Made by a program: the position numbers and the translations under genes | Shown: piece by piece, positions 1 through 64,000 of the stretch | Position numbering within the stretch: position 1 is the stretch's first letter | How the letters are laid out: the number at the start of each line of letters is the position of its first letter | Notes under the pieces: model-generated | The model's database searches: none | The model's input: the letters and a program-made list of their open reading frames with translations, nothing else | Told to the model about the DNA's origin: nothing | Source: Escherichia coli O157:H7 | GTDB taxonomy: Bacteria; Pseudomonadota; Gammaproteobacteria; Enterobacterales; Enterobacteriaceae | Direction: 5' to 3' (one strand) | DNA length: 64,000 bases | Assembly: GCF_013167455.1 (NCBI RefSeq) | Contig: NZ_CP038328.1

Positions 1-47
1 TGAGTCCCTTTCCCCGCGCCCGGAGCGCCAAGCAGAATGATACGCAT
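1..47 (-). CDS. adk: adenylate kinase, N-terminal fragment (gene continues beyond window start)
   Basis: Reverse complement of 1-47 reads ATGCGTATCATTCTGCTTGGCGCTCCGGGCGCGGGGAAAGGGACTCA = MRIILLGAPGAGKGT (P-loop); position next to htpG matches E. coli order. Confidence 0.7.
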   Translation of the reverse strand, partial: MRIILLGAPGAGKGT

Positions 48-227
48 TGCGAAAATCCCCTTAAAATGTGTCGAATTTTTTGAAAAAGCGATAAACGATA
101 CCACCATCAGGCGATTGCCTCAAGAAAGGCACCAGGGGCTGAAACGGTTAATGGCGAGATAATTTGCGGAAAGTGCAGATAATGAAAAGAAAAATGCCGG
201 ATGACACGAAGGTCATCCGGCATTACA

Positions 228-2102
228 TCAGGAAACCAGCAGCTGGTTCATACGACGAATAAACAGGTTCGGATCTTCCAGCGTGCCGCGTTCTGCCAGC
301 AGTGCCTGATCCAGCAGCAGTTCTACCCACTCGCTGAACTTCGCTTCATCTTCAGTATCTGCCGCACGTTTCACCAGTACGTGATCCGGGTTCAGTTCGA
401 AGATGTATTTCACTTCTGGCACTTTCTGGCCCGCCGCAGCGAACAGTTTCGCCATCTGAGTGCTCATTTCGTCCGCGTCGGTCGAAACGATCGCTGGCGT
501 ATCGGTCAGACGGTGAGTCAGACGGACATCTTTCACGCGCTCGCCGAGCAGGGCTTTCACACGGTCGATGAACGGAGTCAGTGCTTTCTCCGCTTCTTTC
601 GCGCTCTCATCAACTTCGTCAGCCAGTTTTTCCAGCGACTCGTCAACTTTAGACACCGACTGGAACGGTTTACCGTCGAACTCAGTCAGATAGTTCATCA
701 TCCACTCATCGATGCGGTCGGAAAGCAGCAGAACTTCGATGCCTTTCTTACGCAGCAGTTCCAGGTGCGGGCTGCTCTTCGCTGCCGCATAGCTGTCTGC
801 AGTGATGTAGTAGATTTTCTCCTGCCCTTCTTTCATGCGGGAAACGTAGTCTTCCAGAGACACGGTCTGCGCAGAAGAATCGGTATGGGTAGAAGCAAAA
901 CGCAGCAATTTGGCGATCGCTTCCTGGTTAGCGAAATCTTCCGCCGGACCTTCTTTCAGTACCAGGCCAAACTGTTGCCAGAAGGTCTGGTATTTTTCCG
1001 CGTCGTCTTTCGCCAGTTTTTCCAGCATTTGCAGCACACGCTTGGTCAGCGCATTGCGCAGGTTACGCGTTACCGTGCTGTCCTGGAGGATTTCACGGGA
1101 AACGTTCAGCGGCAGATCGCTGGAGTCAATCAGACCACGCACGAAGCGCAGATAGTTCGGCATGAACTGTTCTGCGTCGTCCATGATGAACACACGCTGA
1201 ACATACAGTTTCAGGCCGTGTTTATGATCGCGGTTCCACATATCCCACGGAGCCTGGGACGGAATGTACAGCAGGCTGGTGTACTCCTGCTTACCTTCAA
1301 CACGGTTGTGGCTCCAGGTCAGCGGATCGTTAAAATCGTGGGCGATGTGTTTGTAGAACTCTTTGTACTCTTCATCGGTGATTTCCGACTTGTTACGAGT
1401 CCACAGCGCCTGCGCTTTGTTAATTTTCTCCCAGGAGATAACGGTTTCGCCGTCTTTCTCTTCGCGTTTTTCGATCTCTACCGGCAGCGCGATATGGTCG
1501 GAGTATTTGCTGATGATGGAACGCACGCGCCAGTCATCGAGGAACTCGTCTTCGCCTTCACGCAGATGCAGGGTGATTTCAGTACCACGATCTTCTTTGG
1601 TGATGTCGGCAACGGTATATTCACCTTCGCCAGCCGATTCCCAGAAGACGCCGTTTTCTGGTTTTTCGCCTGCCGCGCGAGTACGCACGGTCACTTTGTC
1701 GGCCACGATAAACGCAGAGTAGAAACCAACACCAAACTGACCGATCAGCTGGCTGTCTTTCGCCTGGTCAGAACCCAGGGATTCGAGGAATGATTTGGTA
1801 CCGGATTTAGCGATAGTCCCCAGATGGTCAATCACTTCGTCGCGGGTCATCCCCACGCCGTTATCGGAGATGGTCAGCGTGCGCTTGTCTTTATCGAAAG
1901 AGACACGAACGCGCAGTTCGCCATCACCTTCGTACAGGTCCGGGTTAGAGAGCGCACGGAAACGCAACTTGTCCGCCGCATCGGAGGCGTTAGAGATAAG
2001 CTCACGCAGGAAGATTTCTTTATTGGAATAGAGAGAATGGATCATCAGGTGCAGAAGCTGTTTCACTTCTGACTGAAAACCACGAGTTTCTTGTCCTTTC
2101 AT
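228..2102 (-). CDS. htpG: molecular chaperone HtpG (Hsp90), 624 aa
   Basis: Full-length ORF; N-terminus [42 protein letters not shown] matches HtpG. Confidence 0.97.
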
Positions 2103-2153
2103 GTAGGTCTACCTCAATAATGCCATTTTAAGGTTAAAAACAGGATGAGGGAG

Positions 2154-2182
2154 AGATGGGGACAAGGGAGAATAATTTCAAG
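2154..2182 (-). promoter_or_regulatory. sigma32 heat-shock promoter upstream of htpG (-35 CTTGAAA, -10 CCCCATCT on minus strand)
   Basis: Minus-strand sequence CTTGAAATTATTCTCCCTTGTCCCCATCT fits the sigma32 consensus and lies about 60 nt upstream of the htpG start. Confidence 0.6.
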
Positions 2183-2211
2183 CGAGAGCAGGTGATCCTG
2201 CTCTCGTTTGC

Positions 2212-2816
2212 TTAAAAACGAATCTTATGACGCCCGGCAAGGGAGTGTGACAGCGTGGTGCCATCGACCATTTCCAGTTCGCCGCCAACCGGTACGCCAT
2301 GAGCGATTCGGCTGGCTTCCACGTCATATTGCGCGCAAAGCTCGGCAATGTAGTTAGCGGTAGCTTCACCTTCAACCGTAGGGTTGGTGGCGAGGATCAC
2401 TTCAGTGATTTTTTCCTCTGCCAGACGCTGTTCCAGACGATCAAGGCCGATATCATCCGGACCGATGCCGTCCAGCGGTGACAGATGTCCCATCAACACA
2501 AAATAACGACCTGAAAACTGCCCCGTCTGCTCAATGGCGTAAATGTCCGCCGGACTCTCCACCACGCAGATTTGACCGTTTTCCTGACGACGCGGATTCG
2601 AACAGATGTTACAGACTTCCTGTTCGGTGAAGGTGCGGCAATCGGCGCAGTGGCCGATTTCCGACATCGCCCGGGTGAGCGCCTGCGCCAGACGCATCCC
2701 GCCGCTACGATCGCGCTGAAGCAGCGTGAACGCCATACGCTGCGCCGACTTCGGGCCAACGCCCGGCAGACAGCGCAGTGCTTCCATAAGCTGTGTTAAC
2801 AGCGGGCTGGTTTGCA

Positions 2817-2817
<1 letters not shown>
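2212..2817 (-). CDS. recR: recombination protein RecR, 201 aa
   Basis: ORF with C4 zinc finger and Toprim region; start overlaps ybaB stop (TGATG). Confidence 0.95.
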
Positions 2818-3161
<344 letters not shown>

Positions 3162-3198
3162 TCACGTTAAGGATGACGAACGTAAGCTGTGCTTACGA

Positions 3199-5130
3199 TC
3201 AAATGGGGCGGATACTGTCTTCATCCAGCTCCGCATCGAAGAACCGACGCAGGGTCTGAATATTATTATCCGCAATAATGGACTCGCGCGCCTGCGCAAG
3301 TTTTTCTTCGTATATCGCCTGACGCCACTCCAGCGGCGTACGCACCGCGGGATTATCATCTTCAACTATAGTCAGTTCAACCGTTGAACCTTTTAACATG
3401 CTCAACGCTTCAGCCAGTTTTTGCTGTGCACCGCGGTTGTTCAAATGCCGCTGAGAGGAGCGCAAATGCAGACATACTGCGTTGTCGCTCTCCTCTTTCC
3501 AGGCATTTAACGCCACCTGTTCGACCAGTTTTGGTAGCGAAAGTTGACTCACCTGAGCCGCCCACGCGTCGCGCTCAATGGCTTCTGCCGCCAGCTTCGC
3601 CGCCAGTTCCGGCGTTTTTTCATGTTCCAGCGCTTTTTTCAGCGCCTTCGGTGTGGCGACCACTTCTTTTTGCTGCATCACTGGAGTGGTCGCCTTCCAG
3701 CGATACGCTTCTTTTTTAGCTGGCGCTTTTTCCAGCGCCGATGGCACCGGACGCGCCTGAACGCGATCGGTGACCGAAGCCAGTCTTTCCAGCGCAGCGT
3801 TATTCACCGGCCGCGCGCGGGTAGCGGCTGCCGGTTCACTCTTTTTTGCTTTGGTTGCTCCCTGCACGCGCTGCAACTGCTGGCGCGCCGCCAGCACCTG
3901 GCTGGTGGTTTCCGGGAGCGGTACAGTCGGTGCCTGCTGCGGCGCTGATTGCGGTTGCGGCGGCACCTGGGTTGGCGTCATTACTGCCGTTGGCGCGACG
4001 GGTGCAAAGGACTGGCGTGGCACTTCTGGCTCAGGCAGCGGCATACGCGGATGGAACGCCAGCGCGCGCAGCAGCGTCATCTCAACGCCCATGCGGCGGT
4101 CCGGCGCATACGGTAATTCTTTGCGACCAATCAACAGCGTCTGATAGTAAAGCTGAATATCCGTCGGCGGTATGGTGCGCGCCAGTTCACGCATCCGCAG
4201 CTCGATGGCGGCCATGTCGTTGCCAAGTGCAGCAGGCGAAAGTTGTACCATCGCAATACGATGCAACAGGCCGAGCATTTCCACCAGCAACGCTTCCCAC
4301 TCGATACCACGGGCAGCGGCTTCATTAATCAGCGCCATTACGCGCTCGCCGTTGGCCTCGACCATCGCTTCAACCAGCGACAGCGCCTGATCGTCGTCAA
4401 GCGTACCCAGCATCGCACTGACCGCCTGGGTTGAAACCTGGCCGTCACCGCTGGCAATCGCCTGGTCGGTCAGACTTAAGGCATCTCGCAGGCTGCCTTC
4501 AGCGGCGCGCGCCAGCAATTGCAGCGCCCGCGGCTCGTGAGCGATATGTTCTTCATTGAGGATGTGCTCAAGTTGATGACGAATTTGCTCGACATCCAGC
4601 GCCTTGAGATGAAATTGCAAACAGCGCGACAAAATCGTCACCGGCAATTTCTGTGGATCGGTCGTCGCCAGCAGAAACTTAACGTGCTCCGGCGGCTCTT
4701 CAAGGGTTTTTAACAGTGCGTTAAAGCTGTGGCGCGACAGCATATGCACTTCGTCGATGAGATAAACTTTGAAACGACCACGCGCCGGAGCGTACTGGAC
4801 GTTATCCAGCAGGTCGCGGGTATCTTCAACTTTGGTGCGCGAGGCGGCGTCGATTTCAATCAGATCGACAAAGCGCCCCTGCTCGATTTCACGACAGTTA
4901 TCGCACACGCCGCACGGCGTCGCGGTAATGCCGGTTTCGCAGTTTAGCCCCTTCGCCAGCAGTCGGGCGATAGAGGTTTTTCCGACGCCACGGGTGCCGG
5001 AAAAAAGATAAGCATGATGAATACGCCCTAACGACAAGCCGTTCGCCAGTGCGGTCAGCACATGTTCCTGGCCGACGACGTCAGCAAAGGTTTGTGGGCG
5101 CCATTTTCGGGCTAAGACCTGATAACTCAT
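3199..5130 (-). CDS. dnaX: DNA polymerase III subunits tau/gamma, 643 aa (tau)
   Basis: MSYQVLARKWRPQTFADVVGQEHV..., AAA+ Walker motifs; internal frameshift site present. Confidence 0.97.
   Translation of the reverse strand: MSYQVLARKWRPQTFADVVGQEHVLTALANGLSLGRIHHAYLFSGTRGVGKTSIARLLAKGLNCETGITATPCGVCDNCREIEQGRFVDLIEIDAASRTKVEDTRDLLDNVQYAPARGRFKVYLIDEVHMLSRHSFNALLKTLEEPPEHVKFLLATTDPQKLPVTILSRCLQFHLKALDVEQIRHQLEHILNEEHIAHEPRALQLLARAAEGSLRDALSLTDQAIASGDGQVSTQAVSAMLGTLDDDQALSLVEAMVEANGERVMALINEAAARGIEWEALLVEMLGLLHRIAMVQLSPAALGNDMAAIELRMRELARTIPPTDIQLYYQTLLIGRKELPYAPDRRMGVEMTLLRALAFHPRMPLPEPEVPRQSFAPVAPTAVMTPTQVPPQPQSAPQQAPTVPLPETTSQVLAARQQLQRVQGATKAKKSEPAAATRARPVNNAALERLASVTDRVQARPVPSALEKAPAKKEAYRWKATTPVMQQKEVVATPKALKKALEHEKTPELAAKLAAEAIERDAWAAQVSQLSLPKLVEQVALNAWKEESDNAVCLHLRSSQRHLNNRGAQQKLAEALSMLKGSTVELTIVEDDNPAVRTPLEWRQAIYEEKLAQARESIIADNNIQTLRRFFDAELDEDSIRPI
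3841..3847 (-). promoter_or_regulatory. dnaX programmed -1 ribosomal frameshift heptamer A-AAA-AAG (codons 429-430), giving gamma ending ..KKE-stop
   Basis: Plus strand CTTTTTT at 3841-3847; minus-strand reading GCA AAA AAG AGT GAA gives AKKSE, and the -1 frame gives GAG TGA; GC-rich hairpin just downstream on the minus strand (about 3808-3838). Confidence 0.85.
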
Positions 5131-5258
5131 TGGCAGGCTCTGAAACGCTGGAAGGTGGATTCTCGAAGGGGTAATGCTAACACAGCCCCGTCAGAACGGC
5201 GAGGCTGAATGCACATCTTGTGCTGTCCGTAGCGTGGGCAGCACAAGACTGGCGATAA

Positions 5259-5810
5259 TTAATGGCCCGGGAACGGGACAAGGCTGTAGCTGGTAATGCC
5301 CTGTTTTTCGAGACGCTGTTCGCCGCCGAGATCGAACAGGTTGATAATGAACGCAGCGTCAGCCACTTCACCACCCAGACGACGGATCAGTTTAACGGTC
5401 GCTTCGATAGTGCCGCCGGTTGCCAGCAGATCGTCCACCACCAGAACTTTGTCGCCCGGTTTGATGGCATCAACGTGGATCTCCAGCTGATCGGTGCCGT
5501 ATTCCAGATCGTAAGTTTCACTGATGGTTTCACGCGGCAGTTTGCCCGGTTTACGGACCGGTACAAAGCCAACGCCCAGACCCAGAGCTACCGGAGCGCC
5601 AAACAAGAAGCCACGCGCTTCGGTGCCGACAACTTTGTTAATGCCCGCATTTTTGTAACGCTCAACCAGCAAGTCGATGCTGAGAGCGTAAGCTTTCGGG
5701 TCTTCCAGTAAGCTGGTGACATCGCGGAAAAGAATGCCGGGTTTTGGGTAGTCCTGAATGCTTTTGATGCTATTTTTGAGATACTCAAGCTGCTGTGCAG
5801 TCGCGGTCAT
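5259..5810 (-). CDS. apt: adenine phosphoribosyltransferase, 183 aa
   Basis: Internal start [31 protein letters not shown] within the 201-aa ORF. Confidence 0.93.
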
Positions 5811-5962
5811 AAGTGTATGCCTGCTTGTTACGGTGGTACTCACGGCGCGTTTTAAACGTATCAAAAGTAACAGTTGTTTAACCTTTGACCGCCTGCGCCT
5901 GTGCTCGAAAACGCCAGAATGTACTGGCTGTACGCAATAATTGCAACTGCGATTGTTGTGCT

Positions 5963-6340
5963 TCAGTGCTTTTCTTGCTTTTCATCAATCACCGGAATTC
6001 GCCACATATAGAAAAGCAAACAGGCGAGAATTACCAGCAACATGATGCGCACCCATGGCATCTGGACGAACCACAGAGAAATGGCAAACGTGAGCAAAAT
6101 AAGCAAAATCGCCCGCGGTTTGACGCCGCGCGGCATCGCATGATGTTTCTGCCAGAAACGTAGATAGCTGCCAAACCATGAGCGGTACAGCAACCAGGCG
6201 TGAAAGCGCGGGGAAGAACGGGCAAAGCACCAGGCCGCCAGCAGGATAAACGGCGTCGTCGGTAATACCGGTAATACCACGCCCAGCGTGCCCAGCACTA
6301 CCGCCAGCCAGCCAATGATGATTAAAATGATTCGTTGCAT
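5963..6340 (-). CDS. ybaN: inner membrane protein YbaN (DUF454), 125 aa
   Basis: Hydrophobic [27 protein letters not shown]..; position between apt and priC. Confidence 0.85.
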
Positions 6341-6409
6341 ATTGAGTGTTGTCAGCTTACAGAGTGGCTACTTTAGCATAACAATTATCATTTTCATTGA
6401 GGTCTTATC

Positions 6410-6937
6410 GTGAAAACCGCCCTGCTGCTGGAAAAACTGGAAGGACAGCTCGCTACGCTGCGTCAGCGTTGTGCCCCGGTGTCACAGTTCGCCACGCTAA
6501 GTGCTCGTTTCAACAGGCATCTTTTTCAGACTCGTGCGACAACACTACAGGCTTGTCTCGACAAGGCGGGCGATAATCTGGCTGCGCTTCGTCATGCAGT
6601 TGAGCAACAGCAACTGCCGCAAGTCGCCTGGCTGGCAGAACATCTGGCGGCGCAACTGGAGGCTATAGCGCGTGAAGCCACAGCCTGGTCGCTACGCGAG
6701 TGGGATAGCGCACCACCCCAAATTGCCCGCTGGCAGCGTAAACGTATTCAGCATCAGGATTTTGAGCGGCGGCTACGTGAGATGGTTGCCGAACGTAGAG
6801 CCCGCCTGGCGCGGGTGACCGATCTCGTGGAACAGCAAACGCTGCATCGTGAAGTGGAAGCCTATGAAGCGCGCCTGGCACGCTGCCGCCATGCGCTGGA
6901 AAAAATCGAAAACAGGTTAGCGCGTTTAACCCGCTAG
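6410..6937 (+). CDS. priC: primosomal replication protein N double-prime (PriC), 175 aa, GTG start
   Basis: [24 protein letters not shown]..; Arg-rich; start codon at 6410-6412 is GTG. Confidence 0.85.
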
Positions 6938-6950
6938 CAATGGAGAGAGT

Positions 6951-7115
6951 ATGTCACTGGAAAATGCCCCTGACGATGTCAAACTGGCTGTCGATTTGAT
7001 TGTGCTGCTGGAAGAAAATCAGATCCCAGCCCGCACCGTGCTGCGCGCGCTGGATATTGTAAAGCGTGATTATGAAAAGAAGTTACAGAGCGATGAGGCT
7101 TCACAAAGCGAGTAA
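6951..7115 (+). CDS. ybaM: small protein YbaM (DUF2496), 54 codons
   Basis: ATG at 6951 translates [54 protein letters not shown]; below the ORF-track length cutoff. Confidence 0.7.
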
Positions 7116-7153
7116 AAAATAAAGGGCGGCATCACTGTCGCCCTTTATTGTCC

Positions 7154-10100
7154 TTACCCTACCGCTGGCGTCGGATCGTCGCCTTTGTAGTCGCGTTTTA
7201 CTTCCGTCACCTCATCGCCCTTCTCGTTGTGCAGATGCACTTCAAGCTGGTTAAAGGCAATGTTGATGTCGTTTTCACGGCACAGCTGATCGATAGTACG
7301 GTTCAGCTCATCGACAGTACGACTACGGTCACGCAGTTCACGCACATACAGACGCAGCTCATGATCCAACGTGCTGGCACCAAATGCCGTAAAGAAGACT
7401 TCCGGCATTGGTTCGTGCATCACCCTTGGGTGCTCAGTCGCCGCCTTCAGTAACACTTTACGCACTTTTTCCAGATCGGAGCCATAGGCCACGCCGAGAC
7501 GGATCACCAGACGCGTAGTAGTGTCAGTCAACGACCAGTTGATCAGACGCTCGGTAACAAACGCTTTGTTCGGGATGATCACTTCTTTGCGATCGAAATC
7601 GGTAATCGTTGTCGCACGAATACGGATTTTACTTACCGTCCCCGAGAAGCTACCAATGGTTACCGTATCGCCAATACGCACCGGACGTTCGAACAGAATG
7701 ATCAAACCGGAGACGAAGTTACCGAAAATTTCTTGTAAACCAAAACCAAGACCTACGGATAATGCTGCGGCCAGCCACTGGAGTTTATCCCAAGAGACGC
7801 CCAGCGATCCGAACACCGTCATCGCACCAACAGCAATAATGATGTAGTTAAGGATGGTAGTAATGGCATACGACGCGCCCTGGCGCATATTCAGTCGCGA
7901 GAGCACCAGCACTTCCAGCAAACCAGGCAGGTTGCGAATCAACGCCCAGGCCACCATTGAGGCGATAATCGCAAACAACAGACTACCCATGGTGACGTTT
8001 TTCACCACCGCAGCACCAGCTTCAGTACCGTTGTAATGCCACAGCGTAATGCTGTCGAGATAGCTGAACACGGTGATCAAATCGGACCAAATTGCCCAGA
8101 ACATGACACCGAACAGCGCAAACATCAGCAACATGGTAATACGCAGCGTCTGCTGGTTAACCTGTTCCAGTGCAATGGTGGGTTCTTCCGGCGGTTCGGC
8201 ACCTTCTGCGCCCTCTTTCACCAGATTCTGCCGACGCGCCAGCGCACGACGCCAGGCGATACGCCGCGCCGCTACGCTTAAGCCGCGCAATACCGTCTGG
8301 TAGAGCAAGTTCCAGATGATCACCAGATAAACGGTTTCAATCCAACGCCCGGAGAGGCGCAGCGTGGTGTAGAAATAACCCGTGGCAGTCAGCACCATCA
8401 ATGCAATCGGGATAATCGACAGCACGGTAATGGTGACCAGTCGCATGGTGTGCGACTCTTTATCACGCCAGCTTTCGCGGCACATTGGCCATACCAGGAA
8501 GGCAATCAGCAGCAGGTTGAAGAAAATCATCGCCTGCCCCAGCACATCATCCATCAGATGCAGCGGGGAAAGTTCTGCCACCACAGACCAGAAATGGATA
8601 GGCAGCAACGCGAGACTGATGCGGACAATTTGCCGACGCCAGTGGCTGGTCTGCTGTTCCGGCATGCCGAAGTGACGCACGGCAACGCCGTTCTTCTCCA
8701 GCACTTTCCAGCACAGGCCAAACACCAGCCAGAAAATCGCCAGTTTTTTGCTGAACGACCATAGCAGTTCGCTGATGTTGAGCTGCATGGTCAACAGAAT
8801 CAGGCCAACCGCGAGAATAATCAGGCACACCGGCAGTGCACGGATCAGGTCGATAAGGATCGCTTTTGGTGTGTTGAGCTGGCTGTCGTTACGCAGGGAA
8901 CCCACAGCGGAAGCCAGTTTTTGTTGATACGCTTTCAGCCACCCCAGACGCCAGTGGATCAGCCCGGCAATCAACAGCAGCGGCAAACCAGCGAGGAAAG
9001 CGATAAAAACGGCGGGCCAGGCTTTTTCCCAGTTAACCGTAATTTTCATCGACTTAAATTCATCTTTCAGGCTTTGCGGGAACGCTTTGATCCAGTCCCA
9101 GTCCATTGGACGGTTACTGTTCACCCAAAAGATTTGCTGAGTCAGGATGGATTTCAGGTTTTTCGACACACTCATTAACTGCTGCTGGTTGATTTGCAGG
9201 TTAATGGCCATCATCAGCTGGTTACCCAACTGTTTGTTGAGTTGATCCAGCAATTCGCGACGCATATCAACCACTTGCAATAACGCATCGTGAACTTCGC
9301 TGTTGACTTCGTTGGTGTGACCTTCTTCCAGTTTGTTGACGAACGCATCGCTCTGGAAGAGTGCATCACGCTGCTGGTTAACTTCAAACTGTTCGAGACG
9401 CAAATCCGCGATGCGGTTGGTCATGTTTTCCAGTTCATCCGCCGAGGGCAGCGTTTGTTGTTGCTGGTAAAGGATACGAGACAACAGCAGGCTGCCCTTC
9501 AGGACGGCAATCTGCTCTTTAATATTGCGTTCCGATTGCAGCGCCCGCTCCAGCCAGTTTTTGACTTTAATGTTTTGCTGCATCAACTGATTACCGTTTT
9601 CAGTCGCGGTAATCAGACGCTGACTTAACTGCTGGTTAATTTCCAGTTCCTGCTTCACCAGCGGATTAGCCTGAATACGCGCGGCTTCATCCGGGGAGAC
9701 GGCTTCCTGCGCCGTTTTTTCGGTTAAAGTCAGGCGCTTGCTGTTTACCGCTTCTTGCAACAGCTGCAACTGGTGCTCCAGACGGGCGCTGTTCGCCGTC
9801 ACGTAATCACGTTGCTTTTGCAAGGTATCCTGCAAGACGGTATTCCCTTCCAGGCTTTTACGCTGCTGGTCAATCTCCGCATTCAGCAACGCCTGCTGAG
9901 CCTGCATTAACACTTTCTGGCTGGGACGTAAGGCCGTCTCGCCGACATCAGTCCCATCCAGACGACTGCGAATTTGTTGCAGCTGCTGCGAAGCGTTATA
10001 CATCGCATTTTGCACGCGTTCGGGCTGCGTCTGTAACGAAACCAGCTGGCTGTTATAAGACGCCAGATCGTTTTGTGCGTTTTGCAAATCGTCCAGCGCC

Positions 10101-10516
10101 TGGGCAACGCGAGTTTCCAGCTGGCGCAACGAAAGCGTGCTCAGAATTTTGCGCGTTTCTTCGTCGTTATCGACATCGCTAAGTGCTGTTAACGCCGCGG
10201 TCGCCTGGCGCATTTTTTCCGGCGCTTCAGCGACTTTTTGCCGTAGCTGAACGGTCTCTTCTTTTACGCGATCGATTTTATCGAGGGTGGCTAATGTATC
10301 TGTCAGATCCTGCTGCACCAGTTTGTCCTGAGCAGAAAGATCTTTTTGTTTATTTAGTGAGTCAAGTTGCGCCTGCAGGTCCGCTTTTGTCGGCAGATCA
10401 CCATTCGATGACGCCCGCGCAAACGCCGTGTTCTGGCATAACAAGACAAAAACAAAAGCAATAAATGCTGAAAAAACAAAATGCCGTGATCGTTTGTAAT
10501 ACTGGAACATAGTCAT
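7154..10516 (-). CDS. mscK: potassium-dependent mechanosensitive channel MscK (KefA), 1120 aa
   Basis: Long coiled-coil N-terminal domain, multiple TM helices and MscS-like C-terminal domain. Confidence 0.95.
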   Translation of the reverse strand: MTMFQYYKRSRHFVFSAFIAFVFVLLCQNTAFARASSNGDLPTKADLQAQLDSLNKQKDLSAQDKLVQQDLTDTLATLDKIDRVKEETVQLRQKVAEAPEKMRQATAALTALSDVDNDEETRKILSTLSLRQLETRVAQALDDLQNAQNDLASYNSQLVSLQTQPERVQNAMYNASQQLQQIRSRLDGTDVGETALRPSQKVLMQAQQALLNAEIDQQRKSLEGNTVLQDTLQKQRDYVTANSARLEHQLQLLQEAVNSKRLTLTEKTAQEAVSPDEAARIQANPLVKQELEINQQLSQRLITATENGNQLMQQNIKVKNWLERALQSERNIKEQIAVLKGSLLLSRILYQQQQTLPSADELENMTNRIADLRLEQFEVNQQRDALFQSDAFVNKLEEGHTNEVNSEVHDALLQVVDMRRELLDQLNKQLGNQLMMAINLQINQQQLMSVSKNLKSILTQQIFWVNSNRPMDWDWIKAFPQSLKDEFKSMKITVNWEKAWPAVFIAFLAGLPLLLIAGLIHWRLGWLKAYQQKLASAVGSLRNDSQLNTPKAILIDLIRALPVCLIILAVGLILLTMQLNISELLWSFSKKLAIFWLVFGLCWKVLEKNGVAVRHFGMPEQQTSHWRRQIVRISLALLPIHFWSVVAELSPLHLMDDVLGQAMIFFNLLLIAFLVWPMCRESWRDKESHTMRLVTITVLSIIPIALMVLTATGYFYTTLRLSGRWIETVYLVIIWNLLYQTVLRGLSVAARRIAWRRALARRQNLVKEGAEGAEPPEEPTIALEQVNQQTLRITMLLMFALFGVMFWAIWSDLITVFSYLDSITLWHYNGTEAGAAVVKNVTMGSLLFAIIASMVAWALIRNLPGLLEVLVLSRLNMRQGASYAITTILNYIIIAVGAMTVFGSLGVSWDKLQWLAAALSVGLGFGLQEIFGNFVSGLIILFERPVRIGDTVTIGSFSGTVSKIRIRATTITDFDRKEVIIPNKAFVTERLINWSLTDTTTRLVIRLGVAYGSDLEKVRKVLLKAATEHPRVMHEPMPEVFFTAFGASTLDHELRLYVRELRDRSRTVDELNRTIDQLCRENDINIAFNQLEVHLHNEKGDEVTEVKRDYKGDDPTPAVG

Positions 10517-10643
10517 GATGAATGAAGGTTTCTGAACCTGAAGAACGACCTGAAAAAGTCAAACCGCAAGAATATCACGACGCAGTGAACCAGAATAGCA
10601 ACGACGAAAATGTCCAGGAAAAATCCTGGAGTCAGATTCAGGG

Positions 10644-11291
10644 TTATTCGTTAGTGGCAGGATTACGAAGCGTGGGGCACAGGAGATACATCTCCAGTAA
10701 GATGGCGACGTAATCGCGGGCTTCTTTTTTAAGATCAAAAGATTGCGGGGCAAAGAGCCAGTTTTCCATCAGGCCGGAAATATAGCCGCGCATAATAATT
10801 GCTGCCCGACGCGTCATTAAATCCGCAGGCAACATTTTCGCTTCAATACAATGTTTTAACGTTTGTTCTATACGGTCATAACTTTCCAAACAGAGATTAC
10901 GTTGTGCCTGTTGCACAACAGCCATTTCTCCGACAAATTCGCATTTGTGGAATATAATCTCCATCAATAATCGACGCCGTTCTTCTGTCACCGTGGATTC
11001 AAGAACATGAATTAATATCTCTCTTAATACTGAGAGTGGATCGCTAGGGAATTTTGCCTGATATTCAAGCTCTAGTTCACCAATATTGGATTCTGATAGT
11101 TCCCAGATCTCACTGAACAAATCCGACTTGTCTTTAAAATGCCAGTAGATTGCACCGCGCGTAACGCCAGCTGCTTTTGCAATCTCACCCAGCGAGGTGG
11201 ATGATACCCCCTGCTGTGAGAAAAGACGTAGAGCCACATCGAGGATGTGTTGGCGCGTTTCTTGCGCTTCTTGTTTGGTTTTTCGTGCCAT
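10644..11291 (-). CDS. acrR: TetR-family repressor AcrR, 215 aa
   Basis: [52 protein letters not shown] (TetR helix-turn-helix); divergent from acrAB. Confidence 0.96.
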
Positions 11292-11319
11292 ATGTTCGTG
11301 AATTTACAGGCGTTAGATT

Positions 11320-11343
11320 TACATACATTTGTGAATGTATGTA
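11320..11343. promoter_or_regulatory. AcrR operator, perfect 24-bp palindrome TACATACATTTGTGAATGTATGTA in the acrR-acrA divergent promoter region
   Basis: Palindrome read directly from the sequence, between the acrR start (11291) and the acrA start (11433). Confidence 0.85.
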
Positions 11344-11432
11344 CCATAGCACGACGATAATATAAACGCAGCAATGGGTTTATTAACTTTTGACCATTGA
11401 CCAATTTGAAATCGGACACTCGAGGTTTACAT

Positions 11433-12626
11433 ATGAACAAAAACAGAGGGTTTACGCCTCTGGCGGTCGTTCTGATGCTCTCAGGCAGCTTAGCCCTAAC
11501 AGGATGTGACGACAAACAGGCCCAACAAGGTGGCCAGCAGATGCCCGCCGTTGGCGTAGTAACAGTCAAAACTGAACCTCTGCAGATCACAACCGAGCTT
11601 CCGGGTCGCACCAGTGCCTACCGGATCGCAGAAGTTCGTCCTCAAGTTAGCGGGATTATCCTGAAGCGTAATTTCAAAGAAGGTAGCGACATCGAAGCAG
11701 GTGTCTCTCTCTATCAGATTGATCCTGCGACCTATCAGGCGACATACGACAGTGCGAAAGGTGATCTGGCGAAAGCCCAGGCTGCAGCCAATATCGCGCA
11801 ATTGACGGTGAATCGTTATCAGAAACTGCTCGGTACTCAGTACATCAGTAAGCAAGAGTACGATCAGGCTCTGGCTGATGCGCAACAGGCGAATGCTGCG
11901 GTAACTGCGGCGAAAGCTGCCGTTGAAACTGCGCGGATCAATCTGGCTTACACCAAAGTCACCTCTCCGATTAGCGGTCGCATTGGTAAGTCGAACGTGA
12001 CGGAAGGCGCATTGGTACAGAACGGTCAGGCGACTGCGCTGGCAACCGTGCAGCAACTTGATCCGATCTACGTTGATGTGACCCAGTCCAGCAACGACTT
12101 CCTGCGCCTGAAACAGGAACTGGCGAATGGCACGCTGAAACAAGAGAACGGCAAAGCCAAAGTGTCGCTGATCACCAGTGACGGCATTAAGTTCCCGCAG
12201 GACGGTACGCTGGAATTCTCTGACGTTACCGTTGATCAGACCACTGGGTCTATCACCCTACGCGCTATCTTCCCGAACCCGGATCACACTCTGCTGCCGG
12301 GTATGTTCGTGCGCGCACGTCTGGAAGAAGGGCTTAATCCAAACGCTATTTTAGTCCCGCAACAGGGCGTAACCCGTACGCCGCGTGGCGATGCCACCGT
12401 ACTGGTGGTTGGCGCGGATGACAAAGTGGAAACCCGTCCGATCGTTGCAAGCCAGGCTATTGGCGATAAGTGGCTGGTGACAGAAGGTCTGAAAGCAGGC
12501 GATCGCGTAGTAATAAGTGGGCTGCAGAAAGTGCGTCCTGGTGTCCAGGTAAAAGCACAAGAAGTTACCGCTGATAATAACCAGCAAGCCGCAAGCGGTG
12601 CTCAGCCTGAACAGTCCAAGTCTTAA
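11433..12626 (+). CDS. acrA: multidrug efflux membrane fusion lipoprotein AcrA, 397 aa
   Basis: Internal start MNKNRGFTPLAVVLMLSGSLALTGCDD (lipobox) within the 409-aa ORF. Confidence 0.96.
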   Translation: MNKNRGFTPLAVVLMLSGSLALTGCDDKQAQQGGQQMPAVGVVTVKTEPLQITTELPGRTSAYRIAEVRPQVSGIILKRNFKEGSDIEAGVSLYQIDPATYQATYDSAKGDLAKAQAAANIAQLTVNRYQKLLGTQYISKQEYDQALADAQQANAAVTAAKAAVETARINLAYTKVTSPISGRIGKSNVTEGALVQNGQATALATVQQLDPIYVDVTQSSNDFLRLKQELANGTLKQENGKAKVSLITSDGIKFPQDGTLEFSDVTVDQTTGSITLRAIFPNPDHTLLPGMFVRARLEEGLNPNAILVPQQGVTRTPRGDATVLVVGADDKVETRPIVASQAIGDKWLVTEGLKAGDRVVISGLQKVRPGVQVKAQEVTADNNQQAASGAQPEQSKS

Positions 12627-12645
12627 CTTAAACAGGAGCCGTTAA

Positions 12646-15798
<3,153 letters not shown>

Positions 15799-15816
15799 TA
15801 CAACGTGTAATCACTA

Positions 15817-15841
15817 AGGCCGCGTAAGCGGCCTTTTTTAT
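15817..15841 (+). terminator. rho-independent terminator after acrB (GGCCGC-GTAA-GCGGCC followed by TTTTTTA)
   Basis: Hairpin plus T-run read directly 19 nt after the acrB stop. Confidence 0.8.
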
Positions 15842-16343
15842 GCATAACCTACGAACATTAAGGAGTAATTGAACCACCAACTCAGGATCTCATACGAAAA
15901 CCAGTATTAACCACGTATAAAATTCATAAAAAATACTGATTGTTAGTTAATTTATATTAAGTAGCGCTAATAGATTTAATAATCCATAATCATTTAGAGG
16001 CTATTCTTAATTATTTGCGGTAATTCTTTATTCATTCCTCGGTTATTACGTCATATTCAGAGCAATCCTGGTATTAGTGTCACCAATTTCATCTGGCGAT
16101 AATCCTGAAATGTTATGAACAGTTCGAGCAAACTGCTTTTACCTGCTGCGGGTTGGTGCTAGTATGAAAAAGTGAGCCCTGTCCCGCTTCCTTCCTAATT
16201 GTAATTTTTCGTAATAATGCGATGAAAACCTGCAAAGAGTGGCTTATAGTTAAGCTAACAAACGAGAGGGCAAGTCCAGGTCAGTAAGTTTTTTCCATCC
16301 CGAAAGGTGTCCGTTAGTTCAACCGCTAAGAAGGGGACGCGTT

Positions 16344-16718
16344 ATGGATGAATACTCACCCAAAAGACATGATATCGCACAGCTTAAGTTTCTCTGTGAA
16401 ACTCTGTATCATGACTGCCTTGCAAACCTTGAAGAAAGCAATCATGGCTGGGTTAACGACCCAACCTCGGCGATCAACCTCCAGTTGAATGAACTGATTG
16501 AGCATATTGCGACCTTCGCACTTAATTACAAAATTAAGTATAATGAAGACAATAAGCTCATTGAGCAGATCGACGAATATCTGGATGACACCTTTATGTT
16601 GTTCAGTAGTTATGGTATTAATATGCAGGATCTTCAGAAATGGCGGAAGTCAGGTAATCGACTATTCCGTTGTTTTGTCAATGCGACGAAAGAGAATCCT
16701 GCGAGTTTATCTTGTTAG
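16344..16718 (+). CDS. tomB: Hha toxicity modulator TomB (YbaJ), 124 aa
   Basis: [40 protein letters not shown]..; immediately upstream of hha. Confidence 0.92.
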
Positions 16719-16743
16719 AATTATTACAACCATGGGTAGAAGT

Positions 16744-16962
16744 ATGTCCGAAAAACCTTTAACGAAAACCGATTATTTAATGCGTTTACGTCGTTGCCAG
16801 ACAATTGACACGCTGGAGCGTGTTATCGAGAAAAATAAATACGAATTATCAGATAATGAACTGGCGGTATTTTACTCAGCCGCAGATCACCGCCTCGCCG
16901 AATTGACCATGAATAAACTGTACGACAAGATCCCTTCCTCAGTATGGAAATTTATTCGCTAA
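16744..16962 (+). CDS. hha: haemolysin expression-modulating protein Hha, 72 aa
   Basis: Internal start [72 protein letters not shown] inside the 154-aa ORF. Confidence 0.93.
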
Positions 16963-17133
16963 TAAATAATTCGCTTTCGGAGCTATAACCGGCTGTTTAT
17001 TAAGAATTTTATACTTTTTCGCCATGAAGACATACCCTATGTGATCTTTATCACACAGATGTAATGGGAACGTTCTCTTCACTGACTTTTCGTCTTACTG
17101 TGTTGCCGCATTTTCAGCAACCGGAGGTCAGTA

Positions 17134-17685
17134 ATGAGCACAGAAAAAGAAAAGATGATTGCTGGTGAGTTGTATCGCTCGGCAGATGAGACGTTATCTC
17201 GCGATCGCCTGCGCGCTCGTCAGCTTATTCACCGATACAATCATTCCCTGGCGGAAGAGCACACATTACGCCAGCAAATTCTCGCTGATCTATTCGGTCA
17301 GGTGACAGAGGCTTATATTGAGCCAACGTTTCGCTGTGACTATGGCTATAACATTTTTCTCGGTAATAATTTTTTCGCCAACTTCGATTGCGTGATGCTT
17401 GATGTCTGCCCTATTCGCATCGGTGATAACTGTATGTTGGCACTAGGCGTTCATATCTACACGGCAACACATCCCATCGACCCTGTAGCACGTAATAGCG
17501 GTGCTGAACTGGGGAAACCCGTCACCATCGGTAATAACGTCTGGATTGGCGGACGCGCGGTCATTAACCCTGGTGTGACCATTGGTGATAACGTCGTGGT
17601 AGCCTCAGGTGCAGTTGTCACAAAAGATGTCCCGGACAACGTTGTCGTGGGCGGTAATCCAGCCAGAATAATTAAAAAATTGTAA
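17134..17685 (+). CDS. maa: maltose O-acetyltransferase (hexapeptide-repeat acyltransferase), 183 aa
   Basis: [31 protein letters not shown].. with left-handed beta-helix hexapeptide repeats. Confidence 0.93.
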
Positions 17686-17800
17686 TCGGTTTTTCGCAAC
17701 TGTTATGCAAAATTGTGGCAGATCTGTTACTTTCCCTCTACTATTCCCACGTTAAAATAGGGTGTTCCCTGGAAAGTTGCAGATACCACGAAGGCAAACG

Positions 17801-18271
17801 ATGACCGAAATACAACGCCTGCTGACCGAAACGATTGAGTCTCTGAATACCCGCGAAAAACGCGACAACAAACCCCGCTTTAGTATCAGTTTTATCCGTA
17901 AACATCCGGGGCTGTTTATCGGTATGTACGTTGCTTTTTTTGCCACCCTGGCGGTGATGTTGCAGTCCGAAACGCTTTCAGGCTCTGTCTGGCTACTGGT
18001 TGTATTATTTATCCTGCTTAATGGTTTCTTCTTTTTCGATGTCTACCCACGCTACCGCTATGAAGATATCGACGTGTTGGATTTCCGCGTTTGCTATAAC
18101 GGCGAATGGTACAACACGCGCTTTGTACCTGCCGCGCTGGTTGAAGCCATCTTGAACTCTCCGCGTGTCGCGGATGTTCATAAGGAACAACTGCAAAAAA
18201 TGATCGTCCGTAAAGGTGAATTGTCTTTTTACGATATTTTTACCCTCGCTCGCGCCGAATCAACATCTTAA
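17801..18271 (+). CDS. ylaC: inner membrane protein YlaC, 156 aa
   Basis: Internal start [27 protein letters not shown].. followed by two TM segments. Confidence 0.85.
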
Positions 18272-18428
18272 GTTAGGATTACATACCAGGCGTAAAGCTC
18301 TGCGCCTGGTCAAATGACAACGATCGTTTCCACCCATCACTTCATGAAATACCAGCTCTACCTCCTTATCTCCTGCCAGCCTTTTTCCACAATCAGATAT
18401 ACTTTCCCTACACTGTGTTAATAAGGAT

Positions 18429-19985
18429 ATGCTGGTGAGAACACGACATCTGGTCGGCCTTATTTCGGGAGTACTGATTCTTTCAGTATTGCTGCCTGTC
18501 GGCTTAAGCATCTGGCTGGCCCATCAGCAGGTAGAAACATCGTTTATTGAAGAGCTGGATACCTATTCCTCCCGCGTCGCTATTCGGGCCAATAAGGTGG
18601 CGACACAAGGGAAAGATGCGCTGCAAGAGCTGGAAAGATGGCAAGGCGCTGACTGTAGTGAAGCCCATCTCATGGAAATGCGTCGGGTATCTTACAGTTA
18701 TCGCTATATTCAGGAAGTGGTTTATATCGATAACAACGTTCCCCAGTGTTCGTCTCTGGAGCATGAAAGTCCGCCCGATACCTTCCCCGAGCCAGGTAAA
18801 ATTTCGAAAGATGGTTATCGTGTCTGGTTAACATCACATAACGATTTAGGCATTATCCGTTACATGGTCGCCATGGGAACGGCACATTATGTCGTCATGA
18901 TCGACCCCGCTTCCTTTATTGATGTCATTCCCTATAGCTCATGGCAAATTGATGCCGCCATTATTGGCAATGCCCATAACGTTGTCATAACCAGCAGCGA
19001 TGAAATTGCTCAGGGAATTATTACCAGGCTACAAAAAACACCCGGTGAGCATATCGAAAATAATGGAATCATTTACGATATCCTGCCCTTCCCGGAGATG
19101 AATATTTCAATTATCACCTGGGCTTCATCGAAAATGTTGCAGAAAGGCTGGCATCGGCAAGTCTTTATTTGGTTACCGCTCGGGTTGGTGATTGGCCTGC
19201 TGGCAGCGATGTTTGTGCTGCGCATTTTGCGCCGCATCCAGTCACCGCATCATCGGCTGCAGGATGCTATCGAAAATCGTGATATTTGCGTGCACTATCA
19301 GCCGATTGTCTCCTTAGCCAATGGCAAAATTGTCGGTGCTGAGGCACTGGCGCGCTGGCCGCAGACAGACGGTAGTTGGTTGTCACCAGATAGTTTTATT
19401 CCGCTGGCACAGCAAACGGGCCTTTCTGAGCCATTGACGCTACTGATTATAAGAAGCGTCTTTGAAGATATGGGCGACTGGCTGCGTCAGCATCCACAGC
19501 AGCATATTTCGATCAATCTTGAATCCACCGTGCTCACCTCGGAAAAAATCCCGCAATTGCTGCGTGAAATGATCAATCACTATCAGGTTAATCCCAGACA
19601 GATCGCGCTTGAACTCACTGAACGCGAGTTTGCCGATCCGAAAACCAGCGCCCCGATAATTTCTCGCTACCGGGAGGCGGGCCATGAAATTTATCTTGAT
19701 GATTTTGGTACGGGGTATTCAAGTTTAAGTTATTTACAGGATCTGGATGTCGACATTCTGAAGATCGATAAATCTTTCGTTGATGCGCTGGAATATAAAA
19801 ATGTCACGCCGCATATCATCGAAATGGCAAAAACACTGAAACTGAAAATGGTAGCGGAGGGAATCGAAACCAGTAAACAAGAAGAGTGGCTACGCCAGCA
19901 TGGCGTGCACTACGGTCAGGGCTGGCTCTACAGCAAGGCATTACCGAAAGAAGATTTCTTACGCTGGGCCGAGCAACATTTGTGA
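18429..19985 (+). CDS. pdeB: c-di-GMP phosphodiesterase PdeB (YlaB): CSS-motif periplasmic domain plus EAL domain
   Basis: N-terminal TM segment, periplasmic Cys-containing domain and C-terminal EAL region (..ELTEREF.., DDFGTGYSSLSYL); true start may be a few codons downstream. Confidence 0.88.
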   Translation: MLVRTRHLVGLISGVLILSVLLPVGLSIWLAHQQVETSFIEELDTYSSRVAIRANKVATQGKDALQELERWQGADCSEAHLMEMRRVSYSYRYIQEVVYIDNNVPQCSSLEHESPPDTFPEPGKISKDGYRVWLTSHNDLGIIRYMVAMGTAHYVVMIDPASFIDVIPYSSWQIDAAIIGNAHNVVITSSDEIAQGIITRLQKTPGEHIENNGIIYDILPFPEMNISIITWASSKMLQKGWHRQVFIWLPLGLVIGLLAAMFVLRILRRIQSPHHRLQDAIENRDICVHYQPIVSLANGKIVGAEALARWPQTDGSWLSPDSFIPLAQQTGLSEPLTLLIIRSVFEDMGDWLRQHPQQHISINLESTVLTSEKIPQLLREMINHYQVNPRQIALELTEREFADPKTSAPIISRYREAGHEIYLDDFGTGYSSLSYLQDLDVDILKIDKSFVDALEYKNVTPHIIEMAKTLKLKMVAEGIETSKQEEWLRQHGVHYGQGWLYSKALPKEDFLRWAEQHL

Positions 19986-20026
19986 ATTTTTGGGCTGACG
20001 GCACGCCGCACAGCCCGTCACGCTAC

Positions 20027-20380
20027 CTATTCGTCGATGATTGACTCGAATCCGCCATAGATCATTCGCTTGCCGTCAAACGGCATGGACTCGCCGAACT
20101 CTTTCATCCGTGGGTCCGACATCATCTTTTGATTAGCTGCGTCGCGGACCTCTTTTGAAGGGTATTCAATCCAGCTAAAGACAACCTCTTCATTCTCTTC
20201 CGCTTTCACCGCCATACGAAAATCGGTCACTTTGCCATCCGGTACATCGCTGGCCCAGCATTCGACAATACGAAGCGCGCCAAACTCTTTAAACAATGGC
20301 GCGGCCTTAGCGGCCATTTCCCGATAGGCATCCTTTTTATCGGCAGGAACGGCAACCACAAAACCATCAACATACTTCAT
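20027..20380 (-). CDS. ybaA: DUF1428 protein YbaA, 117 aa
   Basis: MKYVDGFVVAVPADKKDAYREMAAKAAPLFKEFGALRIVECW.. Confidence 0.85.
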   Translation of the reverse strand: MKYVDGFVVAVPADKKDAYREMAAKAAPLFKEFGALRIVECWASDVPDGKVTDFRMAVKAEENEEVVFSWIEYPSKEVRDAANQKMMSDPRMKEFGESMPFDGKRMIYGGFESIIDE

Positions 20381-20490
20381 CAGACATACCTCCGAAGCGT
20401 ACTGCGCAGCCAGACAATTCTTGCGACGTCAGTTGTGGTTAAAGTTTAGTCATGTTGGGATTTTTTGACGAAACGGTGGGAGGCAGAAAT

Positions 20491-20604
20491 GGGTGGGGGC
20501 CCTGCCAGCTACATCCCGGCACACGCGTCATCTGCCTTGGCTGCTTCCTTCCGGACCTGACCTGGTAAACAGAGTAGCGTTGCGGGAGAACCAACAGAGC
20601 CCCC
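20491..20604 (-). ncRNA. ffs: 4.5S RNA (signal recognition particle RNA), 114 nt
   Basis: Minus-strand sequence begins GGGGGCTCTGTTGGTTCTCCCGCAACGCTACTCTGTTTACCAGGTCAGGTCCGGAAGGAAGCAGCCAAGGCAGATGACGCGTGTGCCGGGATGTAGCTGGCAGGGCCCCCACCC; lies between ybaA and atl as in E. coli; terminator hairpin and A-run on plus strand at about 20461-20490. Confidence 0.93.
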
Positions 20605-20680
20605 ATTGAGAGCGTTGAGAACCAACGCGCAGGCGCATTATCACTGCTGCCCCGGCTAATTGCAACCCATTGCGTGCCAG

Positions 20681-21070
20681 ATGCTGGTTTCTTGCGCAAT
20701 GCGGCTTCACTCGGGCGTTTTTCCAGATTATGCTGAAAAATTATCTCAGGAAGAAAAGATGGAAAAAGAAGATTCATTTCCCCAACGCGTCTGGCAAATC
20801 GTAGCCGCTATTCCCGAAGGGTATGTCACCACTTACGGTGATGTGGCGAAACTGGCGGGATCGCCCCGCGCCGCGCGCCAGGTTGGCGGTGTGTTAAAGC
20901 GTCTCCCCGAAGGCAGCACCTTGCCCTGGCACCGGGTGGTTAATCGCCACGGCACCATTTCGCTAACCGGACCGGATTTACAGCGTCAACGACAGGCATT
21001 ACTGGCAGAAGGTGTGATGGTATCGGGAAGCGGGCAAATCGACTTACAGCGCTATCGCTGGAACTACTAA
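20681..21070 (+). CDS. atl: alkyltransferase-like DNA-binding protein Atl (YbaZ), 129 aa
   Basis: Internal start MLVSCAMRLHSGVFPDYAEKLSQEE..; methylguanine methyltransferase-like DNA-binding fold with the active-site Cys position not conserved. Confidence 0.85.
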   Translation: MLVSCAMRLHSGVFPDYAEKLSQEEKMEKEDSFPQRVWQIVAAIPEGYVTTYGDVAKLAGSPRAARQVGGVLKRLPEGSTLPWHRVVNRHGTISLTGPDLQRQRQALLAEGVMVSGSGQIDLQRYRWNY

Positions 21071-21102
21071 CCCCTCTCCAGATGGAAAGGGGTTAGTAAC
21101 GC

Positions 21103-21675
21103 TTAGTATTGCGTAGGGGCAGGAACTGCCGAAGATGGATTCACCTGGGTCGGTGAAGTCGATGGTACGGTAGTTGTTGCGCCACCACTGGCCTGGACAG
21201 GCACGGCGGTTTGCTGAACCGGAACCAATGTCAGGTCGGCTTTGGTTCCCCCCTGGTTGATCACCGGCTGAACGGTATCGGTAATAAATACCAGTTTGTC
21301 ATTCACGGTAATCGCCGCACTCAACAGAATACGCGCGTTCGGCTGAACATCTGCCGGGTTAAATGGCAGAACAAAGCTGAATGGTGACTGTTTACCTTCA
21401 GTACGCACCGCTTTCTGCGCCAGCACTTTTGACGGTGCATCGGCTAACGACGCGTCAGAAAGTGTCACGGTCAGCACAGCATCAGGCGGCAGTGCGACTT
21501 TCTGACGGATCCAGACGGTACCGGAGACATTCGGTTGCTGGATAGCAGGTTGTTGTGTTGCTGAAATAGACGTATTTGCAGCCGGGGCTGGCGTCTGAAT
21601 ATCCGCGCTTTTATCTGCGCAAGCCGCCAACGCAATCGCAACCGCTAAACCACTGGCCATGTGCACGAGTTTCAT
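21103..21675 (-). CDS. ybaY: outer membrane lipoprotein YbaY, 190 aa
   Basis: MKLVHMASGLAVAIALAACADKS.. (lipobox LAAC). Confidence 0.88.
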   Translation of the reverse strand: MKLVHMASGLAVAIALAACADKSADIQTPAPAANTSISATQQPAIQQPNVSGTVWIRQKVALPPDAVLTVTLSDASLADAPSKVLAQKAVRTEGKQSPFSFVLPFNPADVQPNARILLSAAITVNDKLVFITDTVQPVINQGGTKADLTLVPVQQTAVPVQASGGATTTVPSTSPTQVNPSSAVPAPTQY

Positions 21676-21892
21676 TCATTTCTCCTTATTATCAATGCAC
21701 CAGCGGGCTAACTTTCCTCGCCGGAAGAGTGGTTAACAAAATAGTAACGTCAACAATTGTGGCACACATCACGCATTTCTGCCTGTAATTAGCCCGTAAT
21801 TCAGACCATTGCACCCATCGGACCAGTAGCAAATTTGCGTTATACTCAACTCACTTTGGCTTGCTGCGGCAGCTTTGTTACTGGAGAGTTAT

Positions 21893-22753
21893 ATGAGTCA
21901 GGCGCTAAAAAATTTACTGACATTGTTAAATCTGGAAAAAATTGAGGAAGGACTCTTTCGCGGCCAGAGTGAAGATTTAGGTTTACGCCAGGTATTTGGC
22001 GGCCAGGTCGTGGGTCAGGCCTTGTATGCTGCAAAAGAGACCGTCCCTGAAGAGCGGCTGGTACATTCGTTTCACAGCTACTTTCTTCGCCCTGGCGATA
22101 GTAAGAAGCCGATTATTTATGATGTCGAAACGCTGCGTGACGGTAACAGCTTCAGCGCCCGCCGGGTTGCTGCTATTCAAAACGGCAAACCGATTTTTTA
22201 TATGACGGCCTCTTTCCAGGCACCAGAAGCGGGTTTCGAACATCAAAAAACAATGCCGTCCGCGCCAGCGCCTGATGGCCTGCCTTCGGAAACGCAAATC
22301 GCCCAATCGCTGGCGCACCTGCTGCCGCCAGTGCTTAAAGATAAATTCATCTGCGATCGTCCGCTGGAAGTCCGTCCGGTGGAGTTTCATAACCCACTGA
22401 AAGGTCACGTCGCAGAACCACATCGTCAGGTGTGGATCCGCGCAAATGGTAGCGTGCCGGATGACCTGCGCGTTCATCAGTATCTGCTCGGTTACGCTTC
22501 TGATCTTAACTTCCTGCCGGTAGCTCTACAGCCGCACGGTATCGGTTTTCTCGAACCGGGGATTCAGATTGCCACCATTGACCATTCCATGTGGTTCCAT
22601 CGCCCGTTTAATTTGAATGAATGGCTGCTGTATAGCGTGGAGAGCACCTCGGCGTCCAGCGCACGTGGCTTTGTGCGCGGTGAGTTTTATACCCAGGACG
22701 GCGTACTGGTTGCCTCGACCGTTCAGGAAGGGGTGATGCGTAATCACAATTAA
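21893..22753 (+). CDS. tesB: acyl-CoA thioesterase II, 286 aa
   Basis: Internal start [47 protein letters not shown].. Confidence 0.95.
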
Positions 22754-22801
22754 AAAAATAGCCGGAGGTGAAAACCGTCCGGCTGTTTTTTGCAGTGCTT
22801 G

Positions 22802-24088
22802 TTATGCGTTATAGGCATTCTCGCCGTGACTGTTGACGTCCAGCCCTTCTCGCTCTTGTTCTTCCGGCACACGCAGACCAACCGTCAGATCCGCCAGTTT
22901 GTAGCCGATAAATGCCACCACACCAGACCACACAATCGTAATGGCAATGCTTTCCAACTGTACCAGCAACTGATGGCCCATCGTCACACCTTCAGCGAAG
23001 CCCACGCCGCCCAGCGAGCTGGCGGCAAAAATCCCAGTCATGATACAGCCGACAATGCCACAAACGCCGTGCACACCGAAGACATCGCAGGGATCATCCA
23101 CCCGCAGCAAGCGTTTGAGCATGGTAACGCCCCACAAGCCCGCCAGACCAGCTACCACGCCGATAATCAACGCGCCGCCAACACCAATGTAGCCACACGC
23201 TGGCGTCACGCCGACCAGACCGGCAATCGCGCCAGAACACGCTCCCAGCAGTGAAGGCTTACCACGCAGCGCCCATTCACCGAAGATCCAGCCAAGAATT
23301 GCCGCCGCCGTTGCGACCACAGTATTCACAAATGCCAGTGCCGCGATTTCATTCGCCGTGCCCGCTGACCCGGCGTTAAAGCCAAACCAACCGATATAGA
23401 GAATGGCAGTCCCGGTGAAGACCATCGGCAGGTTGTGCGGTTTAAACGCCTCTTTACCGAAGCCCACGCGTTTGCCTATCAGATACGCGCCCACCAGACC
23501 GGCGATTGCGGCGTTAATATGCACCACCGTGCCACCCGCGAAATCCAGCGCACCGTGAGAAGCCAGCAAACCACCGCCCCACACCATATGCGCAATAGGA
23601 ATGTAAGAGAGCGTCAGCCATACCACCACGAAAATCAACACAGCTGAGAAGCGGATTCGTTCCGCCAGCGCCCCAACTATCAAGCCTACGGTAATGCAGG
23701 CAAACGATCCCTGAAACGCTACGTGGATATACTGATAAATGCTGCCCATCACCGCCGTCAGTTCGATGTTTTTCAGCATCAACCAGTTAATGTTGCCGAA
23801 GAAGTTGTTGCCCTCACCAAACGCCAGCGAGTAACCGTAAACCACCCAGAGAATACAGACCAGTGCAAACGTCACCGTCACCTGCGTCAGCATCGACAGC
23901 ACGTTTTTGCCGCGAATCAACCCACCGTAAAACAGGGCAATCCCCGGAATAGTCATAAACAGCACCAGTGCAGTACAAATCATCATAAACGCATTGTCGG
24001 CTTTATCGGCCACCGCAGGTGCAGCCATTACCAGTCCCGGCAGCATCGCCAGTGAAGCAAGCCCAGTTTTTATCGTCGCTATCTTCAT
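22802..24088 (-). CDS. amtB: ammonium transporter AmtB, 428 aa
   Basis: Signal peptide followed by 11 TM helices; MKIATIKTGLASLAMLPGLVMAAPAVADKADNAFMMICTALVLFMT.. Confidence 0.97.
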   Translation of the reverse strand: MKIATIKTGLASLAMLPGLVMAAPAVADKADNAFMMICTALVLFMTIPGIALFYGGLIRGKNVLSMLTQVTVTFALVCILWVVYGYSLAFGEGNNFFGNINWLMLKNIELTAVMGSIYQYIHVAFQGSFACITVGLIVGALAERIRFSAVLIFVVVWLTLSYIPIAHMVWGGGLLASHGALDFAGGTVVHINAAIAGLVGAYLIGKRVGFGKEAFKPHNLPMVFTGTAILYIGWFGFNAGSAGTANEIAALAFVNTVVATAAAILGWIFGEWALRGKPSLLGACSGAIAGLVGVTPACGYIGVGGALIIGVVAGLAGLWGVTMLKRLLRVDDPCDVFGVHGVCGIVGCIMTGIFAASSLGGVGFAEGVTMGHQLLVQLESIAITIVWSGVVAFIGYKLADLTVGLRVPEEQEREGLDVNSHGENAYNA

Positions 24089-24117
24089 TTTTCGTTCCTG
24101 TTGCTGTGTGCCAGAGA

Positions 24118-24456
24118 TTACAGCGCCGCTTCGTCGGCTTCGCCGGTACGAATACGAATGACGCGTTGCAATTCAGCGACGAAGATTTTGCCGTCGCCAA
24201 TTTTTCCGGTGTAAGCCGCCTTACTGACGATATCGATCACTTCATCGAGTTGGTCATCAGCAATCGCCACATCAATTTTTACTTTTGGCAGGAAGTTGAC
24301 GCTGTATTCCGCCCCCCGGTACAGCTCGGCATGCCCTTTCTGACGCCCGAAACCTTTCACTTCGGTGACGGTCAGGCCCTGAATACCAATGGAAGATAAC
24401 GCTTCACGAACGTCTTCCAGCTTGAATGGTTTGATTATCACGGTCACCAGCTTCAT
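24118..24456 (-). CDS. glnK: nitrogen regulatory protein PII-2 GlnK, 112 aa
   Basis: Internal start MKLVTVIIKPFKLEDVREALSSIGIQGLTVTEVKGFGRQKGHAELYRGAEY (PII T-loop) inside the 158-aa ORF. Confidence 0.96.
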   Translation of the reverse strand: MKLVTVIIKPFKLEDVREALSSIGIQGLTVTEVKGFGRQKGHAELYRGAEYSVNFLPKVKIDVAIADDQLDEVIDIVSKAAYTGKIGDGKIFVAELQRVIRIRTGEADEAAL

Positions 24457-24508
24457 AGATCCCCTCCGGTCAGAATTCGGTAATGGTTCTGCTACACGAA
24501 GAAGGTAT

Positions 24509-24524
24509 TGCAAGCGGTGTGCCA
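24509..24524 (-). promoter_or_regulatory. sigma54 (-24/-12) promoter for glnK-amtB: TGGCACACCGCTTGCA on minus strand
   Basis: Exact match to TGGCAC-N5-TTGCA, about 55 nt upstream of the glnK start; NtrC-like TGCAC half-sites further upstream (about 24575-24600). Confidence 0.8.
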
Positions 24525-24636
24525 GAAATGAAAAACGAGAAAGAGAGCAGGAAGTTAAGAAGATTGAAAATGAAAACGCACTATGACAGTGCACAGTGCG
24601 TTACATTTTTGCACCAACGATGAGATATTGCGCTAT

Positions 24637-28183
<3,547 letters not shown>

Positions 28184-28212
28184 GCGTTGTGTCCTGACCT
28201 GATTCTGGATAT

Positions 28213-28671
28213 TTATTCGATGGGTAAAGAAGTGGTGTATTTAATCTGTTCCATCGCGAAGCTGGAAGTGACGTCCGACAGCCCCGGCACGCTGTTTACC
28301 AGACGCTTATAAAACTCGTCGTAGCGTTTCATGTCGGCAACCTGGACGCGCATCAGATAATCGTATTCACCAGCCATGCGCCAGAACCCCAGCACTTCTG
28401 GCATTTCGGTAACCACCGTGACAAAGCGGCAATACCATTCGCTGCTGTGATGTTGCGTTTTTATCAGCACAAAGGCGGTCAGGCCGAGGCCTATTTTTTC
28501 CGGATCCAGCAGGGCGACTTTGCCGATAAGGATACCGTCGTCCTCCAGCCGTTTCAGGCGCTTCCAGCAGGGGGTGGTTGTCAGATTAACGGCTTCAGCC
28601 AGTGCCTGCAAAGAGAGGGTGCAATCCTGCTGTAGTAAGGCCAGCAGCTTACGGTCAATTTTATCTAACAT
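28213..28671 (-). CDS. decR: Lrp/AsnC-family transcriptional regulator DecR (YbaO), 152 aa
   Basis: Internal start [48 protein letters not shown].. Confidence 0.9.
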
Positions 28672-28822
28672 AGCCCTTCCACGGAGAATTTTTTTCTCTT
28701 TTAATTCTATTTTAAAGGTGAAATCGCGACAATTTATTCTGTGCGGTTTAAACACCACGGCACAAAATGACAAATTCAACGCAAAAAAACCGGGCAATTG
28801 CCCGGTGCTGGAAGGGATCTCG

Positions 28823-29641
28823 TTATTCGGGGGAATAAGGTAGATGTGGATAGTCCAGCCAGTGCGTCAAATAGTGAGAGACAGCCTGATTTCGGCAATG
28901 TCCAATCACCGGTAAATGCGGGAGCTCCGCGCGCAGTTGCGGCATCGCATTGCCCATAATAAATCCGCTACCGACGCTGCCTAACATTTCGCGATCGTTC
29001 ATCGCATCACCAAAGGCCATGCAATCGCGCAACGATAAACCTAAATGTTGGGTCAGCACCGTCAGTGCAGCGCCTTTATTGCAGCCCACCGGCAGCACTT
29101 CAAGGCAATCCGTGGCGGAAAAACACAAATGTGCACGCTCGCCTAATGCTTCGTGTAGCTGGATCTGCAAACGTGTAAGATCGTCGTGATCGCCACAGAA
29201 GCAGATCTTGGTGACGCTGCCGAGTGGCATTTTTTTGACATCGATTATTTGATAACGAAAACCGCTATAGACAAATGCCTGCAACAACGCAGGGATCTCT
29301 TTCCCGGTAAACCAACCGTCGTCATTGAAAATATGCATGCTGGCTCGGGTATCCCATTGCTGATACAGCACCAGCTCCGCGACATCCGCAGGTAAATCAT
29401 CACGATGTAAAAGTTCACCTTCCAGAGAATGCACGCGCGTTCCGTTGCCGGTAATCAAATACGCATCCAGCGATATCGCCCCGAGAATATGCTGCATCTC
29501 CAGCGCATGACGCCCCGTGGCAAAAGTGAGGGTAATGTCGCGTTCACGCAGTCGCGCCAAAGTAGAGAGGGTTTTCTCACCTAAATGATGGTCAGGCATC
29601 AATAAAGTGCCATCCATATCAAATGCTGCCAGACGAGCCAT
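28823..29641 (-). CDS. cof: HAD-family phosphatase Cof (HMP-PP phosphatase), 272 aa
   Basis: Internal start [14 protein letters not shown].. (HAD DxDGT motif). Confidence 0.9.
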
Positions 29642-29740
29642 TTCTTTCTCCACTCTGTGACACGGTTAATGGTGATTGAGTATCACCTGATATATACGGA
29701 AGTAATAGTGAATAGTTAAATAATATTGTTCCGGGTTTTT

Positions 29741-31441
29741 ATGCGACTGCTCAACCGCCTTAACCAGTATCAACGTCTGTGGCAACCTTCCGCCGGAAAG
29801 CCGCAAACCGTCACCGTCAGCGAACTGGCCGAACGCTGTTTTTGCAGCGAACGCCATGTTCGTACGCTGTTGCGTCAGGCACAGGAAGCGGGATGGCTGG
29901 AGTGGCAGGCGCAGTCAGGACGCGGAAAGCGCGGACAATTACGCTTTCTGGTCACGCCAGAATCGCTACGCAATGCGATGATGGAAAAGGCACTGGAAAC
30001 CGGAAAGCAGCAAGATGTGCTGGAGCTGGCGCAACTGGCCCCAGGTGAGCTGCGCACTCTGTTACAGCCGTTTATGGGCGGACAATGGCAAAACGATACA
30101 CCCACGTTGCGTATTCCCTACTATCGCCCGCTCGAACCGCTACAACCGGGCTTTTTGCCCGGCCGTGCCGAGCAGCATCTCGCCGGACAGATATTTTCCG
30201 GCCTGACCCGCTTCGATAATAATACCCAGCGCCCGATTGGCGATTTAGCGCATCACTGGGAAACCTCTGCTGACGGGTTACGCTGGGACTTTTATCTTCG
30301 TTCAACCCTACACTGGCATAACGGCGATGCAGTAAAAGCCTCACACTTACACCAGCGATTATTGATGCTGTTACAACTGCCAGCACTGGATCAATTATTT
30401 ATTAGCGTGAAGCGTATTGAGGTCACCCATCCGCAGTGTCTGACCTTCTTTTTACATCGCCCCGATTACTGGCTTGCGCACCGGCTGGCGAGCTATTGCA
30501 GCCATCTGGCGCATCCGCAATTCCCACTGATTGGCACGGGTCCTTTTCGCTTAACACAATTCACAGCTGAACTGGTGCGCCTGGAAAGCCATGATTATTA
30601 CCATTTACGTCATCCGCTGCTTAAAGCGGTTGAGTACTGGATAACTCCGCCGCTTTTCGAAAAAGATTTGGGAACCAGTTGTCGGCATCCCGTGCAAATC
30701 ACCATCGGCAAACCGGAGGAGCTGCAACGGGTCAGCCAGGTCAGTAGTGGCATCAGTTTAGGTTTTTGCTATTTAACGTTGCGCAAAAGTCCCCGACTCT
30801 CCCTCTGGCAGGCGCGAAAAGTGATCTCCATTATTCATCAATCCGGTTTATTACAAACGTTAGAAGTCGGAGAAAACCTGATCACCGCCAGTCATGCATT
30901 ACTGCCAGGCTGGACTATTCCGCATTGGCAAGTACCGGATGAAGTCAAACTACCGAAAACCTTGACGCTGGTTTATCACCTCCCGATAGAACTTCATACC
31001 ATGGCAGAACGCCTACAGGCGACACTGGCAGCGGAAGGCTGTGAACTCACAATTATTTTTCATAACGCAAAAAACTGGGACGACACGACCCTACTGGCAC
31101 ACGCAGACCTCATGATGGGCGACAGATTAATTGGCGAAGCACCGGAATATACTCTGGAGCAATGGCTGCGCTGCGATCCGCTGTGGCCACATGTTTTCGA
31201 CGCTCCAGCATACGCACATCTACAATCGACACTGGACGCGGTGCAAGTAATGCCTGATGAGGAAAACCGATTTAATGCCCTGAAAGCGGTTTTTAGCCAG
31301 TTAATGACAGATGCGACGCTGACGCCGCTGTTCAACTATCACTATCGCATTAGTGCCCCTCCCGGCGTGAACGGTGTGCGACTGACACCGCGCGGCTGGT
31401 TTGAATTTACCGAAGCCTGGCTTCCCGCGCCGTCGCAATGA
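29741..31441 (+). CDS. ybaE: uncharacterized protein YbaE (SgrR C-terminal-like / solute-binding-like), 566 aa
   Basis: Internal start MRLLNRLNQYQRLWQPSAGKPQTVTVSELAERCFCSERHVRTLLRQAQEAGWLEWQ.. Confidence 0.85.
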   Translation: MRLLNRLNQYQRLWQPSAGKPQTVTVSELAERCFCSERHVRTLLRQAQEAGWLEWQAQSGRGKRGQLRFLVTPESLRNAMMEKALETGKQQDVLELAQLAPGELRTLLQPFMGGQWQNDTPTLRIPYYRPLEPLQPGFLPGRAEQHLAGQIFSGLTRFDNNTQRPIGDLAHHWETSADGLRWDFYLRSTLHWHNGDAVKASHLHQRLLMLLQLPALDQLFISVKRIEVTHPQCLTFFLHRPDYWLAHRLASYCSHLAHPQFPLIGTGPFRLTQFTAELVRLESHDYYHLRHPLLKAVEYWITPPLFEKDLGTSCRHPVQITIGKPEELQRVSQVSSGISLGFCYLTLRKSPRLSLWQARKVISIIHQSGLLQTLEVGENLITASHALLPGWTIPHWQVPDEVKLPKTLTLVYHLPIELHTMAERLQATLAAEGCELTIIFHNAKNWDDTTLLAHADLMMGDRLIGEAPEYTLEQWLRCDPLWPHVFDAPAYAHLQSTLDAVQVMPDEENRFNALKAVFSQLMTDATLTPLFNYHYRISAPPGVNGVRLTPRGWFEFTEAWLPAPSQ

Positions 31442-31505
31442 ATAGCTGGTCCGGGTTAATCGCAGGCGTTACCATAACGCTTTTATTGTTCAAGCAGGAT
31501 TATCT

Positions 31506-32201
31506 ATGAAACGTGCTGTCGTTGTGTTCAGTGGAGGCCAGGATTCCACCACCTGTCTGGTGCAGGCATTACAACAATATGATGAAGTCCATTGCGTGAC
31601 GTTCGATTACGGTCAGCGCCATCGCGCAGAAATCGACGTGGCACGCGAACTGGCGCTGAAACTGGGGGCACGCGCGCATAAGGTTCTTGATGTAACGCTG
31701 CTCAACGAGCTGGCGGTCAGCAGCCTGACGCGTGACAGCATTCCGGTGCCTGATTATGAACCTGAAGCCGATGGCATCCCGAATACGTTTGTCCCAGGGC
31801 GTAATATTTTGTTCCTGACGCTGGCGGCAATATATGCGTATCAGGTAAAAGCAGAAGCCGTAATTACCGGCGTCTGCGAAACGGATTTCTCCGGCTACCC
31901 GGATTGCCGCGATGAGTTTGTGAAAGTACTAAACCATGCCGTCAGTTTGGGCATGGCGAAAGATATTCGTTTTGAAACGCCGCTGATGTGGATTGATAAA
32001 GCGGAAACCTGGGCGCTGGCAGATTATTACGGCAAACTGGATTTAGTCCGTAACGAAACGTTGACCTGCTATAACGGCATTAAAGGCGACGGTTGCGGTC
32101 ATTGTGCGGCATGTAATTTACGCGCCAACGGTTTGAATCATTATCTGGCCGATAAACCGACGGTGATGGCAGCGATGAAGCAGAAAACCGGGTTGAAGTA
32201 A
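31506..32201 (+). CDS. queC: 7-cyano-7-deazaguanine synthase QueC, 231 aa
   Basis: [18 protein letters not shown] (PP-loop SGGxDS); C-terminal Cys cluster CGHCAAC. Confidence 0.95.
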
Positions 32202-32215
32202 TTATTCCGGGTGTC

Positions 32216-32240
32216 GCCGGATGCGGCTTGAGCATCCGGC
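32216..32240. repeat. REP-like palindrome / bidirectional terminator hairpin GCCGGATGC-GGCTTGA-GCATCCGGC between convergent queC and fadM
   Basis: Perfect 9-bp inverted repeat read directly from the sequence. Confidence 0.6.
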
Positions 32241-32252
32241 ACCACAAAACGT

Positions 32253-32651
32253 TTACTTAACCATCTGCTCCAGCTTTTCGCGCAATTCCCCTTCCAGAGC
32301 TAATGCTTTCTGCGTTTTAAGATCAATACAAACAAACGTAATAAGCGCATCCGCTACCACCTGCCCTTCCGGCTCCAGTGTAATGACCTGGCTTAAGATG
32401 CCGCTTTTACCGTTTAATTGCTGTAACTGGCTCGTAATGGTTAACAAGTCGCTTAATACCGCCGGACGACGATAGTTAATATTGATATTCACCACCACGA
32501 AAGCGATGTTATGGGCCGTCATCCAGTGAAAACTGTCGCTATTTTCCAACCCATCCCAGCGGGCTTCTTCGAGAAATTCAAGGTAGCGGGCGTTGTTTAC
32601 GTGCTGGTAAACGTCGAGATGATATCCACGAACTTTGATTTGTGTTTGCAT
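32253..32651 (-). CDS. fadM: long-chain acyl-CoA thioesterase III FadM (YbaW), 132 aa
   Basis: MQTQIKVRGYHLDVYQHVNNARYLEFLEEARWDGLEN.. (hotdog fold). Confidence 0.92.
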   Translation of the reverse strand: MQTQIKVRGYHLDVYQHVNNARYLEFLEEARWDGLENSDSFHWMTAHNIAFVVVNININYRRPAVLSDLLTITSQLQQLNGKSGILSQVITLEPEGQVVADALITFVCIDLKTQKALALEGELREKLEQMVK

Positions 32652-32704
32652 AGCGCAATAACCTTACGTTGTTTTTATAAAAACTGTTATAAGTACAGAG
32701 GTCA

Positions 32705-35150
<2,446 letters not shown>

Positions 35151-35341
35151 GGTGTAACAACACTCCGCTGTAGATGACTGTGTACCTCACGCAACGTATC
35201 GATGCGCGCAAAGGCCTATTGTGACAAGAAACGGGGGCAATTGTCAGCCCACAAGACGCAGAAAGTCACCGAATACAAATAAAAAAGGCACATCAGTAGA
35301 TGCGCCCTTGAACTTCGTCACATCCCCACTGGGGACAACGC

Positions 35342-35614
35342 TTAGTTTACCGCGTCTTTCAGTGCTTTACCTGCACGGAAGCTCGGTACTTTAGCGGCAG
35401 CGATGGTGATCTCTTTACCGGTCTGCGGGTTGCGGCCAGTACGGGCAGCACGCTCTTTAACGGCAAAAGTACCAAAACCTACCAGTGCTACATCATCCCC
35501 TTCTTTCAGAGATTCAGTTACGGAAGCAATAATAGCATCTAACGCACGGCCAGCCGCAGCTTTAGAGATATCAGCCCCTGCAGCAATCTTGTCGATCAAT
35601 TGAGATTTATTCAC
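35342..35614 (-). CDS. hupB: DNA-binding protein HU-beta, 90 aa
   Basis: [90 protein letters not shown]. Confidence 0.97.
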
Positions 35615-35760
35615 TCTTCTCTTCCTCTTTATAATTTATATCGCACTTGAATCCTTCAAGGTACGAACGCGCAGCAGTTATATCAGGCCAGCCATCCCCT
35701 TACAACACCCCTTAATAAGGGCAAGCCCGATCCGCCATCTAACTTAGCGAGACAAAAAAA

Positions 35761-35790
35761 GGCTGGCAAGCCCGAATTAGCCTGCCAGCC
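35761..35790. terminator. hairpin GGCTGGCA..TGCCAGCC flanked by A-run and T-run; bidirectional terminator at the lon 3' end
   Basis: Inverted repeat with AAAAAAA upstream and CTGTTTTT downstream on the plus strand, about 30 nt after the lon stop. Confidence 0.7.
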
Positions 35791-35822
35791 CTGTTTTTAT
35801 TAGTGCATTTTGCGCGAGGTCA

Positions 35823-38177
35823 CTATTTTGCAGTCACAACCTGCATGCCAGACGGTTCATTTTGCAGCGCCAGAGTCAGAACTTCCTCAATGCGCTTCAC
35901 AGGATGAATGTCCAGATCGGCAATTACGTTGTCAGGAATCTCTTCCAGATCGCGTTTATTTTCGAACGGAATTAACACTGTTTTAATCCCGCCGCGATGC
36001 GCTGCCAGTAGTTTTTCTTTCAAACCACCGATCGGCAGTACCTGACCACGCAGAGTGATCTCACCGGTCATTGCCACATCGGCACGAACCGGGTTACCGG
36101 TCAGGCAAGAAACCAGCGCGGTGCACATAGCAATACCGGCACTCGGACCATCTTTCGGCGTCGCACCTTCCGGTACGTGGACGTGGATGTCACGTTTTTC
36201 GTAAAAATCAGGGTTGATCCCCAGTTTTTCCGCACGCGCGCGAACCACCGTTAACGCAGCCTGAATAGACTCCTGCATCACTTCGCCGAGCGAACCGGTA
36301 TAGGTCAGTTTGCCTTTACCCGGAACACATGCGGTTTCAATGGTCAGCAAGTCACCGCCCACTTCCGTCCACGCCAGACCGGTTACCTGACCGACACGGT
36401 TTTCGTTATCAGCGCGACCATAGTCGAAACGCTGAACACCAAGGTAGTCATGCAGGTTGTCGCCGTTAATTTCGATATGTTTTAATGACTTATCGAGCAG
36501 TAACTGCTTAACCGCTTTACGGCACAGCTTGGAGATTTCACGCTCCAGACCACGCACGCCCGCCTCACGGGTGTAGTAACGAATAATGCCGATAATGGCG
36601 CTATCGTCGACGGTCAGCTCACCTTTTTTCAGTGCATTACGTTCAATCTGCTTCGGCAGCAGGTGACGTTTGGCGATGTTCAGTTTTTCATCTTCGGTAT
36701 AACCGGAGAGGCGAATCACTTCCATACGATCCAGCAGTGGTGCCGGAATGTTCATGGAGTTCGACGTCGCGACAAACATCACGTCGCTGAGATCGTAATC
36801 CACTTCCAGGTAGTGATCGCTGAAGGCCACGTTCTGCTCTGGATCCAGCACTTCAAGCAGTGCGGAAGCCGGATCGCCACGCATGTCAGAAGACATTTTG
36901 TCGATCTCATCGAGCAGGAACAGCGGGTTTTTAACGCCCACTTTCGCCATTTTCTGGATCAATTTACCCGGCATAGAACCGATGTAAGTACGGCGGTGAC
37001 CACGGATTTCCGCTTCATCACGCACGCCGCCCAGCGCCATACGGACATATTTACGCCCGGTGGCTTTGGCAATGGACTGACCCAGGGAGGTTTTACCTAC
37101 CCCCGGCGGCCCTACCAGGCAAAGGATCGGTCCCTTGATTTTGTTGACACGGCTTTGAACCGCAAGATACTCAAGGATGCGATCTTTCACGCGCTCCAGA
37201 CCATAATGGTCGGTATTAAGGATTTCCTGCGCCTGACGCAGGTCTTTTTTGACCTTGCTGCGCGCATTCCACGGTACCTGTACCATCCAGTCGATATAAC
37301 CACGCACTACGGTCGCTTCTGCCGACATCGGAGACATCATTTTCAGCTTCTGCAACTCTGCTTCCGCTTTCTCTTTTGCCTCTTTCGGCATCTTCGCCGC
37401 GTCGATTTTGCGCTTCAGGGCTTCGTTTTCGTCCGGCGCGTCGTCCATCTCACCGAGTTCTTTCTGAATAGCTTTCATTTGCTCGTTCAGATAGTACTCA
37501 CGCTGGGATTTCTCCATCTGCTTTTTAACGCGGTTGCGAATGCGTTTCTCAACCTGCAGCAGATCGATTTCCGATTCCATCATTGCCATCAGATATTCCA
37601 GACGTTCGTTAACGTCGGACATCTCCAGAACGGACTGTTTGTCAGCCAGTTTCAGCGGCATATGTGCAGCAATGGTATCCGCCAGACGCGCCGGATCGTC
37701 GATGCTATTCAACGACGTCAGCACTTCTGGTGGGATTTTTTTGTTCAGCTTGATGTAGCCTTCGAACTGGCTGATTGCAGTACGCACCAGCACTTCCTGT
37801 TCTCGCTCATCAATGGTCGGCGACTCCAGATACTCCGCCTTCGCAGAAAAGTGTTCGCCATTGTCAGAGAGCGCAGAAATACGCGCGCGCTGTAACCCCT
37901 CGACCAGCACTTTGACGGTGCCGTCAGGCAGTTTCAGCATCTGCAATATAGAGGCCACGGTCCCGACGGTGAAAAGATCGTTTACACCCGGCTCATCCGT
38001 TGAAGCTTCTTTCTGCGCGACCAGCATAATTTTTTTATCATGGTCCATCGCCGCTTCCAGACAACGGATAGATTTTTCCCGCCCGACAAATAAGGGGATG
38101 ACCATGTGCGGATAAACCACCACATCGCGCAGCGGCAATACGGGGATTTCAATGCGTTCAGAACGCTCAGGATTCAT
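35823..38177 (-). CDS. lon: ATP-dependent Lon protease, 784 aa
   Basis: Internal start [44 protein letters not shown]..; Walker [10 protein letters not shown]; catalytic Ser in PKDGPSAG. Confidence 0.97.
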
Positions 38178-38260
38178 AGAGCTCTCTCTTAGTTTAATTT
38201 CCGCCAGGTAATCAGATGACACGACTGTGCTTCACGCCATCTATTAACATGTACGTCAGT

Positions 38261-38289
38261 ATATGGGGATGTTTCCCCCACATTCAACG
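38261..38289 (-). promoter_or_regulatory. sigma32-type promoter upstream of lon (-35 TTGAATG, -10 CCCCATAT on minus strand)
   Basis: Minus-strand GTTGAATGTGGGGGAAACATCCCCATAT about 85-110 nt upstream of the lon start; clpX terminator hairpin GGGGAG..TCCCCC nearby at about 38312-38331. Confidence 0.6.
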
Positions 38290-38364
38290 CCGAGAATAGA
38301 GGAAAAATTAAAGGGGAGATAAAATCCCCCCTTTTTGGTTAACTAATTGTATGGGAATGGTTAA

Positions 38365-39639
38365 TTATTCACCAGATGCCTGTTGCGCTTCCGGCTTGCC
38401 ATAAATCAGCAACGGTTTGCTTTGACCATCAATTACCGACTCGTCGATAACCACTTTTTCGACATCTTCCATGGACGGCAGATCGTACATGGTATCGAGC
38501 AGTGCGGCTTCTACGATGGAACGCAGGCCACGGGCACCGGTTTTACGCGCCATCGCTTTCTTAGCGATAGCATCCAGCGCCTCGTCACGGAATTCCAGAT
38601 CCACGCCTTCCAGATTAAACAGCGCCTGATACTGCTTGGTCAGGGCGTTTTTCGGCTCTTTGAGGATCTGAATCAGAGCTTCTTCGCTCAGTTCATTCAA
38701 CGTTGCGACAACCGGCAGACGACCAATAAACTCAGGGATAAGACCAAACTTGATCAGATCTTCCGGTTCAACCTGCGCCAGCAGCTCGCCTTCGCTTGCT
38801 TTGTCGGACTTCGCTTTTACCGTCGCGCCAAAACCAATGCCGGAGCCGGTTTCTACACGATGGGAAATCACTTTATCCAGACCGGCAAACGCACCGCCAC
38901 AAATAAACAGGATCTTAGAGGTATCAACCTGCAAGAATTCCTGCTGCGGATGTTTACGTCCACCTTGCGGTGGAACAGCAGCTACCGTACCTTCGATCAG
39001 TTTCAACAGTGCCTGCTGTACGCCTTCACCGGAAACGTCACGGGTAATAGACGGGTTGTCTGACTTACGAGAAATCTTGTCGATTTCATCGATGTAGACA
39101 ATCCCGCGCTGCGCTTTCTGTACGTCGTAATCGCACTTTTGCAACAGCTTCTGAATGATGTTTTCAACGTCTTCGCCCACATAACCGGCTTCGGTCAGCG
39201 TGGTTGCGTCGGCCATGGTGAACGGGACGTCCAGCAGGCGCGCCAGCGTTTCAGCCAGCAGCGTTTTACCGGAACCGGTCGGACCGATCAGCAGAATGTT
39301 ACTTTTGCCCAACTCGACGCCATTGCTGGTATCGCCGTTGCGCAGACGTTTGTAGTGGTTGTATACCGCGACCGCCAGCACTTTTTTCGCCTGTTCCTGG
39401 CCGATAACGTAATCGTCCAGGTGGTTACGAATTTCATGCGGCGTCGGTAGCGCACTGCGTTCACGATGCGGTGCAACTTCTTTAATCTCTTCGCGAATGA
39501 TGTCGTTACATAAATCAACACATTCGTCGCAGATATACACGGATGGACCGGCAATCAGCTTGCGCACTTCATGCTGGCTTTTGCCGCAAAAAGAGCAATA
39601 CAGCAATTTGCCTGAGCCATCTTTGCGTTTATCTGTCAT
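38365..39639 (-). CDS. clpX: ATP-dependent Clp protease ATP-binding subunit ClpX, 424 aa
   Basis: [41 protein letters not shown] (zinc-binding domain); Walker A GPTGSGKT. Confidence 0.97.
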
Positions 39640-39764
39640 GGGTCAAAACCTCTTCTTTGTTCTTTGTGCCGCACACGACGACGCAAATGCCATTCTCAGG
39701 CGCAAGCCGCTTACAGCGTTGTGCCGCCCTGGATAAGTATAGCGGCACAGTTGCGCCTCTGGCA

Positions 39765-40388
39765 TCAATTACGATGGGTCAGAATCGAATCGACCAGACC
39801 GTATTCCACCGCTTCAGGGGCGGAAAGGAAGCGATCGCGCTCGGTATCACGTTCAATCTGTTCTAATGATTGACCCGTATGAAGCGCCATAAGTTCATTC
39901 ATACGCCCTTTAACTTTCAGAATTTCACGGGCATGAATTTCGATATCGGTCGCCTGGCCCTGGTAGCCGCCCAACGGTTGGTGAATCATCACGCGCGAAT
40001 TCGGCAGGCAAAAACGTTTACCTTTTGCCCCTGCGGTCAGCAAGAAAGCGCCCATCGAGGCCGCCTGGCCCATACAGATGGTGCTGACATCAGGCTTGAT
40101 AAACTGCATGGTGTCATAGATAGACATCCCGGCAGTGATCACCCCGCCTGGGGAGTTAATGTACAGATAGATATCTTTTTCTGGGTTTTCTGCTTCCAGG
40201 AACAGCATCTGAGCCACAATCAGGTTAGCCATATGGTCTTCAACCTGGCCAGTCAGAAAAATGACGCGTTCCTTAAGTAGACGAGAATAGATATCAAAAG
40301 AGCGCTCACCACGTGAGGTCTGTTCAATGACCATCGGCACCAGCGCCATATGGGGTGCAAAGTTATCTCGTTCGCCGCTGTATGACAT
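39765..40388 (-). CDS. clpP: ATP-dependent Clp protease proteolytic subunit ClpP, 207 aa
   Basis: [45 protein letters not shown].. Confidence 0.97.
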
Positions 40389-40632
40389 TTCCGTCTCCTG
40401 GATAAAATTGAAAAAACCTGCTGTACCGATTGTAACCTTATGGACGGATTATCAGCTAGTCCCTGTGTTATGGGTACGGCATCACCATATTTCAAGCATA
40501 ACAATCTTTTGTTGTTACGCTAACACCGAAAGAGGCTTTTCGCACGGTTCCATGCAAAATTCATGACAAAAAAAGCCCACCACCTGGCGGTGACGGGCCT
40601 TTGTGCGAATTTAGCGCGTTATGCTGCGTAAA

Positions 40633-41940
<1,308 letters not shown>

Positions 41941-42202
41941 TCAAAAAATCACAGTGCTCGGTCAACTCTTACCCCGCAAGCACAGGTTGTTGGCTTCGCG
42001 GAACCGGGATGTTCTTATAATCAATCACATTCCCTGTTACCAGAATCATCCCGAAAGCATTCAAATAGGACGCGGCATTATAGCGGCATCACTTTTATGA
42101 GTCGAGAACGGTTATTGCGCGCTGTCGCGTATTTTTTCACAATTCCCGGGCAATTTTCGTCTGAATGCTGGGCAAAAAGCGCAAAATCCAGACAAAACAA
42201 AA

Positions 42203-42217
42203 CGGCCCGCAGGCCGT
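42203..42217. terminator. hairpin CGGCCCGCAGGCCG with T-runs on both strands; likely bolA terminator (bidirectional)
   Basis: AAAACGGCCCGCAGGCCGTTTTT read directly about 60 nt after the bolA stop. Confidence 0.6.
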
Positions 42218-42274
42218 TTTTCATAAAATCTTTAGCAACATACTGGAAAAGCGCCGACAGTTGCAAATGCGTTT

Positions 42275-42592
42275 TTACGCGATGCTTCCTGCTCCACGAC
42301 AGGGAGGAGAGGCAAAGACGGTGTCCTGCAACCCTTCCCACTCCTTAATAGTGTAAGTATGCAGAGCCAGCGCATGAACGGTAGTAGAGAGTTCCTCCGC
42401 TAAAGTACTGTAAATCATTCGATGACGATTCAGAAAACGTTCACCCGTAAAACGATCGCTGACCAGCACAACTTTAAAATGGCTTTCAGAGCCGGCTGGG
42501 ACATTGTGACGATAGCTTTCATCCACTACTTCGAGGAATACGGGTTGGAACGCCGCCCTTAATTTTTCTTCTATCCGCTCACGTATCATCAT
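42275..42592 (-). CDS. bolA: stress/morphogene transcriptional regulator BolA, 105 aa
   Basis: Internal start [48 protein letters not shown].. Confidence 0.93.
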
Positions 42593-42896
42593 GAAATATC
42601 TCCTCCGACAACGCTGAGATGTCATCCATCCCTTTAAATACTAGCCGCTTTTACCGTTTCCATTGCAGCTTAACAACAAATATTTAGGTTTCGTCCTGGT
42701 TTTTCCGTCAAGCGTATGAAGTTTACTGATTTAAAGATTGAAACACAGGCCTCGCATCAGCGTTTCTTTTACCAGGGGCGATTATTTCGTCAACATGATG
42801 AATTTACATGCCTTACCTACTTCCCCTCGCCGTTGGCAATGTTATGATGGCGGGAATTTTTACCAAACACGCTTAAGAGTCTCTGAGAGCCCGAAC

Positions 42897-43475
42897 ATGT
42901 TCAAAAAAATCCTCTTCCCGTTAGTTGCTCTGTTTATGCTTGCAGGATGCGCAAGACCGCCAACAACTATTGAAGTTTCCCCGACGATTACACTGCCACA
43001 GCAGGATCCAAGCCTGATGGGCGTCACCGTAAGCATTAATGGTGCCGATCAGCGTACCGATCAGGCGCTGGCAAAAGTCACCCGCGATAATCAAATCGTT
43101 ACCCTGACCGCCTCCCGCGATCTGCGTTTCCTGCTGCAAGAAGTGCTGGAAAAACAGATGACCGCGCGTGGTTACATGGTTGGTCCGAATGGCCCGGTTA
43201 ATCTGCAAATCATCGTTAGCCAGCTGTATGCTGACGTGTCCCAGGGCAACGTGCGCTACAACATCGCTACCAAAGCGGATATCGCCATCATCGCTACCGC
43301 GCAGAATGGCAACAAAATGACCAAAAACTATCGTGCCAGCTACAACGTTGAAGGTGCGTTCCAGGCCTCCAACAAAAATATCGCCGATGCGGTTAACAGT
43401 GTGCTGACCGATACCATCGCTGATATGTCTCAGGACACCAGCATTCACGAATTCATCAAGCAGAACGCGCGTTAA
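42897..43475 (+). CDS. yajG: lipoprotein YajG, 192 aa
   Basis: Internal start MFKKILFPLVALFMLAGCARPP (lipobox) within the 245-aa ORF. Confidence 0.88.
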   Translation: MFKKILFPLVALFMLAGCARPPTTIEVSPTITLPQQDPSLMGVTVSINGADQRTDQALAKVTRDNQIVTLTASRDLRFLLQEVLEKQMTARGYMVGPNGPVNLQIIVSQLYADVSQGNVRYNIATKADIAIIATAQNGNKMTKNYRASYNVEGAFQASNKNIADAVNSVLTDTIADMSQDTSIHEFIKQNAR

Positions 43476-43518
43476 TTTCTGCCCTCTGGCCCGGTGCAAG
43501 CCGGGCCTGTAGACGCCC

Positions 43519-44994
43519 ATGTCCAGTCAATATTTACGTATTTTTCAACAGCCGCGTTCAGCCATATTGCTGATCCTGGGTTTTGCTTCCGGGCTACCGC
43601 TCGCCCTGACATCCGGCACCTTACAGGCCTGGATGACGGTCGAGAATATCGATCTCAAAACCATTGGTTTCTTCTCTCTGGTAGGCCAGGCTTACGTTTT
43701 TAAATTCCTCTGGTCACCGCTGATGGACCGCTACACGCCCCCATTTTTTGGGCGGCGGCGCGGTTGGCTGCTCGCCACGCAAATCCTGTTATTAGTCGCC
43801 ATTGCGGCGATGGGTTTTCTCGAACCAGGCACCCAACTCCGCTGGATGGCGGCGCTGGCGGTGGTGATCGCTTTTTGCTCTGCCTCCCAGGATATTGTCT
43901 TCGATGCGTGGAAAACCGATGTGCTCCCGGCAGAAGAACGTGGTGCGGGCGCGGCAATCAGCGTTCTGGGTTACCGTTTAGGGATGCTGGTTTCCGGCGG
44001 CCTAGCCCTGTGGCTGGCAGATAAATGGCTGGGCTGGCAGGGCATGTACTGGTTGATGGCGGCGCTGTTGATCCCCTGTATTATCGCGACGTTGCTTGCA
44101 CCAGAACCAACCGACACCATTCCTGTGCCCAAAACGCTGGAACAAGCGGTTGTTGCACCTCTGCGAGATTTCTTTGGTCGCAATAATGCCTGGCTTATTT
44201 TGCTTCTTATCGTGCTGTATAAGCTGGGCGACGCATTCGCCATGAGCCTGACAACCACGTTTTTGATTCGCGGCGTCGGGTTTGATGCGGGTGAAGTAGG
44301 CGTGGTAAACAAAACGCTTGGCTTACTAGCGACCATTGTTGGCGCATTGTACGGTGGGATTTTGATGCAGCGCCTGTCACTGTTCCGGGCACTGCTGATT
44401 TTCGGCATTTTACAAGGTGCGTCTAACGCTGGTTACTGGCTGCTGTCGATTACTGATAAGCATCTCTACAGCATGGGCGCAGCCGTCTTTTTCGAAAACC
44501 TCTGTGGCGGGATGGGCACATCAGCCTTTGTCGCGCTGTTAATGACGCTATGTAATAAGTCATTTTCCGCTACTCAATTTGCCCTGCTCTCAGCGCTTTC
44601 TGCTGTAGGGCGAGTTTATGTCGGCCCCGTGGCGGGTTGGTTTGTTGAAGCACACGGCTGGTCGACATTCTATCTATTCTCCGTCGCCGCTGCCGTACCA
44701 GGGCTTATTTTGCTGCTGGTTTGCCGCCAGACGCTTGAATATACACGAGTAAATGACAACTTTATCTCCCGTACCGCATATCCGGCAGGTTATGCCTTTG
44801 CCATGTGGACACTGGCGGCGGGCGTCAGCCTGTTGGCCGTGTGGTTACTGCTATTGACGATGGACGCGCTGGATTTGACGCACTTCTCTTTCCTGCCTGC
44901 TCTGCTGGAAGTCGGGGTTTTAGTCGCCCTTTCTGGCGTCGTGCTTGGTGGTTTGCTGGATTATCTGGCGCTACGAAAAACGCATCTGACGTAA
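43519..44994 (+). CDS. ampG: muropeptide (anhydromuropeptide) permease AmpG, 491 aa
   Basis: MSSQYLRIFQQPRSAILLILGFASGLPLALTSGTLQAWMTVENIDLKTIGFFSLVGQAYVFKFLWSPLMDRY..; MFS-like multi-TM. Confidence 0.95.
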   Translation: MSSQYLRIFQQPRSAILLILGFASGLPLALTSGTLQAWMTVENIDLKTIGFFSLVGQAYVFKFLWSPLMDRYTPPFFGRRRGWLLATQILLLVAIAAMGFLEPGTQLRWMAALAVVIAFCSASQDIVFDAWKTDVLPAEERGAGAAISVLGYRLGMLVSGGLALWLADKWLGWQGMYWLMAALLIPCIIATLLAPEPTDTIPVPKTLEQAVVAPLRDFFGRNNAWLILLLIVLYKLGDAFAMSLTTTFLIRGVGFDAGEVGVVNKTLGLLATIVGALYGGILMQRLSLFRALLIFGILQGASNAGYWLLSITDKHLYSMGAAVFFENLCGGMGTSAFVALLMTLCNKSFSATQFALLSALSAVGRVYVGPVAGWFVEAHGWSTFYLFSVAAAVPGLILLLVCRQTLEYTRVNDNFISRTAYPAGYAFAMWTLAAGVSLLAVWLLLLTMDALDLTHFSFLPALLEVGVLVALSGVVLGGLLDYLALRKTHLT

Positions 44995-45453
44995 TCTGTA
45001 AATATTATTTAGCTGTAGTAATCACTCGCCGTAATTATTACGGCTAAATAAACATCAGCATCGCTTATTAATATTTGTTCTTTTGTGCGGCTTAGCGTTT
45101 GGAAATTATTGGCGCCATTTATAAATTCTATTTTTCTTACACGATTCAGCTAATGAGTCTTTATTTTCTCACCACCAAGTTGTCACTCCAATGATAATTA
45201 TTTGTTAAATAATTGTTTTATTTCGCATTGATTATACCAATTGCCCGTCCAGACTTCTTCTGCACTCCCCTTTTGTTATAACGCCCTTTTGCAACAGCTT
45301 CTTAAAATCAACCTGATATGTTTTGCAACATATGTGACCTGACAGCCAAATCCAAGTAACAGGAATTTAATCATGTTTACAGTAATGTAACCTTCCCGTA
45401 AAATGCCCACACATTTTAAACGCCACCAGATCCCGTGGAATTGAGGTCGTTAA

Positions 45454-46401
<948 letters not shown>

Positions 46402-46410
46402 AGGGGTTGA

Positions 46411-49347
<2,937 letters not shown>

Positions 49348-49358
49348 GAGCGGCGGTT

Positions 49359-50249
49359 ATGATGTTTAAGCAATACCTGCAAGTAACGAAACCAGGCATC
49401 ATCTTTGGCAACCTGATCTCGGTGATTGGGGGATTCCTGCTGGCCTCAAAGGGCAGCATTGATTATCCCCTGTTTATCTACACGCTGGTTGGGGTGTCAC
49501 TGGTTGTGGCGTCGGGTTGTGTGTTTAACAACTACATCGACAGGGATATCGACAGAAAGATGGAAAGGACGAAGAATCGGGTGCTGGTTAAAGGCCTGAT
49601 CTCTCCTGCTGTCTCGCTGGTGTACGCCACCTTGCTGGGTATTGCTGGCTTTATGCTGCTGTGGTTTGGCGCGAATCCGCTGGCCTGCTGGCTGGGGGTG
49701 ATGGGCTTTGTGGTTTATGTCGGCGTTTATAGCCTGTACATGAAACGCCACTCCGTCTACGGCACATTGATTGGTTCGCTCTCCGGCGCTGCGCCGCCGG
49801 TGATTGGCTACTGTGCAGTAACCGGCGAGTTCGATAGCGGCGCAGCGATCCTGCTGGCTATCTTCAGCCTGTGGCAGATGCCTCACTCCTATGCCATCGC
49901 CATTTTCCGCTTTAAGGATTACCAGGCGGCAAACATTCCGGTATTGCCAGTGGTAAAAGGCATTTCGGTGGCGAAGAATCACATCACGCTGTATATCATC
50001 GCCTTTGCCGTTGCCACGCTGATGCTCTCTCTTGGCGGTTACGCTGGATATAAATATCTGGTGGTCGCCGCGGCGGTTAGCGTCTGGTGGTTAGGTATGG
50101 CTCTGCGCGGTTATAAAGTTGCTGATGACAGAATCTGGGCGCGCAAGCTGTTCGGCTTCTCTATCATCGCCATCACTGCCCTCTCGGTGATGATGTCCGT
50201 TGATTTTATGGTGCCGGACTCGCATACGCTGCTGGCTGCTGTGTGGTAA
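49359..50249 (+). CDS. cyoE: protohaem IX farnesyltransferase (haem O synthase), 296 aa
   Basis: Internal start [32 protein letters not shown]..; UbiA-family prenyltransferase. Confidence 0.95.
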
Positions 50250-50397
50250 CACAACCTCTCTATTAAAAAGGTGCTACGGCACCTTTTTTCTTAGCATTAG
50301 AAACATATCCCTCTCGAAATATTTACTAAAAAATCCGCATGTTTACCCCATTCGTTTGCCGCTTTACACTAGTCGCGAATTTAAAACAGAGGTGGTA

Positions 50398-51762
50398 ATG
50401 AACGATTATAAAATGACGCCAGGTGAGCGGCGCGCGACCTGGGGTTTAGGGACCGTATTCTCGTTGCGCATGCTGGGCATGTTCATGGTTCTGCCGGTTC
50501 TGACCACGTACGGCATGGCTCTGCAAGGTGCCAGCGAAGCATTAATCGGTATTGCCATTGGTATTTATGGTCTGACTCAGGCCGTTTTTCAGATTCCGTT
50601 TGGCCTGCTTTCCGACCGCATTGGTCGCAAACCATTAATTGTCGGTGGGCTGGCAGTGTTTGCCGCCGGTAGCGTTATCGCTGCGCTCTCTGACTCCATC
50701 TGGGGAATTATTCTGGGTCGGGCGCTACAAGGCTCCGGTGCGATTGCCGCTGCCGTTATGGCGCTGCTTTCCGATCTCACGCGCGAACAAAACCGCACCA
50801 AAGCAATGGCGTTTATCGGCGTGAGCTTTGGCATTACCTTTGCCATTGCGATGGTGCTTGGCCCGATCATCACTCACAAACTTGGGCTGCACGCGCTGTT
50901 CTGGATGATCGCTATTCTGGCAACGACCGGCATTGCGTTGACCATTTGGGTTGTGCCCAACAGTAGCACTCACGTACTTAATCGTGAGTCCGGAATGGTG
51001 AAAGGCAGTTTCAGTAAGGTGCTGGCGGAACCGCGGCTGCTGAAACTCAACTTTGGCATTATGTGTCTGCATATTTTGCTGATGTCGACGTTTGTTGCCC
51101 TGCCCGGACAACTGGCTGATGCGGGGTTCCCGGCGGCTGAACACTGGAAGGTCTATCTGGCGACAATGCTAATCGCCTTTGGCTCGGTCGTGCCTTTCAT
51201 TATCTACGCTGAAGTTAAGCGCAAAATGAAGCAAGTCTTTGTCTTCTGCGTCGGGTTGATCGTGGTTGCGGAAATTGTGTTGAGGAACGCGCAAACGCAG
51301 TTCTGGCAACTGGTGGTCGGCGTGCAGCTTTTCTTTGTGGCGTTTAATTTGATGGAAGCCCTCCTGCCCTCACTTATCAGTAAAGAGTCGCCAGCAGGTT
51401 ACAAAGGTACGGCGATGGGTGTTTACTCCACCAGCCAGTTTCTTGGCGTGGCGATTGGCGGTTCGCTGGGCGGCTGGATTGACGGCATGTTTGACGGTCA
51501 GGGGGTATTTCTCGCTGGCGCAATGCTGGCCGCAGTGTGGCTGGCAGTCGCCAGTACCATGAAAGAACCGCCGTATGTCAGCAGTTTGCGCATTGAAATC
51601 CCGGCGAACATTGCCGCAAACGAGGCGTTAAAAGTGCGTTTGCTGGAAACTGAAGGCATCAAAGAAGTGTTGATTGCAGAAGAAGAACATTCAGCTTATG
51701 TGAAAATCGACAGCAAAGTGACGAATCGCTTTGATGTTGAACAGGCAATTCGCCAGGCATAA
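50398..51762 (+). CDS. yajR: MFS transporter YajR, 454 aa
   Basis: Internal start MNDYKMTPGERRATWGLGTVFSLRMLGMFMVLPVLTTYG.. within the 520-aa ORF; 12-TM MFS plus C-terminal cytoplasmic domain. Confidence 0.9.
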   Translation: MNDYKMTPGERRATWGLGTVFSLRMLGMFMVLPVLTTYGMALQGASEALIGIAIGIYGLTQAVFQIPFGLLSDRIGRKPLIVGGLAVFAAGSVIAALSDSIWGIILGRALQGSGAIAAAVMALLSDLTREQNRTKAMAFIGVSFGITFAIAMVLGPIITHKLGLHALFWMIAILATTGIALTIWVVPNSSTHVLNRESGMVKGSFSKVLAEPRLLKLNFGIMCLHILLMSTFVALPGQLADAGFPAAEHWKVYLATMLIAFGSVVPFIIYAEVKRKMKQVFVFCVGLIVVAEIVLRNAQTQFWQLVVGVQLFFVAFNLMEALLPSLISKESPAGYKGTAMGVYSTSQFLGVAIGGSLGGWIDGMFDGQGVFLAGAMLAAVWLAVASTMKEPPYVSSLRIEIPANIAANEALKVRLLETEGIKEVLIAEEEHSAYVKIDSKVTNRFDVEQAIRQA

Positions 51763-51777
51763 AAGCGAGGCGAAATT

Positions 51778-51867
51778 GCCTGCTGCGCTACGCTTATCAG
51801 GCCTACTAAGTTCCTGATTTACAAAACTTTGTAGGCCGAACCAGGCGTTCATGCCGCATCTGACATG
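51778..51867. repeat. pair of inverted REP (BIME-like) elements between yajR and yajQ
   Basis: GCCTGCTGCGCTACGCTTATCAGGCCTAC ... GTAGGCCGAACCAGGCGTTCATGCCGCATCTGACATG, typical REP consensus halves in opposite orientation. Confidence 0.7.
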
Positions 51868-51889
51868 AACAAAGCGCAGGTTGTCGCGA

Positions 51890-52381
51890 TTAATCGCGGA
51901 AGTTTTTGAACTGGAACGGCTGACCGAGATCGCCACCGCGCACCATCGCCATGACAGCCTGTAAATCATCACGAGATTTGCCCGTCACACGGATCTCATC
52001 GCCCTGAATTTGCGCCTGCACTTTCAGTTTGCTGTCTTTGATCATCTTGACGATTTTTTTCTGAGTGGCGCTCTCAATGCCCTGTTTCAGTTTCGCTTCC
52101 ACAAACCAGGTTTTACCGCTATGAACGATATTTTCCGGTACATCCAGTGAACTGCCTTCAATGCCGCGCTTCAGCAGCTTGGCACGCAGAATATCCAGCA
52201 ACTGATTGACCTGGAAGTCGGACTCGCTCAACACTTTGATGGTTTTGCTGGCGTCGTTCAGCTCAAATGAGGCTTCAACGTTACGGAAGTCAAAACGGGA
52301 CTCCACTTCGCGGCTCGCGTTATCGACCGCGTTACGTGCTTCCTGAAGATCAACTTCAGAGACAATATCGAAAGATGGCAT
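51890..52381 (-). CDS. yajQ: nucleotide-binding protein YajQ (UPF0234), 163 aa
   Basis: Internal start [43 protein letters not shown].. inside the 219-aa ORF. Confidence 0.9.
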
Positions 52382-52548
52382 CTTTTCCTCTCCCTTCATT
52401 TTTGATGCGAAGCATAATACCTGCAAAGTTAAATAACCAACAGTCCTGCACCAGGACGTATCCCTTAATTGTGCATAGTCGCAACAGCATGCACAATTAA
52501 GGGATAGCCTTATTGAACACCCGGAGTGGTTGCGGGTGAGGAGGAACA

Positions 52549-54013
<1,465 letters not shown>

Positions 54014-54014
54014 T

Positions 54015-54053
54015 GTCGGATGCGGCAAACGTCGCATCTGACCAGATGCGACG
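54015..54053. repeat. REP-like palindromic element between yajL and thiI (contains CGTCGCATC-TGACCA-GATGCGACG)
   Basis: Perfect 9-bp inverted repeat plus adjacent GGATGCGGC motif read directly. Confidence 0.5.
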
Positions 54054-54066
54054 TAAAAACCACAAA

Positions 54067-55515
54067 TTACGGACGATACACCTTCACATTCTTAAAGCCC
54101 TGTTCGCGTAGATAGAGCGCCTGCAGGCGGCTCATTACCCCGCGCTCACACCACAGTAGCCAGGTTCTGTTCTGGTCGAGATCGCCAAATTTGGTGCTCA
54201 ACTTGTAGAACGGCAGTGAAACCACATCAATCCCTTCGACTTTCAGTGGCTTATCTTCCTGTTCATCGACAGAACGGATATCGAGAATCACGTCGTTCGG
54301 GCCGAAGTCATTGACGGTTTCCACTTCCACCACTTCCTGCCCGGTCTGCTGGGCGATTTCGCGGATATCAACGTTATTCGCTTCTTCAACCACTTTATCG
54401 AGAATGCTGAAGTCGAATTTCTCTTCTTCCGCTTCAATCTTCGACTTAACCGCTTTCACCGTCGGGCTTTTGGAGATCACACCGCAGTATTCCGGCATAG
54501 TACGGGCAAAGTCTTCGGTGCCAATCTGGCGAGCCAGGTTGATGATGTGCTCTTTGTCGTAAGAGATCAGCGGACGCAGGATCAGCGTATCAGAGACGTT
54601 ATCAATCAGGCGCAGGTTGGTCAGCGTCTGACTGGACACCTGGCCGAGCGCTTCGCCGGTGACCAGCGCCTGTACGCCGTAACGTTCAGCCACTTTAGAC
54701 GCGGCACGCACCATCATACGTTTGAGGATAACGCCCATCTGACCGTCGTCGATTTTCTCGAGAATTTCCCCGACTACCGGCTCGAAATTAATAGCGACAA
54801 AACGCACGCGGTGGGAGCTGCCAAAGCGGTTCCACAGATAATGTGCCACCTGACGCACGCCAATTTCATGCGCTGCGCCGCCGAGGTTAAAGAAGCAGTA
54901 ATGCACGCGGCAGCCGCGACGCATCAACATATAACTGGAAACACCGGAGTCGAAACCACCGGAAATGAGCGACAGCACATCTTCCTGGGTGCCGATCGGG
55001 AAACCGCCAATACCTTCGTAGCGGCCTTTAATCAGCAGGAGACGATCGTCTTCCACTTCCAGATGGACAGTCACATCCGGATTGGTCAGCTTCACGCGCG
55101 CGGATTCAATATGCTGATTTAAACCGCCGCCGACGTAACGTTCCACATCAATCGAGCTAAAATCATGTTTGCCACGGCGCTTCACGCGTACGCAGAAGGT
55201 TTTGCCATCCAGCTGATCGCGATACTGAACCAACGCTTTCTCGAAAATATCGTGCATGTCGGTAAACGGCACGTCTTCGACTTCGAGAATATGGTGGATA
55301 CCAGGAATACGGGTCAGGGCGTCGCGAATAGTCAGACGCTGGTTTTCATCTTTCGCGCGAACTTCGATGTTATCCCAGTGGCGGACGACAGCGAGCGTCT
55401 CATCATAGTGCTTTAAAACGTTACGAATGTTCCCGGTAAGGATTTTTATAAAGCGCAAGCGCACAGATTGGCTTTTGATGGTGATTTCCGGGAACAATTT
55501 AATGATAAACTTCAT
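54067..55515 (-). CDS. thiI: tRNA 4-thiouridine synthase / thiamine biosynthesis protein ThiI, 482 aa
   Basis: [35 protein letters not shown].. (THUMP), PP-loop SGGFDS, C-terminal rhodanese-like domain. Confidence 0.96.
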
Positions 55516-55720
55516 GGCGGCAATGGTTCGTTGGCAAGCCTTAAGCGACTTGTATAGGGAAAAATACAGCAGCCCACACCTGCGGCTGCATCCAGGCGCG
55601 GAAGTATACCACTAACATCGCTTTGCTGCGCACATCACCTTACCATTGCGCGTTATTTGCTATTTGCCCTGAGTCCGTTACCATGACGGGGCGAAAAATA
55701 TTGAGAGTCAGACATTCATT

Positions 55721-55963
55721 ATGCCGAAGAAAAATGAGGCGCCCGCCAGCTTTGAAAAGGCGCTGAGCGAGCTGGAACAGATTGTAACCCGTCTGGAAAG
55801 TGGCGACCTGCCGCTGGAAGAGGCGCTGAACGAGTTCGAACGCGGCGTGCAGCTGGCACGTCAGGGGCAGGCCAAATTACAACAAGCCGAACAGCGCGTA
55901 CAAATTCTGCTGTCTGACAACGAAGACGCCTCTCTAACCCCTTTTACACCGGACAATGAGTAA
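55721..55963 (+). CDS. xseB: exodeoxyribonuclease VII small subunit, 80 aa
   Basis: [64 protein letters not shown].. Confidence 0.95.
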
Positions 55964-56862
55964 TGGACTTTCCGCAGCAACTCGAAGCCTGCGTTAAGCA
56001 GGCCAACCAGGCGCTGAGCCGTTTTATCGCCCCACTGCCCTTTCAGAACACTCCCGTGGTCGAAACCATGCAGTATGGCGCATTATTAGGTGGTAAGCGC
56101 CTGCGACCTTTCCTGGTTTATGCCACCGGTCATATGTTCGGCGTTAGCACAAACACGCTGGACGCACCCGCTGCCGCCGTAGAGTGTATCCACGCTTACT
56201 CATTAATTCATGATGATTTACCGGCGATGGATGATGACGATCTGCGTCGCGGCTTGCCGACCTGCCATGTGAAGTTTGGCGAAGCGAACGCGATTCTCGC
56301 TGGCGACGCTTTACAAACGCTGGCGTTCTCGATTTTAAGCGATGCTGATATGCCAGAAGTGTCGGATCGCGACAGAATTTCGATGATTTCTGAACTGGCG
56401 AGCGCCAGCGGTATTGCCGGAATGTGTGGTGGTCAGGCGTTGGATTTAGACGCGGAAGGCAAACACGTACCTCTGGACGCGCTTGAGCGTATTCATCGTC
56501 ATAAAACAGGCGCATTAATTCGCGCCGCCGTTCGCCTTGGTGCATTAAGCGCCGGAGATAAAGGACGTCGTGCTCTACCAGTACTCGACAAGTACGCAGA
56601 GAGCATCGGCCTTGCCTTCCAGGTTCAGGATGACATCCTGGATGTGGTGGGAGATACTGCAACGTTGGGAAAACGTCAGGGTGCCGACCAGCAGCTTGGC
56701 AAAAGTACCTACCCTGCACTCCTGGGTCTTGAGCAAGCCCGGAAGAAAGCCCAGGATCTGATCGACGATGCCCGCCAGTCGCTGAAACAACTGGCTGAAC
56801 AGTCGATCGATACTTCGGCACTGGAAGCGCTAGCGGACTACATCATCCAGCGTAATAAATAA
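55963..56862 (+). CDS. ispA: farnesyl diphosphate synthase, 299 aa
   Basis: Prenyltransferase Asp-rich motifs (IHAYSLIHDDLPAMDDDDLRRG and FQVQDDILD); TAATG overlap with xseB. Confidence 0.96.
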   Translation: MDFPQQLEACVKQANQALSRFIAPLPFQNTPVVETMQYGALLGGKRLRPFLVYATGHMFGVSTNTLDAPAAAVECIHAYSLIHDDLPAMDDDDLRRGLPTCHVKFGEANAILAGDALQTLAFSILSDADMPEVSDRDRISMISELASASGIAGMCGGQALDLDAEGKHVPLDALERIHRHKTGALIRAAVRLGALSAGDKGRRALPVLDKYAESIGLAFQVQDDILDVVGDTATLGKRQGADQQLGKSTYPALLGLEQARKKAQDLIDDARQSLKQLAEQSIDTSALEALADYIIQRNK

Positions 56863-56886
56863 ACAATAAGTGTTAATAGGCCCCTG

Positions 56887-58749
56887 ATGAGTTTTGATAT
56901 TGCCAAATACCCGACCCTGGCACTGGTCGACTCCACCCAGGAGCTACGACTGTTGCCAAAAGAGAGTTTACCGAAACTCTGCGACGAACTGCGCCGCTAT
57001 TTACTCGACAGCGTGAGCCGTTCCAGCGGGCACTTCGCCTCCGGGCTGGGCACGGTCGAACTGACCGTGGCGCTGCACTATGTCTATAACACCCCGTTTG
57101 ACCAATTGATTTGGGATGTGGGGCATCAGGCTTATCCGCATAAAATTTTGACCGGACGCCGCGACAAAATCGGCACCATCCGTCAGAAAGGCGGTCTACA
57201 CCCGTTCCCGTGGCGCGGCGAAAGCGAATATGACGTATTAAGCGTCGGGCATTCATCAACCTCCATCAGTGCCGGAATTGGTATTGCGGTTGCTGCCGAG
57301 AAAGAAGGCAAAAATCGCCGCACCGTCTGTGTGATTGGCGACGGCGCGATTACCGCAGGCATGGCGTTTGAAGCGATGAATCACGCGGGCGATATTCGTC
57401 CTGATATGCTGGTGGTCCTCAACGACAATGAAATGTCGATTTCCGAAAATGTTGGCGCGCTTAACAACCATCTGGCGCAGCTGCTTTCCGGTAAGCTTTA
57501 CTCTTCACTGCGCGAAGGCGGGAAAAAAGTTTTCTCTGGCGTTCCGCCAATTAAAGAGCTGCTCAAACGTACCGAAGAACATATTAAAGGCATGGTGGTG
57601 CCTGGCACGTTGTTTGAAGAGCTGGGCTTTAACTACATCGGCCCGGTTGACGGTCACGATGTGCTGGGGCTTATCACCACGCTGAAGAACATGCGCGACC
57701 TGAAAGGCCCGCAGTTCCTGCATATCATGACCAAAAAAGGTCGTGGTTATGAACCGGCAGAAAAAGACCCAATCACCTTCCACGCCGTGCCTAAATTTGA
57801 TCCCTCCAGCGGTTGTTTGCCGAAAAGTAGCGGTGGTTTACCAAGCTATTCAAAAATCTTTGGCGACTGGTTGTGCGAAACGGCAGCGAAAGATAACAAA
57901 CTGATGGCGATTACTCCGGCGATGCGTGAAGGTTCCGGCATGGTCGAGTTTTCACGTAAATTCCCGGATCGCTATTTTGATGTAGCGATTGCCGAGCAAC
58001 ACGCGGTGACCTTTGCCGCCGGTCTGGCGATTGGTGGCTACAAACCGATCGTGGCAATTTACTCCACCTTCCTGCAACGCGCCTATGATCAGGTGCTGCA
58101 TGACGTGGCAATTCAAAAACTCCCGGTCCTGTTCGCCATCGACCGCGCGGGCATTGTTGGTGCTGACGGTCAAACCCACCAGGGCGCTTTTGATCTCTCT
58201 TACCTGCGCTGCATACCGGAAATGGTCATTATGACCCCGAGCGATGAAAACGAATGTCGCCAGATGCTCTATACCGGCTATCACTATAACGATGGCCCGT
58301 CAGCGGTGCGCTACCCGCGTGGCAACGCGGTCGGCGTGGAACTGACGCCGCTGGAAAAACTACCAATTGGCAAAGGCATTGTGAAGCGTCGTGGCGAGAA
58401 ACTGGCGATCCTTAACTTTGGTACGCTGATGCCAGAAGCGGCGAAAGTCGCCGAATCGCTGAACGCCACGCTGGTCGATATGCGTTTTGTGAAACCGCTT
58501 GATGAAACGTTAATTCTGGAAATGGCCGCCAGTCATGAAGCACTGGTTACCGTAGAAGAAAACGCCATTATGGGCGGTGCAGGCAGCGGAGTGAACGAAG
58601 TGCTGATGGCCCATCGTAAACCAGTACCCGTGCTGAACATTGGCCTGCCGGACTTCTTTATTCCGCAAGGAACTCAGGAAGAAATGCGCGCCGAACTCGG
58701 CCTCGATGCCGCCGGTATGGAAGCCAAAATCAAGGCCTGGCTGGCATAA
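56887..58749 (+). CDS. dxs: 1-deoxy-D-xylulose-5-phosphate synthase, 620 aa
   Basis: [66 protein letters not shown].. (TPP-binding transketolase-like). Confidence 0.97.
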
Positions 58750-58803
58750 TCCCTACTCCACTCCTGCTATGCTTAAGAAATTATTCATGGCAGGAGTGGC
58801 AGC

Positions 58804-59778
58804 ATGCAATACAACCCCTTAGGAAAAACCGACCTTCGCGTTTCCCGACTTTGCCTCGGCTGTATGACCTTTGGCGAGCCAGATCGTGGTAATCACGCAT
58901 GGACACTGCCGGAAGAGAGCAGCCGTCCCATCATTAAACGCGCACTGGAAGGCGGCATAAATTTCTTTGATACCGCCAATAGCTATTCCGATGGCAGCAG
59001 CGAAGAGATCGTCGGTCGCGCACTGCGGGATTTCTCCCGTCGTGAAGACGTGGTCGTTGCCACCAAAGTGTTCCATCGCGTTGGTGATTTACCGGAAGGA
59101 TTATCCCGTGCACAAATTTTGCGCTCTATCGACGACAGCCTGCGACGTCTCGGCATGGATTATGTCGATATCCTGCAAATTCATCGCTGGGATTACAACA
59201 CGCCGATCGAAGAGACGCTGGAAGCCCTCAACGACGTGGTAAAAGCCGGGAAAGCGCGTTATATCGGCGCGTCATCCATGCACGCTTCGCAGTTTGCTCA
59301 GGCACTGGAACTACAAAAACAGCACGGCTGGGCGCAGTTTGTCAGTATGCAGGATCACTACAATCTGATTTATCGCGAAGAAGAGCGCGAGATGCTGCCG
59401 CTGTGTTATCAGGAAGGCGTGGCGGTCATTCCGTGGAGTCCGCTGGCGCGGGGGCGACTGACGCGTCCGTGGGGAGAAACTACCGCACGACTGGTGTCTG
59501 ATGAGGTGGGGAAAAATCTCTATAAAGAAAGCGATGAAAATGACGCGCAGATCGCAGAGCGGTTAACGGGCGTCAGTGAAGAACTCGGTGCAACACGAGC
59601 ACAAGTTGCGCTGGCCTGGTTGTTGAGTAAACCGGGCATTGCCGCACCGATTATCGGAACTTCGCGGGAAGAACAGCTTGATGAGCTGCTGAACGCGGTG
59701 GATATCACTTTGAAGCCGGAACAGATTGCTGAACTGGAAACACCGTATAAACCGCATCCGGTCGTAGGATTTAAGTAA
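58804..59778 (+). CDS. yajO: NAD(P)H-dependent aldo-keto reductase YajO, 324 aa
   Basis: MQYNPLGKTDLRVSRLCLGCMTFGEPDRGNHAWTLPEESSRPIIKRALEGGINFFDTANSYSDGSSEEIVGRAL.. (AKR fold). Confidence 0.94.
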   Translation: MQYNPLGKTDLRVSRLCLGCMTFGEPDRGNHAWTLPEESSRPIIKRALEGGINFFDTANSYSDGSSEEIVGRALRDFSRREDVVVATKVFHRVGDLPEGLSRAQILRSIDDSLRRLGMDYVDILQIHRWDYNTPIEETLEALNDVVKAGKARYIGASSMHASQFAQALELQKQHGWAQFVSMQDHYNLIYREEEREMLPLCYQEGVAVIPWSPLARGRLTRPWGETTARLVSDEVGKNLYKESDENDAQIAERLTGVSEELGATRAQVALAWLLSKPGIAAPIIGTSREEQLDELLNAVDITLKPEQIAELETPYKPHPVVGFK

Positions 59779-60008
59779 ATTTCGCTTTTCACCCATTTTA
59801 TCTGCTGAATTCCCCATCGTCTGCGATGATGGGGACAACGTACCTCCCATCACCTTCTGTAACCATAATCCACCTCTGCAAGAGAAATTCTTCGTGAATG
59901 AGTTTGCAGCTATTCATCGTCTTCATCCCTTTGAGCGATTTTTGATAGTTTCTCCAGGTAATATCCCCTAAAACTGTCTTATTTAGTCAACGTAAGAGGA
60001 TTACAATC

Positions 60009-64000: not shown

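Follow-up and report, generated by a model that had tools for sequence, protein, structure and literature searches.

The frameshift element of dnaX sets the ratio of tau to gamma in the clamp loader of DNA polymerase III, a role that has been known since 1990. In E. coli, 50% of ribosomes shift within dnaX and terminate one codon later; the natural shift site, A_AAA_AAG, is decoded by a single tRNA-Lys (mnm5s2UUU) that reads both AAA and AAG, and the shift is stimulated by a 5' Shine-Dalgarno (SD) sequence, AGGGAG, that pairs with 16S rRNA and by a 3' stem-loop (PMC5009743). Frameshift efficiency is given as 50-80% in a second study, where about 60% of ribosomes shift in vitro, compared to about 25% without the hairpin and at most 5% with non-slippery codons; in that work the hairpin slows translocation and hinders binding of tRNA to the A site, and the linker AGUGA is named as the segment between heptamer and hairpin (PMC7282821).

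We examined the corresponding locus in a 64,000-nt stretch of E. coli O157:H7 DNA, referred to here as the window. The site is almost certainly the canonical programmed -1 ribosomal frameshift site of E. coli dnaX, where frameshifting itself is known from the literature. The element is already known, intact, and ordinary, and it presents no anomaly. Our own analysis covers the presence, phase, spacing, and integrity of three elements (an internal SD, a slippery heptamer, and a hairpin), the -1 stop, the identity with K-12, and the conservation and covariation of the hairpin; the occurrence of frameshifting, its efficiency of ~50-80%, and its kinetic mechanism are taken from the published work. 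The coordinates of the features are collected in Table 1.

Table 1. Features of the dnaX frameshift site, in window coordinates.
Feature	Position	Strand	Details
dnaX zero-frame ORF, tau, 643 aa	3199..5130	minus	ORF list and translation
Gamma coding span	3836..5130	minus	Frame 0 through codon 430; after the -1 slip at the heptamer, GAG and UGA
Whole cassette, match to Rfam RF00382	3802..3866	minus	Model positions 1-65 of 65
Internal Shine-Dalgarno-like AGGGAG, 5' stimulator	3858..3863	minus	Rfam model positions 4-9
Slippery heptamer A AAA AAG	3841..3847	minus	Lys429-Lys430 in frame 0; Rfam model positions 20-26
-1 frame UGA stop	3836..3838	minus	One codon past the slip; also within the 5-nt linker AGUGA
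3' stimulatory hairpin, 11 bp	3806..3835	minus	5' arm 3835..3824, loop UACCC 3823..3819, 3' arm 3818..3806
Further AAAAAAG copies in dnaX	3717..3711 and 3639..3633	minus	Downstream of the real site; offset 0, phase AAA AAA G

The mechanical list of open reading frames contains a single long minus-strand ORF here, 5130..3199, whose translation is the DnaX/tau protein, and the RefSeq record of O157:H7 annotates this ORF as dnaX. The dnaX allele differs from that of K-12 MG1655 at 19 of 1932 nt (99% identity), the differences being silent or missense, and just two of them change the protein (A522P and D638E), both in the C-terminal part that is found only in tau. The slippery heptamer lies about two-thirds of the way into the gene, at codons 429-430 of 643; its first A, at gene position 1284, is the last base of codon 428 (offset 2). 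We read both strands of the window between 3600 and 4050, and the minus strand runs ...GUGCAGGGAGCAACCAAAGCAAAAAAGAGUGAACCGGCAGCCGCUACCCGCGCGCGGCCGGUGAAUAAC... through the site. In the zero frame, the codons at the heptamer are GCA AAA AAG AGU GAA; this puts the heptamer in the X XXY YYZ phase that tandem -1 slippage needs. Translation from 3847 in the -1 frame gives AAA AAA GAG UGA, or K K E followed by the stop at 3838..3836. The predicted frameshift product is therefore 431 aa long and its translated C-terminus is RVQGATKAKKE; the span that encodes it, 5130..3836, measures 1295 nt, equal to the curated two-piece gamma CDS of K-12 MG1655 (492092..493386).

Downstream of the heptamer, at a distance of 5 nt (AGUGA), the RNA can form a hairpin with the sequence CCGGCAGCCGC-UACCC-GCGCGCGGCCGG, which together with a closing A-U pair spans 3835..3806. 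The lower stem is 6 bp long (ACCGGC/GCCGGU); the upper stem, of 5 bp, contains a single bulged C (3815) and is capped by a 5-nt loop. One A/G mismatch leaves A 3829 and G 3812 unpaired. When the 32-nt stretch 3836..3805 was folded, the minimum free energy was -19.1 kcal/mol, with the hairpin accounting for 91% of the ensemble, and only 2 of 200 shuffles of this stretch folded equally well (z = -2.47). On the other side of the heptamer, AGGGAG is separated from it by a 10-nt spacer (3857..3848). This internal SD sits 8 nt beyond the interval 3790-3850 to which a sequence-only reading of the window had assigned a cassette of two parts, heptamer and hairpin. Both parts are there, unmutated, on the minus strand inside that interval, but the cassette has three elements and the upstream one had been omitted.

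The whole cassette, 3866..3802, matches RF00382 (DnaX ribosomal frameshifting element) over the full length of the model, scoring 96.8 bits where the gathering score is 35 (E = 5.8e-20). The consensus structure fits it without any pair being flagged as non-canonical. Those defining features of the family that can be read in silico are all found here: the score, the location in dnaX, the phase of the heptamer, the -1 stop, the spacing of the SD, and a stem-loop that covaries. The 65-nt element is base-for-base the same as that of K-12 MG1655. The RefSeq O157:H7 record also carries a 'DnaX frameshifting element' feature at the same position. Taken together, these data bear out the sequence-only reading in describing an intact, textbook dnaX -1 frameshift cassette, with a GAG TGA stop directly after the heptamer, a 3' stem-loop that folds stably, and no difference from the K-12 element.

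The same reading had held that a caller of single ORFs would report only tau. This is right for the mechanical ORF list, where the 643-aa ORF stands by itself, yet the annotation pipeline PGAP does flag the site: it gives one CDS, 'subunit gamma/tau', and also marks the element as a sequence feature. Gamma has a two-piece CDS of its own only in the curated K-12 record and not in the PGAP annotation. The recoding site that a naive ORF caller misses is thus present and intact, and it serves as a positive control, as had been proposed when it was called an internal check of the reading frame: the minus-strand dnaX frame is right, and the window is ordinary E. coli chromosomal DNA of the O157:H7 type.

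We looked at how widely the site is kept within the species. Of 5426 complete E. coli genomes, 5424 contain one copy of a 261-nt query around it, which is 100% identical to O157:H7, and among the matches listed the query always falls under 'dnaX' and 'DnaX frameshifting element'. The 65-nt element was found in 5423 of these 5426 genomes, with at least 99% identity in 5372 and 95-99% in 51. In 5405 complete genomes, the segment from SD to stop is matched exactly by a word of 28 nt or more, and the hairpin segment has a match in 5396, of which 5390 are at least 99% identical. Two of the roughly 5,420 matches in the search for the dnaX site lie on records labelled as plasmids, and in 2-3 complete genomes the site has no match; these are probably mislabelled or unusual assemblies.

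Separately, we observed a 60-nt in-frame deletion in the dnaX gene of E. coli O157:H7 strain Z1833 (L003), which leaves a tau of 623 aa. The deleted segment is equivalent to window positions ~3744-3803; it starts directly 3' of the hairpin and lies between two short CCGGTG repeats. The SD, the heptamer, and the hairpin are all untouched.

To reach beyond E. coli, species-representative genomes were scanned with the pattern AGGGAG-N(9-11)-AAAAAAGAGTGA, of which the hairpin is not a part. The scan returned at least 120 loci, a sample of the taxonomic range. Among the matches listed, at least 51 loci are dnaX sites of Enterobacterales, representing 42 distinct sequences from Escherichia, Citrobacter, Enterobacter, Klebsiella, Kluyvera, Pluralibacter, Serratia, Pantoea, Mixta, Buttiauxella, and Cedecea. 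At least about 45 loci from Collinsella (e.g. L004, L005, L017-L019, L040, and L044) were rejected as dnaX sites. In these, AGGGAG-N10-AAAAAAGAGTGA is the start of a gene, an SD followed by GTG CCA AAA AAG AGT GAG AGC ACG..., and it is kept in many species. The scattered single matches in other phyla fit chance and were left out of the alignment along with the Collinsella loci.

In an alignment of the window with the 42 Enterobacterales sequences, 87.7% of stem cells pair under the Rfam structure, compared to 28-52% in a control in which the 3' partner was slid by 1-3 columns. Both sides have changed in 5 of the 11 stem pairs. The closing A-U pair is replaced by G-C in 11 sequences, the G-C pair at columns 36-57 by A-U in one, from Mixta, and the G-C pair at columns 42-50 by A-U in Enterobacter sp. 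ENT03; the position of the bulge has moved in Pseudescherichia and in Escherichia sp. ESNIH1. All of these are clear compensatory changes. The observed covariation score was reached by none of 500 shuffles, a count that does not amount to a probability since the shuffles ignore relatedness. Conservation of the heptamer and GAGUGA in the 42-sequence set follows by construction from the search pattern, as does that of the SD, so that the invariance of AGGGAG across species is not evidence. The region is also coding sequence for tau in frame 0, which accounts for part of its sequence conservation. Read from the alignment, the compensatory pair changes indicate selection on RNA pairing and not on the protein alone.

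All of the hairpin variants follow the same 5-nt linker and have folding energies between -19 and -21.5 kcal/mol, and their upper stems are of two types. In the E. coli/Citrobacter type, to which the window belongs, the helix has 5 bp, a bulged C, and a loop of 5 nt (GCCGC/GCG(C)GC); in the Enterobacter/Serratia/Pantoea type there are 4 bp (GCGC/GCGC) with a loop of 5-8 nt, which written out is GCGC/CAGGAAGA/GCGC. We tried a single structure of the second class for the whole alignment, and it fit no better than the Rfam structure; because the upper stem is of two types, neither single structure describes all of the species. It seems unlikely that the two forms set lineage-specific tau:gamma ratios as opposed to being neutral isoenergetic alternatives, and to this question the window itself adds nothing new.

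The site of Candidatus Pantoea persica (L016:2970-3036) keeps the SD, the heptamer, and GAG UGA, and it is missing the 3' arm of the canonical hairpin. An alternative fold is predicted at -22.7 kcal/mol, which is not better than shuffles (z -0.8).

Several of our measurements could be taken to mean that the heptamer and the hairpin play no part in recoding and are incidental to coding the linker of tau, which is rich in Lys, Pro, Ala, and Arg. The window has no excess of AAAAAAG (21 copies observed vs 15.1 +/- 4.3 expected), making the bare heptamer nothing unusual; two other copies lie within dnaX itself; and the 76-nt context of the site is no more stable than GC-rich, GC-matched shuffles (z = -0.86). 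We did not use the heptamer count or the stability of the 76-nt context as arguments: the case is built on the phase, the -1 stop, the fold of the isolated hairpin, and the covariance-model score. The two other copies in dnaX were rejected as frameshift sites, as they are in the wrong phase and have no SD or hairpin context; only the copy at 3847..3841 combines the A AAA AAG phase with a -1 stop one codon on, an SD 10 nt upstream, and a stable hairpin that starts after 5 nt. The chance reading was dropped because the elements occur in combination far beyond chance, as the RF00382 score reflects. Selection on RNA pairing, as indicated by the compensatory changes between species, also speaks against incidental coding. 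Moreover, the sequence is that of the K-12 element, whose frameshifting has been measured in experiments (PMC5009743, PMC7282821), and published mutagenesis already refutes incidental coding for that identical K-12 sequence. We therefore give this explanation next to no credence, and the canonical programmed frameshift site remains our reading of the locus.

Following the published kinetics, ribosomes on dnaX mRNA would arrive at Lys429-Lys430, A AAA AAG, with AGGGAG, 10 nt upstream, predicted to pair with the 3' end of 16S rRNA. The 11-bp hairpin, 5 nt downstream, would then be positioned at the mRNA entry channel, where it would slow translocation and the binding of tRNA to the A site. The single tRNA-Lys should pair with AAA at least as well as with AAG, so that about half of the ribosomes would re-pair one base back; no tRNA gene lies within the 64-kb window. 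For slipped ribosomes, the next codons would be GAG (Glu) and UGA, at which the 431-aa gamma would be released, and unslipped ribosomes would stay in frame and complete the 643-aa tau.

Slippage could also be placed one step earlier, with RNA polymerase slipping on the run of A residues, the way in which gamma is made from dnaX in Thermus thermophilus (PMC5009743); the site here does hold a run of A6. Bacterial cases of transcriptional slippage, however, are on runs of 9 A or T (PMC5009743). The conserved SD and hairpin, at ribosome-scale spacing, are translational stimulators, and a defined mRNA translated in vitro shifts at ~60% (PMC7282821). These points make transcriptional slippage a highly improbable source of gamma at this site. 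That gamma is instead cut from tau by proteolysis, as it is in Caulobacter crescentus (PMC5009743), and that the cassette is vestigial is scarcely credible, given a cassette at least 99% identical in more than 99% of E. coli genomes and covarying between species, which is a poor fit to a vestige, and given published work that ascribes E. coli gamma to the frameshift (PMC5009743).

The surroundings of dnaX are those of an O157:H7 chromosome. The window (1-64000) is the reverse complement of an O157:H7-type segment that extends from ribH/nusB to htpG/adk, and it is collinear, in reversed orientation, with O157:H7 PV15-279 (NZ_AP018488.1), with 10 mismatches in 49,905 aligned nt; positions were mapped as window x = 556395 - NZ_AP018488.1 coordinate. 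Between htpG and adk, just past the htpG terminator hairpin, the window has a 26-nt segment at ~155-180 (minus strand ATCTGCACTTTCCGCAAATTATCTCG) that is absent in PV15-279. Two RNA genes were picked up by Rfam models: the bacterial small SRP RNA (ffs/4.5S) at 20500-20596 on the minus strand (68.1 bits), with ffs at the matching place in the O157:H7 record, and the sRNA sraA at 38249-38344 on the plus strand (106.7 bits, where the gathering score is 56), which by mapping is intergenic between clpX and lon. Between pgpA and yajO, at window ~60009-61580 on the plus strand (mapped from NZ_AP018488.1 494815-496386), the O157:H7 record annotates espY3, which encodes a T3SS effector (a pentapeptide-repeat protein); the neighbouring genes are housekeeping ones, and espY3 was probably inserted among them in a strain-specific manner.

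The closest known system is the dnaX element of K-12, the founding example of RF00382, which has the same SD, 10-nt spacer, heptamer, AGUGA linker, and 11-bp hairpin, the same codon numbers (Lys429-Lys430), and the same 431-aa and 643-aa products. There is no difference inside the element, whereas the dnaX allele that surrounds it here is of the O157:H7 type. With Enterobacter, Serratia, Pantoea, Buttiauxella, and others, the window has in common the SD, the spacing, the heptamer, GAG UGA, and the 6-bp lower stem CCGGC/GCCGG; the stability of the hairpin in these other Enterobacterales is similar, but the upper stem is different (4-bp GCGC/GCGC vs 5-bp). More distant dnaX genes arrive at the same outcome, tau and a C-terminally truncated gamma at about 1:1, through transcriptional slippage in Thermus thermophilus and proteolysis in Caulobacter (PMC5009743); in contrast to the site described here, both do so without a ribosomal slip and do not use the cassette of SD, heptamer, and hairpin. 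Finally, the orfA-orfB sites of IS3-family elements such as IS911 resemble the dnaX site in having a heptamer of the A AAA AAG type, in many cases flanked by an SD upstream and a structure downstream (PMC5009743). In those elements the shift occurs at lower efficiency and extends the protein into a second ORF to give a transposase fusion, whereas the shift in dnaX truncates the protein one codon later.

Follow-up and report, generated by a model that had tools for sequence, protein, structure and literature searches.

The closest described counterpart of the locus analyzed here is the acrR-acrA control region of Escherichia coli K-12 MG1655 (b0464-b0463). Its AcrR-binding site is reportedly to be credited to Su, Rutherford and Yu in 2007, and its mar/sox/rob box (marbox) is said to go back to Martin et al. 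in 1999. In the literature, the AcrR site is described as "two 10-bp inverted repeats separated by 4 bp"; the duplex used in a published EMSA with purified AcrR had the sequence of this K-12 site, which is identical to positions 11320-11343 of the DNA discussed below, and the authors, writing in mSphere, reported multiple shifted bands (PMC10597343). The marbox has been located in the first 20 nt of acrR, and according to K-12 genetics the box must be kept if MarA, SoxS and Rob are to activate acrAB at a high level (PMC11642870). An analogous -142 to -161 placement of the box has been given for acrEF by comparison with acrAB. In Salmonella and Klebsiella, RamA also uses the marbox, and in the Salmonella acrAB leader, where CsrA binding has been shown, TCGGA serves as a secondary CsrA-binding motif (PMC5727465).

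Among other repressors of this kind, TtgR of the ttgABC system (Pseudomonas putida), MtrR, NalD, and SmeT belong to the same TetR_N plus TetR_C_2 fold family, and TtgR is the next-best solved relative of AcrR (E = 1e-44). TtgR-type systems follow the same logic, in which a divergent repressor overlaps the pump promoter, but they do so with different proteins and operators of their own; the TtgR site presumably contains an TACTTACATT-like half-site similar to the AcrR arms. A further comparison is offered by QacR-IR1 of Staphylococcus aureus, which is read by a pair of dimers and which, like the AcrR site, is a palindrome unusually long for a TetR protein. The AcrR arms are built from repeated TACA/TGTA tetramers (TACA-TACA-TT / AA-TGTA-TGTA), and such repeats could accommodate a pair of dimers, as in QacR. 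A search of the solved structures gave no co-crystal of AcrR with DNA.

The stretch of DNA analyzed here (64,000 nt, hereafter the window) is identical at 64,000/64,000 positions to E. coli FRIK1989 (NZ_CP111101.1 2,691,380-2,755,379; Bos taurus, USA), and two of its bases differ from O157:H7 ECP19-598. Compared with K-12 MG1655, the locus has the same gene order (mscK-acrR<>acrA-acrB), the same 141-bp intergenic region, the same 24-bp operator, the same 20-bp marbox, and the same AcrA protein. It differs by AcrR G83S and six synonymous changes in acrR and by V129I and S1043N in AcrB, all of which are natural polymorphisms. We read the locus, with high confidence, as the canonical, unmutated acrR-acrAB control region of E. 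coli in a bovine strain of the O157:H7 lineage. The features are collected in Table 1.

Table 1. Features of the acrR-acrA region in window coordinates; A1 is an alignment of 74 Enterobacterales sequences that runs from the operator through acrA codon 6.
Feature	Position	Strand	Description
acrR	10644-11291	-	TetR-family local repressor, 215 aa; A of the ATG start codon at 11291
mar/sox/rob box ATGGCACGAAAAACCAAACA	11272-11291	-	overlaps acrR codons 1-7, starts with the acrR start codon
acrR-acrA intergenic gap	11292-11432		141 bp
Spacer between acrR start codon and operator	11292-11319		28 bp; sequence poorly conserved, length fixed
Predicted acrA -35 TTTACA	11318-11323	+	overlaps left operator arm
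AcrR operator TACATACATTTGTGAATGTATGTA	11320-11343	n/a	arms TACATACATT (11320-11329) and AATGTATGTA (11334-11343), spacer TGTG
Predicted acrA -10 TACCAT	11342-11347	+	overlaps right operator arm
Nearly invariant block ACGCAGCAATGGGTTT	11366-11381		A1 columns C50, A51, G52, A54, T56, G57, G58 invariant
TCGGA	11412-11416	+	A1 columns G95, A97 invariant
GAGG, acrA Shine-Dalgarno	11421-11424	+	8 nt before ATG; A1 columns G103, G105, G106 invariant
acrA	11433-12626	+	periplasmic adaptor, 397 aa; ATG at 11433
acrB	12649-15798	+	RND permease, 1049 aa

The 24-bp element between the two genes is the AcrR operator, an already known element, and it agrees letter for letter with the published AcrR-binding site (PMC10597343, PMC9769551). 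A repeat finder returned two arms of 10 nt each, 100% complementary and separated by a gap of 4 nt. Because the central TGTG is not self-complementary, 10/12 symmetric pairs match; the original prediction of a perfect 24-bp palindrome was thus right in position and in sequence, while the perfection has to give way to a 10+4+10 inverted repeat. The pattern TACATACATTNNNNAATGTATGTA has a single match in the 64-kb window with up to 3 mismatches allowed, against an expected number of 0.00 from 100 dinucleotide-preserving shuffles. From the operator it is 28 bp to the ATG of acrR and 89 bp to that of acrA, and the region that had been designated the divergent control region of acrR and acrA coincides exactly with the 141-bp gap between both start codons.

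Within E. coli, the whole gap shows 0 differences from K-12 MG1655, in agreement with the earlier claim that the operator is intact. Among the 5,423 complete E. coli genomes carrying the gap, 5,419 have it at an identity of at least 99%, and it was 100% identical at 38 of 40 evenly spaced ranks. The divergence from K-12 amounts to 1.08% of bases in acrR and 1.58% in mscK. Conservation in the gap exceeds that of the genes on either side, and for this reason any intergenic change deserves attention. An 881-bp query around the region matched four genomes at 100% and differed at a single base from Sakai, EDL933, and further strains of O157:H7.

Several observations on individual genomes may be added. 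Codon 76 of acrR (GAA) carries at 11064 a synonymous C>T relative to Sakai, EDL933, and K-12; this change is common to only four complete genomes (ECP19-598, 17B6-2, G5295, and FRIK1989) and marks a small O157:H7 subclade. A disrupted region is exemplified by E. coli Z1323CEC0008 (chicken; L126), one genome among the 5,423, which has an IS481-family insertion in the acrR-acrA gap. The element, with a 6-bp target duplication, TTAGAT (window equivalent 11313-11318), is located 1-2 bp upstream of the operator, and the insertion shifts the marbox by about 1.1 kb from the acrA promoter. Two of the 5,423 records matching the acrR-acrA region are annotated as plasmids, not chromosomes.

A consensus scan predicted an acrA core promoter, TTTACA-18-TACCAT (9/12), which brackets the operator. 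T11318 and T11319, two bases outside the arms used for selection, are conserved in other Enterobacterales. In the 74 aligned Enterobacterales sequences, no variation occurs at positions 11345, 11347, 11348, and 11351, and hardly any at 11346, 11349, and 11350. Taken together, the scan and the conservation predict that the operator overlaps the acrAB core promoter, and the exact positions of promoter and transcription start are to be read as predictions from these two sources. On the reverse strand, TGcTATGGT (11351-11343) is a possible extended -10 for acrR. Other minus-strand calls, TTAATA-16/18-TATATT/TATTAT (11386-11357), were not relied on as an acrR promoter because their -35 falls in the least conserved stretch.

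A transcription start about 79 nt upstream of acrA, probably the position given in a database, would fit 11354; the Cappable-seq supplements contained no match for coordinates near it. Kim et al. (2012) listed two acrA starts inside acrR and antisense to it, with 47 and 61 reads, and no intergenic acrA start appears in their table (PMC3415461, Table S1). The listed positions, NC_000913.2 485064 and 485202, correspond to 11212 and 11074 of the window, and transcripts from them would cross both the marbox and the operator. The consensus scan gave no promoter above threshold at these positions inside acrR. For the start at 11212, a candidate read by hand, TTGCAA-17-GATGAT, scored 8/12, below the scan threshold, and was not retained.

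This geometry suggests how the repressor would work. An AcrR homodimer of the TetR family would read both 10-nt arms of the 10+4+10 repeat, and since the predicted core promoter brackets the operator, bound AcrR would keep RNA polymerase off acrAB. As the divergent promoter of acrR has to overlap these same ~60 bp, AcrR would also limit its own synthesis; autoregulation through occlusion of the acrR promoter is, on this reasoning, very likely. A ligand at the C-terminal domain would cause AcrR's release.

Activation would enter from the other side of the spacer. It had been suggested to search upstream of the acrA -35 for a mar/sox box, and the box is indeed present, but inside acrR and just outside the intergenic stretch (11292-11432) on which the suggestion was centered. 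The asymmetric 20-bp consensus of the class I marbox, AYnGCACnnWnnRYYAAAYn, has one perfect match in 64 kb, ATGGCACGAAAAACCAAAC(A), with 0 mismatches on the minus strand at 11273-11291, or 11272-11291 for all 20 positions, where 0.06 matches are expected. Counted upstream from the acrA ATG, the box spans nt 142-161; it faces backward with respect to acrA, with its end 26 bp before the predicted acrA -35 (11318). MarA, SoxS, or Rob, each as a monomer, would bind this backward box to activate the operon, with a spacer of fixed length (28 bp) between marbox and operator. The spacer measures 27-29 bp in nearly all Enterobacterales, and a fixed length would be a requirement if marbox and core promoter need constant phasing.

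The box also leaves its trace in the coding sequence of the repressor. At acrR codons 2-6 (GCA CGA AAA ACC AAA), the identical codon is kept in 94-100% of 89 distinct orthologous 5' ends, while AcrR residues that are invariant further downstream drift synonymously in the same 89 sequences (identical codon at A9 in 52%, T12 in 31%, R13 in 21%, A20 in 33%, and F24 in 38%). These frozen synonymous sites lend support to the marbox, which appears to be a better explanation than a constraint on translation initiation, given the 20-bp consensus match and the published genetics; the latter constraint could contribute.

Downstream of the promoter, the acrA leader carries a conserved TCGGA of the CsrA type and the GAGG ribosome-binding site. 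Action of CsrA at the E. coli TCGGA is suggested by analogy with Salmonella, although the primary AAGGA of the Salmonella leader is not obvious in E. coli. The block ACGCAGCAATGGGTTT is kept from E. coli to Yersinia, Serratia, Pantoea, and Erwinia and outconserves much of the acrA leader, and it is followed by a less conserved stretch of the alignment (11381-11394). It may be part of the acrA leader or, judged by the TTGCTG on its reverse strand (a candidate acrR -35), part of the acrR promoter. What is conserved in the leader appears to be the primary sequence and not an RNA structure. Conserved RNA structure was itself considered for this leader and dropped: the single-sequence fold was unremarkable (z = -0.86), and RNAalifold found zero pairs with compensatory change across the 74 sequences. 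A further layer of control, in which either G83S subtly retunes the ligand response of AcrR or ACGCAGCAATGGGTTT is the site of an uncharacterised regulator or the true acrR promoter, is considered unlikely.

The acrR reading frame of 215 codons is intact, as anticipated for a full-length repressor. Pfam assigns TetR_N (PF00440) to residues 16-62 of AcrR (E = 1e-19) and the MAATS-type TetR_C_2 (PF08361) to residues 84-202 (E = 2e-53). All three proteins exceed their NCBIfam equivalog cut-offs, with 418.9 bits for AcrR (NF007949; cut-off 271), 885 bits for AcrA (cut-off 765), and 2419 bits for AcrB (cut-off 2150). AcrA is identical to the K-12 protein. The repressor is identical at 214/215 positions to the crystallised E. 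coli AcrR (PDB 2QOP/3BCG); relative to K-12 MG1655, its gene has 7 base differences, namely 6 synonymous changes and G83S, and residues 1-62 are unchanged. The reading frame and the K-12 alignment contained no frameshift, stop, IS insertion, or HTH substitution of AcrR, such as L34Q, A41D, or M1I, which are literature examples of inactivating substitutions. On the side of the permease, AcrB differs from K-12 by V129I and S1043N.

The one change in the repressor requires closer consideration. Codon 83 is GGC in K-12 and AGC here (base 11045), and the serine is absent from PDB 2QOP as well. The original prediction had named substitutions relative to wild type, in the operator or in AcrR, as findings that would speak against it. 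The operator has none; AcrR has G83S, so that on a literal reading the objection applies to the protein. The AcrR protein of the window is, however, identical to that of O157:H7 Sakai, and the distribution of the allele gives the comparison with K-12 a different meaning. In 5,426 complete genomes, the Ser83 allele was counted in 137 and the Gly83 allele in 5,279, by means of 55-nt probes with the SNP at the center so that each 28-nt megablast seed spans it, and the listed Ser rows all look O157:H7. By these counts, G83S is an allele of the O157:H7 lineage, fixed there, and does not point to a resistance mutation. No mention of AcrR G83S was found in a literature search.

It could nevertheless be argued that the locus is structurally intact while G83S weakens repression or alters ligand-induced release, so that acrAB regulation in this lineage differs from that of K-12. 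The substitution is a real non-synonymous difference both from K-12 and from the crystallised protein, it is limited to 137/5,426 genomes, with all sampled rows O157:H7-like, and residue 83 immediately precedes the ligand-binding C-terminal domain, whose Pfam start is residue 84. Against this, an AlphaFold model (52 orthologues as input, mean pLDDT 91.5) puts the residue in a predicted loop (81-84) that joins helices 55-80 and 85-102, at a distance from the HTH helices 34-41 and 45-51. In 102 AcrR homologues with the same operator arms, column 83 contains D (52), G (22), P, N, H, F, S (2), and E; it ranks among the most variable columns of AcrR, and Ser is found in two other species. Moreover, a successful lineage has fixed the allele, and there is no sign that it goes with resistance. 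Finally, acrAB and acrR are still inducible in O157:H7, where bile co-induces acrA, acrB, and acrR by about 2-3 fold (PMC3769235), as would be expected of a functioning divergent control region. An altered regulation through G83S is therefore regarded as quite improbable, and the model and the variability of the column suggest that the change is very probably neutral. That repression is unimpaired, as first proposed, is a plausible and the most reasonable reading of a sequence that cannot prove it by itself.

The canonical control region can also be followed across species. One genome per species was scanned for the two arms in exact form, whatever the 4 nt between them, which yielded at least 120 loci. 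Among the matches listed, 115/120 have the start of an AcrR homologue near the repeat, and 107/120 have an AcrA homologue on its opposite flank. Because the loci were selected by exact arms, the conservation of the arms across them is by construction; the independent evidence that they provide consists of genomic context, conservation of the flanks, and co-conservation of the protein. In nearly all Enterobacterales, 27-29 bp separate the arms from the start codon of an AcrR orthologue, and acrA is found on the opposite side. Salmonella, Citrobacter, Klebsiella, Enterobacter, Serratia, Yersinia, Pantoea, and Erwinia share with the window the arms, their distance of 27-29 bp to the acrR ATG, an operator-to-acrA distance of 123-139 nt (mostly 129-135), the same -10-like CCATAGCA, TCGGA, and GAGG. 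They differ in the 4-nt spacer, which varies, and in 11292-11317 and 11381-11394, which are not conserved. Outside this order, Aeromonas and beta-proteobacteria (Acidovorax, Ottowia, Comamonas, Polaromonas, and Silvimonas) keep the arms beside AcrR homologues of only 35-45% identity. The spacer reads TGTG, TATG, CGCG, TGCG, CTTG, CATG, and others, and the recognition helix of AcrR (T44-F52) is almost invariant across the homologues. Operator and reading head thus appear, within loci chosen by their arms, far more conserved than the remaining protein.

Five exact-arm matches had no AcrR neighbor. Four of these lie beside genes for a glycosyltransferase, MsrA, an ankyrin protein, and an oxidoreductase, and they probably arose by chance; the fifth, at a truncated locus end, adjoins an MFP gene. 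In the loci from Aeromonas and beta-proteobacteria (L004, L011, L013, L017-L019, L031, L047, L068, L077, and others), the exact arms TACATACATT/AATGTATGTA stand next to divergent pairs of a TetR repressor and an RND adaptor.

These comparisons bear on the question of whether the repeat is read as DNA or as RNA. Its 10-bp arms would form a hairpin in any crossing transcript, as drawn by RNAalifold, and since the published acrA-directed starts are located upstream, within acrR, the repeat may be crossed by some transcripts (PMC3415461). The repeat might then be an RNA hairpin in the 5' leader of acrR or a bidirectional terminator or attenuator instead of a protein operator. Such a helix would, however, stand without any compensatory change, with 10/10 pairs invariant, and the repeat is neither followed by a T-tract nor called by a terminator scan. 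The spacer varies freely, while the arms are letter-perfect even beside AcrR homologues of 35% identity with an invariant recognition helix, a pattern that fits protein-DNA contact, and direct binding of AcrR has been published (PMC10597343). An RNA role in place of the operator is, on this evidence, hardly credible. That the palindrome is a chance AT-rich inverted repeat without function is effectively refuted: the four exact-arm matches with unrelated neighbors in other genomes show that chance occurrences exist in large databases, but shuffles of the window gave an expectation of zero even at 3 mismatches, 115/120 of the matches listed adjoin AcrR homologues, and the sequence is the experimentally bound site (PMC10597343).

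The reading of the repeat as the AcrR operator within a canonical control region leaves the wider regulatory setting to be considered. Further inputs to acrAB output come from MarA, SoxS, and Rob at the marbox, from Lon, and from CsrA, and the Lon protease degrades MarA and SoxS. The lon gene (35823-38177) lies 24 kb from acrAB, with clpX and clpP following at 38365-40388. The Lon input into acrAB looks intact, the product being a full-length endopeptidase La by annotation in the identical genome.

Two other loci of the window may be mentioned. In mdlA (minus strand), codon 523 at 26617 reads CCG (Pro) here and ACG (Thr) in O157:H7 ECP19-598; a 55-nt probe centered on this base found the allele in 1/5,426 complete E. 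coli genomes, FRIK1989. MdlA T523P is thus private and non-conservative, and by its position in this SmdA-family multidrug ABC exporter (590 aa) it probably falls in the ATPase part. The second difference from ECP19-598, at 27845, is synonymous. The gene espY3 (60009-61580), which encodes a type III secretion effector with pentapeptide repeats, is found between yajO and pgpA in an otherwise core-genome context.

Nothing at this locus represents new biology, and neither operator, marbox, predicted promoter, nor leader departs from wild type. Since AcrAB-TolC overproduction and multidrug or solvent tolerance frequently arise through lesions in acrR or its operator, a wild-type control region in this strain is a useful negative result for resistance surveillance. 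A comparison with K-12 only would mislabel G83S as a "mutation", though it is a lineage allele. The location of the marbox inside acrR has a consequence of its own: because the box covers the beginning of the gene, a deletion or truncation of acrR that removes codons 1-7 is not equivalent to a point mutant.

Follow-up and report, generated by a model that had tools for sequence, protein, structure and literature searches.

The spacer between acrB and tomB (positions 15799–16343 of the window, the 64,000-nucleotide stretch of Escherichia coli O157:H7 DNA analysed here) is very probably a native, multi-input transcriptional control region of tomB-hha and not one long leader. Hha is a co-repressor working with H-NS and influences virulence, biofilm formation and horizontally acquired genes; for this reason it matters how tomB-hha is switched on. 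Literature and databases already cover the control region, both its promoters with their start sites and the inputs from H-NS, CpxR and PdhR. Papers naming the acrB-tomB spacer were not found in a literature search. The known elements now have base-level coordinates (Table 1), and the interval has been struck off the list of candidate loci for a small RNA (sRNA) or small protein.

Table 1. Features located in and next to the acrB-tomB spacer; positions refer to the window.
Feature	Position	Strand	Details
acrB intrinsic terminator	15816–15841	+	8-bp stem AAGGCCGC/GCGGCCTT, loop GTAA, T6 tail
AT-rich upstream tract	15831–16120		200-bp windows <30% GC
Escherichia-specific segment, ~72 bp	15842–15913		only gaps aligned in nearly all other genera
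Rho termination region, best coordinate	15919	+	K-12 481133 (minus strand), Adams 2021
Weak orphan start, towards acrB	15948	-	EDL933 547169 (+) (PMC10469882)
Orphan starts and −10-like CATAAT (15985–15990)	15985–15997	+	EDL933 547121/547120 (−), corresponding to 15996/15997 (PMC10469882)
Decayed RcsAB-box-like palindrome	16057–16070		E. coli TCAGAGCAATCCTG; other genera TTAGGAATATTCCTAA or TAAGAATATTCCTG
PdhR box ATTAGTGTCACCAAT	16073–16087		1 mismatch to ATTGGTnnnACCAAT
15-codon ORF, motif TAAC-N4-ATGAA	16115–16162	+	judged non-coding
Promoter P2	16138–16172	+	−35 TTTACC 16138–16143, TG 16157–16158, −10 TAGTAT 16160–16165, TSS 16172
CpxR-type tandem box GTAAT-TTTTC-GTAAT	16201–16215	+	centre about −49 from the P1 start
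Promoter P1 (main)	16222–16257	+	−35 ATGAAA 16222–16227, −10 TATAGT 16245–16250, TSS 16257
tomB-hha 5'UTR, 87 nt	16257–16343	+	CCATCCC 16295–16301, SD GAAGGGGA 16331–16338, extra start 16290
tomB CDS	16344–16718	+	124 aa; hha next

The acrB open reading frame ended at 15798 and tomB, followed by hha and then maa, began with the ATG at 16344, leaving a gap of 545 bp. Given these two ends and the position of the acrB terminator, the interval 15842–16343 (502 bp) is exactly the part of the spacer past the terminator. The spacer matched that of E. coli O157:H7 EDL933 exactly over 545 bp. When 5426 complete E. coli genomes were searched, it was present in 5423, with a median of one copy each. No annotated feature was present inside it across those genomes, and the curated K-12 record has nothing annotated between tomB and acrB. 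It is largely the K-12 spacer as well: 4 of 545 bases differed from MG1655 (99.3% identity), and starts beyond the main promoter had already been published. Published positions were converted to window positions by K-12 = 497052 − window position and EDL933 = 563117 − window position.

The initial annotation had described the interval past the terminator as a strongly AT-rich non-coding leader that has A/T tracts, lacks ORFs of at least 60 aa and is, in its composition, typical of H-NS-bound, curved regulatory DNA. Non-coding regulatory DNA with mapped promoters was indeed found between the acrB terminator and tomB-hha. The GC content at 15842–16343 was 37.6%, compared with 51.2% for the whole window, and tract densities were raised, with 15.9 A4+/T4+ tracts per kb (9.8 window-wide) and 21.9 W6+ runs per kb (8.9 window-wide). 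Only 3.1% of the 502-bp windows across the stretch were equally AT-rich. The GC content was 29.7% at 15842–16060 and 26.7% at 15880–16040, and it was 43.8% in the promoter-proximal half (16061–16343). Windows of 200 bp with less than 30% GC formed only three regions in the 64 kb, namely the upstream tract listed in Table 1, 60081–60290 and 60991–61630; the extreme AT-richness of the spacer is limited to about 280 bp adjoining acrB. The longest ORF inside the interval had 40 aa (16235–16113, minus strand, TTG start), and one of 44 aa (15880–15746, minus strand) ran into acrB. H-NS binding was consistent with the low GC content relative to the surroundings at 15842–16060 and is documented, since the acrB-tomB spacer is marked 'HNS', meaning that it contains H-NS binding sites, in a genomic SELEX study (Shimada 2014, PMC3946193). 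A modest AA/TT phasing of about 10 bp is compatible with curvature: the AA/TT power at 9.5–10.5 bp was reached by only 10–22 of 1000 shuffles, which is a weak test of curvature, and the spacer had just eight A4+/T4+ tracts without an obvious regular array. The best match in the spacer to the high-affinity H-NS motif TCGATAAATT had two mismatches and lay at 16203–16212, within the CpxR-type box.

The acrB terminator was situated 18 nt past the acrB stop, and its stem of 8 bp with six G-C pairs and its 4-nt loop are those of an intrinsic terminator. The stem was retained in 76 other Enterobacteriaceae, with a paired swap from GCG/CGC to GCA/TGC. The Rho termination region downstream of it was called in K-12 as orphan class, with a Rho score of 2.08 and p = 5.6e-6; no Term-seq 3' ends were reported inside the tomB 5'UTR in the same study (Adams 2021, PMC7815308). 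Transcription of acrAB would thus end at the intrinsic terminator, backed up by Rho termination at about 15919. The tract of about 280 bp with less than 30% GC would be H-NS-bound; the starts mapped in it, on either strand, are no more than weak orphans. H-NS and Rho together would silence this distal part.

TomB-anchored loci were retrieved from 80 species, and acrB and tomB were adjacent in 76 of them. The conserved blocks comprised the terminator, the CpxR-type box, P1 and the greater part of the 5'UTR, in which CCATCCC and the SD GAAGGGGA were both kept. The motif TAAC-N4-ATGAA at 16104–16119 was conserved too, and weaker distal blocks were seen, among them those at 15930–15990. By eye, none of the conserved blocks held a convincing consensus site for IHF, Fur, Lrp, sigmaE, sigma28 or DnaA. 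We also considered a foreign origin for the AT-rich tract, which would then be a remnant left by horizontal acquisition or by a mobile element instead of native regulatory sequence. Its GC content is low relative to its flanks, the segment of about 72 bp next to the terminator is specific to Escherichia, and IS1 was inserted into the spacer in several strains. We give this reading almost no credence, as the spacer was syntenic and alike in length (435–559 bp) and GC content (35–40%) in the 76 species, which belong to many genera. Moreover, it was typically present only once in a genome, and the reference sequence contained neither transposase remnants nor terminal repeats.

Within the native control region, the main promoter P1 was found by a consensus scan. 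Its hexamers, ATGAAA-17-TATAGT, matched the consensus at 9 of 12 positions with sigma70-type spacing, and the −10 hexamer was kept in all displayed species. The same ATGAAA/TATAGT pair is listed for tomB-hha in a published set of constitutive promoters recognised by RpoD (Shimada 2014, PMC3946193). SMRT-Cappable-seq of K-12 gave a single tomB-hha start at 480795, which corresponds to 16257 and lies 7 nt past the P1 −10 hexamer, and Cappable-seq of EDL933 gave the same position (546860), classed as a gene TSS in all eight conditions with a signal of 540–3330 (PMC10469882). In Salmonella, the proximal promoter p922 was the only active one among three predicted promoters tested. The second promoter, P2, combined TTTACC-16-TAGTAT and a TG ahead of the −10 hexamer with a mapped start: EDL933 position 546945 (16172) was a gene TSS in all conditions, and bTSSfinder assigned the boxes tttacc/tagtat to it (PMC10469882). 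The P2 hexamers had been picked out of the alignment before the TSS tables were examined, and −10-like elements were present at the syntenic place in other genera. The additional EDL933 gene TSS at 546827 (16290) was condition-specific and regulated (PMC10469882). Since the K-12 SMRT-Cappable-seq data list 16257 alone, the evidence for P2 and for the orphan starts comes from a single EDL933 dataset. IS1 insertions disrupted the tomB-hha promoter region in some isolates; among the isolates with IS1, TUM13773 has lost 15907–16286.

Based on the mapped starts, the true leader is 87 nt long when transcription begins at P1 and 172 nt long when it begins at P2, and the rest is upstream DNA; calling the whole interval a leader was therefore wrong for most of its length. 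We asked whether this transcribed leader, which begins at 16172 or 16257 and reaches 16343, forms a structured RNA that tunes tomB translation in cis. In such an RNA, the anti-SD sequence CCAUCCC (16295–16301) would pair with GGGGA(U/C)G at the ribosome-binding site, and the leader could respond to temperature as a thermometer or be a target of CsrA or of an sRNA. CCATCCC and the SD were among the best-conserved bases of the spacer, and RNAalifold paired UCCC with GGGG in 17 of the 17 species tested. The P2 leader was also folded more stably than most of its shuffles (z = −1.87, 8 of 200 shuffles). Nevertheless, we regard a structured leader as unlikely. The UCCC:GGGG pairing was invariant on both sides and hence without covariation, the RNAalifold structure had 9 pairs and −5.8 kcal/mol, and its single covarying pair fell within the tomB coding sequence. 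The P1 leader alone had a folding z of −0.04, the leader matched no Rfam family, and E. coli weakens the pairing with GGGGACG compared with GGGGATG in most other genera.

The initial annotation had also left room for an unannotated sRNA or small protein. Neither emerged from the analysis, which returned no Rfam match, internal terminator, excess structure, conserved peptide or family or database match. An sRNA encoded in the AT-rich distal part could start on the plus strand at 15996/15997; alternatively, it could start on the minus strand at 15948 and would then be antisense to the 3' end of acrB. These orphan starts were reproducible in the EDL933 Cappable-seq data, so that such an RNA would have a start of its own in that one dataset, and the −10-like CATAAT was located 6–7 nt upstream of 15996, with a TATAAT aligned nearby in other genera. 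We consider this sRNA very unlikely, as spurious promoters are a known trait of DNA that is AT-rich and bound by H-NS, and the remaining evidence pointed the other way. Promoter and terminator prediction recovered the acrB terminator and the P1 hexamers, and no intrinsic terminator was found within 15842–16343 on either strand. In Rfam searches with E-values up to 10, only the acrB terminator, resembling a Trp-leader terminator, and noise were returned. The RNA from 15996 to 16175 folded less stably than its shuffles (z = +1.43). The stretch contained no Term-seq 3' end except the Rho region at 15919, which is upstream of the plus-strand start (PMC7815308). Finally, the starts at 15996/15997 and 15948 were not significantly regulated in EDL933 (PMC10469882), and they were absent from the K-12 SMRT-Cappable-seq list.

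It appears extremely improbable that the spacer is translated into a small protein or a regulatory leader peptide, with ATG 16115 (15 codons) and ATG 16222 (21 codons) as possible starts. The former ATG was retained in 71 of 77 Enterobacteriaceae spacers, always with a short ORF behind it, and the latter ORF lies within the P2-derived 5'UTR. A small-ORF scan with a ribosome-binding-site check nonetheless gave no credible start, neither ATG being preceded by an SD. Across the 77 spacers, the ORF at 16115 varied from 5 to 46 codons and encoded unrelated peptides. The ORF at 16222 varied from 3 to 36 codons overall and from 3 to 6 outside Escherichia, again with unrelated peptides. ATG 16222 is simply part of the conserved P1 −35 hexamer (A/G)TGAAA. 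ATG 16115 lies upstream of both mapped tomB starts, and a K-12 SNP at 16155 results in an earlier stop in its ORF. The spacer ORFs had no Pfam or NCBIfam matches, their exact sequences were absent among about 15 billion proteins, and the K-12 curated annotation places nothing in the spacer. In the part of a survey of Enterobacteriaceae intergenic small ORFs that its supplementary files make up, as far as these were covered, tomB was not mentioned. The sole start with an AGGAG (15861–15865) ahead of it, at a spacing of just 3 nt, belonged to a TTG mini-ORF of 13 codons (15869–15910). This ORF was taken as non-functional filler, its start and frame being lost even in E. albertii.

The control region contained a CpxR-type box upstream of P1. 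The CpxR box consensus is GTAAA-N5-GTAAA, to which the sequence GTAATTTTTCGTAAT matched at 8 of 10 positions. The window held 58 equally good matches, so that the match alone is not significant and the CpxR assignment rests on conservation and the literature. The core TTGTAATTTTTCGTAAT (16199–16215) was identical in 18 of 18 displayed species and was kept in nearly all 77 spacers. Both tomB and hha are CpxR targets in RegulonDB and tomB is in the CpxR iModulon, while both genes are absent from the directly bound CpxR targets determined by ChIP-exo (PMC7657598). The box lies between the P2 and P1 starts, a position typical of a response-regulator activator, and also within the P2 transcript. 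We infer that CpxR~P may activate P1 from this box in E. coli.

The PdhR box was one of only two sites in the 64 kb with at most one mismatch to the PdhR pattern, the other being at 45227–45241 in the ampG-cyoA spacer. Both tomB-hha, a direct target, and cyoABCDE are published PdhR targets (PMC3265435). At up to three mismatches, the pattern occurred 28 times in the window against 27 expected; as this looser search is at chance level, only the matches with at most one mismatch are informative. In the alignment, the PdhR box was not conserved outside Escherichia, and a repressor would not usually be expected to bind as far upstream of the P2 start as this box lies (85–99 bp). The published pyruvate-responsive input would be provided by this box, with PdhR presumably acting through it.

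Next to the PdhR box, the alignment contained a palindrome resembling an RcsAB box. The RcsAB box operator consensus is reportedly TaAGaatatTCctA, said to have been given by Wehland and Bernhard in 2000. Of the 77 spacers, 53 contained the pattern TAAGAATATTCCTA (half-sites TTAGGAA / TAAGA) with at most two mismatches at the syntenic place, compared with 0.7% of shuffles. The TTAGGAA half-site of RcsB is structurally documented (PMC5829831). Relative to RcsAB operators, the site had 0–2 mismatches in Citrobacter, Salmonella, Enterobacter, Klebsiella and Raoultella, Kosakonia and others, and five in Escherichia; at this chance level, the E. coli sequence does not qualify as an RcsAB box. An alternative interpretation of the palindrome as an RNA hairpin was considered, as the plus-strand arms of many variants could still pair if G-U pairs are allowed. 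It was dropped, since no major TSS puts the palindrome in an abundant transcript and the match to a DNA consensus is simpler. Further upstream, an inverted repeat, CTTATT...AATAAG, covaried between Citrobacter and Enterobacter and was degenerate in E. coli, and a TATAAT hexamer aligned at 15978–15983 in other genera. In most Enterobacteriaceae, tomB-hha may receive a third input, one from envelope stress, through the distal half of the spacer, with only a decayed version left in Escherichia; we make this suggestion tentatively and consider it possible more than probable. The parts of this input may be the RcsAB/RcsB box, some 320 bp ahead of tomB, a TATAAT distal promoter after the covarying inverted repeat, and TAAC-N4-ATGAA. 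If this were true, the Cpx and Rcs systems of envelope stress would, given the CpxR box, converge on Hha/TomB, and the orphan start at 15996/15997 would be the Escherichia remnant of an Rcs-responsive module. No publication on Rcs control of tomB-hha was found in the literature search.

Transcription of tomB-hha is initiated at two tandem promoters of sigma70/sigmaS type, at 16172 from P2 and at 16257 from P1, the strong one. The resulting 5'UTR of 172 or 87 nt ends in the SD GAAGGGGA ahead of the tomB ATG. For studies of Hha regulation, the analysis adds two modest observations, namely the Rcs-like box outside Escherichia and the disruption of the promoter by IS1 in some isolates.

Besides the RcsAB operators, three known systems can be compared with the acrB-tomB spacer. 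Like H-NS-bound AT-rich intergenic regions with spurious or silenced promoters, it has about 280 bp with less than 30% GC, a published H-NS mark, weak orphan starts on both strands and a called Rho termination region. Unlike acquired regions of this kind, the tract is native and syntenic family-wide, and was not horizontally acquired. CpxR-activated promoters share with P1 the tandem pentamers with 10-bp spacing just upstream of a weak −35 hexamer (ATGAAA); they differ in their half-sites, which are GTAAT here and not GTAAA. The tomB-hha orthologue ymoB-ymoA of Yersinia pseudotuberculosis likewise has two tandem starts, 188 and 106 nt upstream of ymoB (172 and 87 nt upstream of tomB in E. coli). 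Its CpxR motif is also located between the two starts, some 50 bp ahead of the proximal one (PMC13353760). CpxR~P bound the ymoBA fragment and raised promoter activity (PMC13353760). Compared with Y. pseudotuberculosis ymoBA, the E. coli spacer has in addition a putative PdhR box and the very AT-rich tract by acrB.

The tomB coding sequence, which begins at 16344, was found to harbour separate promoters for hha. Two start sites published for strain EDL933 fall within the gene (see the table), so that the 'toxin' gene hha can be transcribed without tomB. Published Term-seq data place 3' ends inside tomB and at the tomB-hha junction, which hints at premature termination within tomB. Upstream of the gene, the 5'UTR contained an additional start site lying in a conserved block, GGTCAGTAAG, for which a sigma24-type promoter (aaacga / tcagt) was predicted by the software of the source paper.

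The acrB-tomB spacer of three E. coli isolates (retrieved loci L083, L084 and L085) was independently interrupted by IS1. The replacement in TUM13773 had removed both tomB promoters together with the candidate CpxR box. Two distal elements of the spacer were also observed. A TAA(C/G)-N3-4-(A/G)ATGA(A/T) motif was kept across most Enterobacteriaceae spacers; it could be tied neither to the consensus of a transcription factor nor to a function in a promoter. The second element was an inverted repeat, CTTATT...AATAAG (spacer of approximately 27 nt), followed downstream by a TATAAT hexamer; it stood out best in loci from Citrobacter and Enterobacter (for example, L009 and L018) and was degenerate in Escherichia, and its flanking bases covaried between genera. 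Directly 3' of the acrB terminator, an Escherichia-specific insert contained AGGAG and, 3 nt further on, a 13-codon ORF starting with TTG, which stopped 9 nt short of the Rho-region coordinate (15919). Since neither AGGAG nor the ORF was conserved, even in E. albertii, their sequence is probably a chance occurrence.

Features of the tomB-hha region and of other AT-rich segments (window coordinates)
Feature	Window position	Published coordinate	Details
Escherichia-specific insert	15861-15910		
IS1, TUM13773	15907-16286		replaced by IS1
IS1, 14EC007	after 15936		target 15929-15936; 8-bp duplication AAAAATAC
IS1, B19695	after 15985		target 15977-15985; orientation opposite to 14EC007; ~9-bp duplication
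Inverted repeat with TATAAT hexamer	15936-15983		
Conserved motif	16104-16119		
Additional TSS, 5'UTR	16290	EDL933 546827	condition-specific, significantly regulated
hha promoter	16515-16544	EDL933 546566 (TSS)	TTCGCA-18-TATAAT; TSS 16551
Second internal hha TSS	~16628	K-12 480424 / EDL933 546488	
Term-seq 3' end	16416	K-12 480636	flagged within Rho termination region
Term-seq 3' end	16613	K-12 480439	
Term-seq 3' end	16745	K-12 480307	
AT-rich island	44961-45390		200-bp GC <30-35%; ampG-cyoA spacer
PdhR box (predicted)	45227-45241		ATTGATTATACCAAT
AT-rich island	60081-60290		200-bp GC <30-35%
AT-rich island	60991-61630		200-bp GC <30-35%

Besides the acrB-tomB spacer, strongly AT-rich islands occurred at three further positions, and the lowest GC content in the 64-kb window was 25.9% over 502 bp, at approximately 61031. 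Among these three islands, the one inspected was the AT-rich ampG-cyoA spacer. It contained a near-perfect predicted PdhR box that lies 213 nt ahead of the cyoA start codon (ATG, 45454), which is consistent with the published control of cyoABCDE by PdhR.

Follow-up and report, generated by a model that had tools for sequence, protein, structure and literature searches.

The region at 16344–16962 of the analysed window, a 64,000-nt stretch of the E. coli O157:H7 chromosome that runs from adk/htpG to ribH and is reversed relative to the reference, is very probably the chromosomal core-genome tomB-hha operon. We read the locus as a core-genome co-silencer with its redox modulator, and not as a mobile toxin-antitoxin cassette. 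The locus has been described in detail before and its genes are called correctly; annotating so well-studied a locus correctly alters nothing by itself. What the follow-up adds is a conserved promoter and terminator, a plasmid-based case against the classical toxin-antitoxin reading, a candidate HnrS, the reported prophage small RNA, placed on a target site at 16733–16742, and a name, espY3, for the effector gene that shares the window.

Identity and distribution of the tomB-hha pair

The locus consists of two co-oriented genes (all features described here are given in window coordinates and lie on the plus strand). tomB (ybaJ, 16344–16718), taken from the ORF list, starts with ATG and encodes a 124-residue modulator, or "antitoxin", of Hha. 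The hha gene (16744–16962), whose frame is nested in a longer mechanically called ORF (16498–16962), likewise starts with ATG and encodes a 72-residue H-NS-binding co-silencer that is termed a "toxin" when overproduced. The RefSeq annotation places both genes at identical positions. Profile searches assigned TomB to Pfam YbaJ (PF10757; E = 1e-65, 220.1 bits, cut-off 25) and to the NCBIfam equivalog NF007948 over residues 1–121 (E = 3.8e-70, 234 bits, cut-off 108), and Hha to Pfam HHA over residues 13–69 of 72 (PF05321; E = 8.2e-40, 135.3 bits, cut-off 25) and to NCBIfam Hha (E = 1.7e-50, 169.1 bits, cut-off 90). Immediately upstream of an Hha-family gene and in the same orientation, tomB also occupies the position by which its family is recognized. 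All 72 residues of Hha are identical to those of E. coli Hha in PDB entries 1JW2 and 2MW2, the protein is near-identical to Salmonella Hha in its complex with H-NS (4ICG; E = 3.8e-44), and TomB matches the Yersinia YmoB structure 2MN2 (E = 2.3e-50). The identities and sizes of the two genes and the 25-nt gap between them, all made from the sequence in the original prediction, are thus borne out by the ORFs, the family profiles and the structure matches, and nothing speaks against the identification.

Between the stop codon of acrB and the start of maa (15799–17133), the 1335 nt are 100% identical to those of many O157:H7 chromosomes; of 5426 complete E. coli genomes, 5424 have this interval, each in a single copy. 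The order acrB-tomB-hha-maa also occurs in Salmonella, Enterobacter and Klebsiella, while Providencia retains the tomB-hha pair alone, without acrB. The 25 nt between the two genes in O157:H7 compare with 26–27 nt in the first three of these genera and with 72 nt in Providencia. The corresponding genes of K-12 MG1655 (b0461-b0460, formerly ybaJ-hha) encode identical Hha and TomB proteins and agree in order, in length and in the 25 nt that part them; they share the promoter hexamers too, and are likewise flanked by acrB and maa. Seven differences separate the two strains over the 1335 nt: four lie in the spacer, two are synonymous changes in tomB, one falls in the gap and none in hha.

A conserved terminator and promoter mark out a probable transcription unit

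The acrB gene ends at 15798 and is separated from tomB by an AT-rich spacer of 545 nt (15799–16343), with a GC content of 38% overall and about 30% at 15800–16100. A terminator scan located the acrB intrinsic terminator at 15816–15841, a GGCCGC/GCGGCC stem followed by a T run; across E. coli, Salmonella, Enterobacter and Klebsiella its loop varies and its stem stays unchanged. The placement directly downstream of acrAB given in the original prediction is therefore accurate as to position only, because this conserved terminator intervenes: tomB-hha is the next transcription unit, past the hairpin and the spacer, and stands on its own.

Most of the spacer cannot be aligned between genera, save for the terminator, the promoter hexamers and a block at 16197–16216, AATTGTAATTTTTCGTAATA. 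This block lies just upstream of the −35 hexamer and is invariant in the four genera but for one C/A position; it may be an UP element or the binding site of a regulator. In the genomic SELEX table of Shimada et al. (PMC3946193), the spacer carries an HNS label.

A promoter scan placed the sigma-70 promoter of tomB-hha at 16222–16250, with ATGAAA (16222–16227) and TATAGT (16245–16250) separated by 17 nt. Both hexamers are invariant in the four genera, and the same hexamers are listed for tomB-hha by Shimada et al. (PMC3946193). They fall inside the −198 to −1 fragment for which Garcia-Contreras et al. reported promoter activity that is repressed by Hha (PMC2408971). One primer from that study is identical to 16146–16165 of the window except for a known SNP.

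Published work describes tomB and hha as co-transcribed and maps promoter activity upstream of tomB (PMC2408971, PMC3946193). The terminator scan found no terminator in the gap between the genes, and the RNA of the tomB-hha junction is less stably folded than its shuffled versions (z = +1.24). The layout, the conserved upstream promoter and the terminator-free, unstructured gap fit a single operon, in which a transcript started at 16222–16250 would run through tomB, across the 25-nt gap and into hha. Scans 3′ of hha yielded no convincing terminator candidate, and the region there is not conserved. An Rfam E-value scan of 15700–17300 found no RNA element in the spacer, the gap or downstream.

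Two folding-based modes of control were considered and set aside. Translational coupling or occlusion of hha by a hairpin was dropped on the same z-score, the junction being less folded than its shuffles. An anti-Shine-Dalgarno hairpin in the tomB 5′UTR, formed by CAUCCC and GGGGA, is unsupported: its paired bases are all invariant, so that no covariation is seen, the z-score for the single sequence is −0.04, and Providencia lacks the element.

It is also conceivable that hha is expressed mainly from a promoter of its own inside tomB, in which case co-expression would not be obligate and the ratio of the two proteins would vary. The promoter-like site at 16515–16544 (TTCGCA-18-TATAAT) is the best sigma-70 match of the region, with 10 of 12 positions, and Shimada et al. 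list a site for RNA polymerase holoenzyme, given without hexamers, in the stretch between the two genes (PMC3946193). However, promoter-like matches are no more frequent than in shuffled sequence (4 observed, 4.4 expected), and the internal −10 is only partly conserved, reading TATGCA in Klebsiella, a comparison confounded by the codon constraint on tomB. The literature, moreover, takes the two genes as one operon (PMC2408971). We consider a dominant internal promoter doubtful, and prefer the single operon; an extra, hha-only transcript is possible, given the internal site and the RNA polymerase SELEX site, and unproven.

Hha and TomB retain the residues needed for silencing and its modulation

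Hha carries E25 and D48, the acidic residues required for H-NS binding (PMC4519777), together with its sole cysteine, Cys18, whose role is described in PMC5155140. In TomB, the functional residues described in the same paper are in place. The buried Cys18 pocket (K15, L17, C18, E19, F108 and F111) is complete, C25, which is the second buried cysteine, C110 and C124 are present as well, and the Hha-contact residues N49, E53, A56, E78, D81, D82 and F84 are kept, with a conservative D for E at position 77. The orthologous modulator and Hha-family pair of Yersinia enterocolitica, ymoB-ymoA (2MN2, 2K5S; E = 3.7e-34 for Hha against YmoA), has the same C18 pocket and Hha-contact residues. It differs in its cysteines, of which TomB has four (18, 25, 110 and 124) and YmoB two (18 and 117), and in the residue at position 77, which is D rather than E in TomB.

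Since both proteins are identical to those of K-12, the published biochemistry carries over to the O157:H7 pair. Hha reaches the chromosome only via H-NS or StpA and is needed chiefly where H-NS covers acquired coding sequence; accordingly, Hha-dependent silencing correlates with H-NS occupancy over coding sequence (PMC3686432). In EHEC, Hha represses LEE1 (PMC4764244; preprint). As Marimon et al. report, TomB and YmoB touch Hha only transiently, as seen by NMR, and promote the O2-dependent oxidation of Cys18 to SOxH, which unfolds Hha (PMC5155140). The weight of TomB-driven against spontaneous oxidation is debated within that study, in which a cysteine-free YmoB retains some activity.

From the 72/72 identity and the near-identity to the 4ICG protein, we infer that O157:H7 Hha forms the H-NS complex and co-silences AT-rich genes. 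H-NS binding, Cys18 oxidation, autoregulation and repression by HnrS are all taken from the literature and are expected to be unchanged in this strain. Hha, which has no DNA-binding domain of its own, would thus bind the N-terminal domain of H-NS or StpA through E25 and D48 and would strengthen H-NS silencing, mainly of AT-rich acquired coding sequence, including LEE1/ler in EHEC. TomB, a four-helix bundle of 124 residues, would not sequester Hha; transient contact would lead to oxidation of Hha Cys18 and so to destabilization of Hha. As the driver of this oxidation, TomB would therefore set the amount of active Hha in the cell. Hha would in addition repress its own promoter.

The pair is better read as a regulator with its modulator than as an addiction module

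The original prediction described the pair as toxin-antitoxin-like and as an H-NS co-regulator, in agreement with published accounts (PMC2408971, PMC5155140, PMC3686432). The toxin-antitoxin likeness holds for the layout and fails for the distribution that a mobile cassette would have; such a distribution is usual for toxin-antitoxin cassettes without being part of their formal definition. Like type II modules such as mazEF and relBE, tomB-hha is a small bicistronic unit with the antitoxin gene first, an autoregulated promoter and a second gene that is toxic when overproduced. Unlike them, it forms no stable complex and achieves neutralization through promoted oxidation, hence the label "type VII"; its "toxin" is a transcriptional co-silencer and neither a nuclease nor a poison, and the locus is fixed, syntenic and non-mobile.

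We surveyed 72,556 plasmid records by tblastn with Hha and TomB as queries. Hha homologues were present on at least 5000 records; among the matches listed, these were mostly conjugative plasmids, with 54–68% identity. TomB, in contrast, matched 14 records, all of them large (119 kb to 5.4 Mb) and non-mobilizable or, at most, mobilizable. In all four that we opened, the gene had its chromosomal neighbours around it, acrB and maa in three of them and mltD and ybaY in the one from Providencia. True plasmids thus practically lack TomB. No YbaJ-family neighbour was detected by Pfam or BLASTP at the hha loci of four plasmids from different incompatibility groups, pO157 among them. The small ORFs upstream of plasmid hha genes were considered as cryptic TomB analogues and rejected, having neither a Pfam YbaJ match nor BLASTP similarity. 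The plasmid homologues (on IncI2, IncK2/Z, IncF, pO157 and other plasmids) share the HHA domain and presumably the role of H-NS partner; at the four loci examined they stand alone, whereas chromosomal hha is paired with tomB.

These data bear on the possibility that tomB-hha is a bona fide addiction or stress-suicide cassette, which would serve chiefly to stop growth or to kill the cell once the antitoxin fails, as mobile type II systems do. The arrangement would suit such a cassette, with two small co-oriented genes 25 nt apart and the antitoxin first. Overproduced Hha is toxic and its toxicity is attenuated by TomB, from an autoregulated promoter (PMC2408971); growth arrest by overexpressed Hha and its neutralization by YbaJ/TomB or YmoB have been reported (PMC2408971, PMC5155140), and the pair has been classed as the founding type VII toxin-antitoxin system (PMC8610362; PMC5155140). 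That listing was made because TomB acts by transient contact and promoted oxidation, and the stable toxin-antitoxin complex is not formed (PMC5155140). The toxicity, for its part, is seen upon overexpression and arises indirectly, via prophage lysis genes and proteases (PMC2408971). Deletion in strain CFT073 caused no persister or biofilm defect, the only defect being in competitive bladder colonization (PMC3464220). Nor is the locus patchy or mobile: it is fixed in E. coli and syntenic across genera, and on plasmids Hha homologues far outnumber those of TomB. With no YbaJ-family neighbour at the four plasmid hha loci sampled, Hha-family proteins are evidently tolerated, and routinely carried, without the TomB "antitoxin". 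Taken together, we regard an addiction cassette as quite improbable. The plasmid survey offers a simple comparative argument for a regulator with its modulator over an addiction module.

espY3 is a candidate target in trans

The acquired effector-like gene noted in the original prediction is real: it lies at 60009–61580 and is annotated as espY3 (ECs0472/Z0521), a translocated T3SS effector with pentapeptide repeats. It is the single gene of O-island 26, is not part of the tomB-hha module, and is a candidate trans target of H-NS and Hha; 936 of 5426 E. coli genomes carry it. Its GC content is 32.5%, with a minimum of 24.7%, against 52–57% in its flanks and a GC fraction of 0.512 for the whole window. 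GC drops under 40% in just four stretches of the window: two make up the tomB-hha locus, and the others are the cyoA-ampG spacer and espY3. This makes espY3 a prime candidate for coverage of its coding sequence by H-NS, and so for the class of genes that depends most on Hha (PMC3686432).

Published transcriptomes give a mixed picture. By RNA-seq of O157:H7, espY3, ler and LEE effectors rose after curing of pO157_Sal, on which homologues of hha and stpA are encoded (PMC3667801); the complementation with hha reported there covered espF and espH only. In another O157 transcriptome, espY3 did not respond (PMC5931665). A literature search for control of espY3 (ECs0472/Z0521) by hha or hns found no direct evidence. 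Silencing of espY3 in trans by Hha and H-NS is plausible, with indirect support from the cured strain, and we see the chances for and against it as evenly balanced.

The original prediction had treated the location beside acrAB, and the window shared with the effector gene, as a regulatory clue. In its strong form this would mean that placement matters, with tomB-hha coupled in cis to acrAB or preferentially regulating the nearby espY3. The pair is indeed co-oriented with acrB and directly follows it, the acrB-tomB-hha-maa order is kept in four Enterobacteriaceae genera, and espY3 is AT-rich, acquired and, as noted above, increased when an O157:H7 strain was cured of a plasmid with hha and stpA homologues (PMC3667801). 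Yet the conserved strong terminator and the 545-nt spacer with its own conserved promoter part acrB from tomB, and in Providencia the pair is present without acrB. Hha is diffusible and is recruited by H-NS genome-wide (PMC3686432), and dozens of core genes fill the 43 kb from the operon to espY3. As for the expression data, complementation with hha was limited to espF/espH, the cured plasmid bore stpA too (PMC3667801), and espY3 was unresponsive in the second transcriptome (PMC5931665). Position thus has no regulatory meaning in itself. Since Hha would act in trans, nothing can be learned from the shared window or from the 43 kb of core genes that part the two loci, and we give a role of placement hardly any credence. 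Regulation of espY3 in trans by Hha, by comparison, is a cheap and testable hypothesis.

A proposed prophage small RNA site in the tomB-hha gap

The 25-nt gap, AATTATTACAACCATGGGTAGAAGT (16719–16743), contains the Shine-Dalgarno region of hha. Its first 11 nt, AATTATTACAA (16719–16729), are invariant in the four genera, and further on it holds UGGGUAGAAG (16733–16742), the hha ribosome-binding region and putative pairing site of HnrS. According to a 2025 preprint (10.1101/2025.11.27.690950, not yet peer reviewed), HnrS is a 66-nt, Hfq-bound, multicopy prophage small RNA of EHEC and EPEC that pairs with the hha ribosome-binding site (AGAAG, within the validated seed) and lowers Hha about 10-fold. 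Compensatory mutations back this pairing, and HnrS is further described there as perfectly complementary to the last 15 nt of mazF.

The HnrS sequence was deduced and not taken from the text of the preprint: starting from the last 15 nt of K-12 mazF, we sought the complement in viral contigs. It occurred in 20 contigs with one common context, closed by a stem-loop and then a T run; the last 66 nt of this context, up to and including the T run, are the candidate, ATAACAATAATAATCTTCTACCCAATCAGTACATTACTGCTGTGACTCCAACACGGCAGTTTTTTT. Copies of the candidate were found in 543 of 5426 E. coli genomes, at 1–5 per genome, with O157:H7, O26 and O111 among the matches listed; the strain matching the window has four. 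Within it, CUUCUACCCA is a perfect 10-bp complement to 16733–16742, over the hha Shine-Dalgarno region. In EHEC, multicopy HnrS would base-pair to hha's ribosome-binding site at this position and lower the translation of Hha.

The duplex between the candidate and hha has an energy of −16.8 kcal/mol for the single-stranded part, which is unexceptional, as sliding 81-nt windows of the 64 kb reach −22.1 kcal/mol. Prediction of the site from duplex energy alone was accordingly rejected, the hha site not being among the best windows of the 64 kb. Because the energy is unremarkable, the pairing claim rests on the experiments of the preprint.

The only notable difference from K-12 falls within this site. 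Position 16734 is G here and A in K-12, and with the K-12 allele the perfect run falls from 10 to 8 bp, at a cost of about 5 kcal/mol. The G is the common allele, an exact 57-mer with G at 16734 being present in 4157 of 5423 E. coli genomes. The idea that it is an EHEC-specific adaptation to HnrS is out, since these are genomes of all kinds. K-12 and BL21 bear the minority allele.

The same G creates an in-frame ATG at 16732–16734, four codons upstream of the hha start. A longer Hha beginning MGRS was judged unlikely, as no Shine-Dalgarno sequence precedes this ATG. The codon is missing in K-12, Salmonella, Enterobacter and Klebsiella, and the annotation and the solved structures begin with MSEK. 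The upstream ATG at 16732 is probably not used.

The gap that the original prediction pointed out thus contains the site at which a prophage small RNA reportedly counters silencing. Three layers of control could meet at the tomB-hha junction in EHEC. HnrS would act on the hha ribosome-binding site, where the common G allele allows a seed of 10 bp and the K-12 allele one of 8 bp; as Hha falls, H-NS silencing would be relieved at the LEE and also at single-gene AT-rich islands such as that of espY3; and TomB would supply an oxygen input. We think it unlikely that the circuit operates in this complete form. Should it do so, laboratory K-12 would under-report the control of hha by HnrS.

Conserved sequences in and upstream of tomB-hha

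The 25-nt gap (16719-16743) between tomB (16344-16718) and hha (16744-16962) begins with AATTATTACAA, the first 11 nt past the tomB stop codon (16719-16729). This stretch does not vary among E. coli, Salmonella, Enterobacter and Klebsiella, while synonymous sites of tomB and hha on either side do, and the comparison suggests that an element functional as RNA or DNA lies here. Further into the gap, position 16734 is G, where K-12 and BL21 have A, and the G gives rise to an in-frame ATG (16732-16734) four codons 5' of where hha starts. Of 5423 E. coli genomes, 4157 contain an exact match to the 57-mer with G at 16734, and the K-12 allele is therefore the minority form.

Conservation is also seen next to the promoter. 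Just 5' of the tomB-hha -35 hexamer is a 20-nt block, AATTGTAATTTTTCGTAATA (16197-16216), in which all but one position is invariant across the four genera and GTAAT occurs twice, 10 nt apart; the remainder of the acrB-tomB spacer is largely unalignable. Stretches below 40% GC in the window are confined to the tomB-hha locus, the effector gene espY3 and the cyoA-ampG intergenic region on the cyo promoter side (44901-45600).

Palindromes upstream of maa

Downstream of hha, a perfect CRP-consensus palindrome, TGTGATCTTTATCACA (17040-17055), lies approximately 80 nt 5' of the maa start. Its half-sites are retained in Salmonella and Klebsiella with differing spacers and are degenerate in Enterobacter; a terminator scan called this palindrome a minus-strand “terminator”. 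It is followed by a second conserved palindrome-like block, GGGAACGTTCTC (17066-17077).

Protease genes in the window and a candidate HnrS locus

The genes hupB, lon, clpX and clpP are located in the same window on the minus strand (35342-40388). Lon and ClpXP have been linked to Hha toxicity by Garcia-Contreras et al. (PMC2408971); that they share a window with tomB-hha reflects core-genome synteny and need not matter functionally.

Outside the window, the mazF-complementarity clue led us to a candidate locus for the prophage sRNA HnrS (66 nt with its terminator), at NZ_AP018488.1 2109963-2110087 and three further places in the same genome. The locus carries no RefSeq annotation, and the candidate is present in 543 of 5426 complete E. 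coli genomes, each of which has 1-5 copies.

hha and tomB on plasmid records

PLSDB records bearing tomB are chromosome-sized, such as NZ_OL790696.1 (4.8 Mb), NZ_CP134663.1 (4.9 Mb) and CP125156.1 (5.4 Mb), or show the chromosomal neighbours acrB and maa. In all probability these “plasmids” are chromosomes, or parts of chromosomes, under a wrong label; this would raise plasmid counts of core genes. On pO157, an hha homologue (NZ_CP017250.1 47588-47797), whose product is 54.5% identical to Hha, adjoins a thermonuclease-family gene and the FinO/RepA region and is unaccompanied by TomB. As pO157 encodes its own Hha homologue, an O157:H7 cell with this plasmid has more than one Hha-family protein.

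Follow-up and report, generated by a model that had tools for sequence, protein, structure and literature searches.

The minus strand at positions 20381-20680 can be read in two ways, and the question raised by this locus of Escherichia coli O157:H7 was whether it encodes a small protein, as two long open reading frames (ORFs) would suggest, or the 4.5S RNA of the signal recognition particle (SRP). Within the window, that is, the whole stretch of 64 kb that was analyzed, the locus was studied for the identity, structure and conservation of the RNA, for the consensus and conservation of its promoter, for a hairpin in its leader and for the conservation of the ORFs. The best explanation was that 20491-20604 (minus strand) is ffs, the single-copy gene for the SRP 4.5S RNA, with the expression and processing already described for it, and that the 112-aa and 60-aa ORFs are non-coding frames open by chance. 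We give this reading a probability of about 0.98. The coordinates of all of the features are collected in Table 1.

Table 1. Positions of ffs, its control and processing elements, the overlapping frames and the neighboring genes (window coordinates unless a locus is named)
Feature	Position	Strand	Basis
ybaA (DUF1428), downstream neighbor	20027..20380	-	Pfam PF07237, E 2.3e-48; RefSeq
Spurious 112-aa ORF, ATG start; runs from the atl start (antisense) through promoter, leader and body of ffs and 52 nt further	20439..20777	-	ORF list
First 3' trailer bases AUUU, directly after ACCC	20487..20490	-	Conservation
Probable att core, empty: last 21 nt of ffs plus 4 nt, TAGCTGGCAGGGCCCCCACCCATTT in ffs sense	20487..20511	.	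Direct repeats elsewhere
Mature 4.5S RNA (ffs), 114 nt, GGGGGCUCUG...GCCCCCACCC	20491..20604	-	K-12 identity and fold
RF00169 Bacteria_small_SRP match, equal to the RefSeq ffs bounds	20500..20596	-	97 nt
Spurious 60-aa ORF, GTG start; in another sense frame, covering the promoter and the first two thirds of ffs (5' side)	20528..20710	-	ORF list
Domain IV apex ACCAGGUCAGGUCCGGAAGGAAGCAGC	20540..20566 (RNA positions 39-65)	-	Read from sequence
GGAA tetraloop	20549-20552 (RNA positions 53-56)	-	Sequence and fold
4.5S precursor 5' leader, about 24-26 nt	20605..20630	-	Transcription start from PMC7967276 and fold
Leader hairpin, 6 bp	20612-20628	-	-8.2 kcal/mol, z -3.6
ffs promoter: -35 TTGCAA (20665-20660), 17-nt spacer, -10 GATAAT (20642-20637)	20637..20665	-	Promoter scan
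atl/ybaZ (MGMT-family DNA-binding protein), divergent upstream neighbor	20759..21070	+	Pfam PF01035, E 2.1e-27; RefSeq
Copies of the 25-bp repeat	L125 17768-17792 and 48940-48964; L135 24337-24361 and 35124-35148		Extracted loci

Identity and structure of the 4.5S RNA

The original prediction had recognized the 114-nt 4.5S RNA gene ffs at this locus, and this was borne out both by a covariance model and by alignment. When the whole 64-kb window was scanned against Rfam at gathering thresholds, three matches were obtained, among them RF00169, which lay on the minus strand inside the interval put forward for this check (20480-20610). The match scored 68.1 bits against a gathering score of 40 (E 5.5e-13) and covered model positions 1-97 of 97 without truncation. 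The mature RNA was placed by reading the strand against the canonical 4.5S RNA (GGGGGCUCUG...GGCAGGGCCCCCACCC), and it was identical to ffs of K-12 MG1655 at 114 of 114 nt. The leader, the promoter hexamers, the 3' flank up to +44 and the neighbors atl, ybaA and pdeB were also the same as in K-12; the difference amounted to four substitutions in the surrounding 400 nt, none of them within the gene. Over these 400 nt the window was 100% identical to several O157:H7 chromosomes.

Of 5426 complete E. coli genomes, 5424 had a match to ffs, which in 5420 of them reached at least 99% identity; two genomes filed as "complete" had none. The lowest, the median and the highest number of copies per matching genome were all one, which is what an essential gene would lead one to expect. 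Two of the matches in this collection sit on records labelled as plasmids. Only four E. coli genomes were less than 99% identical in ffs, one of which, EC77 from bovine milk (locus L123, 301-417), has a 3-nt insertion, CTC, after RNA position 30 that makes the RNA 117 nt long.

The isolated 114-nt RNA folded as one long hairpin (-57 kcal/mol, z -3.15), in which the last four bases, ACCC, were left unpaired as a 3' overhang. Its domain IV apex carried a GNRA tetraloop together with the internal-loop sequence, a motif cited as critical to the binding of Ffh (PMC7967276). A pattern of the 22-nt domain IV core, with 20 fixed bases, matched at least 120 diverse bacterial genomes, and the stem closing the tetraloop covaried (UA in seven sequences, CG in four, GC in two and AU in one).

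The remainder of the hairpin was assessed by comparison. RNAalifold, applied to 14 proteobacterial sequences, predicted the apical two thirds of the hairpin, with compensatory changes in 16 of 24 pairs. When the minimum free energy structure of E. coli was laid on 10 gammaproteobacterial sequences, 92.2% of the cells were paired vs 38-50% in controls in which the partners were slid by 1-3 columns, a comparison that favors the observed structure to some degree since it was derived from E. coli, one of the aligned sequences. In the same 10 sequences, changes on both sides were found in 24 of the 48 pairs, against 5-12 in the slid controls, and none of 500 shuffles reached any of the observed values in the pair-count measures. 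The RNA was thus found to be a single elongated hairpin of the 100-115 nt class, with compensatory changes and no Alu domain.

This architecture was compared with the known SRP RNAs. The family RF00169 (clan CL00003) shares the single extended hairpin, domain IV and the GGAA tetraloop; its model has 97 nt, and the mature RNA of E. coli is 8 nt longer at the 5' end and 9 nt longer at the 3' end. The RefSeq/PGAP feature, labelled "ffs: signal recognition particle sRNA small type", takes the Rfam bounds and falls short by these same 8 and 9 nt, so that annotation from the Rfam model under-calls the mature 4.5S RNA by 17 nt. Large-type bacterial SRP RNA has an added Alu domain. The domain IV core pattern was also present in Bacillus, Neobacillus and Paenibacillus, the large type being exemplified by the 271-nt scRNA of Bacillus subtilis. 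In contrast to the large type, the RNA of the window is a short hairpin of the kind whose maturation depends on RNase P and RNase T, whereas the large-type scRNA is reported to be cut by RNase III from a 354-nt precursor (PMC1935012).

The gene is already known, stands in textbooks and is annotated in reference genomes, and the present copy departs in nothing from that of K-12. It is essential, and few bacterial RNAs have been studied for longer. Domain IV is the part of the 4.5S RNA that contacts the M domain of Ffh; the assembly of Ffh with FtsY, and then the activation of their GTPases, is promoted by the tetraloop and by the hairpin's distal end, and ribosome-nascent chain complexes are thereby delivered to the insertion machinery of SecYEG or YidC. 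Since the RNA of the window is identical to the molecule studied in K-12, the same function in targeting by Ffh and FtsY would be expected here: the apex of the mature hairpin, with domain IV and its GGAA tetraloop, would bind Ffh, and the resulting particle would deliver ribosomes making inner-membrane proteins to the receptor FtsY. For the binding of Ffh and FtsY and for essentiality, as for the processing by RNase P and RNase T treated below, the account draws on the literature or on deduction from it.

The overlapping open reading frames

Both minus-strand ORFs described for this locus were reproduced at their exact coordinates. The alternative that they raise is that the 112-aa ORF, or the 60-aa ORF, is a genuine gene, the locus having a dual function as an RNA and a small protein. 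Both frames are intact in O157-like and K-12 strains of E. coli, including the window, and a few deposits list a hypothetical protein; an undisrupted frame within the species is nevertheless what a DNA identity of 99% leads one to expect. The evidence given below weighs so heavily on the other side that we regard a genuine protein gene as highly improbable and already largely refuted.

The search for relatives returned no protein family. Neither ORF had a Pfam match at E values up to 1, unlike the products of the flanking ybaA and atl, which matched strongly, and no CDS over ffs was seen in the RefSeq records inspected or among the matches listed. The exact 112-aa sequence was not found in a collection of 15 billion proteins. 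As deposits, the 60-aa ORF appeared once, as the hypothetical protein EFER_2561 of E. fergusonii ATCC 35469, and the 112-aa ORF appeared at 97% identity as WRSd3_03293 of Shigella dysenteriae, with relatives in records of Klebsiella pneumoniae, Enterobacter hormaechei and a Caudoviricetes metagenome bin. Among 5.8 billion protein clusters only 37 small ones, of 63-193 aa, resembled the 112-aa ORF; most of them shared only the 38-73% of it that is templated by ffs, and the few with a name were called hypothetical.

The position of the longer ORF also argued against its expression. Its ATG is found upstream of the ffs promoter, in DNA whose other strand begins atl, and the known ffs transcript therefore lacks it. 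The sequence GGGGAA stands almost directly against this ATG, a spacing that makes it poor as a ribosome-binding site. All four of the substitutions that separate the 400 nt of the window from K-12 were nonsynonymous in the 112-aa frame.

Outside E. coli the frames did not persist beyond the part templated by ffs, as was seen in sequences of Salmonella, Klebsiella, Enterobacter, Proteus and Providencia taken from 15 listed records filed as plasmids, most of which are megabase-sized or otherwise large replicons. In Salmonella the 112-aa frame was cut to 53 aa and started inside the leader; in Klebsiella and Enterobacter both of its termini were unrelated; and in Proteus and Providencia it met a stop inside ffs, four codons upstream of the domain IV core. 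The 60-aa frame measured 49, 42, 86, 65 and 56 aa in the relatives, with varying termini. In 115 diverse genomes, the median stop-free span of the 112-aa frame, counted relative to the conserved domain IV core, was 30 codons. For neither ORF, then, was the frame conserved beyond the constraint imposed by the RNA, and neither had a family or a curated annotation. The judgement that the 112-aa ORF is spurious was upheld by the missing Pfam family, the missing RefSeq CDS and the lack of conservation outside the segment templated by ffs; under the reading of the locus as ffs, both ORFs would have arisen by chance in G+C-rich, stop-poor DNA that codes for an RNA.

A further statement of the original prediction, that a protein-only annotation would call a hypothetical protein here and miss the RNA, held in part. 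Such calls were indeed deposited, as EFER_2561 and WRSd3_03293, whereas current RefSeq/PGAP annotation carries ffs. The warning is justified historically, and current RefSeq handles the gene correctly. The locus is in this respect a worked example of a stable-RNA gene that yields long stop-free frames, from which callers relying only on ORFs deposited hypothetical proteins.

Two entries derived from ffs were filed as viral. P0015, an 86-aa hypothetical protein from the Caudoviricetes metagenome bin, shares 75% identity with the spurious ORF. OR845144.1 (locus L131, 308-441) is a 9-kb contig, unverified and named as "Escherichia phage", in which ffs is complete. The latter was considered as a phage carrier of ffs and rejected: the record is marked UNVERIFIED_ORG, has low coverage and no annotation, was the sole match in the phage collection and is most likely host DNA. 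Both entries look like host DNA carried into viral bins.

Transcription, processing and neighborhood

A promoter scan of 20300-20850 found a single promoter-like site, the minus-strand TTGCAA/17 nt/GATAAT of Table 1, with a G+C-rich discriminator, GCGCCT, 3' of the -10 hexamer. By differential RNA sequencing, the transcription start of ffs had been mapped 26 nt upstream of the annotated 5' end (PMC7967276), that is, at 20630 of the window, so that the GATAAT hexamer occupies -12 to -7. Both hexamers and their spacing were kept in Salmonella, Klebsiella and Enterobacter, and a GATAAT or CATAAT box was retained in Proteus and Providencia. Transcription from about 20630 would accordingly depend on this site as a sigma-70 promoter.

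The leader of the precursor contained a short hairpin, which was found in the same place in all six of the Enterobacterales compared as well as in Vibrio and Pseudomonas, 6-8 nt before the mature 5' end across the genera. Its stems differed in sequence (GCGUUG/CAACGC, GCGUUAG/CUAACGC, GUCUUA/UAAGAC and UGCUUU/AAAGCA), and it follows from the constant position and the differing stems that the structure of the leader is conserved and its sequence is not. On the MAFFT alignment of the leaders only 60% of the cells were paired, because the leaders cannot be aligned in register; the hairpin was revealed by folding each leader singly. The leader of the window also repeats GTTGGTTCTC, which is present again at positions 10-19 of the mature RNA. 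The 4.5S precursor is processed by RNase P (PMC7049720), which would remove here the hairpin-bearing leader of about 26 nt.

The intact and conserved promoter and leader, the identity with the K-12 gene in the same atl-ffs-ybaA-pdeB context and the single matching place per genome make it extremely improbable that the working ffs lies elsewhere and that the copy matched here is decayed or a non-functional duplicate, a view for which no support was found.

At the 3' end, the junction ACCC|ATTT was kept in five of the six Enterobacterales (Escherichia, Salmonella, Klebsiella, Enterobacter and Proteus), and the flanks diverged beyond it. Trimming by RNase T halts at CC and leaves a 4-nt ACCC overhang (PMC3439924), in agreement with the four bases left unpaired in the fold; RNase T would likewise trim the extra 3' bases of the present transcript back to this overhang. 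The original prediction spoke of ffs "with its terminator", and this part was not confirmed: the consensus scan of 20300-20850 found no canonical intrinsic terminator, that is, no G+C-rich stem-loop with a run of T right behind it, in the 110-nt spacer that separates ffs from ybaA. The only minus-strand match of the terminator scan, at 20613-20599, was discarded as a terminator for ffs because it straddles the 5' end of the RNA. When the precursor was folded together with its trailer, only long-range pairing, and no hairpin with a U run, was seen in the spacer between ffs and ybaA. The 4.5S helix and the short U-rich AUUU stretch may themselves end transcription, exonucleases then trimming the product back to ACCC. 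If the helix were its own terminator, the 3' ends of primary transcripts would lie at or within a few nt of ACCCAUUU. The conservation of AUUU would fit a role either in termination or in 3' trimming.

The gene order atl-ffs-ybaA-pdeB was common to the window and K-12, and the MGMT-family or ybaY side of ffs was retained in most of the genera examined. In Salmonella (locus L126, 451-1030) ybaA is missing and a gene with an EAL domain directly follows ffs, and in Providencia (locus L130) ffs lies between ybaY and hha. The transcripts of ffs and atl are divergent and overlap by 65 bp (PMC7967276), an arrangement that could suggest that what is conserved here serves chiefly the atl mRNA, in cis or as an antisense element, and is not an RNA gene of its own. 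According to the same study the transcription of atl is negligible and Ffs is abundant (PMC7967276). The covariation, moreover, follows the minus-strand hairpin and the Rfam model, and the RNA is conserved amid different neighbors, as with the ybaY and hha of Providencia. A feature of atl is hence, in our estimation, even less probable than a protein gene, and the reading as an independent ffs gene is retained.

Some further observations concern the rest of the window, which was collinear with O157:H7 strain PV15-279 but for 14 substitutions and one 27-nt indel. The latter corresponds to 27 nt at about 153-180, between adk and htpG (CGAGATAATTTGCGGAAAGTGCAGATA, read by eye), which are present in the window and absent from PV15-279. 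A full-length match to RF02029, the sraA sRNA, was obtained at 38249-38344 (plus strand, 106.7 bits), between clpX and lon and antiparallel to both; among the RefSeq features of the matching O157:H7 record there is no RNA gene at that position. The DnaX programmed ribosomal frameshifting element (RF00382, 96.8 bits) was matched at 3802-3866 on the minus strand, inside dnaX, and is a sequence feature in RefSeq. The gene espY3, for a type III secretion effector with pentapeptide repeats, is located at about 60009-61580 between pgpA and yajO, as converted from 494815-496386 of NZ_AP018488.1; its insertion into a window otherwise made of core genome is typical of O157 and related pathotypes.

Integrase islands next to ffs

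In two E. coli genomes an island occupied the space beside ffs. In NZ_CP151161.1 (strain 20220828076, a human isolate) a 31.1-kb island extends from directly after ffs to ybaA and carries resistance genes with IS26 on their flanks, namely OXA-1, aac(6')-Ib-cr, catB3, arr, qnrS2, floR and a partial class 1 integron. The island of NZ_CP180604.1, from a cat isolate, has 10.8 kb and no resistance region; it codes for an integrase, a HigB toxin, an ImmA/IrrE protein, a resolvase and hypothetical proteins. Each of the islands opens with a tyrosine integrase gene adjoining ffs (Pfam PF00589 in NZ_CP151161.1), and both are bounded by a perfect 25-bp direct repeat, TAGCTGGCAGGGCCCCCACCCATTT, which extends to 29 bp in NZ_CP180604.1. 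This sequence occurs once in the window, and the site there is therefore empty.

From these data, the 3' end of ffs (20487-20511) is probably also an empty attachment site for a small family of tyrosine-integrase islands that enter the spacer between ffs and ybaA and, on insertion, restore the RNA's 3' end, the island of one clinical strain having probably grown into a 31-kb multidrug-resistance island. The island integrase was carried by only two genomes in the E. coli collection. For the 400-bp region 20381-20780, the best match covered less than 80% in 64 of 5424 genomes, and 58 records matched it in two places; integrase islands were considered as the cause of all of these some 58-64 split regions and discarded as such, only two genomes carrying that integrase.

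Sites in tRNA and tmRNA genes are the classical examples of integration at the 3' ends of stable RNAs. The site at ffs resembles these, and the site of phage phiEf11 in the ffs of Enterococcus, in that the end of a stable-RNA gene, on its 3' side, forms part of the att core; as at the tRNA and tmRNA sites, the copy brought by the E. coli island restores the end of the RNA and the tyrosine integrase gene adjoins the RNA gene. It differs from them in that the site of the window is empty and the islands of E. coli are integrative elements, of about 11 kb, or of 31 kb where IS26 resistance modules were gained, and not complete phages. The integration of a phage into ffs of E. faecalis was reported in 2025 (PMC12540744), and a check of the open-access literature, which was not a thorough one, found no account of an island at ffs of E. 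coli. Of everything seen at this locus, only the integration of islands at the 3' end of ffs in E. coli may be worth a short follow-up.

Follow-up and report, generated by a model that had tools for sequence, protein, structure and literature searches.

glnKp in the mdlB-glnK intergenic region of Escherichia coli O157:H7: the sigma54 promoter of the glnK-amtB operon and its probable NtrC sites

The 180 bp that separate mdlB from glnK in Escherichia coli O157:H7 (24457-24636, minus strand) are almost certainly glnKp, the sigma54-dependent and NtrC-activated promoter of the glnK-amtB operon. Coordinates refer here to the window, which is the whole stretch of DNA that was analysed (64,000 nucleotides of contig NZ_CP038328.1). 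As a promoter glnKp is already known and belongs to the textbook cases of NtrC/sigma54 control; its occupancy by sigma54 and by NtrC, as well as the dependence of glnK mRNA on NtrC, have been shown by others in E. coli on identical K-12 sequence. The identification is carried by a -24/-12 element that is the only exact one in the window, that is conserved before glnK at every orthologous locus retrieved, and that coincides with a published sigma54 binding site.

The -24/-12 element and its locus

The sequence TGGCACACCGCTTGCA at 24524-24509 on the minus strand is the sole exact match to TGGCAC-N5-TTGCA on both strands of the 64-kb window, where 0.05 matches are expected according to dinucleotide shuffles (5 of the 100 shuffles had one). 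When one mismatch is accepted the pattern falls to chance level (2 found versus 2.1 expected in the window), and the second of these matches falls within a 620-aa ORF and reads GA at -12 in place of GC. The significance of the element rests, therefore, on the exactness of the match together with its position and orientation before glnK. In the 17-mer CTGGCACACCGCTTGCA (24509-24525, minus strand) the GG (24523-24522) and GC (24511-24510) doublets are one helical turn apart, and the element is intergenic and points at glnK. Taking the GC doublet as -13/-12, we predict that transcription starts at about 24498 (minus strand, +/- 2 nt), 42 nt before the glnK ATG, in agreement with the prediction in PMC4591121. 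The leader that results (24457-24497, minus strand) carries the Shine-Dalgarno sequence GGAGGGG (24467-24461), which is separated from the ATG by 4 nt. The first-pass annotation had described an exact -24/-12 element at the correct distance from glnK; the element stands, but the argument from distance does not, because sigma54 promoters have no fixed distance to the start codon.

The published data on sigma54 and NtrC binding come from K-12 or NCM3722 strains, and comparison with the known E. coli promoter, which had been proposed as a check, showed that the window 17-mer is letter-for-letter the K-12 glnK site found by sigma54 ChIP-seq and by genomic SELEX. In the ChIP-seq study the same motif lies in the peak of site OS03, with glnK as the downstream gene, a FAT value of 18, a PSSM score of 10.5 and 42 bp between the predicted start and the gene (Bonocora et al., PMC4591121), and the same 17-mer was recovered by genomic SELEX with the RpoN holoenzyme (Shimada et al., PMC8743547). 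In 2015 EcoCyc still listed the glnK promoter as 'predicted' (PMC4591121).

The minus-strand gene order is decR, mdlA, mdlB, glnK and amtB, and tesB is convergent on the plus strand. The intergenic region is bounded on its 5' side by the TGA stop codon of mdlB (24637-24639, minus strand) and is followed by glnK, coding for the 112-aa PII protein WP_000780338.1 (24118-24456, minus strand, according to the ORF list, RefSeq and Pfam). After a 29-nt gap comes amtB, the second gene of the operon (22802-24088, minus strand), and the operon ends at a hairpin with a T7 run located 3' of amtB (22752-22791, minus strand, detected by sequence and fold), which is common to the operon and the convergent tesB and folds at -17.9 kcal/mol (z = -5.2). 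The glnK-amtB pair was kept at all the orthologous loci that we retrieved, and the mdlB-glnK-amtB synteny in all those from Enterobacteriaceae, Serratia and Hafnia. Two genes on the same strand, the gap of 29 nt, the constancy of the pair and a terminator after amtB bear out the operon assignment that had been made from the sequence.

A segment of 601 bases round the promoter is 100% identical to several E. coli O157:H7 genomes in sequence comparison. Among 5426 complete E. coli genomes, 5423 contain it once, and the annotation at the match is mdlB and glnK in each of them. A look-up of the exact E. coli GlnK protein found Escherichia contigs only, all of them with this 180-bp spacer, and these served for the study of polymorphism; the only intergenic difference seen was at 24624, where the window has C and 15 other Escherichia genomes have T. 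No Rfam RNA family was found in the mdlB-glnK intergenic region.

Orthologous spacers were collected from E. albertii, E. whittamii and other Escherichia, from an Enterobacter-like group, and from Salmonella enterica and S. bongori, and further from Citrobacter koseri, Klebsiella pneumoniae, K. aerogenes, Serratia, Hafnia, Leminorella, Orbus and Phaseolibacter. A scan of the genome collection with a degenerate DNA pattern for the glnK N-terminus gave 10 loci only, and the intermediate genera were reached by protein search, cluster listing and exact-protein look-ups. TGGCA[CT]-N5-TTGC[AT] precedes glnK at every orthologous locus, from Escherichia through Orbus and Phaseolibacter. An alignment of 8 genomes leaves as invariant parts GCAC-N7-GTGC with the TTTT next to it, TGGCA-N6-TTGC and the Shine-Dalgarno region; the leader block is conserved, and the DNA between enhancer and promoter cannot be aligned and varies in length among genera. 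A conserved dyad and a conserved -24/-12 element around an unconserved spacer form the pattern that one would expect an enhancer and a -24/-12 promoter to leave.

With regard to the leader, a length of 40-53 nt is predicted for 10 further taxa, taken at the level of genus to species, and in the distant genera the sigma54 motif ends 37-63 nt before the ATG; the 42-nt leader of E. coli is simply typical.

The NtrC dyad, the hairpin that overlaps it and the CT-rich block

The main candidate for NtrC binding is the dyad TGCACTGTCATAGTGCG (24577-24593, minus strand), whose centre is at -87 from the predicted start. Read from 24593 to 24577, TGCACtgtcataGTGCG agrees at 10/14 positions with the NtrC consensus TGCACCAnnnTGGTGCA, which was used for scoring as restated in PMC8743547. 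Judged by the scores over the whole window, 180 bp should contain about 0.09 sites of at least 10/14 and about 0.46 of at least 9/14. The pattern TGCAC-N7-GTGCA with one mismatch is not enriched in the window (4 found versus 3.6 expected). Besides the 10/14 dyad at -87, scoring against the consensus returned two candidates of 9/14 in the spacer. As the E. coli sites (10/14 and 9/14) are weak matches, only modestly above chance and not individually significant, their weight comes from cross-species conservation and from published binding data.

In each genus the NtrC-like site with the highest score is the orthologue of the -87 dyad, which reaches 11-13/14, with 13/14 in S. enterica (TGCACCGTCATGGTGCA) and K. 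pneumoniae (TGCACCGTTGTGGTGCA), 12/14 in K. aerogenes, 11-12/14 in Hafnia, and 11/14 in Serratia, C. koseri and the Enterobacter-like genomes. In nitrogen-starved cells a 39.7-fold NtrC ChIP-seq peak was found at glnK-amtB, and glnK mRNA, a standard NtrC-dependent read-out, is lost in a glnG deletion (Brown et al., PMC4066584); furthermore, the mdlB/glnK spacer was recovered by genomic SELEX with NtrC (Shimada et al., PMC8743547). The published ChIP-seq interval (471741-471821; PMC4066584) covers the promoter and leader rather than the dyads, an offset that fits either the resolution of ChIP or looping and that does not pinpoint the sites.

The same DNA could have a second function. A terminator-like hairpin, AACGCACTGTG-CACTGT-CATAGTGCGTT followed by TTCATTTTCA (24565-24602, minus strand, detected by pattern scan and fold), begins 35 nt past the stop codon of mdlB and shares sequence with the main NtrC dyad, its 3' arm being the right half of that site. 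The TGCAC dyad might then double as the intrinsic terminator of mdlAB, the 11-bp hairpin (24602-24575) and its U-rich tract blocking read-through into glnK, a reading to which we give slightly less than an even chance. The terminator pattern was found twice in the scan against 0.6 expected, and the hairpin folds at -14.4 kcal/mol by itself and at -23 kcal/mol in its 81-nt context (z = -3.4, 0 of 200 shuffles as good), but a palindromic NtrC site has dyad symmetry anyway and obtains hairpin potential for free. The T-run directly 3' of the dyad is invariant in the 8 genomes and extends to T8-9 in the Enterobacter-like ones; on the other side, the U-tract is broken (UUUUCAUUUUCA), the stem is moderately GC-rich, and an insertion in one Escherichia lineage (L007) has removed the T-run while the dyads were retained. 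Substitutions in the stem preserve pairing in E. albertii and the Enterobacter-like genomes (a double change from T-A to C-G, and G.T to A-T), whereas in Salmonella and Klebsiella the upstream arm is unconserved and the short palindrome alone folds, at -8 to -9.5 kcal/mol.

The genomic context is in favour of this terminator function. In Escherichia, Salmonella and the Enterobacter-like genomes the hairpin is the only terminator-like element of the mdlB-glnK spacer, and Serratia and Hafnia have a separate canonical terminator immediately 3' of mdlB; Serratia is without a T-run after the NtrC site and Hafnia retains one (GGTGCAGTTTTG / GGTGCGTTTTTG). Klebsiella presents an additional GC-rich hairpin with a T-run that ends at about -35, abutting the -24 element. 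Two Term-seq supplements list neither an mdlB 3' end nor any other entry for mdlB or glnK, and a literature search on mdlB, glnK and terminator returned nothing relevant.

A different kind of insulation has been described for this promoter. In read-through transcripts glnKp silences translation of the downstream gene by means of CT-rich anti-Shine-Dalgarno segments, and for this a 7-nt CT-rich region with its centre at -4 is required (Levy et al., bioRxiv 10.1101/086108). This region is present here as CCTTCTT (24505-24499), within the CT-rich block CCTTCTTC (24498-24505, minus strand, -7 to +1), for which in-silico pairing predicts an anti-Shine-Dalgarno role in line with that study (bioRxiv 10.1101/086108). 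In our foldings the glnK Shine-Dalgarno sequence is largely free in RNA that begins at +1 (mean unpaired probability 0.45-0.59) and is paired with 24504-24498 in RNA that begins upstream (unpaired probability 0.00-0.01), so that the block is predicted to sequester it in read-through RNA only. The same contrast is predicted in E. albertii, C. koseri, the Enterobacter-like genomes and S. enterica, and is predicted to be weak or absent in K. pneumoniae, S. bongori and Hafnia. Mononucleotide shuffles of the CT-rich upstream 60 nt still sequester the Shine-Dalgarno sequence (mean unpaired probability 0.08), and as the shuffles keep most of the sequestration, the effect is due to pyrimidine richness and not to a specific arrangement. 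The tests of Levy et al. used a synthetic RBS and mCherry, whereas the pairing with the native glnK Shine-Dalgarno sequence described here is an in-silico result. Two superimposed layers may insulate the operon against mdlAB read-through, namely the terminator-like hairpin over the main dyad and the CT-rich anti-Shine-Dalgarno block before +1.

A probable second NtrC site and the geometry of the enhancer

TGCAC-containing dyads upstream of the promoter had been read, in the plural, as NtrC sites. This holds for the main dyad, and the second site is more likely a half-site of the form TGGTGCA located 33 bp upstream of it. Two candidates have to be weighed. One is ATCTCATCGTTGGTGCA (24610-24626, minus strand), a weak distal site of 9/14 with its centre at -120, in which the right half, TGGTGCA, is perfect and the left half is poor. 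The other is TGCAAAAATGTAACGCA (24597-24613, minus strand), with its centre at -107 and 20 bp from the main dyad, which we deem the less likely of the two and improbable as the second NtrC site. Its consensus score is equal (9/14), it has one mismatch to the genomic SELEX core GCAnnAnnnTnnTGC and it is invariant within Escherichia, but outside Escherichia and Citrobacter it is not conserved (Salmonella and Klebsiella included), the consensus T at position 11 is gone in the Enterobacter-like genomes, and the conservation of 24613-24597 may stem from its role as the 5' arm of the hairpin plus an A-tract.

Escherichia, C. koseri, the two Klebsiella species and the Enterobacter-like genomes, instead, all carry the TGGTGCA half-site 33 bp upstream of the main dyad. 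This fixed offset, kept in five genera, reproduces the spacing of glnAp2, where the NtrC sites are at -140 and -108, three helical turns apart (PMC1865078), and it is the reason why the -120 half-site is favoured over the -107 candidate; from these comparisons, the -120 half-site is likely to be the second NtrC site.

The pyrimidine-rich DNA between enhancer and promoter (24525-24574, minus strand), poorly conserved in sequence and variable in length, is the part that would have to loop. The distance from the enhancer to the promoter is 87, 97, 109, 117/118, 129 or 142 bp depending on the lineage, and these distances keep a helical phase (R of about 0.8, Monte-Carlo p of 0.003-0.008), in a set of few and not fully independent lineages. 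Such conservation of phase would fit looping that depends on the face of the helix, for which it is supportive only.

Start codon, mechanism and relation to known promoters

The first-pass annotation had also assigned to glnK a product of 112 aa instead of the 158-aa ORF that is open in the same frame (24594-24118), and this assignment is correct. The Pfam P-II profile (PF00543, E = 1.4e-31) aligns with its positions 1-102 on residues 47-152 of the 158-aa ORF, profile position 1 falling on residue 47, which is the ATG at 24456. As the P-II domain starts at residue 47, GlnK has 112 aa, in agreement with RefSeq and with all the orthologues. That the longer frame is translated as such, into a PII protein extended at its N-terminus, is extremely improbable: the frame is open and public entries of 158 aa exist for some E. 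coli genomes (cluster P0001, 16 sequences), but the extension has no domain match, its GTG start falls within the main NtrC dyad, 96 nt before the predicted +1, it covers the dyad, the spacer and the promoter, all upstream of the start site, the sequence upstream of the glnK ATG is not conserved as protein, and the strong Shine-Dalgarno sequence GGAGGGG precedes the internal ATG. The 158-aa GlnK was rejected on these grounds. Because the miscall is present in public databases, the warning given in the earlier annotation was apt.

Equally remote is the view that the sigma54 motif is a chance or non-productive site and that glnK is transcribed by mdlAB read-through or from a sigma70 promoter, since, although many E. 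coli sigma54 ChIP sites are intragenic or non-productive (PMC4591121), this one has an exact core (0.05 expected), is intergenic and correctly oriented and is kept from Escherichia to Orbus, glnK mRNA depends on NtrC (PMC4066584), the orthologous Salmonella promoter fusion depends on sigma54 and on nitrogen (PMC3844500), the Shine-Dalgarno sequence is predicted to be sequestered in read-through RNA, and a pattern scan of 24000-24800 found no sigma70-like promoter; published results already contradict this view, and both the chance motif and the sigma70 promoter were rejected.

The preferred reading, a sigma54 promoter activated by NtrC, would work as follows. RNA polymerase with sigma54 would sit as a closed complex on TGGCAC-N5-TTGCA (24524-24509) and, when nitrogen is limiting, phosphorylated NtrC would assemble on the upstream enhancer, formed by the main dyad at -87 and, most likely, by the weaker site of half-site type at -120. 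NtrC would reach the polymerase by looping the pyrimidine-rich spacer and would spend ATP to open the promoter, and transcription would begin about 42 nt before the glnK ATG (24456), cover glnK and amtB and end at the hairpin that the operon has in common with tesB.

This element is the same as glnKp of E. coli K-12, the glnK-amtB promoter reportedly described by van Heeswijk et al. in 1996 and Atkinson et al. in 2002, the latter said to be the primary paper on the mapping of the glnK promoter. The sigma54 17-mer is identical, the mdlB, glnK and amtB neighbours are the same, and so is the predicted 42-nt leader; the two differ by strain-level polymorphism only (at 24624).

Among other nitrogen-regulated promoters, glnAp2 of E. 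coli is similar in having a -24/-12 promoter and NtrC sites about three turns apart (33 bp here versus 32 bp there), and its -108/-140 enhancer and that of glnKp are in the same helical phase relative to the promoter. In glnKp, however, the enhancer is closer (-87/-120) and its sites are poorer (10/14 and 9/14), one of them being essentially a half-site, and glnAp2 has an overlapping sigma70 promoter, glnAp1, and 'governor' sites, both of which glnKp lacks. In the literature glnKp is described as a 'simpler' promoter that requires more NtrC-P. The glnKamtB promoter of Salmonella Typhimurium (STM0462) is orthologous and lies in the same mdlB-glnK spacer; it carries a sigma54 ChIP-chip site, and nitrogen limitation raises the activity of its fusion from 1.1 to 1778 Miller units in a sigma54-dependent way (PMC3844500). 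Its dyad, TGCACCGTCATGGTGCA, is the orthologue of the -87 site of E. coli but is near-perfect (13/14) and located at -117, its leader has 52 nt, and the upstream TGGTGCA half-site is degenerate.

For annotation, the gain is the confirmation of the 112-aa glnK start, of the glnK-amtB operon and of its control by nitrogen starvation, and nothing scientifically new is added on glnKp itself. What is mildly new is comparative only: the two-site enhancer with 33-bp spacing, the conservation of helical phase and the possibility that NtrC operator and mdlAB terminator overlap. With respect to the latter, we propose, tentatively and somewhat short of an even balance, that in Escherichia, Salmonella and Enterobacter the NtrC operator (as DNA) is at the same time the mdlAB terminator stem (as RNA) and makes up with the anti-Shine-Dalgarno block a two-layer insulator that silences glnK-amtB, and that Klebsiella, Serratia and Hafnia, which have a separate canonical terminator, may have relaxed both layers.

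The NtrC dyad, the glnK leader and the Shine-Dalgarno

The region downstream of mdlB contains a terminator-like hairpin followed by a T-run (24565-24602, minus strand), 35 nt past the mdlB stop codon, and the 3' arm of this hairpin coincides with the main NtrC dyad of glnKp, the sigma54-dependent promoter of glnK-amtB. The T-run showed no change in any of the enterobacterial genomes in the comparison (8/8). Immediately 5' of the predicted glnK transcription start there is a CT-rich block (24498-24505, minus strand), and folding predicts that the native glnK Shine-Dalgarno (24461-24467, minus strand) would pair with it only in read-through RNA, where its predicted probability of being unpaired was 0.01 vs 0.45 otherwise. 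This predicted pairing agrees with the published glnKp insulator, for which the published tests used synthetic RBS only (bioRxiv 10.1101/086108). The leader block CCATTACCGAATTCTGAC (24469-24486, minus strand), located 5' of the Shine-Dalgarno, is kept in genomes of Escherichia, Citrobacter, the Enterobacter-like group and Klebsiella, a conservation that exceeds what a plain leader needs.

Other elements of the window and the GlnK start codon

Site OS02, a weak sigma54 ChIP-seq site upstream of clpP (PMC4591121), is unchanged in the window as TTGTCATGAATTTTGCA (40553-40569, minus strand). A sigma54-like motif with one mismatch, TGGCACGTTGTTTGAA (57603-57618, plus strand), lies within a 620-aa ORF (56887-58749); its -12 position reads GA, not GC, and it is probably meaningless. 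Rfam matches at gathering level were found for the sraA sRNA (38249-38344, plus strand), the dnaX frameshift element (3802-3866, minus strand) and the 4.5S/SRP RNA, ffs (20500-20596, minus strand). Regarding the coding sequence, the 158-aa "nitrogen regulatory protein P-II" (P0001) present in public databases for some E. coli genomes is the product of an over-extended GTG start, and the same error seems to lie behind many metagenomic GlnK calls, at 140-190 aa.

Variation at orthologous glnK promoters

The putative distal NtrC site has a weak left half, and in it position 24624 is C in the window vs T in all the other Escherichia genomes sampled (15/15); this C is probably a lineage SNP. In Escherichia sp. 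E1V33, an insertion of ~180 bp (L007:2690-2870) made of repeat elements of high GC content, with the hairpins CCCTCTCCC...GGGAGAGGG, separates the NtrC dyads from the glnK sigma54 promoter. It takes the place of both the CT-rich spacer and the T-run, and it increases the enhancer distance ~2x. Two Klebsiella loci carry a GC-rich canonical hairpin with a T-run (L035:600-626 and L036:601-625) that ends ~35 nt 5' of the predicted glnK start and abuts the -24 element. This hairpin is an extra terminator, with the enhancer on one side and the promoter on the other.

Follow-up and report, generated by a model that had tools for sequence, protein, structure and literature searches.

The DNA in front of cyoA in Escherichia coli O157:H7 raises a simple question. 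It is long, rich in A and T and carries no annotated feature, and it could be read either as a promoter region alone or as the place of a further, hidden gene or transcript. The stretch of DNA analysed here, referred to as the window, comprises 64,000 nucleotides of contig NZ_CP038328.1 (RefSeq assembly GCF_013167455.1). According to both the open reading frames and the RefSeq annotation, ampG occupies 43519-44994 on the plus strand and cyoA starts at 45454. Because ampG ends at 44994 and cyoA begins at 45454, the gap is exactly 44995-45453, or 459 bp.

This gap is the already well-studied control region of cyoABCDE, and the element is therefore a known one. It can be said with high confidence that it consists of two parts: the 3' end of ampG (~60 bp) and a cyo control region (~380 bp) controlled by ArcA, PdhR and Cra. 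Table 1 collects the features of both parts.

Table 1. Features of the ampG-cyoA gap in window coordinates, with distances from the cyoABCDE transcription start site (TSS) where given.
Feature	Position	Strand	Description
Whole ampG-cyoA intergenic region	44995..45453	.	459 bp, GC 35.5%
ampG 3'UTR stem-loop	45005..45051	+	18-bp stem plus 2 apical pairs; starts 10 nt past the ampG stop
Block A	45074..45089	.	ATTTGTTnTTTTGTGCG, about -337..-322; 80-100% column identity, 27 species
Block B	45097..45110	.	TGGAAATTATTG, about -314..-301; conserved in alignments
Cra (FruR) box	45135..45150	-	GCTGAATCGTGTAAGA on the minus strand, -276..-261
Distal ArcA site	45180..45222	+	Four repeats in direct orientation, spaced by 11 bp, -231..-189
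PdhR box	45226..45242	.	CATTGATTATACCAATT, -185..-169
Conserved palindrome	45274..45283	.	(C/T)GTTATAACG, -137..-128
Conserved GCAACATATGTGAC and weak CRP-like site TGTGACCTGACAGCCA	45325..45348	.	45325-45339 and 45333-45348 (centre -70.5), respectively
Core promoter	45373..45404	+	-35 TTTACA 45376-45381, 17-bp spacer, -10 TAAAAT 45399-45404
cyoABCDE TSS (A)	45411	+	Kim 2012 TSS table; Park 2013 site offsets agree
43-nt 5'UTR	45411..45453	+	Near-invariant; stem CCAC 45423-45426/GUGG 45435-45438; Shine-Dalgarno GAGG 45443-45446

An earlier reading of this DNA, made from the sequence only, had described an AT-rich stretch of about 460 bp without an open reading frame before cyoA. This description holds at 459 bp and 35.5% GC, and no conserved open reading frame is found. 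By comparison, the window as a whole has a GC content of 51.2%, and the remaining annotated gaps of 100 bp or more within the surrounding 50 kb have 43.4%. Within the same 50 kb the gap ranks second in length among 42 (the median gap is 126 bp) and is the most AT-rich of the long gaps. RefSeq annotates cyoA and then cyoB-E downstream of it, and places no feature inside the gap in either the O157:H7 or the K-12 record.

The region is nearly universal in the species. Between 44900 and 45550 the window shows 100% identity to E. coli O157:H7 PV15-279, and 5424 of 5426 complete E. coli genomes contain this stretch with at least 95% identity. In K-12 the gap is likewise 459 bp long and differs from the window by 11 substitutions and no indel. 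From this ungapped alignment, a K-12 coordinate (NC_000913.3) equals 497064 minus the window position. A genome scan with CyoA returned 80 species, in most of which ampG lies directly upstream, with a spacer of roughly 390-760 bp. Elsewhere in the window, the RefSeq annotation of the matching O157:H7 record places espY3, a type III secretion effector gene, at 60009-61580 between pgpA and yajO.

The first ~60 bp of the gap belong to ampG, whose 3' hairpin they contain; assigning the whole stretch to cyo regulation, as was done from the sequence, was too generous by that much. The hairpin folds at -20.5 kcal/mol (z = -7.7) on the plus strand and at -18.0 kcal/mol (z = -4.95) on the minus strand. 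Among 22 Enterobacteriaceae, 13 of the 18 pairs change on both sides and 79% of cells are paired, compared with at most 55% in slid controls, and no shuffle attains the observed covariation. The element acts as RNA in the ampG transcript, since the G.U pairs that are kept would be mismatches on the other strand. An origin in a repeat family can be rejected, as there is one copy per genome.

The hairpin is likely to be a terminator or a 3' stabiliser of the ampG message. It resembles intrinsic terminators and 3'-protective hairpins in being a stable sense-strand stem-loop right after a stop codon and in showing compensatory changes. Unlike intrinsic terminators, it has an 18-bp stem that is AT-rich and is followed by AAAUAAACAUC, with no U-tract in E. 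coli, and it therefore fails the terminator scan, which calls no intrinsic terminator anywhere in the gap. No 3' end is listed at the hairpin in the Term-seq tables of Adams et al. (2021). For these three reasons, termination is put forward only as a likely role.

The same inverted repeat could instead be an element of double-stranded DNA, such as a protein-binding palindrome or a cruciform, that takes part in cyo control. The apical half of the stem (GTAATCAC...TAATTATAACGG) is conserved both in its sequence and in its pairing, the minus strand also folds, and the missing Term-seq end would agree with such a role. Against this, G.U pairs are kept in 19 of 22 species, and changes from A-U to G-U are tolerated only in the plus-strand RNA; such pairs are mismatches in DNA or on the minus strand. 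The outer stem pairs also covary freely, which a sequence-specific operator would forbid, and the element lies 360-400 bp from the TSS. A DNA element is thus a rather unlikely reading, and the RNA hairpin of ampG is preferred.

The second part of the gap is organised around one promoter. TTTACA-17-TAAAAT agrees with the sigma-70 consensus at 10 of 12 positions and is the sole promoter-like site called by the promoter scan, although one hit per scanned 1 kb is not above shuffles (mean 2.2). The core promoter shows 90% mean pairwise identity across 18 genera and is invariant in both the Enterobacteriaceae and the wider Enterobacterales alignments. Kim et al. (2012), in the available portion of their TSS table, assign cyoA a single TSS, supported by 245 reads, at 450877(-) in NC_000913.2 and a 5'UTR of 43 nt. 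This position maps to 45411 in the window, 7 nt past the -10 hexamer and 43 nt before the ATG of cyoA. According to the same portion, cyoA of Klebsiella pneumoniae is transcribed from the same promoter sequence. Park et al. (2013) give offsets for the ArcA sites that lead to the same TSS. These TSS data come from K-12, to which the window is identical from the -35 hexamer to +3.

The sequence-only reading had set its picture of a long regulatory region against a promoter lying only immediately upstream of cyoA. Each side is right in part: there is a single promoter with a single TSS 43 nt from the ATG, but regulator sites lie far upstream. The promoter itself is immediately upstream of cyoA, and the length of the gap is due only to operator sites.

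Two other motifs have been considered at the promoter. The inverted repeat TTTACAGTAATGTAAC (45376-45391) overlaps the core promoter, as does the proximal ArcA site. This repeat, similar to ATTACA-N4-TGTAAT, presumably resembles an HprR box and is equalled by 7% of randomised regions; it was not retained. A CpxR-like match, GTAAACATGATTAAA (-45..-31), was also rejected: it is reached by chance in 10% of cases, and one of its half-sites is not conserved outside Escherichia.

Evidence for operators can be provided by binding data from K-12 together with motif scans, which were compared here with 500 Markov-randomised copies of the region. K-12, the source of all the binding data, differs from the O157:H7 gap at 11 positions. 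Park et al. (2013) found three ArcA ChIP-seq regions upstream of cyo and, in their supplement, a 64.9-fold derepression of cyo in an arcA mutant. The supplement gives a proximal site of three repeats, ATTTTACGGGAAGGTTACATTACTGTAAACAT, at -38..-7 (45373-45404), which covers both promoter hexamers; in the motif scan it is weaker, with 5 mismatches to the consensus. The distal site of four repeats, TTGTCACTCTAATGATAATTATTTGTTAAATAATTGTTTTATT, at -231..-189, lies under peak cyoA3. It has 1 mismatch to the 18-mer consensus, a score equalled by 0.2% of randomised regions, and is conserved. Its repeats are of the TGTTA type, spaced 11 bp from centre to centre. The middle peak, which has no motif, is centred at window position 45288.

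In one strain, E. coli EC529 (NZ_AP039439.1), an ISApl1 element of the IS30 family sits in the ampG-cyoA gap at about window position 45204, within the distal ArcA site. It parts the upstream operators (Cra and part of ArcA) from the promoter.

PdhR and Cra boxes are both conserved across genera and above chance. The PdhR box CATTGATTATACCAATT has 2 mismatches in the 14 positions of ATTGGT-N3-ACCAAT, equalled by 0.6% of randomised regions; one of the two is a lineage-specific G>A change. In the genomic SELEX work of Anzai et al. (2020), cyoA is listed with the box AATTGGTataACCAATg, and the K-12 version matches at 13 of 14 positions. The candidate Cra box, GCTGAATCGTGTAA, departs from the 14-mer at 1 position (10.8% by chance) and from the 16-mer consensus at 4 (equalled by 1.4% of randomised regions), the consensus forms being GCTGAAACGTTTCAGC and RSTGAAWCSNTHHW. 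Its portion CGATTCAGC is near-invariant across Enterobacteriaceae, and regulation of cyoABCDE by Cra is stated in PMC5888115.

Other regulators find less support in the consensus scans. For FNR (TTGAT-N4-ATCAA), the best match in the region has 3 mismatches in 10, is equalled by 99% of randomised regions, and no match is conserved. FNR repression of cyo is widely cited, and the effect may be indirect. A full CRP site (TGTGA-N6-TCACA) is approached with 3 mismatches, as in 83% of randomised regions; the TGTGA half of the CRP-like site is nevertheless conserved throughout the order; its centre lies at -70.5, and other genera have it displaced by exactly 11 bp. The best match to the 19-bp Fur box GATAATGATAATCATTATC reaches 12 of 19 positions, lies within the distal ArcA site and is equalled by 66% of randomised regions. 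Overall, scans of the gap with consensus sequences for FNR, CRP (16-mer and 22-mer), Fur, NarL, GadE, NsrR, PhoB-like, IHF and CusR sites gave matches that were absent or at chance level.

The view that this is a complex promoter region with several regulators is borne out by the mapped promoter and by the ArcA, PdhR and Cra sites far upstream. From the list of regulators that had been put forward for it, ArcA and Cra are supported and CRP is represented by a half-site; no FNR site was found.

Further detail can be obtained by comparing species, for which 26 Enterobacteriaceae and 15 more distant Enterobacterales were aligned. The alignments show short, strongly conserved blocks between stretches of saturated sequence. 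These blocks are the ampG-proximal inverted repeat, blocks A and B, the Cra box, the distal ArcA site, the PdhR box, the palindrome, GCAACATATGTGAC, the core promoter, the whole 5'UTR and the first twelve codons of cyoA. Part of block B, GGAAATTATT, is also present in Serratia, and TGTGAC is conserved as far as Serratia and Pectobacterium. The palindrome lies ~10 bp from the centre of the middle ArcA peak. When blocks A and B were compared by eye with sigma-54, sigma-E, marbox, Fis, Lrp and Fur patterns, no convincing fit was found.

An exact direct repeat of 10 nt, TTTTGCAACA, occurs at 45287-45296 and again at 45321-45330, 34 bp apart. Outside Escherichia, Citrobacter and Salmonella, the second copy alone is conserved.

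The distances between the blocks are also conserved. Block A is followed by block B at 20-21 bp across species, and block B by the Cra box at 42-45 bp. The distance from the distal ArcA site to the PdhR box is 29 bp in 35 of 40 species; that from the PdhR box to the palindrome is 45-46 bp in all 40, and that from the palindrome to TGTGAC 57-58 bp in 39 of 43. For TGTGAC and the -35 hexamer, 42 of 54 species have a distance of 53 bp, Serratia, Pectobacterium and Pantoea among them; in Escherichia, Citrobacter and Salmonella it is 42 bp. The difference is the main indel of the region, an exact deletion of 11 bp: a ACACnnnnnCTG-like segment is missing at window position ~45359 (between GTA and ACAGG) and is present in every other genus examined. 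As 11 bp is one helical turn, alignment on the face of the helix is kept. The spacers themselves are only 38-39% identical, against 54% at four-fold degenerate sites of cyoA, so it is their length and not their sequence that is conserved.

Such rigid spacing suggests that the bound proteins must occupy defined faces of the helix. This would be expected if ArcA oligomers bridge the three regions and an activator docks at TGTGA. A more ambitious reading can be offered tentatively, and is more doubtful than probable: the cyo control region may be a stereospecific nucleoprotein scaffold of ~340 bp, whose distances have been held to ~1 bp or to one exact turn since the Enterobacteriaceae diverged. 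At least three of its conserved elements, namely block A, block B and the CGTTATAACG palindrome, would be bound by factors that have so far not been linked to cyo. Combined with the ampG hairpin and the near-invariant 5'UTR, the scaffold would imply undescribed layers of control over the main aerobic oxidase.

The upstream blocks could also point to a second promoter, used under specific conditions and located near blocks A and B or the Cra box; a portion of the gap would then be a long alternative 5'UTR. These three elements lie 260-340 bp from the TSS, which is unusually far for operators, and a TAGAAT-like hexamer stands between blocks A and B in many species. In E. coli, however, this hexamer is TAGCGT, and neither the promoter scan nor manual inspection of the alignment yielded a pair of hexamers at acceptable spacing. 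The one TSS data set, which covers few growth conditions, gives a single cyoA start in its available portion. A second promoter is accordingly judged unlikely, and the single promoter described above is retained.

An independent gene for a small RNA or a small protein, in addition to the cyo promoter, would be a more far-reaching possibility. The gap is long and has conserved blocks without an assigned factor, and short RNAs are known just outside it, at ampG and 80 nt into cyoA. Within ampG, Adams et al. (2021) report an abundant ORF-internal 3' end at K-12 position 452393 (window 44671), with an RNA of less than 100 nt, 'ampG int', detected by northern blot and found in RIL-seq chimeras with CyaR. 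The sequence of 'ampG int' is present in the window.

Several lines of evidence argue against such a gene. The longest frames from stop to stop are 36 amino acids on the plus strand and 57 on the minus strand, and there are three frames with a start codon (31, 33 and 44 amino acids), all lacking a Shine-Dalgarno sequence. These three were rejected, as stops or frameshifts break them in Citrobacter and Salmonella and the frames are also interrupted by the 11-bp indel; their tblastn similarity in relatives arises because the promoter is conserved at the DNA level. A covariance-model search of 44000-46500 against Rfam at a permissive threshold gave no match at E <= 1. There is no intrinsic terminator and only one promoter-like site. 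In the available portion of the coordinate-sorted table of Kim et al. (2012), the entry after 450877 is the ampG start at 453376, which leaves no other TSS on either strand of the gap, and no 3' end inside the gap appears in the Term-seq tables of Adams et al. (2021). Finally, short blocks of 10-16 bp separated by saturated spacers are the pattern of protein-binding sites, not of RNA or coding sequence. A hidden gene is therefore very improbable. The possibility of unannotated small transcripts, raised from the sequence, finds no support in that portion of the TSS table, in the Term-seq tables, in Rfam or in the conservation of open reading frames.

The gap might also be what remains of foreign or mobile DNA, kept silent by nucleoid proteins and devoid of specific architecture. 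The lowest GC content of the long gaps nearby and the ISApl1 insertion in one strain would fit this reading, but it is extremely improbable and effectively already refuted by synteny and block order: ampG precedes cyoA across Enterobacterales with some 390-760 bp between them, the region is present in all but two E. coli genomes (5424/5426 at >=95% identity), and its conserved blocks are ordered at fixed distances.

Constraint extends beyond the promoter into the start of the message. The stem in the 5'UTR (4-5 bp) becomes ACAA/UUGU or GACAA/UUGUC in Pantoea, Erwinia, Serratia and Pectobacterium, with two pairs switching from CG to AU between clades, and 73.6% of cells are paired compared with 24-50% in slid controls. 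The stem is only suggestive, because this is essentially one switch at the level of clades and RNAalifold finds no consensus structure in the 5'UTR. The Shine-Dalgarno sequence could also pair with codons 3-4 in a hairpin, but neither this hairpin nor a long-range 5' helix is more stable than shuffles.

The first twelve codons of cyoA (45454-45489) show 95% nucleotide identity across 18 genera, against 82% for the rest of the gene, and codons 2 and 4 are the rare arginine codons AGA and AGG. These features suggest a constraint on the mRNA rather than on the protein. Adams et al. (2021) found by Term-seq strong 3' ends 80-82 nt into cyoA (45534-45536, codons 27-28), scored as neither Rho-dependent nor intrinsic. 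They sit just past a predicted hairpin (45500-45529). Taken with the TSS at 45411, they imply a 5' fragment of ~124-126 nt that spans the near-invariant 5'UTR and the first codons.

From these observations a mechanism can be proposed. The ampG hairpin would most likely stop or stabilise the ampG transcript and shield the cyo promoter from read-through. The remaining ~380 bp serve a single sigma-70 promoter, from which cyoABCDE is transcribed starting 43 nt before the ATG. Phosphorylated ArcA binds over the -35 and -10 hexamers and again ~190 bp upstream, with a third bound region between, and so brings about strong anaerobic repression; the binding of ArcA and its 65-fold effect were established in K-12. 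Bridging or looping between the ArcA sites may occur, as their rigid, helically phased spacing suggests. Operators for PdhR, which would convey pyruvate, and for Cra, which would convey carbon flux, lie between and beyond the ArcA sites. The conserved TGTGA half-site at -70.5 is a likely docking point for activation of the CRP type. The near-invariant 5'UTR and first twelve codons suggest an additional control at the level of RNA or translation.

Similar arrangements can be found at other ArcA-repressed promoters. At cydAB, sdhC, nuo and pdhR (Park et al. 2013), as at cyo, an intergenic region contains several ArcA regions built of 11-bp direct repeats, one of them over the core promoter. The cyo sites differ in spanning ~225 bp and in being interleaved with PdhR and Cra operators. 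Their distances are conserved to ~1 bp across genera, a comparison in which spacing was measured at cyo only.

The closest known counterpart is the K-12 promoter cyoAp, as characterised by TSS profiling, ArcA ChIP-seq and PdhR SELEX. It has the same locus, -35 and -10 hexamers, TSS and ArcA sites, and its PdhR and Cra boxes are in the same places. O157:H7 differs from it by G>A in a PdhR half-site, by C>T at +4 and, in the distal ArcA site, by T>C in the first repeat. The first of these changes falls in the left half-site at 45231, where the window has A while K-12 and all 26 other species have G. Of 5426 E. coli genomes, 303 match a 30-mer with the A allele, and most of the matches listed carry the O157:H7 label; two 30-mers with the G allele match 1280 and 1145 genomes. 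At 45414, which is +4 of the cyo mRNA, the window has T where K-12 and the other 26 species have C.

The feature is real but ordinary, and the sequence-only reading was essentially correct. Rigid spacing, unassigned blocks and the ampG hairpin are modest additions to what is known and fall short of a new kind of system. For a genome scan, this is a textbook promoter of the cytochrome bo3 oxidase, controlled by ArcA, PdhR and Cra, and the locus can be closed without concern for a hidden gene. Specialists in respiratory control gain, as by-products, a map of constraint at the level of single bases over 459 bp and four conserved blocks without an assigned factor, and the conserved distances between operators make a model of looping or phasing directly testable. 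For the organism itself, the change in the PdhR operator could alter the response of the oxidase to pyruvate in the O157:H7 pathogen.

Follow-up and report, generated by a model that had tools for sequence, protein, structure and literature searches.

Known REP, BIME, and IS621 systems

REPs are imperfect palindromes of 30-40 nt, which in E. coli match one of the type consensuses y, z1, and z2. Both REP and BIME elements have been known since the 1980s, and the convention of naming units REP or RIP is taken to separate the IHF-binding elements from the others. The defining features of a REP are a GTAG located 5′ of the hairpin foot and a mismatch in the hairpin stem (PMC3333891). In BIME-1 (RIB/RIP) of Escherichia coli, a z1 unit and a y unit are paired in inverse orientation as a single copy and enclose a long conserved linker, L, of about 35 nt, which frequently contains an IHF site (PMC3333891). 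The transposase TnpAREP binds and cleaves REPs, with cleavage at CC/T in iREPs, and requires the AA/GC mismatch in the stem (PMC3333891). REPs at the 3′ ends of genes guard the upstream mRNA from 3′-to-5′ decay and partly terminate transcription, and those between convergent genes have been proposed to act both as bidirectional terminators and as decay blocks (bioRxiv 10.64898/2026.03.23.713779). In the case of the insertion sequence IS621, a member of the IS110 family, ATCAGGC-CT-AC is a naturally observed bridge-RNA target, and the K-12-type sequence of the yajR-yajQ locus is on the list of natural targets (Durrant et al. 2024).

The element described here occupies the spacer between yajR and yajQ of E. 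coli O157:H7 and is already known: it has the K-12 name REP40a, belongs to a textbook family, and lies at a locus on the IS621 target list. It resembles BIME-1 in its unit types, head-to-head orientation, single copy, and right-flank motif, and like the BIME-1 elements of E. coli it lies at gene 3′ ends. Compared with the canonical BIME-1, the linker has 24 instead of ~35 nt and is without its core, the stem of the y unit is eroded, and the left flank is mostly missing. The ortholog in K-12 MG1655 is REP40 (unit REP40a), which agrees with the O157 element in its units, orientation, and linker length. The z1 units of the two strains are identical, but a handful of substitutions are found in the linker, the y unit, and both flanks, one of which, in the linker, creates the exact IHF-consensus match of O157. 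BIME-2 arrays, such as REP325 (yjdM-yjdN), belong to the same REP superfamily and have the y unit in common with the yajR-yajQ element, but they contain z2 units and short linkers in variable tandem arrays (12 units of REP325 in K-12), whereas the yajR-yajQ element contains z1 in a single pair. The exact 11-nt ATCAGGCCTAC is shared with the natural IS621 targets in REPs, but the site is unoccupied in the O157:H7 DNA. The finding is therefore best described as correct but ordinary, and it matters little beyond correct annotation.

Location of the element

The window, which is the whole analyzed stretch of 64 kb from E. coli O157:H7, contains the following genes around the spacer:

50398-51762, plus strand: yajR (RefSeq annotation transferred from the matching record)
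51763-51889: spacer of 127 nt between the convergent genes yajR and yajQ
51890-52381, minus strand: yajQ (RefSeq annotation transferred from the matching record)
Beyond yajQ, downstream: panE, yajL (ends at 54013), and thiI (stop at 54067)

Over the 901 bases surrounding the spacer, identity with E. coli O157:H7 genomes is 100%. A BIME-1-type element fills nearly the whole spacer and lies wholly between the two stop codons. In annotations, the entire yajR-yajQ spacer should be marked as a repeat instead of unique regulatory DNA. REPs are scarce in the window: one pair is present in 64 kb, where the published figure of 584 REPs for the 4.64-Mb K-12 genome would predict about 8 units. The K-12 record used for comparison (NC_000913.3) lists no feature of the repeat_region type, and even REP325 with its 12 units is unannotated there, so that the missing REP annotation in this record is uninformative.

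Identification as a BIME-1 copy

We scanned both strands of the 64-kb window by edit distance with the three E. coli REP consensuses (y, z1, and z2). These consensuses agree with Table 1 of Nunvar et al. 2010 and with the REP queries, three in number, given by Durrant et al. 2024. Applied to the REP325 array of K-12, they fit the majority of its 12 units with 0-1 edits. The exact z1 consensus occurs at at least 120 loci across Escherichia, Citrobacter, and Pseudocitrobacter genomes, 25 of them being counted in a single E. coli strain. Two REP units stand head-to-head (CTAC...GTAG) within 51778-51867 of the window, in agreement with the first-pass annotation, which had reported inverted REP units between these convergent genes. 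Elsewhere in the 64 kb, no site lies within 6 edits of any REP consensus, and the sole 7-edit match to z1 (43037-43066) has no support from any profile.

A BIME-1 profile HMM was built from 70 distinct copies of other genomes, with the yajR-yajQ locus excluded; the copies were chosen for an exact z1 match and a y unit (at most 3 edits) located 33-36 nt downstream. The consensus of the 70 copies reads TGAGACTGATGACAAACGCAAAATT - z1 - AAGGTTnCTGCAATATATTGAATTTGCAnGATTTT - y - TGAACAAAGCGCACTTTGTCAGCAATCTGA. In the same alignment, the outer flanks of the canonical element are mutually inverted (TGAGACTGATGACAAACGC ... GCGCACTTTGTCAGCAATCTGA), and the left flanks mostly start with TGA. Searched against the 64-kb window with nhmmer, the profile matches 51767-51887 with E=1.6e-28 and 93.8 bits, covering 121 of the 127 spacer bases, including the non-palindromic flank and linker motifs. 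The parts of the element are arranged as follows:

51767-51776, plus strand: remnant of the left-flank motif, GAGGCGAAAT (consensus AACGCAAAAT); the nhmmer alignment starts at model position 15
51777-51806, minus strand: z1 REP unit, read on the minus strand as GTAGGCCTGATAAGCGTAGCGCAGCAGGCA; 1 edit in 30, z1 profile E=1.2e-13
51807-51830, no strand assigned: remnant of the L linker, 24 nt compared with the canonical (modal) 35 nt; 11-column gap in the nhmmer alignment
51831-51865, plus strand: decayed y REP unit, GTAGGCCGAACCAGGCGTTCATGCCGCATCTGACA; 7 edits in 35, y profile E=1.4e-8
51866-51887, plus strand: right-flank motif, TGAACAAAGCGCAGGTTGTCGC (consensus TGAACAAAGCGCACTTTGTCAG); the nhmmer alignment extends to model position 146
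51800-51837, no strand assigned: inter-unit inverted repeat, GGCCTACTAAGTT / AACTTTGTAGGCC, with 13-nt arms that are 92% complementary

The z2 profile also matches the z1 unit, with E=5e-4, far weaker than the z1 profile. When the 99-nt element was used as a BLAST query, a median of at least 32 places per genome was found in 5,425 of the 5,426 complete E. coli genomes, and the element is high-copy, dispersed, and extragenic, as REPs are. The z1 and y units form a single pair in inverse orientation, which is the layout of BIME-1, and no array of the BIME-2 type (z2 and y units with short linkers in tandem) is present at the locus. The long conserved linker of BIME-1 is not retained; since its core is lost and its outer parts still align with L, the element descends from BIME-1 and is not a canonical BIME-1. 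By descent, it belongs to the REP/BIME-1 family. A formal search with REP consensuses and profiles thus returned a strong match, and the REP/BIME assignment of the yajR-yajQ junction by the first-pass annotation is borne out. We are highly confident that the spacer holds a fixed, decaying BIME-1 copy, which corresponds to the unit REP40a (its partner presumably being REP40b). REP40a is listed with the yajQ transcript in a K-12 transcriptome study (PMC10100675). A search of 51000-54500 against Rfam at a permissive threshold gave nothing meaningful.

Anatomy of the two units and the flanks

The z1 unit keeps both hallmarks of a REP, the GTAG (complement CTAC at 51803-51806) and the AA/GC mismatch in the stem. 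Its single edit, from T to G, introduces a further mismatch (A.G) into the lower part of the stem, and the unit folds as ....(((((....(((...)))..))))). with -10.3 kcal/mol compared with -12.9 kcal/mol for the consensus. In the y unit, the GTAG at 51831-51834 (plus strand) is kept, but the canonical stem is gone: the fold reaches -7.1 kcal/mol, compared with -20.9 kcal/mol for the consensus, without the canonical helix, and the stem is too degraded for the AA/GC mismatch to be scored. The 11-nt deletion in the linker takes out the nearly invariant core CAATATATTGA, which we take to be the IHF-binding part. K-12 and six other strains have the identical two-unit layout and the same linker length of 24 nt.

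Of the canonical left flank, only ~10 nt at its end survive, and the place of the remainder is taken by the 3′ end of yajR. The right-flank motif is well kept and ends 2 nt short of the yajQ stop codon; the same motif is found 3′ of the melB BIME-1 in K-12. In RNA folds of the complete spacer, from either strand, the dominant helix is the inter-unit GGCCUAC.../...GUAGGCC and not the single REP hairpins, with energies of -45.8 and -52.2 kcal/mol and z-scores of -3.7 and -4.8 for the two strands. A further small palindrome, TCGCGATTAATCGCGG followed by AAGTTTTTGA, is located at 51884-51899, where it overlaps the yajQ stop codon and is terminator-like for the yajR transcript. In a scan for terminators and promoters, the number of sites did not exceed that in shuffled sequence.

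Variation of the junction among E. coli genomes

The region is present in 5,424 of the 5,426 complete E. coli genomes, which fall into three junction classes that sum to this number:

5,284 genomes (97.4%): colinear junction with the same layout
128 genomes: junction in which a 4.1-kb islet replaces the BIME
12 genomes: junction with IS621 in the z1 unit

A genome was counted as colinear when at least 80% of the query was covered in one place, and the matched length was constant in the sampled rows. Among the 5,284 colinear genomes, no change in REP copy number or length at the junction was found, and no strain has 0, 1, 3, or 4 REP units. The first-pass annotation regarded such elements as hotspots of strain-to-strain rearrangement, which holds only weakly at this junction: the islet (128 genomes) and IS621 (12 genomes) are real structural variants, but 97.4% of the genomes are colinear and the copy number does not change. 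The three states of the junction (BIME, BIME with IS621, and the 4.1-kb islet) are a possible minor strain marker.

The islet carries two genes, encoding a SEL1-like repeat protein and a TPR protein, and the last ~170 nt of yajR in the islet strains are a divergent allele. In E. coli EC8, for example, the islet (record L008, 11854-16000) corresponds to 51590-51889 of the window and replaces both the BIME and the ~170-nt end of yajR. Ordinary terminator-like hairpins are located where the REPs would be. We searched the islet borders for REP remnants and found none; for this reason, the islet cannot be attributed to the REP, and insertion mediated by a REP was rejected, the divergent 3′ end of yajR also arguing against it. 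The islet instead looks like a segment replaced by recombination and not like an insertion into a REP.

The element is more variable across strains than its surroundings, with an identity of about 87-95%, whereas the 901 bases in which it is embedded reach 95-99%. Within E. coli, the y unit is polymorphic in its 3′ arm (window 51855-51865), which reads ATCTGAC, ATTCAGC, or ATTCGGC and varies via clustered multi-base changes. When paired with GCCGAAT, the 5′ arm, the ATTCGGC allele re-forms a perfect stem of 7 bp, with a fold of -15.0 kcal/mol instead of -7.1 kcal/mol. Outside Escherichia, the orthologous yajR-yajQ spacer of Pseudocitrobacter faecalis (record L059, 9093-9206) also contains a head-to-head REP pair. 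That pair belongs to another subtype, with the stem GCCCGAT...ATCGGGC, and its linker is 18 nt long. The occupancy of this spacer by REPs is therefore either old or recurrent, and the difference in subtype between the Escherichia and Pseudocitrobacter pairs would suggest in-place replacement or concerted evolution. It is conceivable, but in our judgment improbable, that the y polymorphism switches the 3′-end stability of yajQ and yajR, that the deletion junction in O157 re-created an IHF site, and that REPs were replaced in place or evolved in concert.

An empty IS621 target in the z1 unit

The head of the z1 unit contains one further feature:

51796-51806, plus strand: exact IS621 bridge-RNA target ATCAGGCCTAC (CT core: 51803-51804), empty in this strain

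It is the single exact copy of the target in the 64-kb window, and it conforms to the natural target, which reads ATCAGGCCTAC or ATCGGGCCTAC with a CT core. In the 12 complete genomes with an insertion, which come from varied hosts, IS621 interrupts ATCAGGCCTAC at its CT core, within the z1 unit. The junctions read ATCAGGCCT followed by TGTAT (ATCAGGCCT followed by TGTATTATCC...) on one side and ...ACAGTATCT followed by ACAAAG on the other, and these ends agree with the published right-end/left-end junction. In none of the 12 insertions does the junction lie elsewhere than at the CT 51803-51804. In E. coli cS108a (record L133, 2224-3502), the inserted IS621 has a length of 1,279 bp, and the insertion point corresponds to 51804/51805 of the window. 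The comparison shows that the bridge-RNA-guided IS621 recombinase uses the z1 head as a landing site in nature, and the proposal that REPs are targets of IS insertion is confirmed at this locus. An empty and exact target is relevant to IS621-based tools in O157 and to strain typing by IS position.

Function and alternative explanations

In the reading we prefer, the repeats of the BIME-1 family are non-autonomous and are associated with TnpAREP (YafM), the REP-associated tyrosine transposase, and the ancestor of most E. coli already had the yajR-yajQ copy. Since then, the linker core has been lost, as has the y-unit stem in the O157 and K-12 alleles. Such an element would likely act passively, providing 3′-end RNA structure for both convergent transcripts, and its hairpins would slow 3′-to-5′ exonucleases and dampen read-through. 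Given that the y stem is eroded and z1 is weakened, any effect as a stabilizer or terminator would have to come from the hairpin of z1 and from the inter-unit helix.

A convergent junction with a stable fold on both strands (the z-scores of -3.7 and -4.8 given above) and a small hairpin with a T-run at 51884-51899 could also be an ordinary bidirectional intrinsic terminator whose likeness to a REP arose by chance. We give this next to no credence: the profile match with E=1.6e-28 spans 121 of the 127 spacer bases, including motifs that are not palindromic, and no T-run comes after either of the REP units. As to the origin of the spacer, chance likeness is refuted, but terminator activity could coexist with a REP origin. 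The stable RNA fold would also be expected of a small RNA gene in the spacer, and most REPs are reported to be transcribed (PMC4550694). Even so, a small RNA gene is extremely unlikely, since the spacer has no promoter-like site and reaches no Rfam family at threshold, the best being ES036 with 21.8 bits compared with a gathering threshold of 37.6 bits (E=0.53). Another possibility is that the REP origin is right and the copy is still in motion, as a REPIN-like unit excised, copied, or amplified by TnpAREP. In the z1 unit, the GTAG is intact, as is the AA/GC mismatch required by TnpAREP, candidate CC/TAC cleavage motifs are present on both strands, and O157:H7 is among the strains with a tnpAREP region (REPtron) described in PMC3333891. 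Against this stand the constant copy number and length in 5,284 genomes, a y unit without a stem, and the description of BIME-1 as single-copy and non-amplifying (PMC3333891). Current mobility is accordingly not supported by the sequence, and we consider it very unlikely.

The question of whether the element is a functional IHF-binding BIME-1 (RIB/RIP), which would bend the DNA at the 3′ ends of both transcription units, turns on one feature of the linker:

51807-51819, minus strand: predicted IHF-consensus match AATCAGGAACTTA (consensus WATCARNNNNTTR), exact, formed at the deletion junction

This exact match in the O157 allele, within a z1-L-y layout typical of the elements whose L linker often has an IHF site (PMC3333891), speaks for binding. 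However, the 11 nearly invariant bases of the linker are deleted, and the match is a by-product of the junction in a window that holds 8 such matches compared with 4.5 expected by chance. In addition, the K-12 allele has two mismatches to WATCARNNNNTTR by our own reading of the strain alignment. The K-12 unit is also called REP40a and not RIP, which is a weak point that depends on the naming convention. A functional RIB/RIP is on balance unlikely, and IHF binding at this element is unproven and, judged from the sequence, rather unlikely.

Palindromes at the queC-fadM and yajL-thiI junctions

The first-pass annotation also named similar palindromes after queC and yajL:

32213-32249 (palindrome 32216-32240), minus strand: queC-fadM hairpin, with a 9-bp perfect stem GCCGGATGC/GCATCCGGC after GTGG-T
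54010-54056, plus strand: spacer between yajL and thiI, in which two hairpins overlap (54015-54042 and 54030-54053), REP-like by eye

Both are real and stable hairpins, but their similarity to REPs differs: the queC-fadM hairpin is a borderline relic (E about 0.003-0.01), whereas the yajL-thiI hairpins fail the profiles. The spacer between queC and fadM (32202-32252) was derived from K-12 coordinates and the window sequence. Its hairpin is the runner-up in the window for both the y profile (E=0.0026) and the BIME-1 profile (E=0.012), with fold z-scores of -2.8 and -3.4, one per strand. GTGG replaces the GTAG, and the stem has no mismatch. This hairpin is probably a symmetrized relic of a y REP, borderline in its match and now just a hairpin. 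Perfect symmetrized REP-like hairpins of the same kind (GCCGGATGCGGC...GCCGCATCCGGC), without GTAG or mismatch, are found at a few other loci (for example, record L085, 4328-4357, and record L108, 1754-1781).

In the yajL-thiI spacer, the GTAG in front of the hairpins overlaps the yajL stop codon and belongs to the stop-codon context. The hairpins (54015-54053) fold stably, with z-scores of -4.8 and -5.4, one per strand, but their matches to the REP profiles are not significant (E=0.21-0.25), and they lie more than 9 edits from every consensus. The queC-fadM spacer is identical in K-12 and without structural variation in 5,422 of 5,424 genomes, and the yajL-thiI spacer is near-identical in 4 strains and without structural variation in all 5,424. 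The idea of a rearrangement hotspot is further qualified by these two junctions, which have essentially no structural variation in the 5,422-5,424 genomes. A partial z2-like match (31304-31325, minus strand, E=0.002) lies inside the probable coding sequence of ybaE and is probably a chance match or a fragment.
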